The notes beneath the pieces were generated by a model. That model saw nothing but the letters and a program-made list of their open reading frames with translations. It had not been told where the DNA came from and searched no databases. A program made the translations under genes and the position numbers. Source: Fistulifera solaris (Eukaryota). From it: a stretch of DNA of 64,000 bases. Of this stretch, positions 1-64,000 are shown one piece after another. Location of the stretch: the NCBI GenBank assembly GCA_030295235.1, contig AP026126.1:2046001-2110000 (forward strand), in the 5' to 3' direction. Position 1 is the first letter of the stretch. Every line of letters begins with the position of its first letter.

Positions 1-1546
1 GTCTGAATGATGTTTTGTCGCCTTACTGGGACGTTATTCTTCGTACAGCGAAGTTGAACATGGTACGTTGTTCATCATCATACCATGGTAGTGACTTGCC
101 TCTTCTTTGTCTCATAAAACGCTTTAAATGAAGAACGACCTGGTTGAGGCGGACGAACATGTAGTTGTAGAAGAAGTAAGGAGTCAAGCTACAGTTATTG
201 AACTCGTTTGGCGTGAGCGGCTTCCTCTAGGCATGAACTTACTAACAAACGATCCTTCTGGTTTACTAAAAGTGGTGGATTTTCCTCGTGGAAGTCAGGC
301 ACGTTCGGTTTGCGAGAAGCGGAACCTCAATCCTGCTTTGTTTGAGGGGGCGACCATCATTGCTGTGAATGGTACGGAATTCGTAAGCGCTAGTGATGCC
401 TTTGATGCGCTTCGTGAACCAGCACGGCCGAAAACAATCCGCTTTGAACTGGCTGAAAGCGAAGAAGCTGATAAGCTGAGACTATTCGTCGAGGCGTCGA
501 GAACAGAAAAGGTATCCGACGGGTACATTCGGGGGTCACCGCAACGCAATTTAGAATATCGTATTGTTGAATTCATGTCGGATCGTGAACTGGGAATTGA
601 ATTCGGAACTTCGGTGGACAATGCATGCCTTGTCGTGACTTCCTTTCTAGAGAGCCCAGATGGTATTGTTTACGAAGCTGAAAAATCTGGAAAGATTAAA
701 ACCAACGACATCCTTACTCATATAAACGGGATTTTTGTGGCCGGAAAAGAAGGACCTCGAAAGGCTATAACTTTACTTGAGAAGAGCACGACGCAACAAG
801 CCATGACGCTCCAGTTTTCGGACCCGTACATGCACACAGTTTACGCACAAAAAGTGAGCAAAGTTCCAGGAGCTGATTGCAACGGAGGGCCCGACGAGCT
901 TGTACTCGAAGAAGTTTTGCGCAAAGATGGTTCCAAGCGGATAGCTGTCACTGGATTTAAAGAAGTAAGCGGAATGGCCGAAGGTGGCGGTATCATGCTC
1001 GGAGATTATTTAGTTTTTGTGAATGGGTTTCCAGTTGGTGCTGGTTGTCGATGGCTCGGCGTAGAACACAAGCCTGCTCTTGATGACGTTCTTGAGATGC
1101 TGCAAGAAGTATCGGCCTATCCCATGGGTCTCACATTCGCACGACCGAAACAAGGGAGTTCATTGTGGGAAGCCAGCTTTGGTGAGACGCATCTGCTTCA
1201 GGACGACGAAGCTGAAACAATTTGTATAACTGCGGAAAGCAGTGACAGAATTGGTTGTCTTTTCGATCAGGTAGAATCTGGGGATATCATGGTTCGCGAC
1301 TTCCACGGCGTTCCCGGACTTTTTCATCGCGCGTTCGTTTCATGTATTGAGAATGATCTCCAACTTCCTCTGTCAATCGAGTTCTTAAACTATGAGCTTG
1401 TCCCTTCTTATGCTACCGTCGACATTGTCAGAAGTGCTTTGAAGCGCGGTTGGAACTCTGATAGCAGCGTCACTATGCAAGTTTGCAACGACCGCGTGAA
1501 AGATTGGTTGTACTCCTCTGGCGAAGAAGGGAGCACGCAACGGTAA
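1..1546 (+). CDS. 3' part of a multi-PDZ-like domain protein, truncated by the window edge; probable intron 63-133
   Basis: Open frame 3-62 (LNDVLSPYWDVILRTAKLNM), GTACGT donor at 63 and AAG acceptor at 133 join in frame to the 472 aa ORF. Repeated PDZ-like segments: LGMNL...IIAVNG, LGIEF...DILTHING, GDYLVFVNG. Confidence 0.6.
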
Positions 1547-2202
1547 GGGAATGCAACTATGAGTGCAACGTTCTAAAGGGAACCGATAAATCGATCTAGT
1601 TTTTATAAACTGCGGAGACCGTAGTCTAGAGGCTCTAGACTTTAGATAACTGATGTTAAAGTATTGATTTTGAGTGCTCTACATAGTTCGGTCGGTTGTT
1701 GGCATTCTTGATTCTTGCATTATGCGAGTTCATGTGGGACTGTCGCTCCCATGTATTTCACTCTAGATTAGATTGTACGGATTCAGTTTCATTCCGAAAT
1801 GTTGTGCATTACTGACTGTATTACTGCCGAATCAATACCCGTTCTGCTAAATAGCAAACGGCTGAAAAGGCCCAAGGAAAGCATATCGTATATCGAATAT
1901 CGAATTAGATCATAGTCACAATTTCAATTTTCTTTAAGTCTTTGGTAGTCAATTACTTGGAGGCCGTATAGAACAATTACTTGTTTCATACATAGATTTC
2001 ATTTTTCCCAATGCCTTAAGTAATCAACAGTTTGATTGTCGTAGCTGATGTCGTGTGTCTAAGTAGAAATTTTGACGCATGTCGGTCTTCACCAATTCGA
2101 AATCAATACATCGCCAAATTAACCGCAAGAAAAGAACATCATCCTATTGAAACAAAGCATGGGCAAACGGTTGCACATGCTATCTCCATCGAAGAGGACA
2201 CG

Positions 2203-4250
2203 ATGAAAGACTCCAGTTTTTTCGAAAGGGGTAGTTTATCGTCCGGAAGCACTCGACCCGGAAAGCGCGCTTTGAGTCATAACCAACATTCAACTTCAAT
2301 TGACGACACGAGGCAAGAGCCTTTTCACGCACGGAGAACCATTGCCTCGGGGCCAAGAGAAGCTGTCTCTTTAAGTGTACCATTCAATAAATTGTCGCCG
2401 CGAGTAGATATTCTGGATACAGGAGATATACAAGATGATGGCGGAACAGAACAGGCTCTTGTAATGAATTGTGCTTCGCTCAATACATTTGTTGAGGGAA
2501 TGAGAAGTCCTCTTTACAGCCAAAGTGCCAGTTCAACAAAGAGAAGAGGCACTAAAGTAAAGCAGGAAAAGGTACGGACTGGCCATAGAAAGGCGAAAAA
2601 TAGCTGTTCAGGAAGTCAGAAGGCTCAACGCAAATCAAGGAAAAAATTGTCACCAGAGCTGATGGCATCCTTAGCTGATGTTGATGATGATTTGTCTCCA
2701 GTCGAAGACATATCTACAGATAATATTATTATGGAAGAGCAGGATCAAAATCACTCTGTATATCACGAAACTCTCCTTGTGGACACTTCACGCTCTTCGT
2801 CGGAACAAATACCATTACCTGCTGAATCACCGCGGTTCAGTGATTTCATCTCTGGGAATTTTTCACAATTGCGAGGGATCTCCTCTCAGAAGTTCGATTT
2901 TTCAATAATACAGCAAACTATTGAGTCAGTCCAAGAGACCTCCCGGGCAATAACTACACCTCTGGTGACGAAATCAAATGAAATATCTGACTTGTTTGCG
3001 AGAAATTTTGATCGGTGTCGATGTGATGACGATCGGAAAGAATCACAAGCAGTGGAGAGTTGTCCATCCGATGAAATGACTCCTCATACACAAAACAGCG
3101 ACGACAGCTCGTATAATGAGCCACTCCAGTTTATTAGCAGCCAACAAACAAGCCATGCCGCGCGAGAAGAGCCTTGCAGATCCATCAAAGAACTTATTGA
3201 AGAAAGTTACTTCCAACACGTGATTGGCGAAGGTCTCTCTTACATTGAGGAAGAGACACCCTCTGGTATTAGAGGGGAAATGTCTGGCGATGAGGAATCG
3301 CTTTCGGCGTCATCTTCTTCACCAGCGAATACCGAGTGGACTCCTCTACACCACGAGGCACGAGAGGATGAACAATTACAGATATCATTCGACGACGGCT
3401 CTGTCACTCCTGATCGCGAACTACTTGCAAACAAGATCAAAGATCCTGGTAGCATCCCGTCAAGGGTAATAGACATGAATCAAACAAATGACGCGGAGGA
3501 CAATTTAGTGACATCGTGCATGAGTGATGAGCTCTCCATTGCATTTTCGTTGGACGACGAGGAATTCAAAGAGTCTGCTTCTACGAAGTTATCCTTGGAC
3601 TTTGTGGAAGATCGGGACTTAAGAACCGTACTACACTTGACGCTGGAAGGTAGTAACGCCGATCTTTTGTTTCCTTCCTTGTCTAAAGTGAGGTCGGAGA
3701 CACCAACGAATTTAAGAATAGGGGAGAGTGGTTCATCAGATGACGGTCTGGAATATGAGATCGAAAATCTTGAGGCTCTTACCACAGACATTCAGCAAGA
3801 GATTGAGACTGCCGATCAGTTTGCTTCATTTCAGAGGAACCCAACGTCGCACATTCGACCAGCTCCTTTGCGAAGAGTGGACCCTTTTTCAGAATGCCTT
3901 CTCCTTCCGAAGCCTCATCCATGGATAGCAGCTACAGTGATGCCACTTCAGTTAGTCAATTCTCGCCTTCTTCGGTGGGACGAACGCCTGCTGCTGGACG
4001 AAGAGTCCATTTTTCTACGGAGAATGAAGAATATATTTTCGTCACAGAATCTCGCAGCACCGACAGCACCCGAAATGTGACCAACTTCCTGGATGACTTT
4101 TTGGTCGCTGTCGAAGACCTTATGGAAGATATGACGATGACGTGTGCTCGTGCCGTCGAACACCACAGACCCTCGAATGTGGAGAGTGTAATTGGAAGAG
4201 CGAAGACGGTGGATCCGCAACCCACCTCACGCACCACCGTCCAAGAATAA
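2203..4250 (+). CDS. Long Ser/Asp/Glu-rich disordered hypothetical protein; apparent frameshift near 3885
   Basis: ORF 2032-4080 (first ATG 2203) overlaps ORF 3894-4250, which carries the more protein-like C-terminus (RRVHF, an RVxF-like motif). A T-run lies at the junction. Confidence 0.5.
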
Positions 4251-4347
4251 AAAGGATGAAATCGGTCAAACGGCTTGAATTGTCACTTCATAGATTATAA
4301 ACACTTAATTTAGCCGCGCGACACAAGAATCCTATGAGTAAACAATG

Positions 4348-5750
4348 CTAAATTTCTCTGGGTCGTTGGTTGGGTTGATTCTCAGATGCTAATGCGGGAG
4401 TCGTCGAGGATTGTTTTTGTCGTCGTGGATCATTCGTACTATCATTCTGCTGACTTTGTTCTCGCTGCAATAGTTCTTCGCGCTTCGCAAATGATTCGAC
4501 CGTGGCTTGCTCAAACCACTGCAACATGAGTCGATGGGGGTGACGGTGCGGAAAATGTTGCTGTGAGAGCTGCGCCCACCCTATAGTAAGATGCTCCTCC
4601 ATGATTTGCAGTAATTTCTCTTTTCAGCAGATGTAAAAGGCTTCGTCGTGTACTGTTCCGGATTGAGAGTCCGATTCCATTTGTCGGAGACGCTTTTGGT
4701 ATTTCGTGGGAAATGAGACGACGCTCGATATAATGTCAGCGAGGAATGGTTTTGGCGTGCACAAGGCTCTATTTCTCGATCGACTCGGTTGTCATCGTCA
4801 CTATCGGCATTGGCAGCTAACGTGTTGTTCTCGCGAGTTGCACCGTTATCGTCGTCACCACTCGCAGCGACTGTTCTCTGTCGTGATGGCACAGGCTCGT
4901 GGTAGAATTTCATCAAAAGAACTAGTTTCCGTTCTTCTTCCAGAGTCCAAAAATCATGTACAAAATTGGGATTGAGCAAAGATTGATGAATGCGATTGAA
5001 AAATTGCTGCCTGGTTTTATGCGGAAAGAATTGAGCAGTCATTCGTACAAAGGAATCGATATCCCAAACGTGCTGCGGTCCAGCTGCAGCTATGTATTTC
5101 AAAAGTAACTCATCTTGTGGTAACTTCCACGGATGATTGGCTGGCGGATTGGTTTTTAAATTTGCGACAAGCTGCTTCCAGGGAGAATCGACAATAGTAG
5201 GATCATGGCGCGCATATTGAATACGACATTCCACAGAAGTTCGCCGTGGTTCGTTGGGTACTCGCATGTGCAAAGCTACGGCGATATGATTCCAGTCGGT
5301 CGAACTACTAGGCTGTTCGTTAGCGGTCACTACTGCTTGCAATGCTTGATCTTGTGAAGACGACCAGGGCGGTTGCGTGTGATAGAAAAACGTGGATGTT
5401 TCCAATTGCTGTCGTCGACGTATGGTATCGGGATTGGGTGCCGGTTGTGATTGACGCAAGTCGGAAAAGAAACGTTCTTGTCGTTTGCCGTAAAGATTTG
5501 TCGCTGAAGAAGGAACAGTGTTATCTTCTGTCTGGTGATTCCTCCTCTTACGAGACTTGACAGGCTTAGCAATGTTTTGCTCCTGTTGTTGATGTTTATG
5601 CTGTCGTCGTAATTGTTGAGTATAATATAAAGCCCAGGAACGATTGTTTGCCTTGTGTTGAGCCAGAATACGCAATTCCTCGCGAATCTTTCCTTGCAGC
5701 GTTTGATTCGCTTCTAAAAGATTTTGCCGTTCTACTTCCCCTGATTTCAT
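4348..5750 (-). CDS. Multi-Myb/SANT repeat protein, SNAPC4-like; frameshift near 4620
   Basis: Myb-like repeats WSSSQDQAL...DWNHIA...RTSVEC, WKLPQDELL, WTLEEERKL and FTSAE. The last repeat continues in ORF 4348-4602 (GWAQLSQQHFPHR). The true start may lie in an upstream exon. Confidence 0.6.
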
Positions 5751-5899
5751 CTCCGCCTTTACCTAGGTTTTGACAGCGTTGCGGAATGTGCTATCGACAC
5801 AACAATGTTATGAATCGTAAAATAAAATAGATGCGAAACAGAATTCTCCGTTATGATGATTATTACAAATTAAAGCGGCCGCAAAATAATCTTCCCATT

Positions 5900-6182
5900 C
5901 TCGTGACTGCAATTCAGTCTTGCAATACCACACTTTGATCTAGAGTAAAATTGCAAAGGAAACGAGAAGAGGCGCTTTCAGAGACTTCAATGATTAAGAA
6001 AGCTGATCATTGCAAATGTCATTGATCATGACTTCTACCAGATACCAGCGCTGATAGCCGAACATACGATTGCGGGGGAAAATACTTGTATTGTTCCGAG
6101 AATGTGAGATACGCACAAACGAGCGATTTTTTGCCTCGTGACTGCAATTCAGTCTTGAAGAACGGTCGCGTACACTTTGATC
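5900..6182. repeat. Imperfect direct repeat in a divergent promoter (CTCGTGACTGCAATTCAGTCTTG...ACACTTTGATC)
   Basis: The 23-mer occurs at 5900 and at 6135, each followed by ACACTTTGATC. Confidence 0.75.
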
Positions 6183-6476
6183 GACAGCGAAACGCTGGTG
6201 AGGTTTATTCGCATTGATTTAATTGTAACTATGAAGCTGATCGCATTCCGAATGAATAAGTAATGATCATTATTTCGATACCTTTTCTTTGTTAGTCGAT
6301 GTATTGATCGAGCGCGAGACATCGCCGGAGCGTTTAGGTTTAGGGGTGTCTAGAGTTCTTTGCCCGACTTCGAAACGACGAACGAATCATCATCTTTTGC
6401 AATTCACATTCCCGTATCAATCATCCATCAGCCGCTGTTTCAATAGCATAGCAACAAAGCTATCAACTTCATTGAA

Positions 6477-8004
6477 ATGAAAGTAACTCGCTTTCTAGGT
6501 CGTCTACGACGCACAATCGCACCGCAGCAGAGATGCGCTTGTTTTTCGAACGCAGCGACAACACCTCCATCCGTATCCATCGCACCCGATGGACTGTCTC
6601 TGCATCTATCTTTTCCTTCATCTTCCTTGTTGAAGAAAACAAAAGCTAGAAGACCTGCCGTTATTGCAGCGCCCTGGCTGTTTCATCAACATCCTAGTAC
6701 TATTCATCCTTCTTCAGGACAGCATTTACGACCGTTGGTACATGCACATCAATACAAACTGCGACATGCACAAATTATTCAACGAAGGCATGATGCTCAT
6801 CCACTTCTGCCACCCTTGGGTTGTTTTCATTCTGTAGGGTCTGTGTACTCGAATCAGACGGATACTCCTACAAGGGATTCGGACTGTTCCAGCAATATAT
6901 CGTCATCGGAATGGATCCTTCAAGTCGATTGGGAAGGGCCTCAACCACTCCAAACGGCGTTTTATGACATCGGATGGTTGCGGCAGTGTCATTCAATGAA
7001 CTTGCATGATAATGACGATTCCAATTTTCTAGCAAGTAAAACAGTTCTCACGCATCAGACACAACTGCTTTCTGTCGACTATGAAGAAGTCATACAACAC
7101 GACGACAATTTGTTTCATCTTTTAAAATCGCTATTAAAGTATGGAGCTGTACTAGTTGAAAACGCGCCCGATACGGACACGGCCTGTGCCAATATGGGCA
7201 AACGACTCAGTGGAGGCACATTGTCACATGGATCCTTGTATGGAGATGTGTTCCACGTCCAATCAATACCCAATGCCCACAATATTGCCTACACCAACGA
7301 TGCTCTTCCCGTACATCAAGATTTAGCGTATTATGAATCACCACCGGGCTTTCAGCTGTTACATTGTCGCACTAATACCGTGACAGACGGCGGGGCATCG
7401 CTTCTGATCGATGCCATGGCGGCCGCGGAAACATTGGCTAATCTAGCACCGGATCTGTTTACTATATTGACTCGTGTACCGGCTACTTTTTTTGAAACAA
7501 CGTTCCGGGGCGGATATGATGTACCGTCGTACCCATATTCGTGTGTCAGAACAAGATCACACGGAAATATTGTCGGTGCACTGGGCTCCTCCCTTTGAAG
7601 GGCCATTGTTTTCGTCTTCTGTACAAGACACTCGCGATTACTTTGTGGCTCGTGCGGCCTTTGAACGCATGCTGGATGCTTTGCTACCACGCCAGGAACG
7701 ATACTTGTCAATGCTGGATATGCAATTGGAACAAGAATTGATCGATTACGCTCAGAACTATACATGGCAACAAACCTTACGACCCAAGCAAATTTTGGTG
7801 TTTTCCAATCAACGACTCTTGCATGGTCGAACCGCTTTTCGTATTGATACAGCGCATGGGGGTAACCGTCACTTGACGGGATGCTATACAAATGTAGACG
7901 AGACATTGCAGCAATTTCGTTTATTACGAAGACAGCGATTGCGAGACGCACAAGACCTTGAAACGTTACCGATGATGGGGCATGGTAGTCATCCAATTCC
8001 GTAA
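6477..8004 (+). CDS. Gamma-butyrobetaine dioxygenase-like / TauD family Fe(II)-2OG dioxygenase; frameshift near 7490
   Basis: Motifs NIAYT...LPVHQDLAYYESPPGFQLLHC, FSNQRLLHGRTAF and RHLTGCY. ORFs 6477-7598 and 7474-8004 join at a T-run. The N-terminus resembles a mitochondrial presequence. Confidence 0.85.
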
Positions 8005-8115
8005 TCGAAAGTGTACAGAAATATAGAAATAGATTTAATAGTTGTGTACTAATTTGCCTAGCGGTAGAAGCGCAATCCTCTTGTTCCTTCTCTACAAAGT
8101 ACTTATTTGTTTCAT

Positions 8116-8736
8116 TTACAAATCCGGCACATCGACTAAAGCATCAAAGAAGTCTTGTACCAAATCATTCATTTTCTGTGCAACTAGAACAAATCCAGTG
8201 GCATCTTTTGCACTAACAGGCACATCTGCTGCTTGTGCATATTGTCGCAATTTGTCGGCATCTTGTAAGGCTCTTTGTTTCATGTCGGCACTTTGGATGG
8301 TACTAGCTACCACTTTCATATCATCTCCAGCGAGTGAATAGATTTGTCGCAAGAATTTTCCGACATTATCCCATTCGGTGGAATCCATTTCACTGGAATT
8401 TTCTTGTACTCGTTTTGTTACCTTTTTCAAATCACGTTTCAACCGAATACATCGATTGAATTGAGCGACACCTTGGGGTAATTCGGTACCGGAATAGACA
8501 TCGGCACGTGCGATACTCGGCTGTTGTGTAATCACCGCCGTCGTAGTTAATGCTGCTGTGAATATTCCTTGTAAGAATCTTTGTCGATTCATTGTTGTTG
8601 TGGAAACTGATGCCGATGATTCATAGACGGCGGAACGAGAACGAAGGGCATCGGAAGATGTGACACGAGAAGTGACCCAGGACATCGTTGCCGTTGGCAG
8701 CGTCACGAGAATCAATAGATAAGCGGAAACTCGCAT
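8116..8736 (-). CDS. Plastid thylakoid-lumen protein, possibly PsbQ-like helical bundle
   Basis: Signal peptide, then transit region, then Tat-like NRQRFL, a hydrophobic stretch and an ARA cleavage site, followed by an amphipathic helical mature domain. Confidence 0.55.
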   Translation of the reverse strand: MRVSAYLLILVTLPTATMSWVTSRVTSSDALRSRSAVYESSASVSTTTMNRQRFLQGIFTAALTTTAVITQQPSIARADVYSGTELPQGVAQFNRCIRLKRDLKKVTKRVQENSSEMDSTEWDNVGKFLRQIYSLAGDDMKVVASTIQSADMKQRALQDADKLRQYAQAADVPVSAKDATGFVLVAQKMNDLVQDFFDALVDVPDL

Positions 8737-9152
8737 GTTGAATACAGGAAAAAGAAAATACTGGTGGGTTTTTGATTGTTTATTCGTAATGCGTACCAGC
8801 TACAGCTACCAGGTAATGCTTTATTTTGACTTTTGACCTTGTTGCTCATCGTTGTGATTATTATTTTTTTGGTTGTTGATTTTGCTTTCCGCGTTTCGAG
8901 TCAGAATCTGACGCATGCCCGCAATTGCAAATCTGAGTACCGCAGTGACAAGATTCCGAAACGCTCAAGAGAACGTGAAACACAATCAGTTCCAACCAAT
9001 AAGTACTACAGACACGGAAAGATGAACATTACCAACAACAATCTACGGCTGCATTGAACTGCTATTCGCTTTCTTTTCATTACACCGCTACATTCAACAG
9101 GCCATCGATTAATCGTCACTCGACGAGTCTTCGTCGTCGTCCGAATCACTCT

Positions 9153-10243
9153 CTATTTGCATCCCGCACTAGCCCGAGTGTCTACGCCGGTCACGGGATT
9201 CGTGCCTTGTAACGTCGGATTCTTACACAAGGATCGACTATCGAAATCGCCCATGTACGCGTCGGAAAAGTCGGTATTCTCCAAATTACTTTCTTCAAAA
9301 CTCGTACCCGTCAAGACGGTATTGACAAACAAGGCACCACGTAATGATGAGCCTCGGAAACTCGCGCGATCAACTTAAATGGAAGCGATTTGTGATCTTT
9401 GAGTGAAGACTCGATTGCTTGTGCGACGAGGAGCTTAATGTTCTCGGTACGTACCAATGGCGTTGGAAAAGTCGGAATCATCAAATATGCTGTCTGAAGT
9501 AGAGGTGCAACAGCGGAAACAAGAGAGAGTGAGAGACCATCGTTGAAACATGTTTTGCCTGAGAGCGACGCGAGGACTCAATAATCCATTTATCTTAACT
9601 GCGACCACAGCAACTTACCATGTAGATAAGCTTTACTGAATTGCGCATCTTGAAAATTGGATTTTCGCAAATCCGTTTTCGTAGTAATAACACCCGACAA
9701 ATCATAGCCTACCGCCTTTTGTTGAGGAATGGTGCACGCTCGCAAATCGTACAGTTTGTCGCGTGCCGCGTTGGCTTGTCCGATACTCGATGATTTCAAA
9801 ACACAGCGGTTGGGGTCCGAATAATCAATGGGTGGGAGTTTGAATTTGGAAGTTTGACCTGTAGATTGTACATATCACACAGGAACGGAAAAAGACGTGG
9901 AATTTAGAAAGACAGACAAACACAAGCAAAACAACAATCAACGCACTGCGTTGATGTTATTTGATGATTTTGACTCACCATCTGCTAGGGCCGCGCCCGA
10001 AAAGAGGCTCCATGCGAGAAAAGCCGATGCCGTTGCAACAGAAAGAACGTTCGGATTGTTTTTCTGTAGTGAATTGTTGTTGCTGGCACTGCCATTATTC
10101 TCTCTGACGGAAAGACCCACAATGGTCGATTTGGCTTGACTAATGGGCTTGGTGGTCAAAGGAGTCGTAAAAGATTCGACTGAGTGACTGCTCGAAAGAA
10201 GGATCGTCACAGTCATCATGAAAACACGATGAAGGCAAGTCAT
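9153..10243 (-). CDS. Thylakoid lumenal pentapeptide-repeat protein (TL17-like), about 4 exons
   Basis: Signal peptide ending ES-F and lumen signal ending ALA-D. Spliced exons read KFKLPPIDYSDPNRC...IGQANAARDKLYDLRAC...FSKAY / DSIFDDSDFSNAI / VDRASFRGSSLRGALFVNTVLTGTSFEESNLENTDFSDAY...LCKNPTL...TRASAGCK-stop. Confidence 0.8.
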
Positions 10244-10867
10244 GATGGCGTTTTTGTTCGGTTTCTAAATTTCAAGGAAGGGGGTAATGAAAACGTTTCG
10301 TAGCAGTACGAAGAAGTTATATTATTTGTATTATGTAACGACAGTCAAAAGGTCAAAGGCACTGGTATGAATGATTGCGATGATCTGGCAAGAAATCAAT
10401 TTTCGTGGATCGGTCGGTTTGCGATCTATTTTTTGTGTGTTGGATAATTAAAAGTGACGTAGGCCAAATGAATCCGTGATTGATTTCCAGTCACGCCAAT
10501 GTGAACCTACGACGCGACGACTACCTGGTACTCACTCCTCCGACCTCTACCAGCAGCAGTACTTGGTAGTTTCTCAATAAAAATCTGTAGAAGGAGAATA
10601 AAGTGAATATTGCACGGGGTCGAACACTATTCGTACTTCAGTATTGCTATTTGATTGATAATGCTAACGAAATATGAAAACAGGTGGGAATTTCCGCTGC
10701 AAGATCTCTCTCTCCGACACCGTCCAAGACGAACTTTGCATCTCCTTCGTTGCTTCTGTACTTTTTTCCTCTTTCCCACTGTATCCGCTTTTCGTTTGAC
10801 TCTATCGCGCGAAATATTTTCTCATTTACCGGCCCTTATTATCATTAACAGCAGAGTCTTTTTTGAA

Positions 10868-11326
10868 ATGAAATGCCGCTCGAATCGATCTCTCCTTTTC
10901 CTACGGATCATCCTCATTACGATGAGTTGCATTTTTATGACTACAAAAGCGAACGTGATAGAACCACAACTCAAACCTCGATTGGTGCTACAACCCTTGA
11001 TCGGCGGACCATCTTGGCTAAAATTACATGTTCAAGTACATCTCGTGGAGAACCTTGACAACAGCAACGACAACAGCAGAAACCAAATACGTCACAAATT
11101 TGATTTCGTTCCTCTTCAAGCCACGGAACCCCAAACACTCATTCAACTACTAACACTACAGTCGGTCCCGGGAGAGATACGGACCTTTCAGTCGACGCAT
11201 CCACCTAGTTTGCAGTTTTGTCAACAATATGACAAAGAGGAATTGCATTTGATTTTCAACAATTGCTGGACATTTGCTGCGAAATTGTACTGGTATTTGC
11301 GGCAACAACAAGAGGAGAAGAGATGA
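10868..11326 (+). CDS. Small N-terminally hydrophobic protein with possible permuted papain-like (PPPDE/LRAT-like) motifs
   Basis: ATG at 10868, a hydrophobic segment, then LHVQV, FDFVP and LHLIFNNCWTFA. Confidence 0.45.
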   Translation: MKCRSNRSLLFLRIILITMSCIFMTTKANVIEPQLKPRLVLQPLIGGPSWLKLHVQVHLVENLDNSNDNSRNQIRHKFDFVPLQATEPQTLIQLLTLQSVPGEIRTFQSTHPPSLQFCQQYDKEELHLIFNNCWTFAAKLYWYLRQQQEEKR

Positions 11327-11639
11327 CATCGGAAGCCATTGAAACGCAAAACAATAAACACATCTGTTGAAAAACAACACACTTAAAGCGAATTTTGATC
11401 AGATGTGCAAACAAATTCTGTGATCAAATCCGTTGTTGCAGGAAGTCGCGGCGCCTATTTATAAGATACTTTCCGCCACATCACCCAAAGACAGCCTCAA
11501 AATTACAAAGTCAAAGAAATTTGTTGTGGATTCATTTTGTTATTGCTTAGATTCTGCAAGCATTCGCAATCAACTTTCAAAGGGTGAATCGACTCTTTAG
11601 ACAAAATAATCTTTGTCTATCGACTTCCCCATTCACAAT

Positions 11640-12992
11640 TTACTGGCGGCGGCGGCTTCCCGAGTTGGACGTCGAGGGACTATCAGCCGAGTCGTTGCTT
11701 GCGCTTGCACTTGCTAGGTTGCGGCGGCTGCCCGAGTTGGACGTCGAGGGACTGTCGACAGAGTCGTTGCTTGCGCTTGCACTCGCGAGGTTGCGGCGGC
11801 TGCCCGAGTTGGACGTCGAGGGACTATCAGCCGAGTCGTTGCTTGCGCTTGCACTCGCGAGGTTGCGGTGGCTGCCCGAGTTGGACGTCGAGGGACTATC
11901 AGCCGAGTCGTTGCTTGCGCTTGCACTTGCTAGGTTGCGGCGGCTTCCCGAGTTGGACGTCGAGGGACTGTCGACAGAGTCGTTGCTTGCGCTTGCACTC
12001 GCGAGGTTGCGGCGGCTGCCCGAGTTGGACGTCGAGGGACTGTCGACAGAGTCGTTGCTTGCGCTTGCACTTGCTAGGTTGCGGCGGCTGCCCGAGTTGG
12101 ACGTCGAGGGACTATCAGCCGAGTCGTTGCTTGCGCTTGCACTTGCTAGGTTGCGGCGGCTGCCCGAGTTGGACGTCGAGGGACTATCAGCCGAGTCGTT
12201 GCTTGCACTTGCACTCGCGAGGTTGCGGCGGCTGCCCGAGTTGGACGTCGAGGGACTGTCGACAGAGTCGTTGCTTGCGCTTGCACTCGCGAGGTTGCGG
12301 CGGCTGCCCGAGTTGGACGTCGAGGGACTGTCGACAGAGTCGTTGCTTGCGCTTGCACTCGCGAGGTTGCGGTGGCTGCCCGAGTTGGACGTCGAGGGAC
12401 TATCAGCCGAGTCGTTGCTTGCGCTTGCACTTGCTAGGTTGCGGCGGCTTCCCGAGTTGGACGTCGAGGGACTGTCGACAGAGTCGTTGCTTGCGCTTGC
12501 ACTCGCGAGGTTGCGGCGGCTGCCCGAGTTGGACGTCGAGGGACTGTCGACAGAGTCGTTGCTTGCGCTTGCACTTGCTAGGTTGCGGCGGCTGCCCGAG
12601 TTGGACGTCGAGGGACTATCAGCCGAGTCGTTGCTTGCGCTTGCACTTGCTAGGTTGCGGCGGCTGCCCGAGTTGGACGTCGAGGGACTATCAGCCGAGT
12701 CGTTGCTTGCACTTGCACTCGCGAGGTTGCGGCGGCTGCCCGAGTTGGACGTCGAGGGACTGTCGACAGAGTCGTTGCTTGCGCTTGCACTCGCGAGGTT
12801 GCGGCGGCTGCCCGAGTTGGACGTCGAGGGACTGTCGACAGAGTCGTTACTGGAGCTTGCTAGGACACGCTTGCGCAACATCGTAGGAGCCTCATCTACG
12901 ACATTGCCGAACTCGTTGTTGATGTCGACGGCTTTTGAAGTTGCGCCCGTCAAAGAGATAAGGAATAAGATGGAAGTGGTTGAAAACTTCAT
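11640..12992 (-). CDS. Secreted Ser-rich tandem-repeat polyprotein with RXL spacers (silacidin-like precursor candidate)
   Basis: Signal peptide MKFSTTSILFLISLTGATS and a pro-region ending RKRVL. Then one 18 aa unit plus 16 x (R/H)RNL-ASASASNDS(A/V)DSPSTSNSGS, ending RRRQ. Confidence 0.8.
   Translation of the reverse strand: MKFSTTSILFLISLTGATSKAVDINNEFGNVVDEAPTMLRKRVLASSSNDSVDSPSTSNSGSRRNLASASASNDSVDSPSTSNSGSRRNLASASASNDSADSPSTSNSGSRRNLASASASNDSADSPSTSNSGSRRNLASASASNDSVDSPSTSNSGSRRNLASASASNDSVDSPSTSNSGSRRNLASASASNDSADSPSTSNSGSHRNLASASASNDSVDSPSTSNSGSRRNLASASASNDSVDSPSTSNSGSRRNLASASASNDSADSPSTSNSGSRRNLASASASNDSADSPSTSNSGSRRNLASASASNDSVDSPSTSNSGSRRNLASASASNDSVDSPSTSNSGSRRNLASASASNDSADSPSTSNSGSHRNLASASASNDSADSPSTSNSGSRRNLASASASNDSVDSPSTSNSGSRRNLASASASNDSADSPSTSNSGSRRRQ
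11644..12862. repeat. Coding tandem array of 72 bp units (about 17 copies) with a 504 bp higher-order period
   Basis: The 24 aa unit equals 72 bp. The diagnostic GGTGG (His) variant occurs at 11867 and 12371, exactly 504 bp apart. Confidence 0.95.
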
Positions 12993-14996
12993 GTTGAATC
13001 AGGAATCAGGTTTTGGTTTGAGATGTGCTTGTAAAGATATTTGAAGGAAATTATGAAACAGGATCGAAATGTAATGATGAAAAAGTGAAAGGATCCAATA
13101 ATTCGGTCGTTTTTCCTTCTTACGTCGCTCACCTCTAGACACAGTTTTTGGAATTACTATAAAGAAGAACAGTAGTTTCAACCACGCACGACTCAAAGTA
13201 TGATACATTTTGTGGCCGATGTTTGAATTGCCCACTCCTTCGAAATTCATAACATGGTGACAGCAATCTTGCTTTTTTTCTCACTCCGCTTCTTCACACC
13301 GAGAAGGTCTTGTTGGAACTGATAAAGTAAGATTCGATCTCGAACGAAATATCAGGAATTACGCGAATCATCAATCATCTTTCCAGTGATCGGTTTCTGT
13401 CACGACGTAGATTGTAGAATTCCAGGTAATAAAGTATCATCGTACTCACTGACGGCTGCCTTGATGAAAGGAGAACGGTATGTATGCCGAAACGCTCCTC
13501 GACTCCTCTTGAACTTTAGAAGTCGAGAAGGAGAGTGCGTATGATGTGTGTCTTTAAGCATCGCTACCAAGGGCGGATCCAACGAAACATCAGACAGATG
13601 CAAGGCGCTCTGCTACATTAGACATTCAAGCTAATCTCGACGTAAACGTTGTCTATTCTCTACACCCTTCGTGCTTAAGATAAAGCGGCTTCAGTACATG
13701 CTAGAGTCCGCTACAAAATATCGGGTCGCAACGATGTGCAAACAAGAATGATGCTTAAGACTCAACTGTAATCAATGCAGACAACAACATTTCATTTAGA
13801 ATGCATGGATCTATGGCTCGTTGGTTAACTTCCACGTAAACTTTGGTCGATCTCTCAGCCAAAGTGAGAGAACATGAGAGTGGCAGCACTCTTTCGTCTC
13901 CAGTACCTTGCAAAATGGCATGCTCCTCGCTCGACGCACACTGTGCATGAATTCACTCACAGCATCCGTGTGATTCGATAACAATAGTACCGTGTGTTGG
14001 AACTTAGCGGAAGGGGTTTCCAACGGCGCCGTCGCCTCGAATGGCGGTCGCAACAGTATAGACTCTTTCATCAGTTGAATGCATCCATGATTCCAAATTC
14101 CTGATAAAATTCGGGTCTTTCGAGCCGGGTTCGAGTCGAGGATGTGAGCGAGTAGCTGCGGTATGATTACCGTGAAGCCAAACTTTAGCAAAAGAGCAGT
14201 TTGTATCGATGTTCAGATAAGAGTCTTCTCCTCCCAATATTTTCAGGACCAAACGAATGTCGCCGTCTCGGCAATAGCAACTCCGTTCATATCAAAATAA
14301 GGCATTGTAGAAAACGTTGATCTGACAACCGAGTTCTGAAGCCGATCTTCTATAATTTTGAATAATTTTAATGAATCATGGTTCCGTTATCGCGCCAAAG
14401 GTAAAAGTTTTTGATTGCTAATTGATTTAAATTCATTCAGATCTTTCGGTTCTCGCTAGAATTGGTAAATTGGCAAATTGGGAATTCTCCGAGTTGGAAA
14501 CCGTTCGGCAATGGAAGACGTTCCAGCAAATCATTCGTTTCTCTTGTTCCAGTTCGATTAAGAAGTACTCCGTAAATAATGAATGATACGATCGCCTTGT
14601 TGTGAAGCGGTTGATTTTTGTTACGGAACAATACGTGTAGTCGACAGAGGGGACACCCGGATATAGTTCATGTCGAACGCATCCATTTATTGGGTCTGCA
14701 GCGCTCGGATGTCAACCTAAGGGTCTCCCATATTGCCAATGCATCTAACAAAGCAACGATTGAGTTTGTTTGGGCTTCAAAACAGAAAAAAGGAGAAAAG
14801 ATGCAATGCTTCGAAAGTCTACGCAGTTTTGATGTAACCCTGGTAGGGAAACTTATTGACAGAGGGGGTACCCGGAAACGGGGAATGAAACAACAAGCAA
14901 AGCAGTGCTGCGATATTGGATGAAAGCGCAATGAATGAAGGAATGTCGCACATCGATAGTGTTTCTTCACCACCGAAGTAGATAACCAGAAGGGTT

Positions 14997-16481
14997 ATGA
15001 CGAATCAAAACAGCAACCGCCAAAGCGAGGAGCAACCAAAGGACCGGTCCTCGCAACCACAGTCAACGCAAGAAAACGAAGACGCAAACGCGAAATTCTT
15101 CGTCACACAGAAGTCATTGCCTCTAGTTCGCTACTTATCGTCGAATCACAGCGATGAATGGGATTCTTATACAGACGATGAAGAATCCTTCATTCAAAGT
15201 TTCCCAAAAATCGAACTACATGTTCATCTCGACGGAAGTTTCGATCCTCATTATCTATTTGACTTCTTACAGCAACAACTCCAACAGTCCCCGCAGTACT
15301 CGGACCCCATACAAACACCATCTCCGTATTTGTGCTGGCCTACAGAACAGCCTGTTCCGTGGGATCCCGACAACAGCCCCTTACCGCTCCGTTCGAAAGT
15401 ACAAGATTGTCAAACACCCAAACAGTATCATCAACTCTGCACGTGTCGTGGCTATCGTTCACTCGCGCAAATGCTCCATTGCTTTCAATACTTTCTACCA
15501 CTAGTTCAAGGAAACTTGGAATTGCTGGAAAAACTTGCTTTCGATTTTGTGCAGCGGCAGTGGGAACAACATGTCATGTATACCGAAGTGCGTTATTCGC
15601 CGCATTTACTCGCTACGCAGCAATCAACAGGAGATGAGGAAAACAAGGCTACTTCTTCTATAATTTCAGCGGAACAAGTGTATCAGGCTGTTACACATGG
15701 ATTGCGTCGAGGAACGCAACACTTTGGAATCAAGGTAAACCAGATTTTGTGTGCCATCACGTGGCATCCCGAATGGGCCGAAGGGACTCTGGAATTGGCC
15801 CAAGAGCATTTTCACGAATTTCCTTGTGGGGTAGTAGGCATCGACATTGCCGCGGGCGAAGAGCATTTTGACGTGGAACGACACCCAGAGTTGTATCAAC
15901 CCCATTACGATATGATCCAAAAAGCCAAACAACTTCACATACCGATTGCGTTACACGCGGGAGAATCGACATCGCGAGCACGGGACAATGTACGAACAGC
16001 AATAGAAACATACGGTGCCAAACGCATTGGTCATGGCTACCGAATGGTGGATCAGCCCGAACTTATGAAGTTTGTCAAAGAACGAGGCTGTCACGTAGAA
16101 GTGTGTCTTACTTCGAGTGATGAAACGGGTGGATGGGATTATGATGAAAATACACACAAGGATTGGAAGCAGCATCCTTGTGTTACTATGAAACAGCACG
16201 GTGTGCCGTTTTCGTTGAGTTCCGATGACCCTGCAGTCTTCCATACGTCTCTGGCATGGCAATATCGTACCGCTGTCACCAAAATTGGATTTGATCGCGA
16301 AATATTCGAGCAAACGAACTTAGATGCGATAGCGGCCGCCTTTCTACCGGAAGATGAAAAGGAGGAATTGCGAGAACAAGTCCGTCGATACTGCAGCAAC
16401 GCGCATAGACGTTCGTTTCGAAGAGCTAGCTCGGAGACTTTTACCGATCGAGTGTATCTAAGCAACAAGCAATACCTGTAA
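14997..16481 (+). CDS. ADA: Adenosine deaminase family protein
   Basis: Motifs PKIELHVHLDGS, YTEVRYSP, VVGIDIAAGE, HAGE, RIGHG and SSDDP. Confidence 0.92.
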   Translation: MTNQNSNRQSEEQPKDRSSQPQSTQENEDANAKFFVTQKSLPLVRYLSSNHSDEWDSYTDDEESFIQSFPKIELHVHLDGSFDPHYLFDFLQQQLQQSPQYSDPIQTPSPYLCWPTEQPVPWDPDNSPLPLRSKVQDCQTPKQYHQLCTCRGYRSLAQMLHCFQYFLPLVQGNLELLEKLAFDFVQRQWEQHVMYTEVRYSPHLLATQQSTGDEENKATSSIISAEQVYQAVTHGLRRGTQHFGIKVNQILCAITWHPEWAEGTLELAQEHFHEFPCGVVGIDIAAGEEHFDVERHPELYQPHYDMIQKAKQLHIPIALHAGESTSRARDNVRTAIETYGAKRIGHGYRMVDQPELMKFVKERGCHVEVCLTSSDETGGWDYDENTHKDWKQHPCVTMKQHGVPFSLSSDDPAVFHTSLAWQYRTAVTKIGFDREIFEQTNLDAIAAAFLPEDEKEELREQVRRYCSNAHRRSFRRASSETFTDRVYLSNKQYL

Positions 16482-18338
16482 CTCGTAAATCGAGTAATTG
16501 AGTATTATGGATTGTTTTTTTCCAATGCGAAACGTTTCATCTGTTGCCTTATCTTCTCGTGCCTGACAATACAGGATCACGTCCTTATTCGTTTTTAATC
16601 GAGTTAGTGATCAGGTTAAGTTGTTCTAGCCGAGTAGCGGTACTGGATCCTTTGTACTGTATAATGAGCAGGAAAAATATACCAGAAGCAGTGCCGGTTG
16701 GTATAGGATTTCCCTACGTATTTTCTACGCACTTTTTTGTACAGCAACGGAGAGGAATTTTAACCTAAACCCTAACGATTCTTATCCTTTTGCAATTAAC
16801 AAGGATGAATTTAGTTGTAGGTTGTATTCTAGTAGCCGACCGCATAGTAACTCGCAGTTAGATTAGGCAAAGGTCTAAGTCGATATATAAAGGTCACTGT
16901 TCCTCCGATTCACCTTTCTGCGCATCAATTATACCGCCATCATACAAAAGCTTACGTGATGACCAAAGTCGATGACAAAAGTTTACTGCGCACGGATAGC
17001 TCAGCAAACTCGGCAACAACAGAAGTTACGATACAAAGGGTCTATCTACAAAGAGATAGAATGCTGTTGAACAAGTAAGCAACAAGGAGAGTCGATGCTA
17101 ACCAAATTACTACAGAAACCAGGCGTCGTCAGGCGCCTTAAGCAAAGACTTAAGCTAAGATAAAAATAATTTTTTAAAAAAGATCATCTAGAGAGCTATT
17201 GATAAATATTAAACACTTTACCACCTCAATCTTAAATAAGATGTTGTCGAAAATACCGTTCAGCTCTATCTGGAGAAAAGAAAAATTTCGCATCAAAAAA
17301 CTTCCGTTGCCCGACTGCCATTTTTGTATGAATCTTGAAAATACTTTGAATACTTGCAGACACACAAAATTGTGGTTCTGAAGTTTCATGAACCAGCGTA
17401 GATTTGTTTCAATTTCTTTAGGTCGTTCTGATGATTTATTAAAGAACGCCTCCTGTCACGTTTAAACTGTTGAACACTGCTCAAACGCGTTGTGCTAACG
17501 ACGTTTTTGCCTTTGCTGTGTACTTTATGTGCAATGGTAGCTCCAGAGTAAGAGTTTCTCTGTGAAGTCATTCACTATCGTGTTCAGCGAAAGGTTCGGA
17601 GATCGGAATTTTACGACGAACTATGAACACCACTTCATTGCAGATCGAATTGATGCATCACGGCACGATAGTGCGAAGCAGCGGGCTCTTTGTGACGAAG
17701 GACGACTTTACATTAACATAGTTTTTCGCGTAGCAACGACTTGTCGGCTTTCTCATGGTTTCTTTCCTTTTAATGGCTCATTTTTTTACTGGCTTTTCGA
17801 CAAAAATGCGGCAGACGTATTACTAGTGATTGAAGGACTCCCACGATTTTTTCACAGTTCACGTCATGGTGGTACTTTTCGAAACGGCACCGGTATTTCT
17901 TCACCCGCTATACCCCGACGGTATATTTTTCCAAAAATACTCAAGGTACTATGCCAAAAGTAGTATATTAAGCGCAGAAACTACTTCGAGTATTTTTGGA
18001 AAAACATACCAAATTGGTATAGCGAGACGTAGAAAAGACGTAGAAGTGGTATAAATGTACGGGAGGCTGGTATGGTACAGTACAAGTACCAGGTACCGAT
18101 ACTCTAAAAGTCTCCTTCTCCCAAAAATCAGAGACCGAGATCCACTAAAATTCCATTCCAACGCTTCGTCAAAAAAGGAAAAGCAAGACCCAACGGCGCA
18201 CATTCGTCCTCTCACTTTTTCGTTCCTTAACTCCCAACAAAAAAGAATAAAACAAAAGTTCTGTTATCTAAGAGGGCGGCTTTTTAATTTGCTTTTTATT
18301 GACTTGGTTGGTGGTTATCAATTACCTGAATCAACCCA

Positions 18339-19665
18339 TGGCAAAAGGGCACGATGCACATTCGGCGACCAGCTTTGAGATCTCCGATGACGAATCCTCA
18401 ATCCATAGTTCTGATTACGGAACATCTTCTTCCGTCGATTCCGCAACCCATATTCGATCCGTTGCATTGAGTATTGGGGCGTCTACCATGCTAGATTTTC
18501 AAGGCGACGAAGGTGATGAAGATGTGTTGGATATTCAAAAACGATGGAAACTCAAGAAACAAGAGCATCTGAACAAACACAAAATCAAGAAGAATCCTCA
18601 AAAAGAAAATATTCGAGCAAACAAAGTGCCGGAGACAGTGAATGCTTATCTGATGTCTGGGTTGACGAAAGCGATTCATCTTGGGATCACGACGAGCGGC
18701 ATAATCAGAAGCATTCACATCGATCGTCGCGGCAGTCGGCAACGGCATCTAGACACTCCGGTAAAGTTCATTCATCGCAAAGTAGACGCAGTGAAAAAAA
18801 TTGGGAAAGGAGCAGAGGACACGCTAAGTCGCGCAGCATTTCAGAAGGGGGTGGAAGGTCTGAAAAGGGAAGTTTCAATACGGACCGTTCTCGTTCATCT
18901 GGTGCGGTCAAGTTAGAATACGTCGATTACATTTCCAAAGTCGATGTGGCTTCGAACAATAGAGGCATCTCTACTGTAGGTCCCATTGGAAGTGAGGAAG
19001 CAAAATCTGCTTTTAACATGAGAGAAATTCCTCACACGATTGCAGCTCAAAAGAGTGGCGACGATGTCTCATCAATCGGCGGCTACTCACACGTACATGT
19101 TGCGATGCAAGCATATCGGAAGAAGCAACAAGAGCAACAACGTCAACAAACAGCGGCACATAGACCTGAAGCAGAATTACTGGAGGAGGTGGAAGACGTT
19201 ACAAAGCGAGATGACACGCGCAATGCTACGCAAGGCCGTGTTACCAGATCGATATCGTCTTCACGCTCTGCCTCGAAACGAATGCACCCCACTAACTCCT
19301 CGCATCCGCGCTCTGCGAGCATGGATCAGCCAAGAGGTCCTCCTCCCATGATTCCTGAGTCTAAGGTACAAAATCCTGATATGTACCGTTTTGGTTCAAA
19401 AATGGGCCCGAGCAGACTCGATGCAAATCGACTTGAGGCACTTCGAATCCAAGCTCAACGGCTACATTCCATGCCAGATTTAGAGCATGGAATCCAACAA
19501 CGCTATGAAAGGACAATGCAACACCCGAATGGGATGATGATGATGGTCAAGCCCGAAGATATACCTTTGCAGCGAACTGGGATGGAGCTTCTCTTTGTCG
19601 CCGTCATATCTGTTTCACTGATCACGCTGGTCGTCTTGTTAATAATAATGATGACTCAAAAATGA
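18339..19665 (+). CDS. Disordered hypothetical protein with C-terminal transmembrane anchor; frameshift near 18540
   Basis: Adding one A to the A-run at 18537-18541 joins MAKGHDAH... to METQETR...; the C-terminus is LLFVAVISVSLITLVVLLIIMM. Confidence 0.55.
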
Positions 19666-19909
19666 GGCGGCCATTTACCACGTTGTACGGTCATTCGTTT
19701 TGGTGGAAATTTATCAGTTGTGCATTAGAATATCAAGAGCAGCAAATACGAATTGAATAACAACACTACATTTCATTTTATTTTCTTCTACTTCGAACTC
19801 TACTCCGCTATCTCTCTCATCTCATCTTCATTTTCACAAGCCTACGCTATTGTTTTTTTTGTAATCTTCTTCCTTTATGTCTTTCTTTCCTTCCATCCTC
19901 TCTACAATC

Positions 19910-21099
19910 AGTTCCCCTAAGTCTTCGCTGACTAAAGCTTCAGCCACAATTCCTTAGCAGCCGTCTCTAGTCTGGATTAACCCTTTCACCGCACCGCAAC
20001 GTTCCGACTTTTCTTTCTATGGAATTGTCACTGTTTCTCCCGGATCCTCATTATTCTCCGATCTTGCAGAGCTACCACGACCGTTCGATGTCAAGGCCTC
20101 ACTTTTTACTTGAGTGTTGTGCGCGTCTTCCACTTCATCAACTCCATCTTCGAGGGTCCGCCCTTTCATCTATACCACTTAAATCGCCAGCATCTTCTAG
20201 AGCACTAGTGCCGGTACCTCCGGTTATTTCTGTGATACGCCCAAGGCCATCGTGTCCTCCTCCAAGCCCACCAATTCAGTCGCGTTACTATCGCTGATAC
20301 AAGCTCCAATCTTTGCCATGGTACTTCGCACGGCGTTTTGGTTCTCGTTCTCATTTTGTCGGCTCCTCTTTGCTGAAGTTCCTTTGTGAGTTTCCCCACT
20401 TTCATATTTCAGTCGCACTGTAGTCCGCTTAATCATTTTCATGAGTAGTACCTTCTTCAATGTCGCCATCGCCGTCCGCATCGGCATTCATTTCAAATTC
20501 TATGGCGTCTTCCTGGTTAGCCCCAGCTTCCATGTTGTTTTCAGCAAAGCCTCCTCCTGTTTCAAGATCTCCTTCTGGTGGCGTCCAGTCTGGATCAGCA
20601 AAGTCCATTTCAATAAGTTCGGGAGCCTCACCCAAAGCAGGCAAATTTTTCGGATCACAAACGATTTTCATAGTCTCTGGGTGACTCAATCAGTTTAGCA
20701 CAAACAGGACTGACTGCTATCTCGAATGGCACGTAGATCCTCATCGTTCTCAACCGCTTCTGCTAATTGGTCAGAATCCATCTTCACAAGTTCTTCCATT
20801 TGTGCTTGAACCTTAGGGTCTTCTAAATGATCCACAGCTTTACGTAACGCTGCTCTGTTTGCTGGATGCTTTTCATAAATCGCCTGTTTTCTGGCTTCTG
20901 CTTCCGCTTCGCCATCACCATCAACGTCAGCGTCGCCGTCCGTATCTGCTCCTTCCGCTAAATCTGCAGCACTATCACAGAAACACCCCGTCACGAATAA
21001 TCCTCTGACAAGGGCAAAGCCTCCACCAAAGATGCAACCGACAAGCTTTTAAATCGCAGAAGAATTCTTGCGGCTTTCGCATTGAGGATTATGGTTCAT
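19910..21099 (-). pseudogene. Fragmented acidic protein with an STI1-like segment; pseudogene or low-quality consensus, boundaries approximate
   Basis: Fragments LEDPKVQAQMEELVKMD...LRAIRDS and (L)MSHPETMKIVCDPKNL lie in different frames, with several small indels (e.g. duplicated CAGT near 20710). Confidence 0.4.
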
Positions 21100-21218
21100 C
21101 CAGTCCCGTTCTCAGTCTTGAGAGATGCGTGTACTCCTACATCTACATGCACATAATGTACTTGTATGTTTTCGTTCGTGAATCATCCACACTCCACCGA
21201 ACCGACGGAAACAATCAT

Positions 21219-21275
21219 TCATTCCTTTTCTTCCTACTCCGTAGTAATCATTCCTTTTCTTCCTACTCCGTAGTA
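21219..21275. repeat. Perfect tandem duplication, 29 bp period
   Basis: TCATTCCTTTTCTTCCTACTCCGTAGTA occurs at 21219 and 21248. Confidence 0.9.
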
Positions 21276-21384
21276 CTTGATTTTGAATGAAACATCATTC
21301 ATTCGTCGTTGCTTTGCTTCTTTACATTCATTATTCCATTTCTATCCTTTGCTTTGAGGCCACAGTCTGATAGTAAGCTTTATT

Positions 21385-24365
21385 ATGGTGGAAAACGGCA
21401 ATCACGTCAATGCTACGAATGGCGGGCTTTTTTCGGTCTCCGAACCATCCTCGAGTAAAAAGCCATACTGGCAAATCACTGCTTTCATCTCATTGATATC
21501 GACTGATCTCCTAGTATCTTTACTCTTGATGACACCTTTATTCCCTAAACTCATCAAGGGGTCAGCAAACGATCATTACACTGTTTACGGTACACTTTCT
21601 GATTTAGGATTGCTGGCCCTCGTGCGAGTTTTGACATCGCTCGTAGCCCTGGCGGTTTCCTACGTTAAAGCCGAAGAGCGACCGGAGTATCCCTTTGTTC
21701 TACTTCATCCGAACGGAGAAAAGAAGACGCGAGAAGAACTGGAAGAAGAAGCCTTAGAAGAGGCGTTTGGATCTTGGCTTTGGCGATTTAGCACTCGACC
21801 GTCATTTGCGACCGAACTGGTGGCTACTTTAACACAGGGGCTTTGTGTTGTGAAAGCTCTGTTACGAATGAATATTGAGATCGGTCTCTATCATGACAAG
21901 CAGCCGATGCATCCGCTACTTTGGGTGGCGATCATGTTGGCAGCCTTTATGAGTTTGCTAGAAGCATGCGTGCTCGACCATGTTTGTCAGTTAGTTGTCA
22001 GCTACGCGAAAGAAAATGAGCCACGGGGAATGCTTCGAACGCTATCATCCCTTAGTGTACCTCTTTTGGCGGCGGATTCGAGATCGGTAGATGAAGAGCA
22101 AGACGGGAGTCTTGAAGAAGAACAGGAGAATGAAGTGGAAGTAAGAGGCGTGAGCGACATTACCAGCGATACCAACTACAAGGCTTCATGGAAAGATTTG
22201 CTTCAGACTTGTGCTCCTGATATTCATTTGCTCGTACTGGCTTTTTGTTTTTTTGATTTTTGCTGCCGTATCGCAGACACTTATTCCACTTTATCTCGGA
22301 CACATACTTGATGCACTGACGGAGGCTTTCTCAAACCACAATGAAGATAACGACGATGAATCCGTCTTGCAAGTTCCTGGTTTTATCAAGAATATTGAAC
22401 TTTTAGTCCTTGTATCCATTTGTGCAGGCGTCTTTTCCGGTTTGCGAGGTCAGTAAAATCCTTACCTGTCGTAAACGAATGTATGCTTTGAAATGAAGGA
22501 AGCTCACGCAAATTTTTCACAATGGGCAGGTTCAATTTTTACCGTCGTTGGTGGCAGAGTCAATTGTCGTTTGCGTATCAAATTGATGGATTCGCTACTC
22601 GTTCAGGATATTGGCTTTTTCGATGTGACCAAAACGGGCGATATAACCTCACGCCTGTCGTCGGATACCACGCTCGTGGGCGATCAAGTCACAATGAATG
22701 TGAATATATTCCTCCGTTCATTAGTGCAAGCTCTTGGTGTTCTGGGTTTCATGTTTACGGTATCTTGGCAGTTGTCTGTGTTGGCATTTATTAGTGTTCC
22801 CGTGATCACAATGATCAGTCGATGGTATGGTGGCTATGTTCGTTCCTTGACTAAACTGATGCAAAAGCGACTCGCCGAGGGGAACGTTGTTAGCGAATCG
22901 GTGCTCAGCGCCATGTCCACGGTCAGGTCCTTCGATGCAGCAACCAATGAACTGAAGGAATTTGAAAAGTGCATGGACAAATACCTCACATTGAATATGC
23001 GATCCTCATTCGCATATTGTGGCTTCGCATGTTTGACAACGTCGCTCCCCGAGCTTGTGTTTGCTGTTGTCGGTAAGTCTCGCCCGCGTTTAGTATAGTA
23101 TAGACGTGTACGAATTCTGACCTTTACCTGATGTGCTACAGTGTTTTATGGTGGATTGATGGTTCGCAACGAGGATATCACCAGCGGCCAGCTAGTTAGT
23201 TTTCTGCTCTATTTACAATCGCTTTCCGACGCGATTGCCAGTATGGGGTGGGTTTTTGGTTCTTTGACACAAGCAGTGGGAGCAGCCGACAAAGTTTTTG
23301 AACTATTGAATCGTCAACCGAAAGTCACTCCTCCGTCGACCACGCGTCCCATCATGGAAGCGGAACGTCACTCCCGTGCACACAATTTACAATTGGGCAC
23401 ATTTAAGACAACAAACCAACGATTGCAAGGTATTGTGCCGGAGTCGGCGCGGGGTCAGATCGAATTCAAGGACGTGACGCTGTATTACCCTTCCCGGCCA
23501 CAAAAGCGTGTGTTAAACGGGATCTCATTCAAAGTCGAACCCGGTTCCATAGTTGCGTTGGTGGGAGAATCAGGTGGAGGAAAGAGCAGCATTATTTCGT
23601 TACTATTGCATCACTATGAACAGCAGTCGGGTCAAATTTTGTTTGATGGGATAGCCATTCACGAACTACAAGCCGCTTGGCTCTGCCGAAACGTGTCGAT
23701 TGTTTCACAGGAACCCACGTTGTTTGGCCGCAGTATCAAACGCAATATAATGTACGGACTGGAAGGCACGTCCGCGGAACCGAGCCAAGAAGAAATTGAA
23801 GAGGCGGCGCGTTTGGCCAATGCCGATTCCTTCATTCAAAATATGCCGATGAAATACGATACGGAGAGTGGGTGAGCGCGGTGTGCAGCTGAGCGGCGGA
23901 CAAAAGCAAAGAATTGCCATTGCTCGTGCCTTGGTGCGCAAACCTCGTGTGTTACTCTGTAAGTATCGATTGAATTCAGGTGTGGCTTATCGTTGATAGA
24001 TGCTGATCCTTTGACCACATTCCCACGTTGCTGGGCCCGCAGTGGACGAAGCCACATCAGCCCTTGATGCTGAAAGTGAGCATTTGGTCCAACAAGCCAT
24101 TGATGATATGATTTCTCGTGGAAAGAACAGCGACTCTGGCGAAGAGCCCATGACAGTTGTGATTGTAGCTCATCGTTTGTCAACAGTTCGGAGTGCTGAT
24201 CGTATATTCGTTTTAAAAGACGGCGCGGTGGTGGAAGAAGGCAACCATGAGGAGTTGCTGCAAAATGATACGGGCGTGTACGCTTCTTTGATTCAACGAC
24301 AAATGGAAGCTCAAAGGAAATTAGATAGCAGTGATGCTTTCACAGATGTAGAGGCTGATAATTAG
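21385..24365 (+). CDS. ABC transporter subfamily B half-transporter (TAP/ABCB9-like); introns ~22449-22529, ~23073-23141, ~23959-24042; frameshifts ~22250 and ~23868
   Basis: QDIGFFD...GDITSRL, Walker [10 protein letters not shown]-loop VSQEP, signature [23 protein letters not shown] and AHRLST. An extra N-terminal TM domain is present. Confidence 0.92.
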
Positions 24366-24801
24366 GGGAATGGAATAGTATAGATTAGGTTTCTTAGCTC
24401 CACTATAAAGCGAGTGGCGATGTGGTCAACAAGGAAAAAAAATATTTACCGACCTTGATGATGTTGTGGAATGGATTGCTTCCAATATCGAGTACTTCAC
24501 ATAGTTTACTATACTCCGTACAAGGTAGACTCCTAGCTAGCTAGTAGTACTACAAGTACATGCCCAGAGTTCTCTGGAGATGAAGTTACGTGGCATTTTC
24601 ACATATCCAGAAAATCTGGTGTTGTGGGTTGTGGTGCCTTCACGGAGATTGAATGACATCAACATCAGCCGGCAATAATACATCATACTTTTCCTTCCTT
24701 CCAAAGAACGAGCAGTATTGATTATCAAAAAGCATCCAATAGACTATTATTTTAATACCGAAATAGACTTTAACATACAAGCGCACACGCACGAAAAAAA
24801 A

Positions 24802-27094
24802 ATGAAACGACAAATAATTCAACAATTTTCTCGTGTCTTTACGTATCATTTTCATCCATGCAATGTCGTTCGACTTTCTTGTCGTCCTCTTTCGACAGCA
24901 ATCCATCACAATAACATAGCTTCAACAACTACAAAGTCATCTGCGTCTTTAGAACTCGATTTCTTTGGAGAACCTGTTTCATTTGTTCATCCAACACTCG
25001 ATTCAACACAACAACTAACAAATACCACAAACGCCATGGAAGCACTCGATGGCTTTTTACTGACAGTCGTGAGCAAAGGGAAGTCATGTATCGGCGGAGG
25101 CGATGAAGCGGGAATCGATGTCAAGCCGGCACATGCCGCATCATTGAGCTGGGCGGAATTGTTACGACATGCGGCTGTATGGAATACTTCAATTACAACA
25201 ACGCAACGATCCTCTCCCATGTTGGTAGTCGTAGCTGTCGCGCCGTTGTTGGCGCAGGCCGGTGTCGCTTATGTGCGACATTTAGATACCTTGTTGATAC
25301 AAGCGTCTCCCGGAGTGAAGGGATTGCCGGTAATACAAATGATGGACTTGGTGACAGCCGTAGTAGAGACCTGGATGGAACACAGCGGTGAAGCGTTGCC
25401 ATGGAATGAACGTGAATGCTTGCATGTACAAGCTTTGTCTTATTTAGTGAAAGACCAGCACAGACGAGCACTTTCTGTTGTGTTAAAAATATTACAGCTA
25501 TGCCCAGGTGATTTATTGGCTTTGACTCTAGCCCTGGATTTGGCACAAACCACAGGCGATAAACGTGCGGCCTTGCGGTAAGTTGTATGGAGTGAATTGA
25601 ATTCTCTTTTTTCTCTAGCATCTCATCAATTAGCAATTTTCTCACTTTGAACTCATCAGTGCCGCCGGATCCGTGGCGGCTTACTGGAGTGAACGAGGAG
25701 GTGGATTCATTACTCCTGCGTTGACGGGACATGCCCTGGCCACCAGTTGGATGGCACTGGGAATGGCTGTCGGAGGACGCACGGAGTCGGCAGAGCAATT
25801 GGCGGAACGATCGATGAAACAGGGACGGAAGTTGGGTGGAGCGGTAGCTACTTGGGCACAAGCGCATATTTTCGACGCAGCGGGTCGTGTTTCGGAAGGA
25901 ATCTCGGCCATGGCCAACTATGATGGCATTGTGAATTATGAAGGAGCGGGTTGGATGTTCTTTGATTGTCGTTTGGCGGGATATGGGGCACGCTTTTCAT
26001 TGGATCGAGAAGAACGAGGACGTGGGACGAGTCGAGCCCTCACTTTATATGAACGCAGTTTTGATCGTGTATTGCATTATAGTGGATTCGCCATGGGGAA
26101 ACCGTGGAGACGTCCACAGCAGCCCGCTCCGATCGCGTGGAAAGAGGAAACGACATTGTCACTGGAACAAGGAAAATCCAACAATTTACAAGAAGCCAGG
26201 TCTTTTTGGGAACGAATTTCAGGGCAAAAGAAGAATTCGGCGGCATCTCAAAAGCAAGAAATCTACGAGCTAGTGATGAAAGGGGAACAACTTCCGTCAT
26301 CGAAATTAGAGAATTGGGATCCATCGTTAGAGGACGTCTTGACGTGGCTTCCTCCCACCCCTCAGCTCTTATCCGATGCAACCTTATTGCTTCTCCGACT
26401 GACATTGAATGGAACTATTTCTACACAGAATGGCCGATGGGGACATATGCGCAATGCTTGGCGTGTTTTATTGGAAATGCAGGATACATACGAGAAGCCT
26501 TTGTCATTTTGTCCTCTTGCTTGCTTATCGGCATCGCTTTTGTGTCATCCACGCGACACGGGAGGTGACAAGATTGGCAATGGACGAATAGCGCAAGCTT
26601 TATACAACATGGGAGAGACTTTACGTCTTGGAGGTGCCACCGATCAGTCTTCGTCGAGGAGTGATTCCAAGGCCATTCGTGAAGTTGTAGCTGACCGTGA
26701 TCCTCGTTTCTGGTTGCCAGTGGAAGGAGAAAGCAACGACATTTGGAAAGAAATCGTCGATCATTTTTCTTCGGGCATCGACCAACACGTTGATTTGGAC
26801 GAGGAGAGCGATGACAACGGTTTACCTTTTGAACACTGGGACTTTGAAGCTCGTCCTATATTGGAACATGCGGTAGTGTACGCCGCATGTAAAGCGGGAG
26901 ATATAGAGAGCTTGTCATTGGCCCGTGCTATTTGCAGTCAGGGTGTGACTATTCGTACTAACTCGCCCGAGGAATGGTGGCGATACAGCATCGTATTGGG
27001 CTTACTAGGGGACGAGAGAGGTTCAGAAGACGCTTTACAGCACAGTATTAACTTTGGTTCCGGTCAAGGATCTCGAAGTGTCAGTTCATTGTAA
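24802..27094 (+). CDS. TPR/TTC38-like helical-repeat protein; intron 25578-25659
   Basis: Segments NERECLHVQAL, ILQLCPGDLLAL, AEQLAERS and ATWAQAHIFDAAGR resemble TTC38. Canonical GTAAGT/CAG intron; mitochondrial-like presequence. Confidence 0.6.
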
Positions 27095-27679
27095 TAGATA
27101 GTACAGAATAGACTGAAGGTCAAGAGTTCATGAGTGTTGTATTTTGAAGAAGTTAAATGCAGCCGAGATACTCTGATATGCGACATGGTGAAATAGAAAG
27201 ATTTGAGTCTGTCGTGCTAATACAATCCTCTGGCTCGATTAAATTCTGATCTTATTCGCATCTAGTCACTAGAATTTAACAAGAAATTTATCTGCAGGAG
27301 TTGAAACCGCCTTCAAACAGAGTTCCGACGTTTGCCAATAAATTTTTACCACCTGACTCATGACCATCCTAGCTCGTTTCTCACTCATGCGCATCGGTAC
27401 CCAGTCTTTAAGTAAATTAATCGTTACATAGTCACACCGTTCCACCCACCTGGTACCCGATATGATGATTCCATGTGTACAAGTACCAGTAGACGACCTT
27501 TTTCGTGTCTCGTGAACAAGCTTCAGTCTTCAGTCATGAGTTAGAGTATGAGAGTTGATAGTCGTTAATTACTGGTAGTTGGCGACGCAAAGACAGACGA
27601 GAGTCGCAAATCGCAACAATGCGATAAATGAAAAGTAGCTCCATTTCATTCTTCCTTTTTATTAATCTGATTAGAAAAC

Positions 27680-29738
27680 ATGATGGCTTCAACAGCAGCA
27701 AATTCTTATCACTCACAATATCGTGAGGAAAGCGACATTTCGGAAAGTAAGCGTCTTGCTGTGCAAACATTCTTTGCAAACGAAACGCAACAACCATTAA
27801 CAGAGCGCTTGCAAAAATTCGTGGAGGCGTTTCAGGTGCGTTTCACGACTTTTAAAAACCTTTTCTCATAGAATAACATCATCAAATCAGTTAACGGATG
27901 TCTTTTCGTTGCAGGATAAAGTTCCGCTGCAACAGAGAGAACAGCAGCAACTCGAATGGACGGCATATTTACTCGCACGCGCCCCTGCTACTTTTCTAGA
28001 CGAGTTAGAGCAATGTTTTCGTCAATGGCTCCTTCAATATAGCGAAGAAATGCAAGAAGAAGATTCGACTACGACATTTCTGACGAACGTGCTGCAAATC
28101 CTCGGATGGTTTGATTTCGCTTTCGTACAACAACCGCTGCAAAAAGCAGTCGCATTTCGCATTCAACAAATTGCTCGTGATCTGATTCAAGGAGATTACG
28201 AAACACCCAATTTACTTCAAGTACTGCTATCAGAATGTCAGCAAGCCATTCCGTCAATTTTACACCAAATCAATTTGGAAGAAAACGTGCGTTCCGTTTT
28301 CGGAAAAGTGCGCTTGGATGAATTGTTTGAAATGGTGGCGGATTATCCAGACTCACAGCCAGCCGTACAGGATCTGCAAACACTGTGTCAAACCAGTCCC
28401 CGCTTCGCACAACAACTTACTCACTCGCTCAAACAAACCTTGATTCGACGATTGTGTCACCCGGGGGCGGAAACGACGCAAATCATGCAAATGTACATTC
28501 ATACCATTCACTGTCTTCGAGTATGGGGATTGTCGAGTGCCGCCGTCACGAACCCCGTACGCACCTATTTACGCGAACAGCGATCGGATACGGTTCGATG
28601 CATTATTACCAGCTTAACGACGGGTGATTTGTATGAGGAATTGCGAAAACCACAAGCACTCGAACACATGGTTGAAGATGAGGACGATGAGGAACAACCG
28701 CCCACCATGGAGTGGCAACCGAAACCTTCCATTTTTCATCCCGTCGCGGGACATGACTCGGAAGACATTTTGGCTTTGTTGGTCAGCATTTATGGCAGCA
28801 AAGAAGTCTTTGTCAACGAATATCGACTCATGTTGGCTGACAAATTACTCAATCAATTGGACTATCAGACCGACTCTTCCGTCCATACGTTAGAATTACT
28901 CAAGTTGCGGTTTGGAGAGCAATCGATGCGGCACTGTGAGGTCATGGTAAAAGATGTTGACGATAGCAAACGTACGAATGCGCAAATCAAGGAAGAACTC
29001 CGGGACAGTGTTGTCGATAGTGTCATCGTATCACACATCTTTTGGCCAAAACTGCAAAAGGAACGCTTGCAGCATCATCCTCGCTTGCAAACACCCATGG
29101 ATGAATACAATCGTGTATTTAGTCGTTTAAAAAATCCTCGACAATTGGTATGGTTTTCACAATTAGGGACTGTGGATATCGAACTAGACGTTTTCGACAA
29201 GGGGGGAGAAGTCGTTACGAAGAGTTTTTCCTGCACGCCATTACAAGTCACACTCCTGTTGCATTTTGAGGACCAACCGATGTGGAAGCTGTCAGATTTA
29301 TCCAATGAAACAAGTGTTCCTGAAAATGTGTTGCAGAAGCGCCTTTCGTATTGGATTGGTCATCGCATTATTCGGCATATTGATGCTGATACCTACGAAC
29401 TAGTGCTTCCTACAGAACACCACTATCACGAAAACACGGAGACACCAGAAGATCACCATATGCATTACGATGAAGGAACTAGCTCGGCAGTGAGTCTGAC
29501 GGCTCACGAAGACGAAGAAATGCAGGTCTTTGAATCATACGTGGTTGGTATGCTGACGAACATGGGTTCCCTCCCCTTGGCTCGTATCCATCAAATGCTC
29601 AAGATGTTTGTGACGGGAAGTGAAGTGGTCGTGAAAGATCCAACTCCTCAACAACTTGCACAGTTTTTACAAAACCTCGTGGCGCAAAACAAGCTCGAAT
29701 GCGGGCCGGATGGAATGTACAAACTATATGGCAAATGA
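27680..29738 (+). CDS. APC2: Anaphase-promoting complex subunit 2 (cullin homology); intron 27836-27914
   Basis: Motifs ELFEMVADYPDS, RLCHPGAET, LVSIYGSKEVFVNEYRLMLADKLL, ELLKLRFGE, CEVMVKD and VGMLTNMGSLPLARIHQMLKMF. Confidence 0.95.
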
Positions 29739-29893
29739 AAACAAGTTGAGGATTGGCTACAAAAGGTTTTTTTCTGCGTTGTCACAGCAATTTAAACTAT
29801 TCACAAAGAAAAGTTTTGAGTATAGGAATACTATTTGTTCTCTTGTTCTCAATATGCATCTCTAGATTGTTGGCATCATCTTAACATTGGTGC

Positions 29894-31103
29894 TCAATTG
29901 GCGAGCGCCATTTTGGGCAAAGATCCAAGAATATCCTTCAACTCTTCACCGAGTTCCTCATCCTCCTCGCTCCAATCTTCCGAGTCGTACTCGGACTCAT
30001 CATCATCATCGTCGTCGTCGTCGTCAGAGTCGTCATCCGAGAAATCGGCTTCGCTCATATCCGCTGTCTTATCATTGTCTTCCAACAGCATGCGAGCTTC
30101 TTGGGGATTGAGTTTGCCGGCGGCAACCATGCCTGCCATATCATCAGGCAGAGCGTCCTTGGGATTCTCCAAGAAGCGGGTGTGGGGTCCAATCTTCACG
30201 AGTTCTGGCGGACCCTGCTCACCATCCTTCTCTGCAGAACGCTTGGGCCAGTATCTATCAGCGTTCTGTTCAAGAAAGGCGATCCAATCTCCATAGTGTT
30301 CCTTACGAACATAATTTAGAGGACAGTGACCTCGCGCATCAATCATATGAAACATTCTCACGTCGAATTTCAAAATTTCTTCCACGACCGGAAAAGCAGG
30401 CTCCGCAGCCCAACAAGCATCATGCAAAGGCGTGCGACCGTAATCATCCGCAGTGCGAAAGTCGCAACCTCTTTCAAGCAAAACGTCCATCATCGGCTTG
30501 CTACCATGACGACAAACAGTGTGCGCAACAGATTCGCTGTATTGATTACAAGGATTGGAAGAGAGACCAGCCCTCATTAATTCCTGAAAGTTCTCAACGT
30601 CATGGCGACGAATCAGTCCAATCAGGTGAATATTGTAACTAGCACGCTGATGAGAAGAAGGCGTGTTATAATAGCCTGACTGCAAAGTAGGATAGCGTTT
30701 CGTCGAGTAGCCACGGTAGCGTAACATGGCGTCCATGTACGCCTGAGGATTCAACAGCTGTTACAAATAATGCGGCAAAGGACGTTAGTATGAAGGTTGG
30801 AGCTTACTTAGTTGCAAAAAAACCTGTAAAACTTACATTATCATTGCTGTCCGTCTTGCGAAGAGCCGGACGCTTCTTCGTCTCAGTGGGCGTTTTGACA
30901 TCAGCCGTTCGAATGATTTGGCTCTTCTTTCCTCGGCTGAACGAGGTTGTAGCTTTCTGGAACAGCCAGTTGCGAAAAAAGACTTTATTCGCGGCCTTCT
31001 CAGGAGGAGGTTTGTGGACTTCCTTGCCTCGGTTCGAAGCCAGAAAGACAGCTTGAAGAGCAACGGGAATACGGCTTTGCTTTTTCTGGGGTTGGGCACT
31101 CAT
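29894..31103 (-). CDS. Ankyrin-repeat protein with acidic tail, copy A of an inverted pair; intron ~30758-30836
   Basis: Ankyrin repeats ESVAHTVCRHG, DDYGRTPLHDACW and DARGHCPL. Exon 1 (MSAQPQKKQ...) ends at a GTAAGT donor. Confidence 0.85.
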
Positions 31104-32664
31104 GGTTGAATAAAAGTGATGTTACGAATAAAAATAAGACGAATATTCAGCGAATGTTGGCTTTTTCCTTTGCTGCTGCTTCGTTTTATGACACGCAAAA
31201 CGATTCTTGCTGTATTAAACTAGCCCCAAAGCTTTTTCTCATCAAGTAGAAGGGAGGCGGCAATCGGCAATGCGCCACGTCGATCCGAAGACGAGCCACA
31301 AAAGACCGCTTAGGGCATACCTAATTGCCTCAGAATCCACAGTTCACGAATTCCAGTCATTTGTTAAATGAAGCCATGTGTTCCACTGTTTCCACTCCCA
31401 AATTCCTTAATAGCTGGCGCAATACAATATCCTAATTCTCACTTCAACGGCAACGGCAGGCGGCGCAGGGCGGCGGGTCACGGTCATTAGTTCACCAAAT
31501 CGTATACTACAAAAAGAATTGGCATTGTTACAGTCACACTTTATCTTATATATCAGAAAAGAAGATCAACGAAGCGTTCTTTTGTGCCTTATCTGAATTT
31601 GAAAATTCAACGTTCAACCGCTTAGCTCTTAGCTACTGCGTTCTGCTACCTGGTACGCTTCCAGAGCTCACTTTTCGCTGAAGCACTACCCTTTATCTTC
31701 TCTCGTACCTTTTCCCTTCTCTAGAGGTCCAGTCTATTTTTTATTTGTAGCCTGTAAACTATAGCCCCTACTTCGTATGTATAAGAAAGCTCAAAGCAAG
31801 ACCAGTCTTTCATTCCGAGTCTCGAGCTGCGAACCGCGAGGGCTAACCACATTCGTATGCTCGTATGCTCGTACGTTCGCGATGATTATGGTATTGACTT
31901 TTTGAGCTTCGAATGAAATAAGCTGAGCCGTGAACCACTAGAGTGAACGTCGCGGATCGTGCATATGAAAGTACAGTATGTAATCCTGCGTGATCAGTTC
32001 CGGGTTCCGAGATCGAACCAATTCCACTCAAGTATGGGTGACGATTGACGATTCACACTTTCAACTACAAACTAGAAGCAAATTACGCCTTCAACCGAGC
32101 ATATCGGGCTTAGCATAGAAGCACCGATCCGAGATATGCACCACTCTTAGCTATTCTCATTCTTTCCACATTCCACATCGGAGTGTTGTGCGCCTAGGGA
32201 ATCTTACCAGTAGAGACTGCAGATTGCAGATTCAAAGATCAGTTGAGTTCGAGGAAGAAATTCAGCTCTGCCAAATTTGAGGATCACGTTGCGTTAATCC
32301 TTCATAGGAAGCAAGGTGGCACTCCTTCTCCTTCGCTAGTGTCATCAGTAATTCATCCCGGATGGATTCTACTGACCATGTCTGACGCTTTTCGGAAAAG
32401 AAAAAAGGCAAGACTTCCCGCCAGGTATGTTGGTAAAGAGTCAGCCACCAGTCAACGTTCATCCACGTCGAACGAAGCGAAAGAGATGTATCGTAACGTT
32501 GTGAGTGACGGCGATCTTACAAGCTGAGGGCTTTATCACGATACCATACCACTTATAAACAATAATGCTTAAGTTATTGTGGGAAATTGGTAGCCGGAGA
32601 GGCATGATAAAGGTAACAATCCGTAAATAGCCCAGTCACCAACGCTTCGACTTCCACCAGATTC

Positions 32665-33000
32665 CTACCACCATCTCAGGTTTTTCGACTGCTCCATTTT
32701 TAGTAATTCAACCTTGTAAGTTGTATTGTCATCTACACATCTGACAACATGGATGATCGACTCAATACTCGAAATTTCTTCTTTTCCGCCAATTTCAGCG
32801 ACGCGAGATTGTTCACACCTTACAATTCTACCCCGAATCCAGAATTTTTCGTTGAGTTTCGGCCGAAGCCAAACAAATCTTCCAAGGACATTGTCTGCGT
32901 AAGGAGTTTTGGGCTTGGCGATCGGCAGTTGATCTGGTTCGTCGATCAGTGTATTGGTAACGTCTCCGACTTTATCAGGCGTCGTTTGTTGAACTACCAT
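32665..33000 (-). CDS. Small ORF with a possible Tudor/SH3-like fold
   Basis: GRFVWL...WIRGRIV...HVVRCVDD...VELL...LRW loosely matches a Tudor-like pattern; the 5' end is uncertain. Confidence 0.3.
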   Translation of the reverse strand: MVVQQTTPDKVGDVTNTLIDEPDQLPIAKPKTPYADNVLGRFVWLRPKLNEKFWIRGRIVRCEQSRVAEIGGKEEISSIESIIHVVRCVDDNTTYKVELLKMEQSKNLRWW

Positions 33001-34101
33001 TATTTCTCTTTTCGAAGTCGTAGCCGATTAACACTTTGAATACCTATCAAAATGTAGAGAATCGAGAATTTCGGTAAAGAAAAGCCAAACAAAAAATATT
33101 GTGTAATTAGGGGCAACGACAGCAACGCGCTGAAACGCAAACTATGGTCGATTGGTCCTTGTCATTGCTCTCAACGCCAACGCGCAGTCTCGCGAATTGA
33201 ATGCTCGTGACTCGTTGTGTTTTTAGTTATGAGTATATTACCCATCCTATTGAGCTTGGGACCGGTACATGTACCAGTACCAGTACCGGAACTATACCTG
33301 GTACCTGTACCAGGTAGCTTTCAACAAAATTTGTTTAGGCGTATGTCCTAGCTCTAGACCCTTAACGCTAATGTGTAATGCCGATCAACGCCAATGATTG
33401 GTGACGTCAAAGATTAGCCGCGGAATTTCTGCTCCGAAAGATACCGAGTGGTGCCTGGTAGTGGCACGGTATGGGTTCGCGCGGGAAATTCGAAACGAAA
33501 CTTGAGACTTGAGACCCTAAGTCTAGAGACTATTCTGTGTGCTCTGTGGTTAGTGTGAACTATTATGTGCCGCATGACTGTTTTCAAGACTAAATGCCAT
33601 CCCTTTGCGCTTTGCAAACTTCCGTCCTCCGCCTGAGCGTACCAGATACCATATAAACACACTTCCTCTAGAGTACCTGAGTGAAGATTAAGAACCATTC
33701 CTCCGTCATTTACCGTTCACCGTTCACACAAGTCGTGATGAAAACGGGTGTTACCCCTGGTACTATTTGTGTAGTCGAACCATAGATTATTCACTAATAC
33801 TAAAAAGGACAAGTTTCAATAAAAAAGAGTTACTGAACGACCGCGATACATTTCCGTAGGGAACATTTTCGTCACTTCAACGTTCAACTTTCAAATTTCA
33901 AATCTACGTTTGAGTTTTACGATCTGCGTGGCCACACGCCACCACGACCGAAAACCTTTGATGTTCCTTGTTGTTGCCGCTCATCAACGTATTCATCGGT
34001 AGTGCAATTATTCTGCTGATTGTTGACTCAGTCGACCGAATACTTTAGCAACATTTCTTACGAGCTCATAAAAAGTTTGATTACGAAGCGTAACGTCCGA
34101 C

Positions 34102-35275
34102 ATGAGTGCGCAACCTCAAAACAAACAAGGTCGCATCCCCTTGGCTCTTCAAGCAGTATTTCTGGCTTCGAACCGAGGCAAGGAAGTTCACAAACCTCCT
34201 CCGGAGAAGGCTGCGAACAAGGTCTTCTTTCGCAACTGGCTTTTCCAGAAAGCTTCGACCTCGATCAGCCGAGGAAAGAAGAGCCAAATCGTCCAGACTG
34301 CTGATGTCAAGGCACCAACCGAGACGAAGAAGCGTCCGGCTCTTCGCAAAACTGATAGTACGGATAACGTAAGTTCTTCATCATCTTTCAAAATAAATGC
34401 ATTATTTGTAATTATCTTACTTTCTTTTTAAAAAACAGTTGCTGAATCCTCAGGCTTACATGGACGCCATGTTGCGTTATCGTGGATACTCGACGAAACG
34501 TTATCACACTTTGCAATCGGGCTACTACAACAAACCTTCTCCGCACCAACGTGCTAGTTATAACATCCATTTAATTGGACTGATTCGTCGTCGTGACGTT
34601 GAGAACTTTCAGGAATTAATGAGGGCTGGTCTCTCTTCCAATCCTTGTAATCAATACAGCGAATCTGTTGCGCACACTGTTTGTCGTCATGGTAGCAAGC
34701 CGATGATGGACGTTTTGCTTGAAAGAGGTTGCGACTTTCGCACTGCGGATGATTACGGTCGCACGCCTTTGCATGATGCTTGTTGGGCTGCGGAGCCTGC
34801 TTTTCCGGTCGTGGAAGAAATTTTGAAATTCGACGTGAGAATGTTTCATATGATTGATGCGCGAGGTCACTGTCCTCTAAATTATGTTCGTAAGGAACAC
34901 TATGGAGATTGGATCGCCTTTCTTGAACAGAACGCTGATAGATACTGGCCCAAGCGTTCTGCAGCGAAGGATGGTGAGCAGGGTCCACCACAACTTGCTT
35001 TAATGAAGCCTCACAGTCGCATAGTTGACAACCCAAAGGATGCCTTGCCCGATGATATGGCTTGCATGGTAGCTGCTGGTAAACTCAGTCCCCAGGAAGC
35101 TCGCATGTTGACCGAGGACAATGAAGCGACCGAGGCCATGAGTAATGATGGAAGTGAAGATTACTCAGATGACGATGATTCCGAATACGATTCTGAAAAC
35201 GACGACTGGGACGAGGGAGGATGAAGAGCTGCTAGATGTTCTTGGCGGCTTGCCTCAGATCGCCATTCGCGAATA
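34102..35275 (+). CDS. Ankyrin-repeat protein, copy B of the inverted pair; intron 34369-34438; probable frameshift near 35215
   Basis: Paralogous to copy A with the same intron position. The tail EELLDVLGGLPQIAIRE continues in another frame. Confidence 0.85.
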
Positions 35276-35371
35276 AGTAAATAAAGAAAGCGGCAAGGGT
35301 GTTGAGGTATAGAGTCGTGTATTATACATTTTCAGCACTATTTTGTATTACAATCGTTACGCTTAGGATAA

Positions 35372-37361
35372 CTAAAGAGATGGTTTTCCCAAAAGAAAAG
35401 TGGCAAGCCAAGTGCGCAGCGCTTTGTCGGAAAGTTCGCGTACTTTGACATCTGTATTGTGGACAAGTGATTGATCCTCTTCATCGAACCCTTCCCCCAA
35501 TCCACCGATGAGTACTGGTTCTATTTCTCGCAAAGTATCTTCCTCGTCCTTGCGAAGCGTATCAGCTAGTCCGGATGGGCGATTCGACACATGACCTTCA
35601 ATTGCCGCGTCCCAAACAGCGTTTGCTCTAGCAAGGCTGACGTCCAAGTTAGACGCCGACAACACTTCCTGCTTTGTCAATTCCGACCACAACGCTTTCG
35701 TATGCTTTCGGTCTACATCCACAAATTTGCCTTCCATGACATCTTTCCTTAGCTGTGGTATTAATTCACCCTGAAGTCCTTTCTTGGGCCAAAGCGAAAC
35801 GCCTGAAACAACCACAAAGTCAGTTGGTGACGCTAATCCGCCTTTCACGGCTTTCGTTACATCCGAGGCGGTGCATTTCCAGATTCCCTCTTCGAAACCG
35901 TCTTTTCCTACTGGACTTCCTATCTTTGCTTGACGAAGGACGTCACTGTTATGCAGCCACAAAAGAGGCTCTTGCCCTTTGACAGTGTATTGCCCGCCGT
36001 AGCGTAGAGGCAGTGTTACGACACTATCACCAGCAGATGCTTTGATGCGAATGTCCAAGCCTTTCGCAGCAGGGCGATTGAGAACAACACCAACAGTGCA
36101 CAAAGCGTCGTCGCTTAGAATCAAAACAACTGACTTGTGTAGTTCTTGTGATTGCAACAGATACGGGGATCGCTCTTGCGAAGAAGCACGAACAATATGA
36201 CCCGGAGTAAAATCCGAACTCGTGTCTTTCGTTTTCCCCTTATTCTGCATCGAGGAAATACGAGCACGTAATTCTTTCATTGGATCCACGAGCTTGTTTT
36301 TCTTCTTGTCTTTCAGTAGCTGTCACAGCGGAAGAAGTGGGTAATGTTTTTGGAAGTAAGTTTTCCCTGGCCCATTCTTTCAACATATAATCATCAAAGG
36401 TGCCGGTTTCCTCCAAAGCCAGCTTTTGTCTACCAATGAGTTTCATGAGCATCATCCAAGTATCGAGTCCCGCATCTCTCGCATCTGCAGTCGTCGCCAA
36501 TCGCGCCATTTCCTGCAACAGCGTTTGCGAATCGGTCGCCACCATGTACCAAGACTGTCGATCGAGTTCCCCCAACAGTTGTCCAGGTCCCCAGCCAGCA
36601 TATCCGCAGAACACCCAAAAATCGGAGGGCTTGGCGTGTCCGGCATGTACCAGCTTTTTCGCTTGATGGAACGATGTCCACTGAATATCACGAAGAACGG
36701 TAGTGCTAACTTCTGTCACAGGAGGTGTATCGAGCGAATGCAAACAGATTATGTCCGGTTTGGTCGAATCTAGTCCCTGTACATCTCCGCCGAACCAAAC
36801 TTTCCATCGGATATTGTTGAGCGTATCGGGTAACGTTACTTCCGTCGGTCTATTTAAAATGATTCCTTTGGTAAACGTGGCCTCTTGATGATCTAAAACA
36901 AGGATCGCTGCCTTATGAAAGTATTGTTGACGTAAGCCGAATCCGTAGTCTTGTTCTACACCGCCCAAGATGACAGCACCTTGTTCAATAACTTTTCCTG
37001 ATTCGTAGGCCCATTGATCAGGATCGAAACTGCTGCTGGAGATTCTACCCGCAGCGACGCCAAACAAACTCCCGATGCCATCAAGATCGTCGTCTTCCGA
37101 GACGTTATCTGTTTTTGTCGTAGCCGCCGTTGCTTGTGATTCTCCCATGACGAGTTTCGCACGAAATGCCCGCCAATCACGACCTGAAAGATCAAATTCT
37201 TCAGCGCCATCGTCAACGTCGTCGCCATTCGATGATTTGCCGTTCAGAATATAATATCTTGAGAATCGCCAAGTTGTGACAGTAGAAGGATTTAGGACGA
37301 AGCTGGTCGTATAGGTCAGCTTCGTCAATAACAGAGGCACTAGAATGTTAAGTCGCATCAT
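35372..37361 (-). CDS. Plastid-targeted protein with two DUF179 (YqgE/AlgH-like) domains; frameshift near 36300
   Basis: Domain 1: YFHKAAILV...KGIILNRP...WFGGDV...FCGYAGWGPGQLLGEL...SW. Domain 2: LHKSVVLI...GVVLNRP...RYGG...VSGVSLW. Signal peptide ending TS-F. Confidence 0.8.
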
Positions 37362-38087
37362 TTTCGAGGGAAACAGAGTAGCCCGCATCCGAGATTGGCG
37401 AGGGATTATTCGAAGGAATGCAAAAAGACTTGAAAAAGAAGGATAATTGCTATCGAGCCAAGTTACACGTATACCCGAAATACCGTTGTCTTGATCGCTC
37501 GCCAAGTTCCTCTCACTTCTTTTTGAGTCTTTCTTATGCTTTACAGATAGCGTTGAATAGATTATAGAGAAAGAATGCGTCAACAAAGAGTGCATGCATG
37601 CGCATGCTCATCCATCTCAGAGTGAACGCGTGTGTGTTACCAGACAACGTTGATGGTTGATGATGATGTGACGCCTTTCTGCAAGCAACGGAATTCATTT
37701 TACTCTTGCCCTTGTAGTACACAGTCCAGGATTGATTCTTCTTGCAATTGACTACGAGTGTTACGTCAGTGATAAAGAAAAGATTGACGATGAACGATGA
37801 AGTGCGTCCAATACCGTTTCGACAGCGGAGCAGAGACTGTCTATGTCTACTTTGTAGGTACTACAATAAGAAGAAAGAAATGACTAATGACCCACAATAA
37901 TGACTCCAGACTCCAGACTACTCTAGAGCTTTAGAGTAGATAAACAGATGTACCAGGTAGTGAAACTAATAATGACCTTCCTCACCCAATCGATGCTTGA
38001 CGCTCGGGATGAAGTTTCGCAAGACTTTGCTTCGCAACAATCTCACAATCACGTTGACATCGCAATACCTCTCTTGATCCTCAAAAA

Positions 38088-41000
38088 ATGACCACAATTA
38101 TGACGACTCATCTCCCTTTCACCAAAGACGCCACCATCATTACCCACGCCCCCAAATCAGCTAGTCCAGGGCATTTGCAGGAACGTGTAGATGCTTTAGA
38201 AAAACGTTTGCAGACGCTTCTCGACACGCGTTCTTCGACTCAGGTAAGTCGTTGCTACGCAGCACAAATAACATTTGTATCTTCGAATACATCTCAATTT
38301 CTTTCACGATTTTCTGTTCGACAGGCTTCAATTACACAGCGTCAAGATGAGCTCAGTAAACTGTTTCGAGAAAGTCCCAGTCGTCCCCAAGATTCACTCG
38401 AGCAGTTGAATGTTCGCATCACGTAGGTTGATTGATTTTATCATTCCATTTTTGCTTTGTAAAGCTTCCTTTTCATATTCGTTCTTTTTCGTTCTCCTTT
38501 GAAATCAGTGACTTGGAAAAGAACGCGTCCGCGTGAGCTTACCTTTAGCGCAAGAAAAGGACATTCTCAAACAGATTCACAAGTTGATGCGTCGTAAAGT
38601 CAAAGCACAAGCTTATATTCAGACTGAACGATCTATTCGGGTCAATAAGGTACGTTTGAAATGCTTCTTTTTTACCAGTACTCTACCGACTCATTGCAGG
38701 TGCCTTATTTTGCACTTCGATTGTCTCTATACAGAATCGAATCACGGAGTTACGCAATATACTACGCGAATGCAACGATGAGCTCAAAACGATTCGTTGG
38801 GAATTGGCTACAGTCAAAACGGCGAATCGATTGGGTTGTCCTGTAGAGGACTTGGTAGGACGTGCTGTTGCGTGTCCTACCGAAAAGTTGGGTCAAATCA
38901 TTGGAAAGAAAGGACGTCATTTGCAACAACTCTCTGCTAGTGCCGCCGTTCAAATGGAGGTCAACAAAAGTGAGGAAAAGAACGTCGTCCGCATGATCGG
39001 ACCACTTTCTTCGTTGGATGCTGCCGTAATGGATTTAGACAAAATCTTTCAACAAACGGAAGAAAAACTGGATGTCGATGAAAAGTTGCTCGAATATTTG
39101 ACCGCCAAAGGTGTAACGGCATTGCAAGAGATTCGGGCCAGTCATCCGGATATTCGTTTGGAGGCTTCGCGTGAAAAGGGAATCGTTTGTTGGGGAATCC
39201 CAGAGGATATTGCAGCCTTCCGAAAAGATTTGCCTGTCATTCAATCCGAAACGTTGATAGTCACCTCCAAAGAAGCCGCACTTGTGGTAGGAAAAAATGG
39301 AGCTACCATTGAGAGCATCGTTGAATCGCATCAAACTTCCATCCAAATGATTCGTGATGAAGTCAACACTACGATCAAGGTCACAGGTCCTTCTGGTCAC
39401 GTAGAATCTGCCATTCGAGACATCGAGGAGTTGCTGGCTGCCAATCGCGACGGCGCCTTGAGAGTGAACATACAAGTGCCGATCAAAAATGCACTTCTCT
39501 TGGAGAATGGAAAAGGAGTTCGTGATTTGACTGTACAGGTAAATAATCATCTCGAAGTGACCAGTGCAGTGACGCTGAATGTTGAGGACGGCGCATTAAT
39601 CGTCAAAGGTAAAGCGCGCATTTTGGAGGTAGCTATGGAAAAGGTTCAAGCAGAAGTGCGTTGTTTGGAGCAACTTATGGTGTCAATCCACGTAGATCCA
39701 ATTGCTATCCCCGTCTTCATTGGAAAGGGAGGTAGCGGTATCAAAGACTTGAAAGACGGAAAGCCTGTTACTATTGAGCTTGACAGAGAACAGGGTAAAA
39801 TCGACATTGCTGGATTAGAAGCGAGTTCTATCGAGTACGTCCGAGAACGAACCCAGGCATTAGCGAACACGCAATTGGTCGAACGGATTCAGACCGATCC
39901 TCCTTCTGCTTACAAAACATTAATGGGAGGCTTTATCCGTACACTGGCGAAAGATGTCACCAAATTGGTGTTCTTGAAGCTGGACGACGAGTCACAGCAG
40001 GTCATACTGAGAGGAAGCCGGGAAAAATTAGACGAGGCAAAGGCACTGATCAATCAATACTTTGCTCAGAATTACTCTCAAGAAATTGAAGTAACTAAGG
40101 ATGACATTCAGGCGTTGCTGACAGGAGGCAAGAACTCCAAGATTGTAGAGCTGGCAGAAAAGGCCGGTGTCAAACTTAATACATTACAAGATCGACAAAT
40201 AATCGCTGTTCGAGGAGAAAAAGAAAAGGTCGCTGACGCAATTCAGTCAGTGAAATCTTATCTCTACGGAGGAGAAGGCATCAGTCTAGCGAAAATTTCA
40301 ATCGATAAAAACACCATCGGACTTGTTATCGGAAAAGGAGGCAAGAACAAACAAGAGTTGGAGCAGAAGTATAAAGTCAGCATCATGATTCAGCGAAATG
40401 AGAATGTTCTGACGTTGCGCGGACAAGACGTCGACATCGAGGCCTGCCGTGCAGACATAATGAAGCAGATAGTGACGGCACGTGTGACAAAAACTCTCAA
40501 AGCTAAAGCTGAAGAACTCGAATCGCTGCGAAAGGCGGACGTTTTTCGCCGTATTATGCAGACCATACCTGTGCAATTATCGAACAAGGATGGCACCATC
40601 ACGGTTCGCGGTGTTCAAGATGATGTGAATGATGCGATAGCCACTTTGAACGAAGGGTTGGGCAAGTCGTATCGAATGAGATACCGTATAGACGGAATCT
40701 TATTCAGCCGCCTCCAGGAAGCTTGGAAAGATCCGGCACACGCAAAACGAATACAGGCATCTACCCATGCAAAGCTAGAGTTGATACAGAACACCTTATC
40801 ATTCACCGGAAGTCGAAAACAAGTAACTGATGCGAAGCGGGAAGCTTTGAAGTATTTCGAATTCCTGTTTGGCTCACAGTTCTGCCACTTAAGTGTCCCT
40901 TTCCCTAGCTTGCCAGGTCTGGGAAAATCGGGTGCTGTTATGAACACAATGGCTAGTTCTGGCTGTCAATTGTTCCTCGACAGAGACCTCTCTGCTGTTT

Positions 41001-42026
41001 TGTTTTTCTGTTCCGAAACCAATAAGCTAGAGATCGCACGAGAGGCGATCAAATTGCAAATTGATGAGGAAATCAAGCGGTTTTTTTGTTCTGGAGCTCG
41101 ACGACAGTGAAGAATGGATCGTATCTTTAGTCTTGGGAAAGAATGGAGACAACATCAAATCTTTACGCAGGGAAACCGGCTGTAAAATTGATGTCCACGA
41201 CCGTACCATCATTGTTTCGGCCGATCAGACCGATCTTGTTGTAGGTGCAAAAGCTAAGTTGGAGTCACTAGTTGAGAAAGCTCGCCGCGAATGTGTGTTT
41301 GTTGCGATTCCAGCTAAGCATATGCCTGCCTTTGTTGGGCGTAGCGGTGCAAACATAACCAAGTTTTCCACTGAGTATGGCGTTGCAATACAGATCATGA
41401 AAAAGGGAACCGACGAGGCCTCGGTTCGTGTAACCGGTGAAGGGGAAGCCGTATCAATTGCCCACGATGCTATTAGAGAGTGGATAGAGATGCGCGAAAC
41501 TCTTGGCGCCGTGAGAGAAGTCATCGGCACTCGCCAGACTAGCCGAAGAAAAGATAAGCCTTCAACCACTATAAAAGTGGAATCAAATCAGATTGCCAGA
41601 ATTATTGGGAAAAAAGGAGCAGTCATTCGCAGTCTGGAGAAGGAATTTGATTGTGAGATTAGAGTTGATCGAAAGATGAATACTGTGACAATATTTGCAG
41701 CACATCCCGAAAGTGTCACATTAAGAATTCAAAAGATTACGCAAGAAGTCCCTCCGAGTAAATCAAAGGGTCCTGAGAATCTAGACACAGACGATGCCGC
41801 TGGAGCTGATGAGCTCGCGCATCCTCAATCAGATCTCAAAATTACCGTTAAGCAGTCGGATTTTCTTACAATCGTTGGGGAATCTGGCGAAGAGAGCCAT
41901 TTACATGACTCGCTCGTAAAGGGAAACATTCTTACTTGGGCCGCTATTACCAAACCTTTTACTGGAACAGAATATGAGATATCCTTTGACGAAAAGGAGA
42001 ACGCATCTGCTGTAGAGGCATTATAA
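38088..42026 (+). CDS. Multi-KH domain RNA-binding protein (vigilin-like) with coiled-coil N-terminus; three 5' introns; frameshift near 41085
   Basis: Many KH GxxG loops: IIGKKG, VVGKNG, FIGKGG, VIGKGG, VLGKNG, FVGRSG, IIGKKG. Confidence 0.8.
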
Positions 42027-42176
42027 ATCGTTCGTTCGCAGGAGGAAAATCTTTACCATTTGTACTAGGAGCCCTGGTGTCCTACATACTTAGATGATTG
42101 AAAAGATAGAGATTAAATTGAGACCTTTTATTCTAAAACAATTAATGAGGGATCACTAGGCTTTTACACCCTAAGC

Positions 42177-44488
42177 TTATGCAAATTTGTACAGGTTCAC
42201 AACACCAATCTCACTGTCTGTTTTCCCCAACGTCCCAATACCGCCTAATGCAACAGTTAATCCATCCGTCGTTATTGCGACGGAAGTACCTAATCGAAGT
42301 CCATCGTATTCACCAACTATATTTGTGCCTTGCTGACAGAAGATTCCGGCATCTCGATAAACCTGTACAACACCGGCCGGGCTGGCACTGGTAAACGATC
42401 CCAGCGAATAGGGAGATCCGACCACTAAATGGCTTCCGTCCCCGCTAAGACTAACAATTTCTCCAAAGTCTTCATGATCTATGCCTACAATTGTGTCAAA
42501 TCTCAGCCAGTCGGCACCGTCAAAGTCATCAACAGTTACATATCCAGTATTTCCTGCAGCAGAAAGGGTTCCGATGGCTATTCTATCTCCAGCATTGTTG
42601 ATAGAAACCGAATTTCCGAAAGCATCGCCCTTGCTTGAAGGTGGAGGGAAAATGGAACTGCCTACCTGCACCCATTTATCTGTTTCATACTCAAAGACCA
42701 TAGCGTATTCTCCGCCCTTTGCTCCGACAACGATAATGCTTCCGTCTTCGTTAATGTCGACAGCTGAACAAATGATTTCGCCGAATTAGTATTGTTACAG
42801 GGAGAGGAAATGACATCACACGAACACGCTTACCTTCACCAAACAAGTCGCCGTCATTCCCTGTTAGTTTTTGTCCAACTTGCTCTAAAGCAGATTTAGC
42901 AGCGTTGGCGCGGAATACGTAAACAGAGTTGTTGTCGACGCCACTGGTGATTATCGTCGAGCCATCTGATGAAATAGCTACTTGCTGTCCGACGGCCTCC
43001 GTCAGAGCCTTGGTACTAATACTCGAGACAACAGTGGCGTCCTTCAAAAGAAAAGCTCGACATACTCATCGGCAGCAACGGCCAGAGCACTTCCATCACC
43101 CGAAATCGCTACAGCTGAGCCAAATCCGATGCTTGCAGCGCGATCTCCAGAGATCATTTCGTTGAAAGCAACAGTTCCGTTCGTAATGGTATAAGTATCA
43201 GCCAGGCCAGTGAGACTTCCATTTCCATCGCCTACGTCATAATTAGGACCACCAATAAGAAGCATAGATCCGTCGGTCGTCATGGAGACTCCTGCTCCGT
43301 AGTTGCCTCCAGCTTGGTCACCCACTATTGTTGATATTGATGTCCAGGTACCCTGTCCTAAACCAATGCAAGTTTTACTTCTTGTTGCTACTGGAAGAGA
43401 AGTCGGTGCTGGTGTCGACGACGACTCGTTTTCAGCAACATTTCCGTCTCCAATGCTGGACGGTTGCAGGGATGGTAGTTCCGATGTTGATGGAGCGCTG
43501 CTGATAGACGGAGCGCTGCTGATCGACGGAGCGCTGCTAATAGATGGTGCACTGGATGCATCAACAGCGGATGGGCCATCGGTAGTTTCTTCGGCGGCGG
43601 AGGGTGCGCCAGTGGTATCATCATCGACAGCCGATGGTGCACTAGTAGTCGCATCATCAACAGCGGATGGTGAATTCGTTGTCTCGTCATCGGCAGCTGA
43701 TGGAGCGACTGTCGTTTCCTCGTCGACGGCAGCTGACGGGGCATTGCTTGCATCTGCATCCACCGTATTTGAACTTGGAGCGTCGGATGCTACCACTATA
43801 TTTGAGCTTGGGGCTTGTGATGCTGTCGTCGTGCTTGAACTCGGAGCTTGCGATGCTTCAGCCGTGTTCGAGCTTGGAGCTTGGGATGTCGACGCGACTG
43901 GGGGTGACGTCTCAGATCCTGCTACTGGAGCTGTGGTAACGTCACCTGCGGTGGGTTGTGGAGAGGAAACCGGTTGAGGTGATATGGTAGGTGTTGTCGT
44001 TTCCTGGGAATTACTTGGAGCAATTGTAGCGCTCGGTGAAACCGTCTTTTGTCCTTTCTCACTCTTGCCCATTCCCATGGATCCCTTTCCCTTCCCTTTC
44101 CCTTTTCCTTTGCTCTTTTCGTTCTTGTCATGCCCCTTGCCTTTTCCTTTTCCTTTACCCTTTCCCTTGCTATGGCCGTCGTCACTGAAAAAGCCATGAC
44201 TATGATGGTGGCCCATCCCCATACCCATTTTGCCGGTGCCTTTGCCACTGCTAGCCCCTTGCCACTATGGCTAACTTTTCCTGGTTCTCGATAGGGGTCT
44301 TTATGGTGAAGGAGACTTAGCTTTTCCTCCCCGTGAGTAATGATTTCTTCCTGCACTGACTCGTGCTTCACATGCTGAAATCGCAGATTACGTTCTTCAT
44401 CTGCAAACAGTCCTCTGTCGTGTTGTTGTTGTCGTGCTGAGCTTAAGCCCAGAACGGAAAGGACGGCAATACTCACTCTCATCTTCAT
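42177..44488 (-). CDS. Secreted protein: RXL pro-sites, His/Lys/Gly-rich block, mucin-like APS repeats, C-terminal FG-GAP-like beta-propeller; intron ~42765-42833; frameshifts ~44230 and ~43047
   Basis: Signal MKMRVSIAVLSVLGLSSA, then RGL and RNL, KGKGKGKGKG blocks and (S/N)APS repeats. The propeller-like repeats are FGSAVAISGDG, FGNSVSINNAG, FGEIVSLSGDG and LGTSVAITTDG. Confidence 0.7.
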
Positions 44489-44885
44489 GGTTGAGGTGTA
44501 CGCGTTTTTTTGAACTCGAATGAAAGAAAAATGTGAAGAGCTCGTTTCTTTTTGACAGTCAACGGATGCAACAAATTCAAATTTTCGCGCAAATCGCCGT
44601 TGCATTCTGTTATGTACAAACGTTGTTTTTTTCTGTGCTGTCTGTGGTATAGTCAGTCATCGAAGTGGTACCCACCAGTGTCACATAGACATCTATACGG
44701 TAATGGAGTTCTGCAAGCCCAATTTTGATTCACAAGACTCCATCCAAATTCTAACGTACGAATTCACATTTTCCAAGTCGTTGACTTGTGATTACGATGT
44801 AGACCAACATCAACGTGTCCACGTCCTTGAAATCCAACACCCTGTTTCCAATTGGACAGGGTGACTACTGCGAAACTATTTCGAT

Positions 44886-45842
44886 TTAAACCGTTCTGGC
44901 TATAGCATTGCCTTTACCTTTCTCTTCTTCGGTAGCAGGTTCATTCCACTGAAAGGCTCGAAAATGATGATTTGTGGAAGGTAATGTATGTAAGGAGTAG
45001 TGCGTCAATGCACCCAATTGTGGAGACTTATCTACAAACAGGATACGCCTTACCCGACTGTGCAAAGCCGCCATTCCTTCATAAAGAGAAGGTTCTTGAC
45101 ATGTATATAGATCAAAGCCAGTACATAAATACGAACCCGCTGATTGCGTTCGCTCTCTTCGACTGACATTTTGAATTGCATAGATGATATCAGTTTGCAA
45201 GGGATTGTTCATTGTATTGTTAGTCGAGCTTTGTTGCAAGCGTCGCTCGATACTAGCCCTTCCAACTATAGTACCCGACGCAGGATCCAATATCAAAGTA
45301 TCCTTTTCCAATATAACTTGCTGAATAGTTTTCTCCATCAAGTTATTTTCGTGAGAAGTGAGGCGTCTAGCTTCTTGTTCTTGCTCGATGGCTAGGTAGC
45401 TGATTTTCTTAGTAGGCCACTGCTCATTCATTCGATTCCATTCATATTCCGAAATAGGGGGTCGTTTGGGAACTCTCACTCGTTTTACTGTGTATTGTTG
45501 TGAATGAAGTTCGATTACACTTTGACAATCCGAGTGTATTGTTCCTATGAGCACGAGTCTCTGTTCTGCCAATTTTTGACGTTTAAGAAGATCACCATCA
45601 TGACGTGAAGCGATAGGTAAACATTTCACTCGTTTTAAATGTTGCAATTCCGTGTCTTGTTGATTTTGCAATTGCTGAATGAGCGGGCCGCACAGTTTGG
45701 GTTCCACTTGTACCGCAAACGCTTCAACAAAGAGATCGTCATCAATGCCATCTTCGTCTTTCACGGATTTCTTTTCGATCCTTTCGTTTTGCGATTGCTT
45801 GTGCTTCGTAAAACGTTCTGGCAGTATCTCCATAAACGGCAT
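44886..45842 (-). CDS. TAD3: tRNA adenosine-34 deaminase non-catalytic subunit-like (ADAT3/Tad3)
   Basis: Motifs LQHLKRV, VPKRPP...W...WP, YLCTGFDLY..EP...MAALHSRVRRI and LHTLPSTNHHFRAF. Confidence 0.8.
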   Translation of the reverse strand: MPFMEILPERFTKHKQSQNERIEKKSVKDEDGIDDDLFVEAFAVQVEPKLCGPLIQQLQNQQDTELQHLKRVKCLPIASRHDGDLLKRQKLAEQRLVLIGTIHSDCQSVIELHSQQYTVKRVRVPKRPPISEYEWNRMNEQWPTKKISYLAIEQEQEARRLTSHENNLMEKTIQQVILEKDTLILDPASGTIVGRASIERRLQQSSTNNTMNNPLQTDIIYAIQNVSRRERTQSAGSYLCTGFDLYTCQEPSLYEGMAALHSRVRRILFVDKSPQLGALTHYSLHTLPSTNHHFRAFQWNEPATEEEKGKGNAIARTV

Positions 45843-45987
45843 ATTCTGTAGCAATAACTATTATTAAAACAAAGATAACCACGGAGTAAGAAAGAACACA
45901 GCCATATACAGCAACACCATAATTGATGTTTTTGCCATAGCGGAAAAGTTGACTGCGGTTTTGCAAAAATCGAAAAACGTGATGCTT

Positions 45988-46017
45988 CGTGACTCATGAC
46001 TCATGACTCATGACTCC
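45988..46017. promoter_or_regulatory. Tandem TGACTCA heptamer array in the TAD3/PNO1 divergent promoter
   Basis: Sequence reads CGTGACTCATGACTCATGACTCATGACTC; a regulatory function is inferred. Confidence 0.4.
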
Positions 46018-46216
46018 TCCTCAACTAGTACCGATTTTTTCGGGCGAATACCAGACCATAAGCGTTCGTCTCCATCCATGCATCCATCGCATCGCGCATC
46101 CACCGCTTTTCGAGTTGAAAAACGAAAAAATTGCTGGAAGCGCCGTTTTTCTTTCTTGGGTCTTTCATCTTCCAACCTCGAAGTAGCAGCAATAATAATA
46201 CACAAGTACGCCAACC

Positions 46217-47271
46217 ATGATGGAAGTAGAAAAACAAGACTATGATAGTATGGAAGCAGAGACGACAAATCTCGAGCTTTCGAATGCAGCAACAACAATT
46301 GACTCGTCGAATCGACCCTCTCGCATTTCACAATCCGTTTCGTTGCAGATGCAAGAAGGACACGACGAAGACGGTACAGAACAACCACATTTCCCCAAAT
46401 TAAATGCACTACAGTCCGCTGGAGGAAAGACGGAGTACCGTCGAGTCCGCTGTCCGCCTCATCGTTATACACCTCTTCGAGATCATTGGGAACAAATCCT
46501 GACTCCGTTGGTTGAATACTTGAAATTGCAGGTGCGTATGTGCGAGGCTCATACAAGAAAACCAAGAATGAAATCATCATCATCAACTCGCACGCGCTTC
46601 CAAAAGATGAACACAACTAATCGGTCTGATTTTCTCGGCGATTGTGTTGTTCTTGTAACATCAAAAACCCATTTTCGTTACAGGAAGCCTCAATCGTTGA
46701 AGATGACAAAGTCGCGGAGTATTTCGCTGTCTGATGGAAAATATCGTGTGTGTGTATGTGTGTGTGTCTCAGAAGTCACTTTTGCCTTGACGATAATGTC
46801 TCGTTTTCTCACACTTTTTCATCTTGATAGGTACGGTTCAATACTAAAACACGCAGTGTGGAAATGCGTACATCACCGCATACGATCGACACGGGTGCTT
46901 TGCAAAAAGGAGCAGATTTTGTTTCGGCATTCATGATGGGTTTTGAAGTACAAGATGCTGTGGCACTGTTACGTTTGGATGATTTGTACGTCGAATCATT
47001 CCAAGTCACGGATGTGAAACTCCTGCGCGGAGATCACTTGAGTCGTGCCATTGGTCGTATCGCAGGTCAAGACGGAAAGACACGATTTGCTATTGAGAAT
47101 GCCACACGAACCCGCATTGTTGTCGCCGATCAACGCATCCACTTGTTGGGTTCGTACGCCAATTTGCGTGTTGCACGAAATGCTATTTGTGATCTGATTT
47201 TGGGAGCTCCACCAGGAAAAGTATACAATAATATGCGCAATGTGGCCAAGCGAATGAGCGAGCGTTACTAA
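46217..47271 (+). CDS. PNO1: Pre-rRNA-processing KH protein PNO1/Dim2; intron 46532-46830
   Basis: RRVRCPPHRYTPLRDHWEQILTPLVEYLKLQ|VRFN..., GDHLSRAIGRIAGQDGKTRFAIENATRTRI and LILGAPPGKVY. Confidence 0.95.
46598..46739 (+). ncRNA. Candidate intronic box C/D snoRNA
   Basis: Terminal stem TTCCA/TGGAA; C-like AAGATGA at 46604, D' CTGA at 46626, C'-like AAGATGA at 46700, D CTGA at 46731; internal hairpin. Confidence 0.7.
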
Positions 47272-47809
47272 TCTCACTGTTTTTTTTTAACAAAAAATGA
47301 TATTCTTTTGCGGTCATAGGCGTTTGTTTTTTACTGTGGTGTTCGGGCTGGCCATTAGATAGATGATGATGATGATGATTCGTGTCGTGGTAGCCGAGCT
47401 TGAGATCGTGATCAAGTAAGGTTAAAGGCTACACTTCCTTGTCACGGTAGGCTGGGTGTTGGTCCGTGATCGTGATTTTCGTTCTGATCGTAATTTAGCA
47501 ACTTGGGATTCCGAAGGGCACGTTCTATAATTCACTAAGGATGACTGCAGTCGTCATCCATTCGTACTAACTAAAAAAAAGAATGATTGCAAAACTGTAC
47601 AAACCCTTGTCTCTGTGACAAGCAACAATACGAGTGATAAAATCTCAGATGCCGATGAGCGATGAGTACGAAAGGGTCATCGTAGACTTAAAGAAAAACA
47701 AAAACAACTTTCTTCTCAAAACAAAACATCCGCGCAATACAACATTGCGAAGAAACACTACAGAATCGATCATCCAATCTGTTATTTCCGACCAAAACTA
47801 ATTGCAATC

Positions 47810-49235
47810 ATGATGAAACGAATACTTGCTGTATGTACCGTTCTTTCTTTGCAAGCCGAGGCTGACATGAATCATCTGCGCCGCTTAGCGCCCGCATCGG
47901 AAAATGTTGCTTTATGCACAGATAATTGTGAAACAATAGTCAATTCACGTCAACTTCCTGAAGTGACATACTTTCCCGGAGACTTAACAGGAGGCTACCG
48001 TGCTGACTTGGGCTTAACATTGTCGAAAGGATTAAATGGAAAGAGATTAACAACGGGGGACAAGGCAGTTGTTTTAGCCAACGGTGGCGTCTCGTCCCAA
48101 TTGTTTCATACACATGCCGACGGTGCATGCACTATCCCTAAAAGTAATGGAGATGGTTGGTACTATGTCTCAAATAGCGAGGTGCGAGATGAAGTAGTTG
48201 CGTCTTCATTTACTTGTGGAAGACGACGACAATCCAACTCTGAGGGAATAGGAAACGGTGGTGTTGGTGCGATTGAGTTCAATGCAGCAGGTGAAGTGAT
48301 AGGATACGAGCGGCTCCTAACAAGAACGTCGGCTAATTGCGGCGGAGGTCTCACTTACTGGGGAACTTGGGTGTCATGCGAAGAAAATGACCAAAGTGGT
48401 AGACTCTACGAAGTCGACCCCAACACAGGATATACTCAGCGAATACAAGCGGTCGACCGTGGTGGAAACTACGAGTCCTTTGCCTATGACAATCAAGATC
48501 CGAACGTTCCGGCTCGCTTTTTCGTGGTATGTACATGAAGTTTGACAAGACAAACACAACAGTTTTTAGTACCATATCAGATATCTCACACCAGCCGTCA
48601 ATAAATATCACCTGAACTAGACGGAAGACATTGCAAACGGGGCTTTGATTCGATACACCCCCGCCGCCAATGCTTTCACCACGGGCAACAACTACGATAT
48701 TCTAAACAGTCCCGGTGGTACTTTTGAATATTTGGTTCTGAACGACAATGGTACCTATTCTTGGTCCACCGACCGGGGCGCCGGAGAACAATCTGCCGCT
48801 CGTTATTTCCCCAACACAGAAGGTATTGACGTTTTCAATCGTCAAATGTTCTTTGTGTCGAAAGCAACGAGAAATTTAATACAGGTGGATTTAAGTGGCG
48901 ACACGTTCTCCATAACGTCGACTTTGTCGGGTCAATTCAATCTTTACCCCGATCAACTCGGTCGCATCTTGGAGTCATCCGGCGGCAATAATGATGTGCT
49001 GTATTTCTGTGAAGATGGTGGCAGCAACTCGGATATTCACGGTAGGGATGCGTCTGGGAAGTATTTTACGATTGTGGAAGGAACAGATTTTGATACGGAG
49101 ACTACTGGGTTGGCCTTTTCACCAAATGCGATGTTTATGTATGTCGCGTTTCAAGACCCTTCTGCTATTTTTGCATTTTGGCGGGACGATGGCTTACCTT
49201 TCTCCGGGACTGTCGCTGGAATTAAGTATCATTGA
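47810..49235 (+). CDS. Secreted PhoX-like alkaline phosphatase (DUF839-like), paralog 1; intron 48527-48620
   Basis: Motifs ADG, YYVSNSE, NCGGGLTYWGTWVSCEE, YESFA, TED, EG, PDQL, CEDGG, ETTGLAFSP; signal peptide. Confidence 0.8.
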
Positions 49236-49610
49236 TTGTAAAAGAGTTAGCTCATAAAAGGTCTATCCGGAGCTCTAAAAGTTTGAATCATCATCGTCTT
49301 TTTGTACCTGGTACCAGGTACCTTGTAGCGTTTGAACGGTGACGCCCTTAGTCCGATGTCCGAGGACACAATTCTCTCGAAGAATGACCCTTTGTACACT
49401 TAAAGTACTAGTTTCCCCTGTCTAAAAAAATATCGATGACACGATCCCTGCTAGTTGTCGTGTGTCGTTGTTTGTTTTATGAAAACCGATTTTTACATCA
49501 CGTGCACTTTCTCATTTCTCCCCCAATAAAGCTTATAGTTACTCCATAACACGTGAAAGAGGTTAAGCATTCCATAAGTGGATCGAATCAAATCAACCGG
49601 CTCATGAATA

Positions 49611-51493
49611 ATGCTTACACGAACAAAATCGGCGCTTCTGTTGCTGTATTGTGTGAGATGGCTCGGTCATTATGTTGGTGCCGATATGAATCACATGTTA
49701 TTTGTATGCAACGGCGGAGGCTACGTTGACTGCGATGCCGACAATGATGGACACCGAAGTTTAAATTGCGGTGGAACTGACTGCAATGATAATGATCCAA
49801 ATGTTTTTCCGGATAGTCAAGAAATTTGTGGTGACGACAAAGACAACAACTGCAACGGTCAAATCGATGAAGGATGTTTCGAACAAGGGGGATATTGTGT
49901 TCGTCATCAGACCGGCACAGTATGTCAAACCGATGTGGATTGCGGGGGAATATGTCTACAGGGGTATAAAGCTGGCTTTGTTTGTGCAGATGACTTGGAT
50001 TGTCCTCCGAATAGCGGTTTAGAGCGTGGGTTTTGTCGGTTTGCAGCTAAAGCATGCGATTCTTCTCCGGCGGCCATTCCGGTTCCCCGTCCTACCACTA
50101 TACCGTCACATGAGCCTTCGTCAAGTCCCATAGCATCTCCATCCACCGCGCCTTCTCCATTTCCGACGTCATCACCGGCTCCACATCCAGTTCCGTCTTC
50201 GGAACCTACGAGTCAACCAACAGAACGACCAACTCCGAAACCTTCATCGGCCCCATCACCTGGCGTTCCTTCGTCCGTACCGTCTTCAGCACCTACACAC
50301 GTAACATACTTTCCCGGTGATCTCACTGGTGGTTATCGGGCTGACTTGGGTTTGACTCTGTCGAGAGGCTTGCAAGGTCGACGACTCACACTGGGCGGAA
50401 GCCGTGTTACTTTGGCAAATAAATCGCGCTCTACACAAACCTTTCACACCAAAGCAGATGGCGCAGGGGTTATTTCTAAAGCAAACGGAAATGGATGGTA
50501 TTATGTATCGAATTCAGAAGTCGGTTCGAGCGGAGGAGGCGTGGGGGCCATAGAATTTAACGCCGCCGGGGAAGTGTTGGGATACAGACGTATCTTGACA
50601 GGTACTTCTCGGAATTGCGGAGGAGGACGAACGTATTGGGGAACTTGGATCACGTGCGAAGAGAATGGCGGGTCTGGACGTTTGTATGAAGTCGATCCCA
50701 ATACAGGCTACACGCAACAGATACGTGCCGTCGATGTGGGCGGAAACTGGGAGTCGTTCGCATACGATGATCAGGATCCAGATGTATCGGCCCGTTTTTA
50801 CATTGTACGTCTTACGCATCGTTGATTGTTGCATACCGTCCTGCAAATCGTTTAATGTTTTCTCATGCTCTCTACAAAGACGGAGGATTGGAGTTATGGC
50901 GCTTTGGTGCGTTACACACCCGCGCCAGCCGCATTTTGACTGGTAACAACTACGACATACTAAACACCGCTGGTGGAACGTATGAGTTCTTGGTGTTGCA
51001 CGCCAATGGTACCTATTCATGGTCGCCGAGTCGATCGGTAGGAGAGACTTCGGCCGAAACGTATTACCCCAACACGGAAGGCATTGATATATTCAATCGA
51101 CAAATGTTCTTTACCTCGAAAGCGACGAAAACATTGGTACAGGTCGATTTAGCAGGAAATACCTATTCGATCACATCGACGCTGTCGGGTCAATTTGATA
51201 TGGAACCAGACCAACTGGGACGAATATTAGAGTCTCGCGGCGGCAACAACGACGTGTTATACTTTTGCGAAGATGGCGGTACGGACTCCGACATTCATGG
51301 TCGTGATGCCACTGGAAAGTATTTCACAATTGTAGAAGGTACCGATTACAATACAGAGACGACAGGATTGACCTTTTCACCCGATGGGATGTTTCTGTAT
51401 GTTGCCTATCAAGGACCTTCATCGATTTTCGCGTTTTGGCGCGAGGATGGATTGCCTTTCTCCGGCATGATCGCCGGCACAAAATATCATTAA
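49611..51493 (+). CDS. Secreted PhoX-like phosphatase, paralog 2, with N-terminal Cys/Asp-rich module and Pro/Ser/Thr linker; intron 50805-50879; frameshift near 50935
   Basis: Same catalytic motifs and intron position as paralog 1, plus a MopE-like DCNDNDPNVFPDSQEICGDDKDNNCNGQIDEG repeat. Confidence 0.8.
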
Positions 51494-51807
51494 CAACGAA
51501 AGGTACGACTACAAACAATGGACTTGATAAATACATCGCATTCAAGTTGGGACTCCAGCTTCATGAATTGAGCGAACAACATTAGTGAAAGCATCATGAC
51601 TCATGACTGCAATTGCAGTCGTGGCGAAAGGTCGCTTACACAGTGGGTCTATACTTTGTAGAACGATAGACAGAAAGACACCACAAACGATGACGCGATC
51701 TCCTTTTGCCGGTTTTGCTTTTATTACGCCTTTGACACGCTTGTCCTGATGGACACTCTTTCTTCATTATTTTAAGATCCTAAAGTTAGAGAAGCTTTAC
51801 ATCTGCA

Positions 51808-52753
51808 ATGATTCGATCCGCTTTGTCCTACCAAGGCAAAAGAACTTTGTGCCGCAATGTCTACGGCGCATGTCTTCCTTAGTCAGCACGAGCGTTAGTA
51901 CAATTCATCCCGGCGTCGCTCATGTAATGATGCAGAGTCCTCCTGTCAATAGTTTATCCTTGTCATTGTAAGTAAAAATCATTAGTAGTGGGTGATGCAG
52001 CTCGCACGAGTCGCAACTCCGCTTTCCTCTCAACTTTCAAATACCTCTCGCTCTCGCCTCTACAGTTGCCAGGAACTCTCGCAGAACTTGCAAGCCCTTC
52101 ATAAAGACAAATCAATTGATATTATTCTGTTGCAGTCGGATCTTCCCGGTATTTTCTCAGCAGGACTCGATATCAAGGAATTTACGCAACCGAAGGAGCG
52201 ATTGATGGAGTTCTGGACAGCCTTTCAACAACTTTATATCGATTTGTATGGTGCTTCACAGACCACTATCGCCTGCTTGGAAGGTTCCGCCCCTGCGGCG
52301 GGGTGCATGTTGGCACTTTCATGCGATTATCGTATCATGACCAAGAACAACAAGGCCAAAATCGGTTTGAACGAAAGTTTGCTGGGGATCGCGGCGCCTC
52401 CATGGCTGGCACAACAAATGATTGATACAGTAGGCAGTCGCGTTGCTGAATTGAGTTTGTGGCGGGGTACTTTGTATGTACCAGAACAAGCTTTGGCCAT
52501 TGGCTTGGTGGATGAAGTGCATGAGAGTCCCCGAGAACGGGCTCTCGAACTCGCTGTGTCAGAGTTCCAAAAGATTCCGCGACAAGGGAGGGCGGTGAGT
52601 AAAACATTGACGCGCCGGAAGCGATTGGAACACTTTCATCAGGAGCGACAAGCGGATTTGGATCATTTTGTGAACTTTATCACACAAGATGCGGTACAAA
52701 CGCAATTGCGAGGGTATCTTCACCAGCTGGCCGCGAAAAAGAACCAAAAGTAA
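51808..52753 (+). CDS. ECI1: Enoyl-CoA delta isomerase (crotonase family), mitochondrial; intron 51968-52065; frameshift near 51840
   Basis: Motifs PPVNSLS, FSAGLDI, GSAPAAGCMLALSCDYRIM, IGLNESLLGIAAP and ALAIGLVDE. Confidence 0.85.
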
Positions 52754-52862
52754 GATATATAATACTACTAAAAATACAAGAATCAAGTTAAATATGGATG
52801 ATATAGTTCGCTTATGTTTGACTGTATGAGTAAGCATGATACCTTCGTTTCTTGTTTTCCTT

Positions 52863-53706
52863 TTACTTCGATTTTGAATTGGGCTTGAAGGTCGGGACGG
52901 GCTTGCGCTTGACACCACGCTTCTCCATCTCCGCCTTGAACTGGTGTACATTGCAGATTCCCGGAAAGAAATGAGGTTGACCGTTTTGATAGCTATCAAA
53001 GGCAGCAAACCATCTGTTCCATTTCCATTCTGGCGTCTCGGTTTCTTTGAAATAACAAATCACAGGGAATTGTTCACTAGGAAAGAAGCCGTAGTTGATA
53101 ATGGAATCATATTTCCAACGATTTCTGGTACCGGCAACGTAGTTGTCTGGTTTAATTTCAAGCGCTGTAAGCCGGGACCCTTGAGATTGTAAAACTCAAA
53201 GGCATCCTTTTCAAAGACACAACGAACACGACGAGTTTGAACTCCCAACAGAGCGGCAAACAATAAGTGAAAGAGACCTCCGGAAACCCCAATGATCGAA
53301 GGACCTTCCGTGTAAGCTTAATCAATGAAAACACGAGGAAAGAAAAGTGAGACAAATATTAACTTGAGCGCATAAAAGTGGGCAGTTTGAAATGTTCGAC
53401 TTACAAGGATGATACCAAATGATCAGAGGGCACAGAAGCGCGACGCCGATCGTCAAGAAATAATCCGGCTCAATCATAACGTCGGGCATTGTGAGTCGTT
53501 CCATCCAATTCGGAGTGTAGGTGGCAACTGGCTTCGTTTGATGTTCGCCTTTGCGGGGAATGGCCTTGTCATACGGATCACTATTCGGCAGCAAAGAATT
53601 CGACACCGCCAACTGTGTCGTCGAAAGCGGAGCGATGCGGCTAGGCGAAAAGGCCATCGCGGCGCCTGTAAACAAAAAGAAAAAAGGTAGCAACACAGGG
53701 CTTCAT
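52863..53706 (-). CDS. Plastid-targeted DUF3119-like membrane protein; intron ~53314-53405; several small frameshifts
   Basis: Bipartite presequence AMA-FSP. Segments LLGVQTRRVRCVFEKDAFE, (N)RWKY, FPVICYFKETET and HFFPGI. Confidence 0.6.
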
Positions 53707-54156
53707 GCTTCTTACAACAAAGTCAAATGGAAATGAAAAAGGAAAAGATCCGAAAAGTGATGATGGGGTGAAAAATCGAAAAAATCCGTGTTGTGGAAGC
53801 CTTTTCTCCCTTTCTTGAATGATGTTGTGTCCTTGCCGGAAACAGGGCTATAGAAGAATGGAGTAGGCAGGTTCCTTCGTAGTAGCCACGGCACAACATG
53901 CAAGATGCAAGATGGCAAACCGTGACAGATTGCACTTACCTATTGACTTTCTGTTCGACGGTCGTTCTTTTCTTGTTCTAAGGTGAGCTCTCAAGTATAG
54001 TAACATCGGAAACCGAAATCGTCAGTTTGTGTCGTCCAGTTGTAGTTTCTGACACGGATTTCGGATTCGTATCATAGGCTATGTAGTACCGGTAAGATTT
54101 TAAATTTTACTCTGGAGTACCTTTTATCGTCTTTCGTCGAAGCTACCAGGAAAGGA

Positions 54157-54221
54157 CGTTAAAATTCTGCCTCCCAGTACAAGATTCTACGTAGCGTCAA
54201 CGACGAGGCAGAATTTTAACG
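54157..54221. mobile_element. 65 bp MITE-like hairpin element, copy 1
   Basis: 17 bp perfect terminal inverted repeats CGTTAAAATTCTGCCTC / GAGGCAGAATTTTAACG; a second copy lies at 62583-62647. Confidence 0.6.
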
Positions 54222-55625
54222 CCGCTCCCAGTATGTTTTATGAGTGGGAGGTGGGAGGACTCACGATTCACGAGTCTTTATGAGTAATCGTCATGAATGA
54301 ATAGATGGAAGCAAAGAAAGTAAACAGTACCAGGTATTGGTAATGTGCATCAGTATGTAAAAGCAATCAATGTTTGTTGTTGACTTGTAAATTTCTTTAG
54401 ACGTAGGTGAAATAACGACTTCTCAACTAAGAGTCACTTTTACTCGGATCTACGCCAAGAAACTGCCCTATGCACTACGTAGACATGTGGTTAAAAGTGA
54501 ATAAGAGAATAATTTTAATAAGCTCAATTAATAGTGCCGTTGTATTGAATGATTGCTTCTGTCAAACTGACTCAATCCCACCACGTAACTTTAATCTAAA
54601 CTTTACTCGTGTTTGAAGGATCTAGTTCAACACGGGATACATTCTGTGTCTCACTGGTATCTCAGCGGTATTGACTCTAAATAACAAAAGGAGCTCGTCT
54701 AGTACATAAACACCAAAATCTATACAATCCGGAGTCTTGAATGAATTTCAGTCTTACCAATGTTCGAAGAACACTCTGGGAGGATTCGGAATATTGGGAC
54801 AACGACGCAATCATCGGAAAGATGTGACGAGAACTGCCCCATAAAACTAGGGATGAGGCGAGCAAGAACATATACCTTCGATAATCCTCTGGATCTTAAT
54901 ATTCAAAGGAACTACCTACCCTAGTTTTTAAGTTTCACGACTCACGACTGGAGGTCTATCATGATCATGAGTTGTCACGGGTCACGAGCCATTGTGCTTT
55001 ACGTTTTATTGCGTCATTTCTGTGGTCGTTGAGTTCACGCTTCGCATTTCTCAGGCATCAGGCATAATCAAAAGAACATGATGCATTCCCGTTGGGTTAT
55101 CGACTACAGAGGATTTATTTAGCCTATATTATTGCCCTTTAGATGTGCTGTTGCATTCCAAATAAGCCTGATAAAAACGAAGTATAGCCTGGGCCAAAGG
55201 AAGGCTTTGCTGGACTGCACTTATGTGCATGTTTAGTTTCAGAATTAAATCTAGAAATCCAGGTCATGGGCTTAACTAATCCCTGTCTTGATGAATTCGA
55301 ACTCTTTTTGCAAAAAAATAGAGTTTGACAAAACGCTAGATACAAAAGATGTCCTGAAAGGAAGTTTTGATTTTGCAGGAGCTCGCATTGCACCTGACTT
55401 CTTATTGACTCACTGGAAAGTTTGCAAGATGATGTTTTGATAGTGAAGTACTCTTTTTCGGATTTGATCGGGAATGAACGAATGAACGACGTCGCAGTCA
55501 TTCTACCTTTTTACGGGCGATACAAGTTGCGGCCTAAGACGCCGAAAGAATAACAATCCTTCTTCATTATTTTTTCGTTCGCCCAAACCTTTTTTGTCTT
55601 TGTCAAAGCATTCTGCGATTTGAAG

Positions 55626-57772
55626 ATGAAAGTGTTGTCTATTCTTCTTCTCCTTCTTCCAGCGACTGTCTTTGCAGCAGAATGCGAAGAAGAGCTTTGT
55701 ATTCCAACGGGAAAAGCGTGCTTGGGATCTCCTGATGAGTGCTGTGACGGCTTGGGATGTTTCGGTTACGCTTTCTTCAAGAAATGTCAGCCTCCGCCCG
55801 CTTGTGTAGGTGAATGGATGGATTGCAGCTCCGGTATGAAATGCTGTGACGAGCTGATTTGCGCCCAACTCAATAACGGACACTACGAATGTCAACATAA
55901 AACGCTCGACGTGAAGGAAGCCGATTTGGTGGAGATCAACGATGAGGCTCCGCCTACTGCCGCTCCTACATCGACTCCTGTCAAGCAAAAGAACCTTGTT
56001 ACGACGCATAAAGGAGATCCTGTTACCACAAGCATCGGCTGCAGCTTAGGCGATCCGGTAAGTTGTGTCATTGCTTATCTCGAAACCCTTTTTTCCTTAT
56101 GATAGCGTTCCCTCACAACGACGCTTTCCTATCCCGTTTAGCACATTTACAACTTTAACGGCTTAGCACACGATTGCCAAGCTTCTGGGGAGTTTGTTTT
56201 GACGAAGTCGACGATTACGCAGCGCCAGGTTCAGATTCACATGGACCATTTCGGAGATCGCTTCAGTCCCGGCTTTGCTTGGGCTGTCACAAAAGGAGTT
56301 GTCGTGCAAGACGAAGGAGATACGCCTCTCGTACAGATCAGTGTGCCCATGGTAGAGAGCACATTTGCTCCGAATATTTTCACACAGCGTCAGTGCAAGA
56401 TTCTCTTTTACGTGGATGGTGTTCAGCGAGATTTGAATGCGGGTAGCGGAAATCCTGCTGTTCAAGTCACATACAAAGGCCCCAACATTGAAGTGCTTTA
56501 CGTGAAGAGTAAGATGAAGGTCACTGTGAATATCGGATGGGCTGAGGGTTGTTACATTAATGTCTGCGCTTTTGTGCCGAGTAAGTAAAGAATGGCGATG
56601 ATTCTGCCGCAGATCAAGTGTGGTCTCTCACATTCCACCTTTCTCTGCAACAGACACGGATACGATGGTCGGACTTTTGGGAAGCGCTGATGGCAATAAC
56701 GCCAACGATTGGACCACCCCAACGGGTACAATCTTGCCTATCCCGGATTCACTTCAAGCGCGCATGGGAAAAGCTGGATACGATTACTGCACCAAGAACT
56801 GGTGCATTCGAAATGAAGAAGACTCATTGTTTGTACATGCCGAGAATGGCGTTGAATTCAGTGACTTGATGAAATGCAATCTTCCATTTGGTGATACCAT
56901 GGAAGAATATCTTGAGAAAGTAGACGCATCAATTCTCGATTTTTGCGGACGCCAATTTGCAGTGCATTACGGACGCACAGCTTTTCTGGACTCGAGTCGG
57001 CCAAAACGACTCTCGCCAGTCAGGCAGCTTTGGCAGCCACGTGCAATACTGCAGGAGGTGAATGTTCGACTTCAAAGTGCTGCGATGGACTAATGTGCGT
57101 CGAAAAGAACGGATTCTTGAAAGAATGTCAACCGGCGCTCCCTACCTGCAAGCTCGAGTTCGGCGATTGTTCCAAGACTCCCTGCTGTGGCAATCTCGTC
57201 TGTCAAGAGAATAACGCGGGTGAAATGCAATGCCGAGATATTCCGCCATGCAAGACCGAGGCTGGTGACTGCAGTCAAACCGGTTGCTGCACGGGCTTGA
57301 CATGTGTGACGAAAGCGGACGGGGCCAAACACTGTATGAAACTCCCGCAATGCATGAGTCGATGGAACGATTGCAGTCTCGGCGTTGCTTGTTGCGCCGG
57401 GCTCAAATGCAACAAGGATAAGCAATGCGTCGATAATCCAGTGTGCCACGATCGCGAATGGCGCGATTGTTCGAAACACCTTGCTGCGACCCGCTTACTT
57501 GTGTCGCCGAACCTGATGGTCGCAAAGTTTGTAAACAATTGCCTTCTTGTATGAAGGTGTGGCAGCCATGTGACTACAGGGGATGTTGCCAGGATGGCGA
57601 CAAGCCATTGGAATGCGTCAAATTTACCGACCAAACAGGACGAGCCGCTTCGCAGTGTCAACCAGCCTGTGCCGCCAACTGGGGCGAATGCGGCCCCACG
57701 CGTGGTTGCTGCAACGCTCCCAAGCACACCTGTAAAAAACACCGTGATGGACGTATGCTTTGCATGCCTTGA
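55626..57772 (+). CDS. Secreted GDPH/VWD-domain protein with nine six-cysteine (C-C-CC-C-C) modules; introns ~56058-56140 and ~56583-56653; frameshifts ~56955 and ~57475
   Basis: Signal peptide; CSLGDP|HIYNFNGLAHDCQASGEFVL across the intron; GLLGSADG; repeated knottin-like Cys spacing. Confidence 0.75.
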
Positions 57773-58080
57773 GACGGCTAGATGCATTCAGCCTCCGCTA
57801 CATACGATTGCGGCCCGATAGTTTCATATGTATATGTATTCAATAGAATCATGATTGATCACAGACTGCTTTGCTCTAGATTTTCTTATCAGAAAGATTG
57901 TTACGTACCGTCTTTGGCCTTTTCATTTATGAAAGGAGTAGCAAATATGCGTAAAAATACAACCACAATTTTTTATGAGAGTTAGTCTCAGATTACACTC
58001 GTATGGTGCGGACTTGCGCGTCCTCTCAAGTAGAGTACTGGTAAAGCAATAAAACTTAGGACGCGTTACGAACACAGGCG

Positions 58081-59084
58081 TTACGGCTGCAGCCCTTCCT
58101 TAGTTTCGCCTGCACCCTGTCTATGCAAACTAACCGGTAGCAAGGATTGATCTGGATTGTAGGCACTTGCCGGTGCTAGCATACTCCGACTTTGAGTAGG
58201 CGGACGTGCTTCATACGCAACATGAAATTCCGAGATACAACCAAGAGGGACCTTAGCGGCCAGTATTCTCCCAGGTTCGTCCGGTACAGATACATGCAAC
58301 GTTGTGCCGGCCGTAGCGCCGGGTGGGATCTGAACCAACAGCAACTTTTGTCCCGAAGGCGTGGATTTGTTCACTAATGTTGACGGCGCTTGCTGGGGCG
58401 GAGACGCGCGCTGTGGCAAGTGATGAGGTATATACGGTGATTGAAATTCTTCCTTTTGCGTTATCGTCGGTGTGTATGCAACGTGAAACGACGTCACACC
58501 TGCCGGTATTTTTGCGGCGACCGTTCGGAATTCTCCAGGTATTTCGACATGGATAGTTGATCCAGGCCGTACACCTTCCGGAACGTGAACAAGAAGAAGC
58601 TTTTGTGTACACCCCAATGGTTTATCCTCGTTGTACAATTGTTCTTCCACGCTTGTAGTTAACTTCTCATCTTCTTCCAGCGACCCTTCATCCGACGACA
58701 GATCATTGAGTTGCTCGGGCTCCGTCTCCTTGCTCGAAATAGCATTATTGCCTCCTTGTGATTCGGGCTGGACTCGCTCAGGACGGACTCCGTCAGCAAT
58801 AGGAAGGGAAGTCGATGTATTGGAGGGAAAACGAACTAAAAATGTATCACCTTCACTCAACCCCATGGGAACGATGGCAGTGACAGTTTCGTTACCATCG
58901 GGAGATCTCACAGTCAATGTGTCATTTTCGTTGACTCCGGGCGGTATGGTGACTATAGAAGCAAATCAAACGACCGCATTAGTCGCTAATTGCACACATC
59001 TACAGAGACAACCTCTAAACTTACCCGACACTATGAGTTCCGAAGAGGGAACAGTCGCTACAACAGTTTTTTTGTCGAATTCAT
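58081..59084 (-). CDS. Hypothetical protein with repeated V/I-P-x-G beta modules; intron ~58955-59024
   Basis: Repeats TIPPGVNENDTLTV, IVPMGLSEGDTFLV, VHVPEGVRPGSTIHV and VQIPPGATAGTTLHV. The 5' exon needs a homopolymer correction. Confidence 0.55.
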
Positions 59085-59933
59085 CGACTTGAATGGTCTC
59101 AAAGTCCGAAAGGATCGGTTCAAGAGGATCGCAGCACCAAACCATTCTGTTTCTCGCGTTTCTTCGAAATGGTTAATCAGAGAGATGTAATGCAGATATT
59201 TTTCAAATTCTTTGATGTCAAGGTGCCGATGAATGCTTTGCGCTTTCCTCACTGCGTTGCATTTCGGCCCTTGCTGCGTTGAGAATTCAAAGCGAAGTTC
59301 AGTGAGGGTGATAGATGGTAATGGCAAAATAAATTTAGCGATAAATGCTTCCTAAGTATTTACCATTGGTTCTTAAGTATCCTTGGCAGACCAGACGTTG
59401 AAGTCGCGATTTCTCCATTTGTATTGCGGTTTAGAGGCCAACGTGACTTTCAAATTCCTAGTGTACCAGTACCGCTCCTACTCTTACTATCGAATCTTTC
59501 GCGGACGGCAACCAGAAACCAGAATGAATCGTGACCCAAACTGTACTTGACTGATGGGTGTGTACGTCAGTCCTGGCTCCTGCCCAAAATCTATCGTTCT
59601 CGTCTTGGTGAGAACGCTCTCTTTGGTGGCGTTGTCGTGCCTTTATATCAACCCATCATCATTACAAAATATTCAGCTAGTATGAGGAACAAGCAACTTT
59701 GGCGTAGTCTAATGGTAGTGCCTGGTAACGATGTAAGCCGAAGTGGACACACCTAGCGTCGCACGAACGTTACCAGGTAATGAAAAGTCGTCGTCGAGCA
59801 CATCCAATTTACGTGCATTGCCTACAAAGATAACCAATAACCATAATTCGTCGAAAAAAAGGTTTTCAAGAGTTATATCTCAGTTCTAGCTTCTTCAATG
59901 TATTATTCTTGTGATTTGAACGCGAGAATCAAT

Positions 59934-60260
59934 TTAGAGCTTGCTGACAAAGTCAATGACCTCCTGTACGGTGGAGATGTTGGCGGCCTCCTCTTCAGGG
60001 ATTTCGCAGTCGAATTCCTCTTCAATGGCCATGATCAATTCAACAGTGTCGAGAGAGTCGGCACCCAAGTCATCGATGAAGGTGGCAGATGGAACAACCT
60101 TATCAGCATCAACACCAAGTTGAGAGACAATGATCTCCTTCACTCGGTCTTCGGCGGCACCGAAAAGGGCCATGCCGGGACGGGCAACGAAGGCCGGTCG
60201 GGCAGGGGTGAAAGCGGAAGCACCGGCGATCAAAAGAGTAGCAACAGTCTTGAACATCAT
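59934..60260 (-). CDS. acpP: Nuclear-encoded plastid acyl carrier protein
   Basis: Signal peptide plus ASA-FTP transit motif; phosphopantetheine site [20 protein letters not shown]. Confidence 0.93.
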
Positions 60261-61676
60261 CGTGAAAGTATTTGAGTGTAGCAAAAAGGAAGATCAATTT
60301 TGTGCAATCGTTCGACGATGAACGGAGAGGATGGTGTTCCGTTTTGTCGACGTACGCATGCGAGCGAGCGGCTTAGCAACGGGCCACGGTGTCCGATCTC
60401 CTACGTCAAAGGAGTTACGTAGGGTTTGTAGCGGGTCGCCGTATGCACACTAACTCCAAGAGTAAGCAAAGTACGGTACGGTAAAGGTGCATGCGGCATG
60501 CGGTACCTCCCAAAGGTTGCGATACGATAAAAACGATACGAACGATGACGTAGGCACCCGTTTGTACGTCATGCGTTATTCGTGACTCAACGTCCTGTCG
60601 CAAGACAGAATTTTCCTCCCGCTCCTGCTCCGCTCTCCTCATTCTTGCATTTGAAACTTGGCGACGACAGACGACAGCTCTCGAGAGACAAAAGCTTGTA
60701 GCAGGATATTTCCCAGCAAATCGAAAGAGGGGAATTCGAGATTTGAGTCGATCAATCGAGGAGAAGTGTTTTTCAAGTGTTATTGGGGCATTGGGGCTAT
60801 ACGAACTACGAACAGAAAACTCTAGCTCACAATCCACAATGATAAAAGATACAAGTAATAATTAAAGATAAATGTTATAAATTCCATTCCTCCTTGCACT
60901 AAATGATTGGTATCGAGGAGGATTTGCCTGTTGTTGTTTCTTGTCTCTTCGCCATTTGGAGCTGTGTACTGTGATGCTAATAGCTGATACCTGACCTACG
61001 AAATTATGTATTTCGTAGCTTTCAAATGCTAGAGCTACAAGCTACAAGATTATATCGCTCAAAATAACGATTGTTTCCCACGAATTTTCAAGAATCTCAT
61101 GATTCATCGCTCGTCGGAGCTCTGTGCTCTGTGCGTAACTTGAACTTGATAATTAGAAATAAAGCAATGCGACCAATAAACAATAACCTTCTCATTCTCA
61201 CTTCTCACTTGCAACTTATTTAAGACATAAATGATAAATGCTAAAACAAAGACTCAAGACTGTATCAATAATTTTTAACCCTCCAATAATTTCTGTAGCA
61301 TTTTCTGCTCGGGAAACTTCAAGGCTCCAAGGTTCGCCGGTCGCTGGTCGAGGTATGAACTAAGAAATACAGAAGTACAGTATCGTACTGAACACTGAAC
61401 ACTGAACAGGCTTTTAGTTTTTAGTAAACCTTGGGTCATGGTCATAGGTCGTCGCTGTAGCTGGTCGTTGGTCGCTCGCCAGTATGTCGTAAAGGATGTA
61501 CTGAGTATACTGCGTACTTTACTATCAAGTGTGATGGGCTCCGTGATTTCTTTGAGAACAAACAATGTTCTCCCCGAATTAAGATGATGATTCTTCCTTT
61601 CGTTTTCCTCTCTCTTCCTTCATGAAAACGAATCGCATCATCATAAATTGGCAACTTGTCGCACCTTGTTTCAATC

Positions 61677-62045
61677 ATGGGCGGTTTCGCAAATAATTCC
61701 CTCACCACCAACGACAATCGTAGTCTTGACAGTGCACTTCTGACAGCCGCTCTGGCAACAGACTCGTCGACAGCGACTCATCGTTTATTTCCAGAGTCTG
61801 GACGAGCGCTCACTAACATCGAGCGACGTGAGAGACTCATTGCCATTCTAGATGAAGCGCTTTTTGTCATCAACGTCTCGAATGCTCTGATGTCAAGAAT
61901 TCCTCAAGCACCGATCACGCAGGCCTCCCCCCTTCCCTCACGACTGAGACAATTTATCTTCAATGAATGTTCTTCTGCTCGACCCACAAATTTGATTCAC
62001 CTTTTGAAAGTGGCTCTTTTGTATATTGTCCTAGTTTGGATGTAA
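61677..62045 (+). CDS. Small hypothetical protein
   Basis: ORF with an amphipathic ERRERLIAILDEAL segment; no other support. Confidence 0.3.
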   Translation: MGGFANNSLTTNDNRSLDSALLTAALATDSSTATHRLFPESGRALTNIERRERLIAILDEALFVINVSNALMSRIPQAPITQASPLPSRLRQFIFNECSSARPTNLIHLLKVALLYIVLVWM

Positions 62046-62582
62046 CGGCGACTCTAGTTTTTATAGCTGTGTTATAAAGGAGATTTCAAACTATCTAATT
62101 GGTAATGAATTATCCCGTAATTCTTTATCCACGGCGTGCGAATGTTTGATTTGAAACCCGGCTTTCAGAAACGTGGCGACTCGGCAAGACACTTGATCGG
62201 AAAGCCAAGCAATGAGCAGCGCGCATAGAACACCATCCTCGAGTTGCTTTTTTTCCTTGAATGGTGATGTGCGTGCGGTATTTGTTACTCCGTACCTGGT
62301 ATCATCGTAAGACTTCGAAGCTGATTTCGTGTGTTTCGAACAACTTCATTCTTCTTCCTACGCCCTTTTCCCTTTTTGTCGCAAAAGCGAAGAACGACGA
62401 AAGTCTATGACATATGACGTCAGTCAGAAGCCGAAATAATAGCCCATACCTGGTACCGGTACCGGTACGTATGCGACAAGTGTACTGGTACAGGAAAACA
62501 CCTCGGAAACACTCGCGACTCACGGTTCATGACTCATGACCTCATGACCCCCGACGACTCCGCCTCCGCACTCCGAAAACAG

Positions 62583-62647
62583 CGTTAAAATTCTGCCTCA
62601 TCGTTGACGTTACGTAGAATCCTGTACTGAGAGGCAGAATTTTAACG
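62583..62647. mobile_element. 65 bp MITE-like hairpin element, copy 2 (opposite orientation)
   Basis: Same 17 bp inverted repeats; the loop is the reverse complement of copy 1 with about 4 substitutions. Confidence 0.6.
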
Positions 62648-62822
62648 TCCTTCCCCAACGCATTCGATCGTCTTTTTTTCTCGTGTCTCGTGTGACATGC
62701 GATGAAACTCCTTTGTCATCGACTCGAACGCTTCGACTAACTTCATTACCAGTATCTGGTTCGAAACGTATTGAATATAATCGATATTTGATTAGTTAAA
62801 AGCATTTGATGCAACCTTTTCC

Positions 62823-63761
62823 ATGTTCGATCAATGGAGATCAAAATTGAAAGAAGCCGCACTAAAGGCAGCCGAACAACTAAATTTCGATGAAATGGCT
62901 CGCAATGACGAATACATACATAAAGAAGGTTTGAATGTCGTGCAAAAGGGAGAAAAGAAAAAAGCCACACCGGTTCCATCTCAAGAGATCGATCACTCCT
63001 CGTCATTGACATATTTTGAAGGACACGCTCAACAGAGTCTACTGAAGTTAACGAACGTATTGCCCTCGTCGCCGCATTCACTTGCTTCTTCGACACGTTC
63101 GGTAACTTCGATGCGACAGCACAGTTCTCTGAGATCCTCAGCTTATTCAGATTCGGATGAAGAAGCCCCTCACCGCGCTAGAAACGACGATTCTAGTGAA
63201 GACGAAAGCGAAAACGTTGTGCGAAAGAACAAATTACGATTCTTGGAAGATTTAGATCATCGCTTATCAAAACCGAATCAAGAACTGATATTGATGCCAC
63301 AATACACGGAAACGAATACGGCTACATCATCATCGGTATCGGAGTCTGTATCAACGGGATCGGCACTATGGTCATCACCTCAAAGGAATAGCAACAAGAA
63401 ACAGCCACTTTGGGCAAAACCAGCTCGTTCACAACTGCAGAATAAGCCAGATAAGGACGTGGAACCCTTAATTGTTACGACTACGACTTCCAGTGCTGTC
63501 TTGGATGACAGTGAAATGCAAGCATTGGCAGCATTGCAACAACAATCCTCTGCATCTTCTACAGAGTCGCTCATCTTTCTTTTCATGCCTCCTGTTTTAA
63601 TAACTTGGTGCTCGGGGATCGTACCTTCGTTACGACAATATCCGATGATCACTGGCCTGGTGTTTCTGATTTTTCTGTTCTATGTGCTCCGCGCCTACAG
63701 TCGATTGGCGGTTCCACTACTACTTGTACAAGGCGGATCGTCTTCTGCACTAATTCCATGA
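62823..63761 (+). CDS. Ser-rich hypothetical protein with C-terminal membrane segment(s)
   Basis: 312 aa ATG-initiated ORF with hydrophobic MITGLVFLIFLFYVL near the C-terminus. Confidence 0.6.
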   Translation: MFDQWRSKLKEAALKAAEQLNFDEMARNDEYIHKEGLNVVQKGEKKKATPVPSQEIDHSSSLTYFEGHAQQSLLKLTNVLPSSPHSLASSTRSVTSMRQHSSLRSSAYSDSDEEAPHRARNDDSSEDESENVVRKNKLRFLEDLDHRLSKPNQELILMPQYTETNTATSSSVSESVSTGSALWSSPQRNSNKKQPLWAKPARSQLQNKPDKDVEPLIVTTTTSSAVLDDSEMQALAALQQQSSASSTESLIFLFMPPVLITWCSGIVPSLRQYPMITGLVFLIFLFYVLRAYSRLAVPLLLVQGGSSSALIP

Positions 63762-64000
63762 CGTTTATAAACTAGCAGACGAGTCCTACAAAATTGGCCC
63801 ATATGAATACAGCGTCTACTTTATGCAATTTACGGCGATTCGGTAGTCCAATCGAGAAACAGCCGTGACAATCCTACGTAGAGGAGCACGTGGCGCGCAA
63901 CATACAATGCAAGTGTCGTCCCGGAGAGACTATTTGTCCAAACGTCGATCCAGTCCATCGCTCCAATCGACAAATAGGTTGTCGAGGCGACAATTCCCGC

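Follow-up and report, generated by a model that had tools for sequence, protein, structure and literature searches.

The closest described counterparts of the locus examined here are diatom precursor proteins with RXL sites. Sil1p, the silaffin-1 precursor of the raphid pennate Cylindrotheca fusiformis (Kroger et al. 1999, via PMC4557024 and PMC3820600), is summarized in these sources as having an ER signal peptide, an acidic pro-domain of 88 residues with an RXL site, and seven C-terminal Ser-rich units (R1-R7) of 19-33 amino acids whose Lys-Lys pairs carry polyamines. The units end in RRIL or RRNL, and this tetrapeptide is missing from the mature silaffins. Silaffins are described as not conserved in sequence (PMC3820600), and pentalysine clusters are reported to target them to silica (PMC9650480). 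As presented in PMC5647440, RXL sites had as of 2017 been reported only in biosilica-associated proteins, where an N-terminal RXL marks the pro-peptide site; the same source treats RXL cleavage itself as a hypothesis, noting that 'this remains to be proven'.

A second system is the silacidin precursor of Thalassiosira pseudonana (Wenzl et al. 2008, via reviews and PMC5649158), which by these accounts is repetitive, has RXL at its unit ends and yields Ser-rich peptides of about 25 amino acids that are polyanionic once phosphorylated. Ser, Asp and Glu make up most of a silacidin (PMC3820600; motif SEDS.SE, PMC12533330). In silacidins, about 60% of their Ser is phosphorylated, and they are extracted from biosilica and precipitate silica with long-chain polyamines. 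In PMC5649158, homologues were found in Thalassiosirales alone, and the pennates P. tricornutum and F. cylindrus yielded none. Protein 1401909 of the pennate Entomoneis vertebralis, Ser-rich and repetitive, was proposed by its authors to be silacidin-like without sequence similarity (PMC12533330); their account gives it a Glu-rich motif (SEV.S.SE), an uncertain gene model, and K...K and PT repeats, and describes no RRNL-spaced design. In another kingdom, the fungal KEPs and the alpha-factor precursor (PMC6339444) are described as releasing tandem, near-identical peptides of 9-24 amino acids in the secretory pathway, behind a signal peptide and between dibasic KR, KK or RR pairs that kexin cleaves; what is released serves as pheromone, wall peptide or toxin and is not a Ser-rich low-complexity sequence.

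Layout of the predicted precursor

The locus lies in a stretch of 64,000 nucleotides, here called the window. The ORF listing and its translation place an ATG-initiated frame at exactly the coordinates first claimed for it (Table 1). Stop to stop, the minus frame spans 11640..12998, opening only two codons 5' of the ATG, and its stop comes directly after the RRRQ of unit 17. The N-terminus was judged by eye, with small residues at about residues 18-21 and a top 12-residue hydropathy of 1.85; residues 5-34 form a helix in the AlphaFold model, whose best version has a mean pLDDT of 64.5. The pro-region does end in RKRVL (residues 40-44), as had been predicted, so that an RXL site, K-R-V-L at residues 41-44, follows the signal-peptide-like region in unique sequence. 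The 24 codons preceding unit 1 are not derived from the repeat, since only 23 of their 72 nucleotides, and 7 of the last 15, are identical to a unit; they still end in basic-R-x-L followed by Ala.

Table 1. Features of the locus, in positions of the window
Feature	Positions	Strand	Details
Polyprotein precursor ORF, single exon	11640..12992	-	450 codons plus stop TAA at 11640-11642
Signal-peptide-like N-terminus, residues 1-21	12930..12992	-	Met-Lys, uncharged hydrophobic core, small residues near likely cleavage site
Short pro-region, residues 22-44	12861..12929	-	4 acidic and 3 basic residues; ends K-R-V-L, directly before unit 1
Unit 1, residues 45-66	12795..12860	-	22 aa: 18-residue peptide (ASSS...) plus RRNL
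Units 2-17, residues 67-450	11643..12794	-	Sixteen 24-aa units: 20-residue peptide plus spacer
72-bp tandem array	11649..12860	.	Tandem Repeats Finder: period 72 nt (24 codons), 16.8 copies, 93% matches, no indels, score 2032
Annotated convergent neighbour, 152 aa	10868..11326	+	Exact sequence in NCBI and UniRef as stand-alone protein; ends 314 bp before ORF stop
Upstream patch covered by X2-X4 contigs	13293..13788	.	May or may not belong to the polyprotein gene

Splitting the protein at R-x-L bears out the count of 17 near-identical Ser-rich units. Their spacers also follow the predicted (R/H)RNL pattern with a terminal RRRQ: RRNL occurs 14 times, HRNL twice (units 7 and 14) and RRRQ once, before the stop. 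The full 20-mer reads ASASASNDS(V/A)DSPSTSNSGS, with Val at position 10 in eight units and Ala in eight. Without its spacer it contains the 9 Ser, 1 Thr, 2 Asp and single N-D-S sequon given in the original prediction, together with 2 Asn, and it has no Lys, Arg, His or Glu. Over all the peptides, Ser makes up 45.3%, Ala 16.9%, Asp 10.1%, Asn 10.1% and Glu 0%, for a net charge of about -2 per peptide. None of the 17 units contains Lys, the three lysines of the protein being at residues 2, 20 and 41, and the precursor as a whole carries 17 N-D-S sequons. A Ser, Thr or Asp stands at +2 from eight of the nine Ser in each 20-mer (seven of nine in the 18-mer), forming an S-x-S/acidic ladder. Monoisotopic masses of 1684.67 Da (the one 18-mer), 1826.74 Da (eight 20-mers) and 1798.71 Da (eight 20-mers) are predicted for the peptides.

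Variation within the repeats is narrow. Amino acid differences among the 16 full units are limited to V/A and R/H, none of the 16 spacers between units has lost R-x-L, and third codon positions account for seven of the nine variable columns in units 2-16. An Ala follows R-x-L directly at 17 of 17 unit starts, that of unit 1 via K-R-V-L. The dibasic RR pair is present in 15 of the 17 units, and R-x-L-Ala persists where HRNL breaks the pair.

A possible biosilica role and its main competitor

The signal-peptide-like start, the RXL-ended pro-region and the Ser-rich, RXL-ended units together match the diatom RXL-type precursor design invoked in the original prediction, as far as that design is set out in PMC4557024, PMC3820600 and PMC5647440. 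Within it, Sil1p appears to be the closest counterpart rather than silacidin. Both Sil1p and the present protein come from raphid pennates, and both combine an RXL-bearing pro-region with C-terminal Ser-rich units; the ER signal peptide of Sil1p has a putative counterpart in the signal-peptide-like N-terminus, and the RRIL/RRNL endings of Sil1p correspond here to RRNL in 14 of 17 units. The differences are substantial: 17 units of 24 amino acids (22 in unit 1) instead of seven of variable length, a pro-region of only about 23 residues, and none of the KK/KXXK pairs or pentalysine clusters of the Lys-rich Sil1p units. Since its units hold no Lys, the protein is not a silaffin. The likeness is one of design, and none of the database searches detected sequence similarity.

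The comparison with silacidins, which the prediction had put forward, holds only in part. Short, multi-copy Ser-rich peptides with RXL at the unit ends are found in both, here as 17 units with peptides of 18-20 residues. The composition does not agree, however, with Asn at the level of Asp and no Glu where silacidins are rich in Asp and Glu, and the searches detected no homology; with regard to the phosphorylation described for silacidins, what the present sequence shows is the S-x-S/T/D spacing. Two details of the prediction fared similarly. The SEDSxDSP core was borne out as far as SEDS.SE (PMC12533330) and no further, and the RRL spacing only as far as the RXL motifs that PMC4557024 gives at the C-terminus of the repeats. 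The polyprotein is only loosely silacidin-like.

Searches for relatives returned little. The 450-aa protein matched no Pfam family, searches for homologous proteins of near and of shorter length each scored 8000 candidates and gave none at E <= 0.001, and the ESM Atlas gave no usable match. A phmmer search of 1.84 billion representatives gave 63 matches at E <= 0.001, ten of them at <= 1e-10 and none at <= 1e-30; 15 were inspected and all 63 scanned for motifs. At least four [RK]RxL motifs occurred in two. One (P0005) has 24-residue K/E/T-rich units ending in RRNL and lacks a signal peptide, and the other (P0025) has Tyr/Gly-rich units with RRSL; both were taken as unrelated. The remaining matches were taken as compositional, and no acidic Ser-rich, RXL-spaced protein was present among the 63. 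A metagenome scan with the protein produced 347 pattern matches, none of which was confirmed. Literature searches covering papers outside subscription journals turned up neither the gene itself nor, for Fistulifera or any other diatom, a Ser-rich polyprotein with RRNL spacers. As no search found a relative, conservation cannot back the ORF. Silica-associated proteins are described as disordered, of low complexity and species-specific, and for them a lack of homologues is normal (bioRxiv 10.1101/2021.09.18.460806).

We propose a model that starts from the observed sequence architecture, and in which every step from minus-strand expression and secretion through cleavage and phosphorylation to association with silica is conditional. 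The signal peptide would bring the polyprotein into the ER. RXL-type processing, as in Sil1p, would cut after each R-x-L. The basic tetrapeptide (RRNL, HRNL or RRRQ) would then be trimmed off, releasing 17 peptides (one 18-mer and sixteen 20-mers), 45% Ser, Lys-free and each with a net charge of about -2. Their Ser would be phosphorylated in the ER or Golgi, as the analogy to silaffins and silacidins suggests, and the N-D-S sequon and S-P site may also carry glycosylation or hydroxylation. In the silica deposition vesicle or the wall, the resulting polyanionic peptides would pair as counter-ions with long-chain polyamines or with polycationic silaffins. Because a unit contains only two Asp and no Glu, the polyanion idea rests wholly on the inferred phosphorylation. 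We give a probability of about 0.45 to the reading that this is an unannotated secretory polyprotein gene with a biosilica role, on the minus strand of a raphid pennate diatom. The narrower proposal, that RRNL-processed, Lys-free Ser/Asn peptides with charge almost entirely from phosphoserine form an independently evolved pennate counterpart of silacidin, we hold to be doubtful.

The lack of Lys counts against a biosilica role, since peptides without Lys are also without the pentalysine clusters that target silaffins to silica, and it suits a secreted gene unrelated to silica. Such a gene might encode peptides released as extracellular signals, in the manner of KEPs or alpha-factor, or an intact O- or N-glycosylated Ser-rich glycoprotein of mucilage, adhesion or wall. 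For the former, a signal peptide, a pro-region and tandem peptides with dibasic flanks agree with the fungal KEP definition as given in PMC6339444 and PMC7329392; that definition requires at least three dibasic-flanked repeats behind a signal peptide, and RR is found here in 15 of 17 units. The class is one of fungal design, not a homology family. The two HRNL units have lost the dibasic pair, however, whereas R-x-L-Ala is conserved at all 17 junctions, which the diatom RXL site fits better. A very Ser-rich, featureless 20-mer would also be an unusual receptor ligand. For the glycoprotein, the 17 sequons and 45% Ser recall mucin-like proteins, and one of five AlphaFold2 models, made without an alignment, stacks the units as short strands. 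This model, the one with a mean pLDDT of 64.5 (no residue with pLDDT >= 90; the other four models averaged 32.7-36.4) is unreliable, and an uncleaved folded repeat is possible on it. Set against both versions is the reported restriction of RXL sites to biosilica-associated proteins (PMC5647440, as of 2017). Overall, a secreted protein unconnected with silica appears somewhat unlikely.

Strand, expression and the tandem array

The array dominates the window as DNA, the next-best array in the 64 kb scoring only 114 in Tandem Repeats Finder. It also has a higher-order repeat of seven units (504 bp), in which units 1-7 (12363-12860) resemble units 8-14 (11859-12362); identity between units is 0.981 at a lag of 7, while every other lag between 1 and 11 gives 0.907-0.954. 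Because the unit length is a multiple of three, three of six frames are open across the array, and ORF length alone proves nothing. It is conceivable, then, that no minus-strand protein exists and that the locus is an intergenic 72-bp minisatellite with a fortuitous ORF, a plus-strand exon or a non-coding transcript.

Counts in all six frames do not discriminate: synonymous against nonsynonymous differences stand at 8/5 in the ORF frame and at 9/4, just as good, in one frame of the opposite strand. Codon usage is likewise neutral, the ORF not being separable from the opposite-strand frame by comparison with eight Pfam-supported ORFs of the window. The case for the minus strand is carried by the ORF limits and the RXL site: the frame begins with an ATG and a signal-peptide-like N-terminus, an RXL site from outside the repeat falls exactly at unit 1, and the stop comes right after the last unit. 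The plus-strand frame (11551..13044) would encode a Leu/Ala-rich 24-residue repeat and has no ATG before the array, and a gene model on that strand is bounded by the 152-aa neighbour, which ends at 11326.

Assembled reads give weak support to the gene. Repeat words of 12790-12840 occur in contigs of three runs (X2-X4) from the same organism, whose kind was guessed as RNA and in which strand and locus of origin are indistinguishable. The comparison spanned 12790-16600, which takes in only the 5' end of the array, and a fourth, DNA-like run covers the whole of it. The X2-X4 contigs do not cover 12841-13292, where the codons of the signal peptide and pro-region lie, or most of a neighbouring adenosine deaminase gene, and such holes are uninformative. 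That neighbour's ORF has 91% identity to a Fistulifera solaris protein, its other named matches being from diatoms. The genes around the ORF thus put the window in a raphid pennate diatom close to Fistulifera. The upstream patch that the contigs do cover contains no ATG ORF longer than 53 aa and no Rfam match; Rfam gave no match over the whole window either.

The exact ORF protein has no entry in a public collection of 15 billion proteins in which the neighbour is present, and this, with the lack of homologues in the searches, favours the absence of a protein. Masking of tandem repeats and of low-complexity stretches is common in annotation pipelines, which weakens the missing entry as an objection. 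That an ATG should open a signal-peptide-like N-terminus, that a basic-R-x-L from outside the repeat should fall at unit 1, that the units should carry the RRNL of Sil1p and that a stop should directly follow the last of them is, taken together, unlikely by chance, and we regard the no-protein explanation as improbable. The locus probably encodes a real secreted polyprotein.

Meaning for pennate biosilica

Only from Thalassiosirales are genes known for acidic phosphopeptides that partner long-chain polyamines, namely the silacidins, and the pennate genomes surveyed in PMC5649158 yielded none. A Lys-free Ser-rich polyprotein with Sil1p-type RRNL sites would be a concrete candidate for this missing pennate component, and it sits in a transformable, oil-producing pennate lineage. 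The precursor would supply 17 identical or nearly identical substrates with which to trace the protease acting at RXL sites and the participating kinase. It also illustrates how standard annotation misses such genes, the ORF being absent from public proteins although its neighbour is present.

If the peptides are indeed a pennate counterpart of silacidin, the seven-unit higher-order repeat would speak for a dose that evolves rapidly through changes in copy number. The cell could then use phosphorylation, and not sequence, to set how strongly polyanionic the peptides are, and thereby also polyamine phase separation and silica patterning.

Architecture of the repeat ORF

The minus-strand ORF comprises a leader region and 17 Ser-rich units, each a predicted peptide with a spacer tetrapeptide. 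The original prediction had described just such a polyprotein, and its ORF coordinates, units, spacers, composition and sequon are all borne out; the 17-unit ORF itself is confirmed by the ORF listing, translation and Tandem Repeats Finder.

Features of the polyprotein and its convergent neighbour
Feature	Position	Strand	Basis
ATG ORF, 450 residues	11640..12992	minus	ORF listing and translation
Tandem array, period 72 nt	11649-12860		Tandem Repeats Finder: 16.8 copies, 93% matches, no indels, score 2032
Signal-peptide-like start and short pro-region ending R-K-R-V-L	residues 1-44		protein split after each R-x-L
Unit 1, 18 residues + RRNL			protein split after each R-x-L
Units 2-17, 20 residues + spacer each			protein split after each R-x-L
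Plus-strand neighbour, stand-alone 152-residue protein	10868-11326	plus	in public protein collection

Fourteen units carry the spacer RRNL, two (units 7 and 14) carry HRNL, and unit 17 has RRRQ, then the stop; Ala directly follows R-x-L at all 17 junctions. Since the HRNL units retain R-x-L-Ala while losing the dibasic pair, R-x-L rather than RR is argued to be the selected element. Position 10 is Val in eight predicted peptides and Ala in eight, the remaining one being an 18-mer. Pooled, the peptides are 45.3% Ser, 16.9% Ala, 10.1% each Asn and Asp and 2.7% Val, with Pro, Thr and Gly at about 5% each; Lys, Arg, His and Glu are all absent, and one N-D-S sequon is present per peptide.

The second-best array anywhere in the window scores 114, against 2032 here. 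The array accounts for a G+C of 0.518 in the bin 12001-14000, compared to 0.41-0.49 in the window's remaining 2-kb bins. The array also has a higher-order period of seven units, identity being 0.981 at lag 7 and 0.907-0.954 at the remaining lags within 1-11. This suggests that unequal exchange has been recent and that copy number is shifting. AlphaFold2, run without an alignment, gave stacked short strands in one of five models (mean pLDDT 64.5) and 32.7-36.4 for the other four, which we read as no reliable fold.

Comparison with silaffin and silacidin precursors

Pfam assigned no family to the polyprotein, word-seeded protein searches at near and shorter lengths gave no match at E <= 0.001, the ESM Atlas held no usable match, and none of 347 pattern matches from a metagenome scan was confirmed. 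With phmmer, 1.84 billion representatives yielded 63 matches at E <= 0.001 and none at <= 1e-30; two of the 63, P0005 and P0025, have at least four [RK]RxL motifs. Judged by sequence similarity, relatives were found in none of these searches. Silica-associated proteins are described as low-complexity, disordered, species-specific and as a rule without homologues (bioRxiv 10.1101/2021.09.18.460806).

Both motif-bearing matches were taken as unrelated. P0005 has a 24-residue K/E/T-rich repeat ending RRNL and lacks a signal peptide, and the repeat of P0025 is Tyr/Gly-rich and contains RRSL. The period and RRNL spacer that P0005 (1094 aa, 16 repeats) shares with the polyprotein are an apparent coincidence.

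In published accounts of Sil1p, the silaffin-1 precursor of Cylindrotheca fusiformis, residues 1-19 are the signal peptide and residues 20-107 an acidic pro-domain containing an RXL motif; its units R1-R7, each 19-33 residues long, close with RRIL or RRNL, endings that mature silaffins lack (PMC4557024, PMC3820600). Our polyprotein resembles Sil1p in its whole processing architecture, including the identical tetrapeptide RRNL. Silaffins, however, are defined by lysines to which polyamines attach and by clusters of five lysines that serve in targeting (PMC9650480), and the 17 units contain no Lys.

Silacidins of Thalassiosira pseudonana are described as peptides of about 25 residues, mainly Ser, Asp and Glu and about 60% phosphorylated, that a repetitive precursor bearing RXL motifs releases (PMC4557024, PMC3820600). 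Their motif is given as SEDS.SE in PMC12533330, and PMC5649158 reports homologues only from Thalassiosirales; P. tricornutum and F. cylindrus yielded none. The silacidin-like label originally proposed holds for the many short Ser-rich peptides of an RXL-type precursor and fails for the acidic backbone: each peptide has two Asp and no Glu, a charge of about -2. Because both the silaffin lysines and the silacidin backbone are missing, the polyprotein belongs to neither family. By analogy it may still work like silacidin, and the original interpretation is partly supported, with a processing design closer to Sil1p.

A real secreted polyprotein could also have a role outside silica, either as a peptide signal, for which fungal Kex2-processed repeat proteins are a model (PMC6339444), or by staying whole as a glycosylated, Ser-rich component of mucilage or wall. 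According to PMC5647440, RXL sites had so far been found only in biosilica-associated proteins and an N-terminal RXL marks pro-peptide cleavage; their part in processing "remains to be proven".

Coding strand and sequencing-run coverage

The weaker rival reading is that the minus strand yields no protein at all. ORF length alone is no evidence of a gene, because the 24-codon unit leaves three of six frames open across the array; the plus-strand frame 11551..13044 encodes a Leu/Ala-rich 24-residue repeat. Units 2-17 vary at 12 of 72 columns, with 8 synonymous and 5 non-synonymous changes in the ORF frame (three of the five being the terminal RRRQ) and 9 and 4 in the opposite frame, figures so alike because wobble positions coincide in both. 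With eight Pfam-supported ORFs from the window as reference, codon usage likewise fails to tell the two frames apart.

The minus strand is instead favoured by structure. Its frame opens two codons upstream of the ATG, and the protein begins like a signal peptide, with Met-Lys, then an uncharged hydrophobic segment, then small residues. The 24 codons preceding unit 1 are not repeat-derived (23 of 72 nt identical to the repeat, 7 of the last 15), and this independent pro-region ends K-R-V-L immediately ahead of the first Ala, so that the junction in front of unit 1 matches those in front of units 2-17. The stop codon immediately follows the last spacer, the plus-strand frame has no ATG ahead of the array, and the plus-strand neighbour at 10868-11326 is listed in the public collection as a protein of its own. 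We put the probability that the ORF is a real secreted-protein gene at roughly 0.8. Its protein is absent from the public protein collection and the ORF is therefore unannotated.

Six sequencing runs match part of 10800-13800, none recorded as RNA. Contigs of X1 (DNA-like) and X2-X4 (guessed to be RNA), all from one organism, were placed on 12790-16600 to stay mostly within unique sequence. X1 covers all of it, and X2-X4 cover a few patches common to all three, namely repeat words at 12790-12840 and a patch within 13293-13788; X2 alone adds a contig at 15908-16116. Repeat words are present in the selective X2-X4 libraries, a signal that carries neither strand nor locus of origin.

The patch at 13293-13788, 0.3-0.8 kb upstream of the ATG, is matched by X2-X4 contigs with no differing letter; those of X2 and X4 extend over most of it and those of X3 only over 13338-13488. 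It has no internal ATG ORF above 53 aa and no Rfam match, and may represent either an exon further upstream or a non-coding transcript in its own right. In X1, word depth is 10.8 for the unitig over the signal-peptide region (12819-13147) versus 17.8 for the next, and some unitigs that span the adenosine deaminase gene (15368-16275) differ at 3-5 letters; X1's organism may hold a second diverged copy, an allele or homeologue.

Neighbouring genes and a proposed model for processing

The rest of the window's large ORFs belong to ordinary eukaryotic genes (APC2, a multi-KH protein, adenosine deaminase, Myb, TauD). Across 99% of its length, the adenosine deaminase ORF (14982-16481) shares 91% identity with a Fistulifera solaris protein; further named matches belong to the diatoms Mayamaea, Seminavis, Chaetoceros and Cylindrotheca or to MMETSP records, of which two are listed as Coscinodiscus and Attheya. 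These matches assign the window to a raphid pennate diatom close to Fistulifera. The polyprotein lies tail to tail with a small, putatively secreted protein of no assigned function; this annotated neighbour starts like a signal peptide, lacks Pfam domains and shares its cluster with two other members (129 and 79 aa).

About 31 kb from the polyprotein, two adjacent minus-strand ORFs (43044-44605) look like parts of one gene. What resembles a signal peptide opens the first and is followed by E-E-R-N-L, an RXL site; in the second there are Gly-Lys runs, a long mucin-like region of Ser/Thr/Pro/Ala repeats and a C-terminal Gly/Asp-rich domain. The pair has no Pfam match and is one more candidate for a protein of the wall or biosilica type. 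A plus-strand ORF at 49608-50825 matches a MopE-type putative metal-binding motif and, briefly, alkaline phosphatase PhoX (Pfam).

We propose a model, each step of it inferred, in which the polyprotein would be imported co-translationally into the ER and cut after every R-x-L, with the basic tetrapeptide trimmed off as in Sil1p. This would free 17 peptides of 1684.7, 1798.7 and 1826.7 Da. Ser, Thr or Asp stands at +2 of eight of nine Ser in the 20-mers and seven of nine in the 18-mer, and such S-x-S/T/D spacing suits casein-kinase-type enzymes of the secretory pathway. Phosphorylated along this ladder, the peptides would act as polyanionic partners of polyamines or silaffins within the silica deposition vesicle. 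The polyprotein is probably best labelled a variant of the RXL-processed diatom peptide-precursor design, with Sil1p-like processing and a loosely silacidin-like product.
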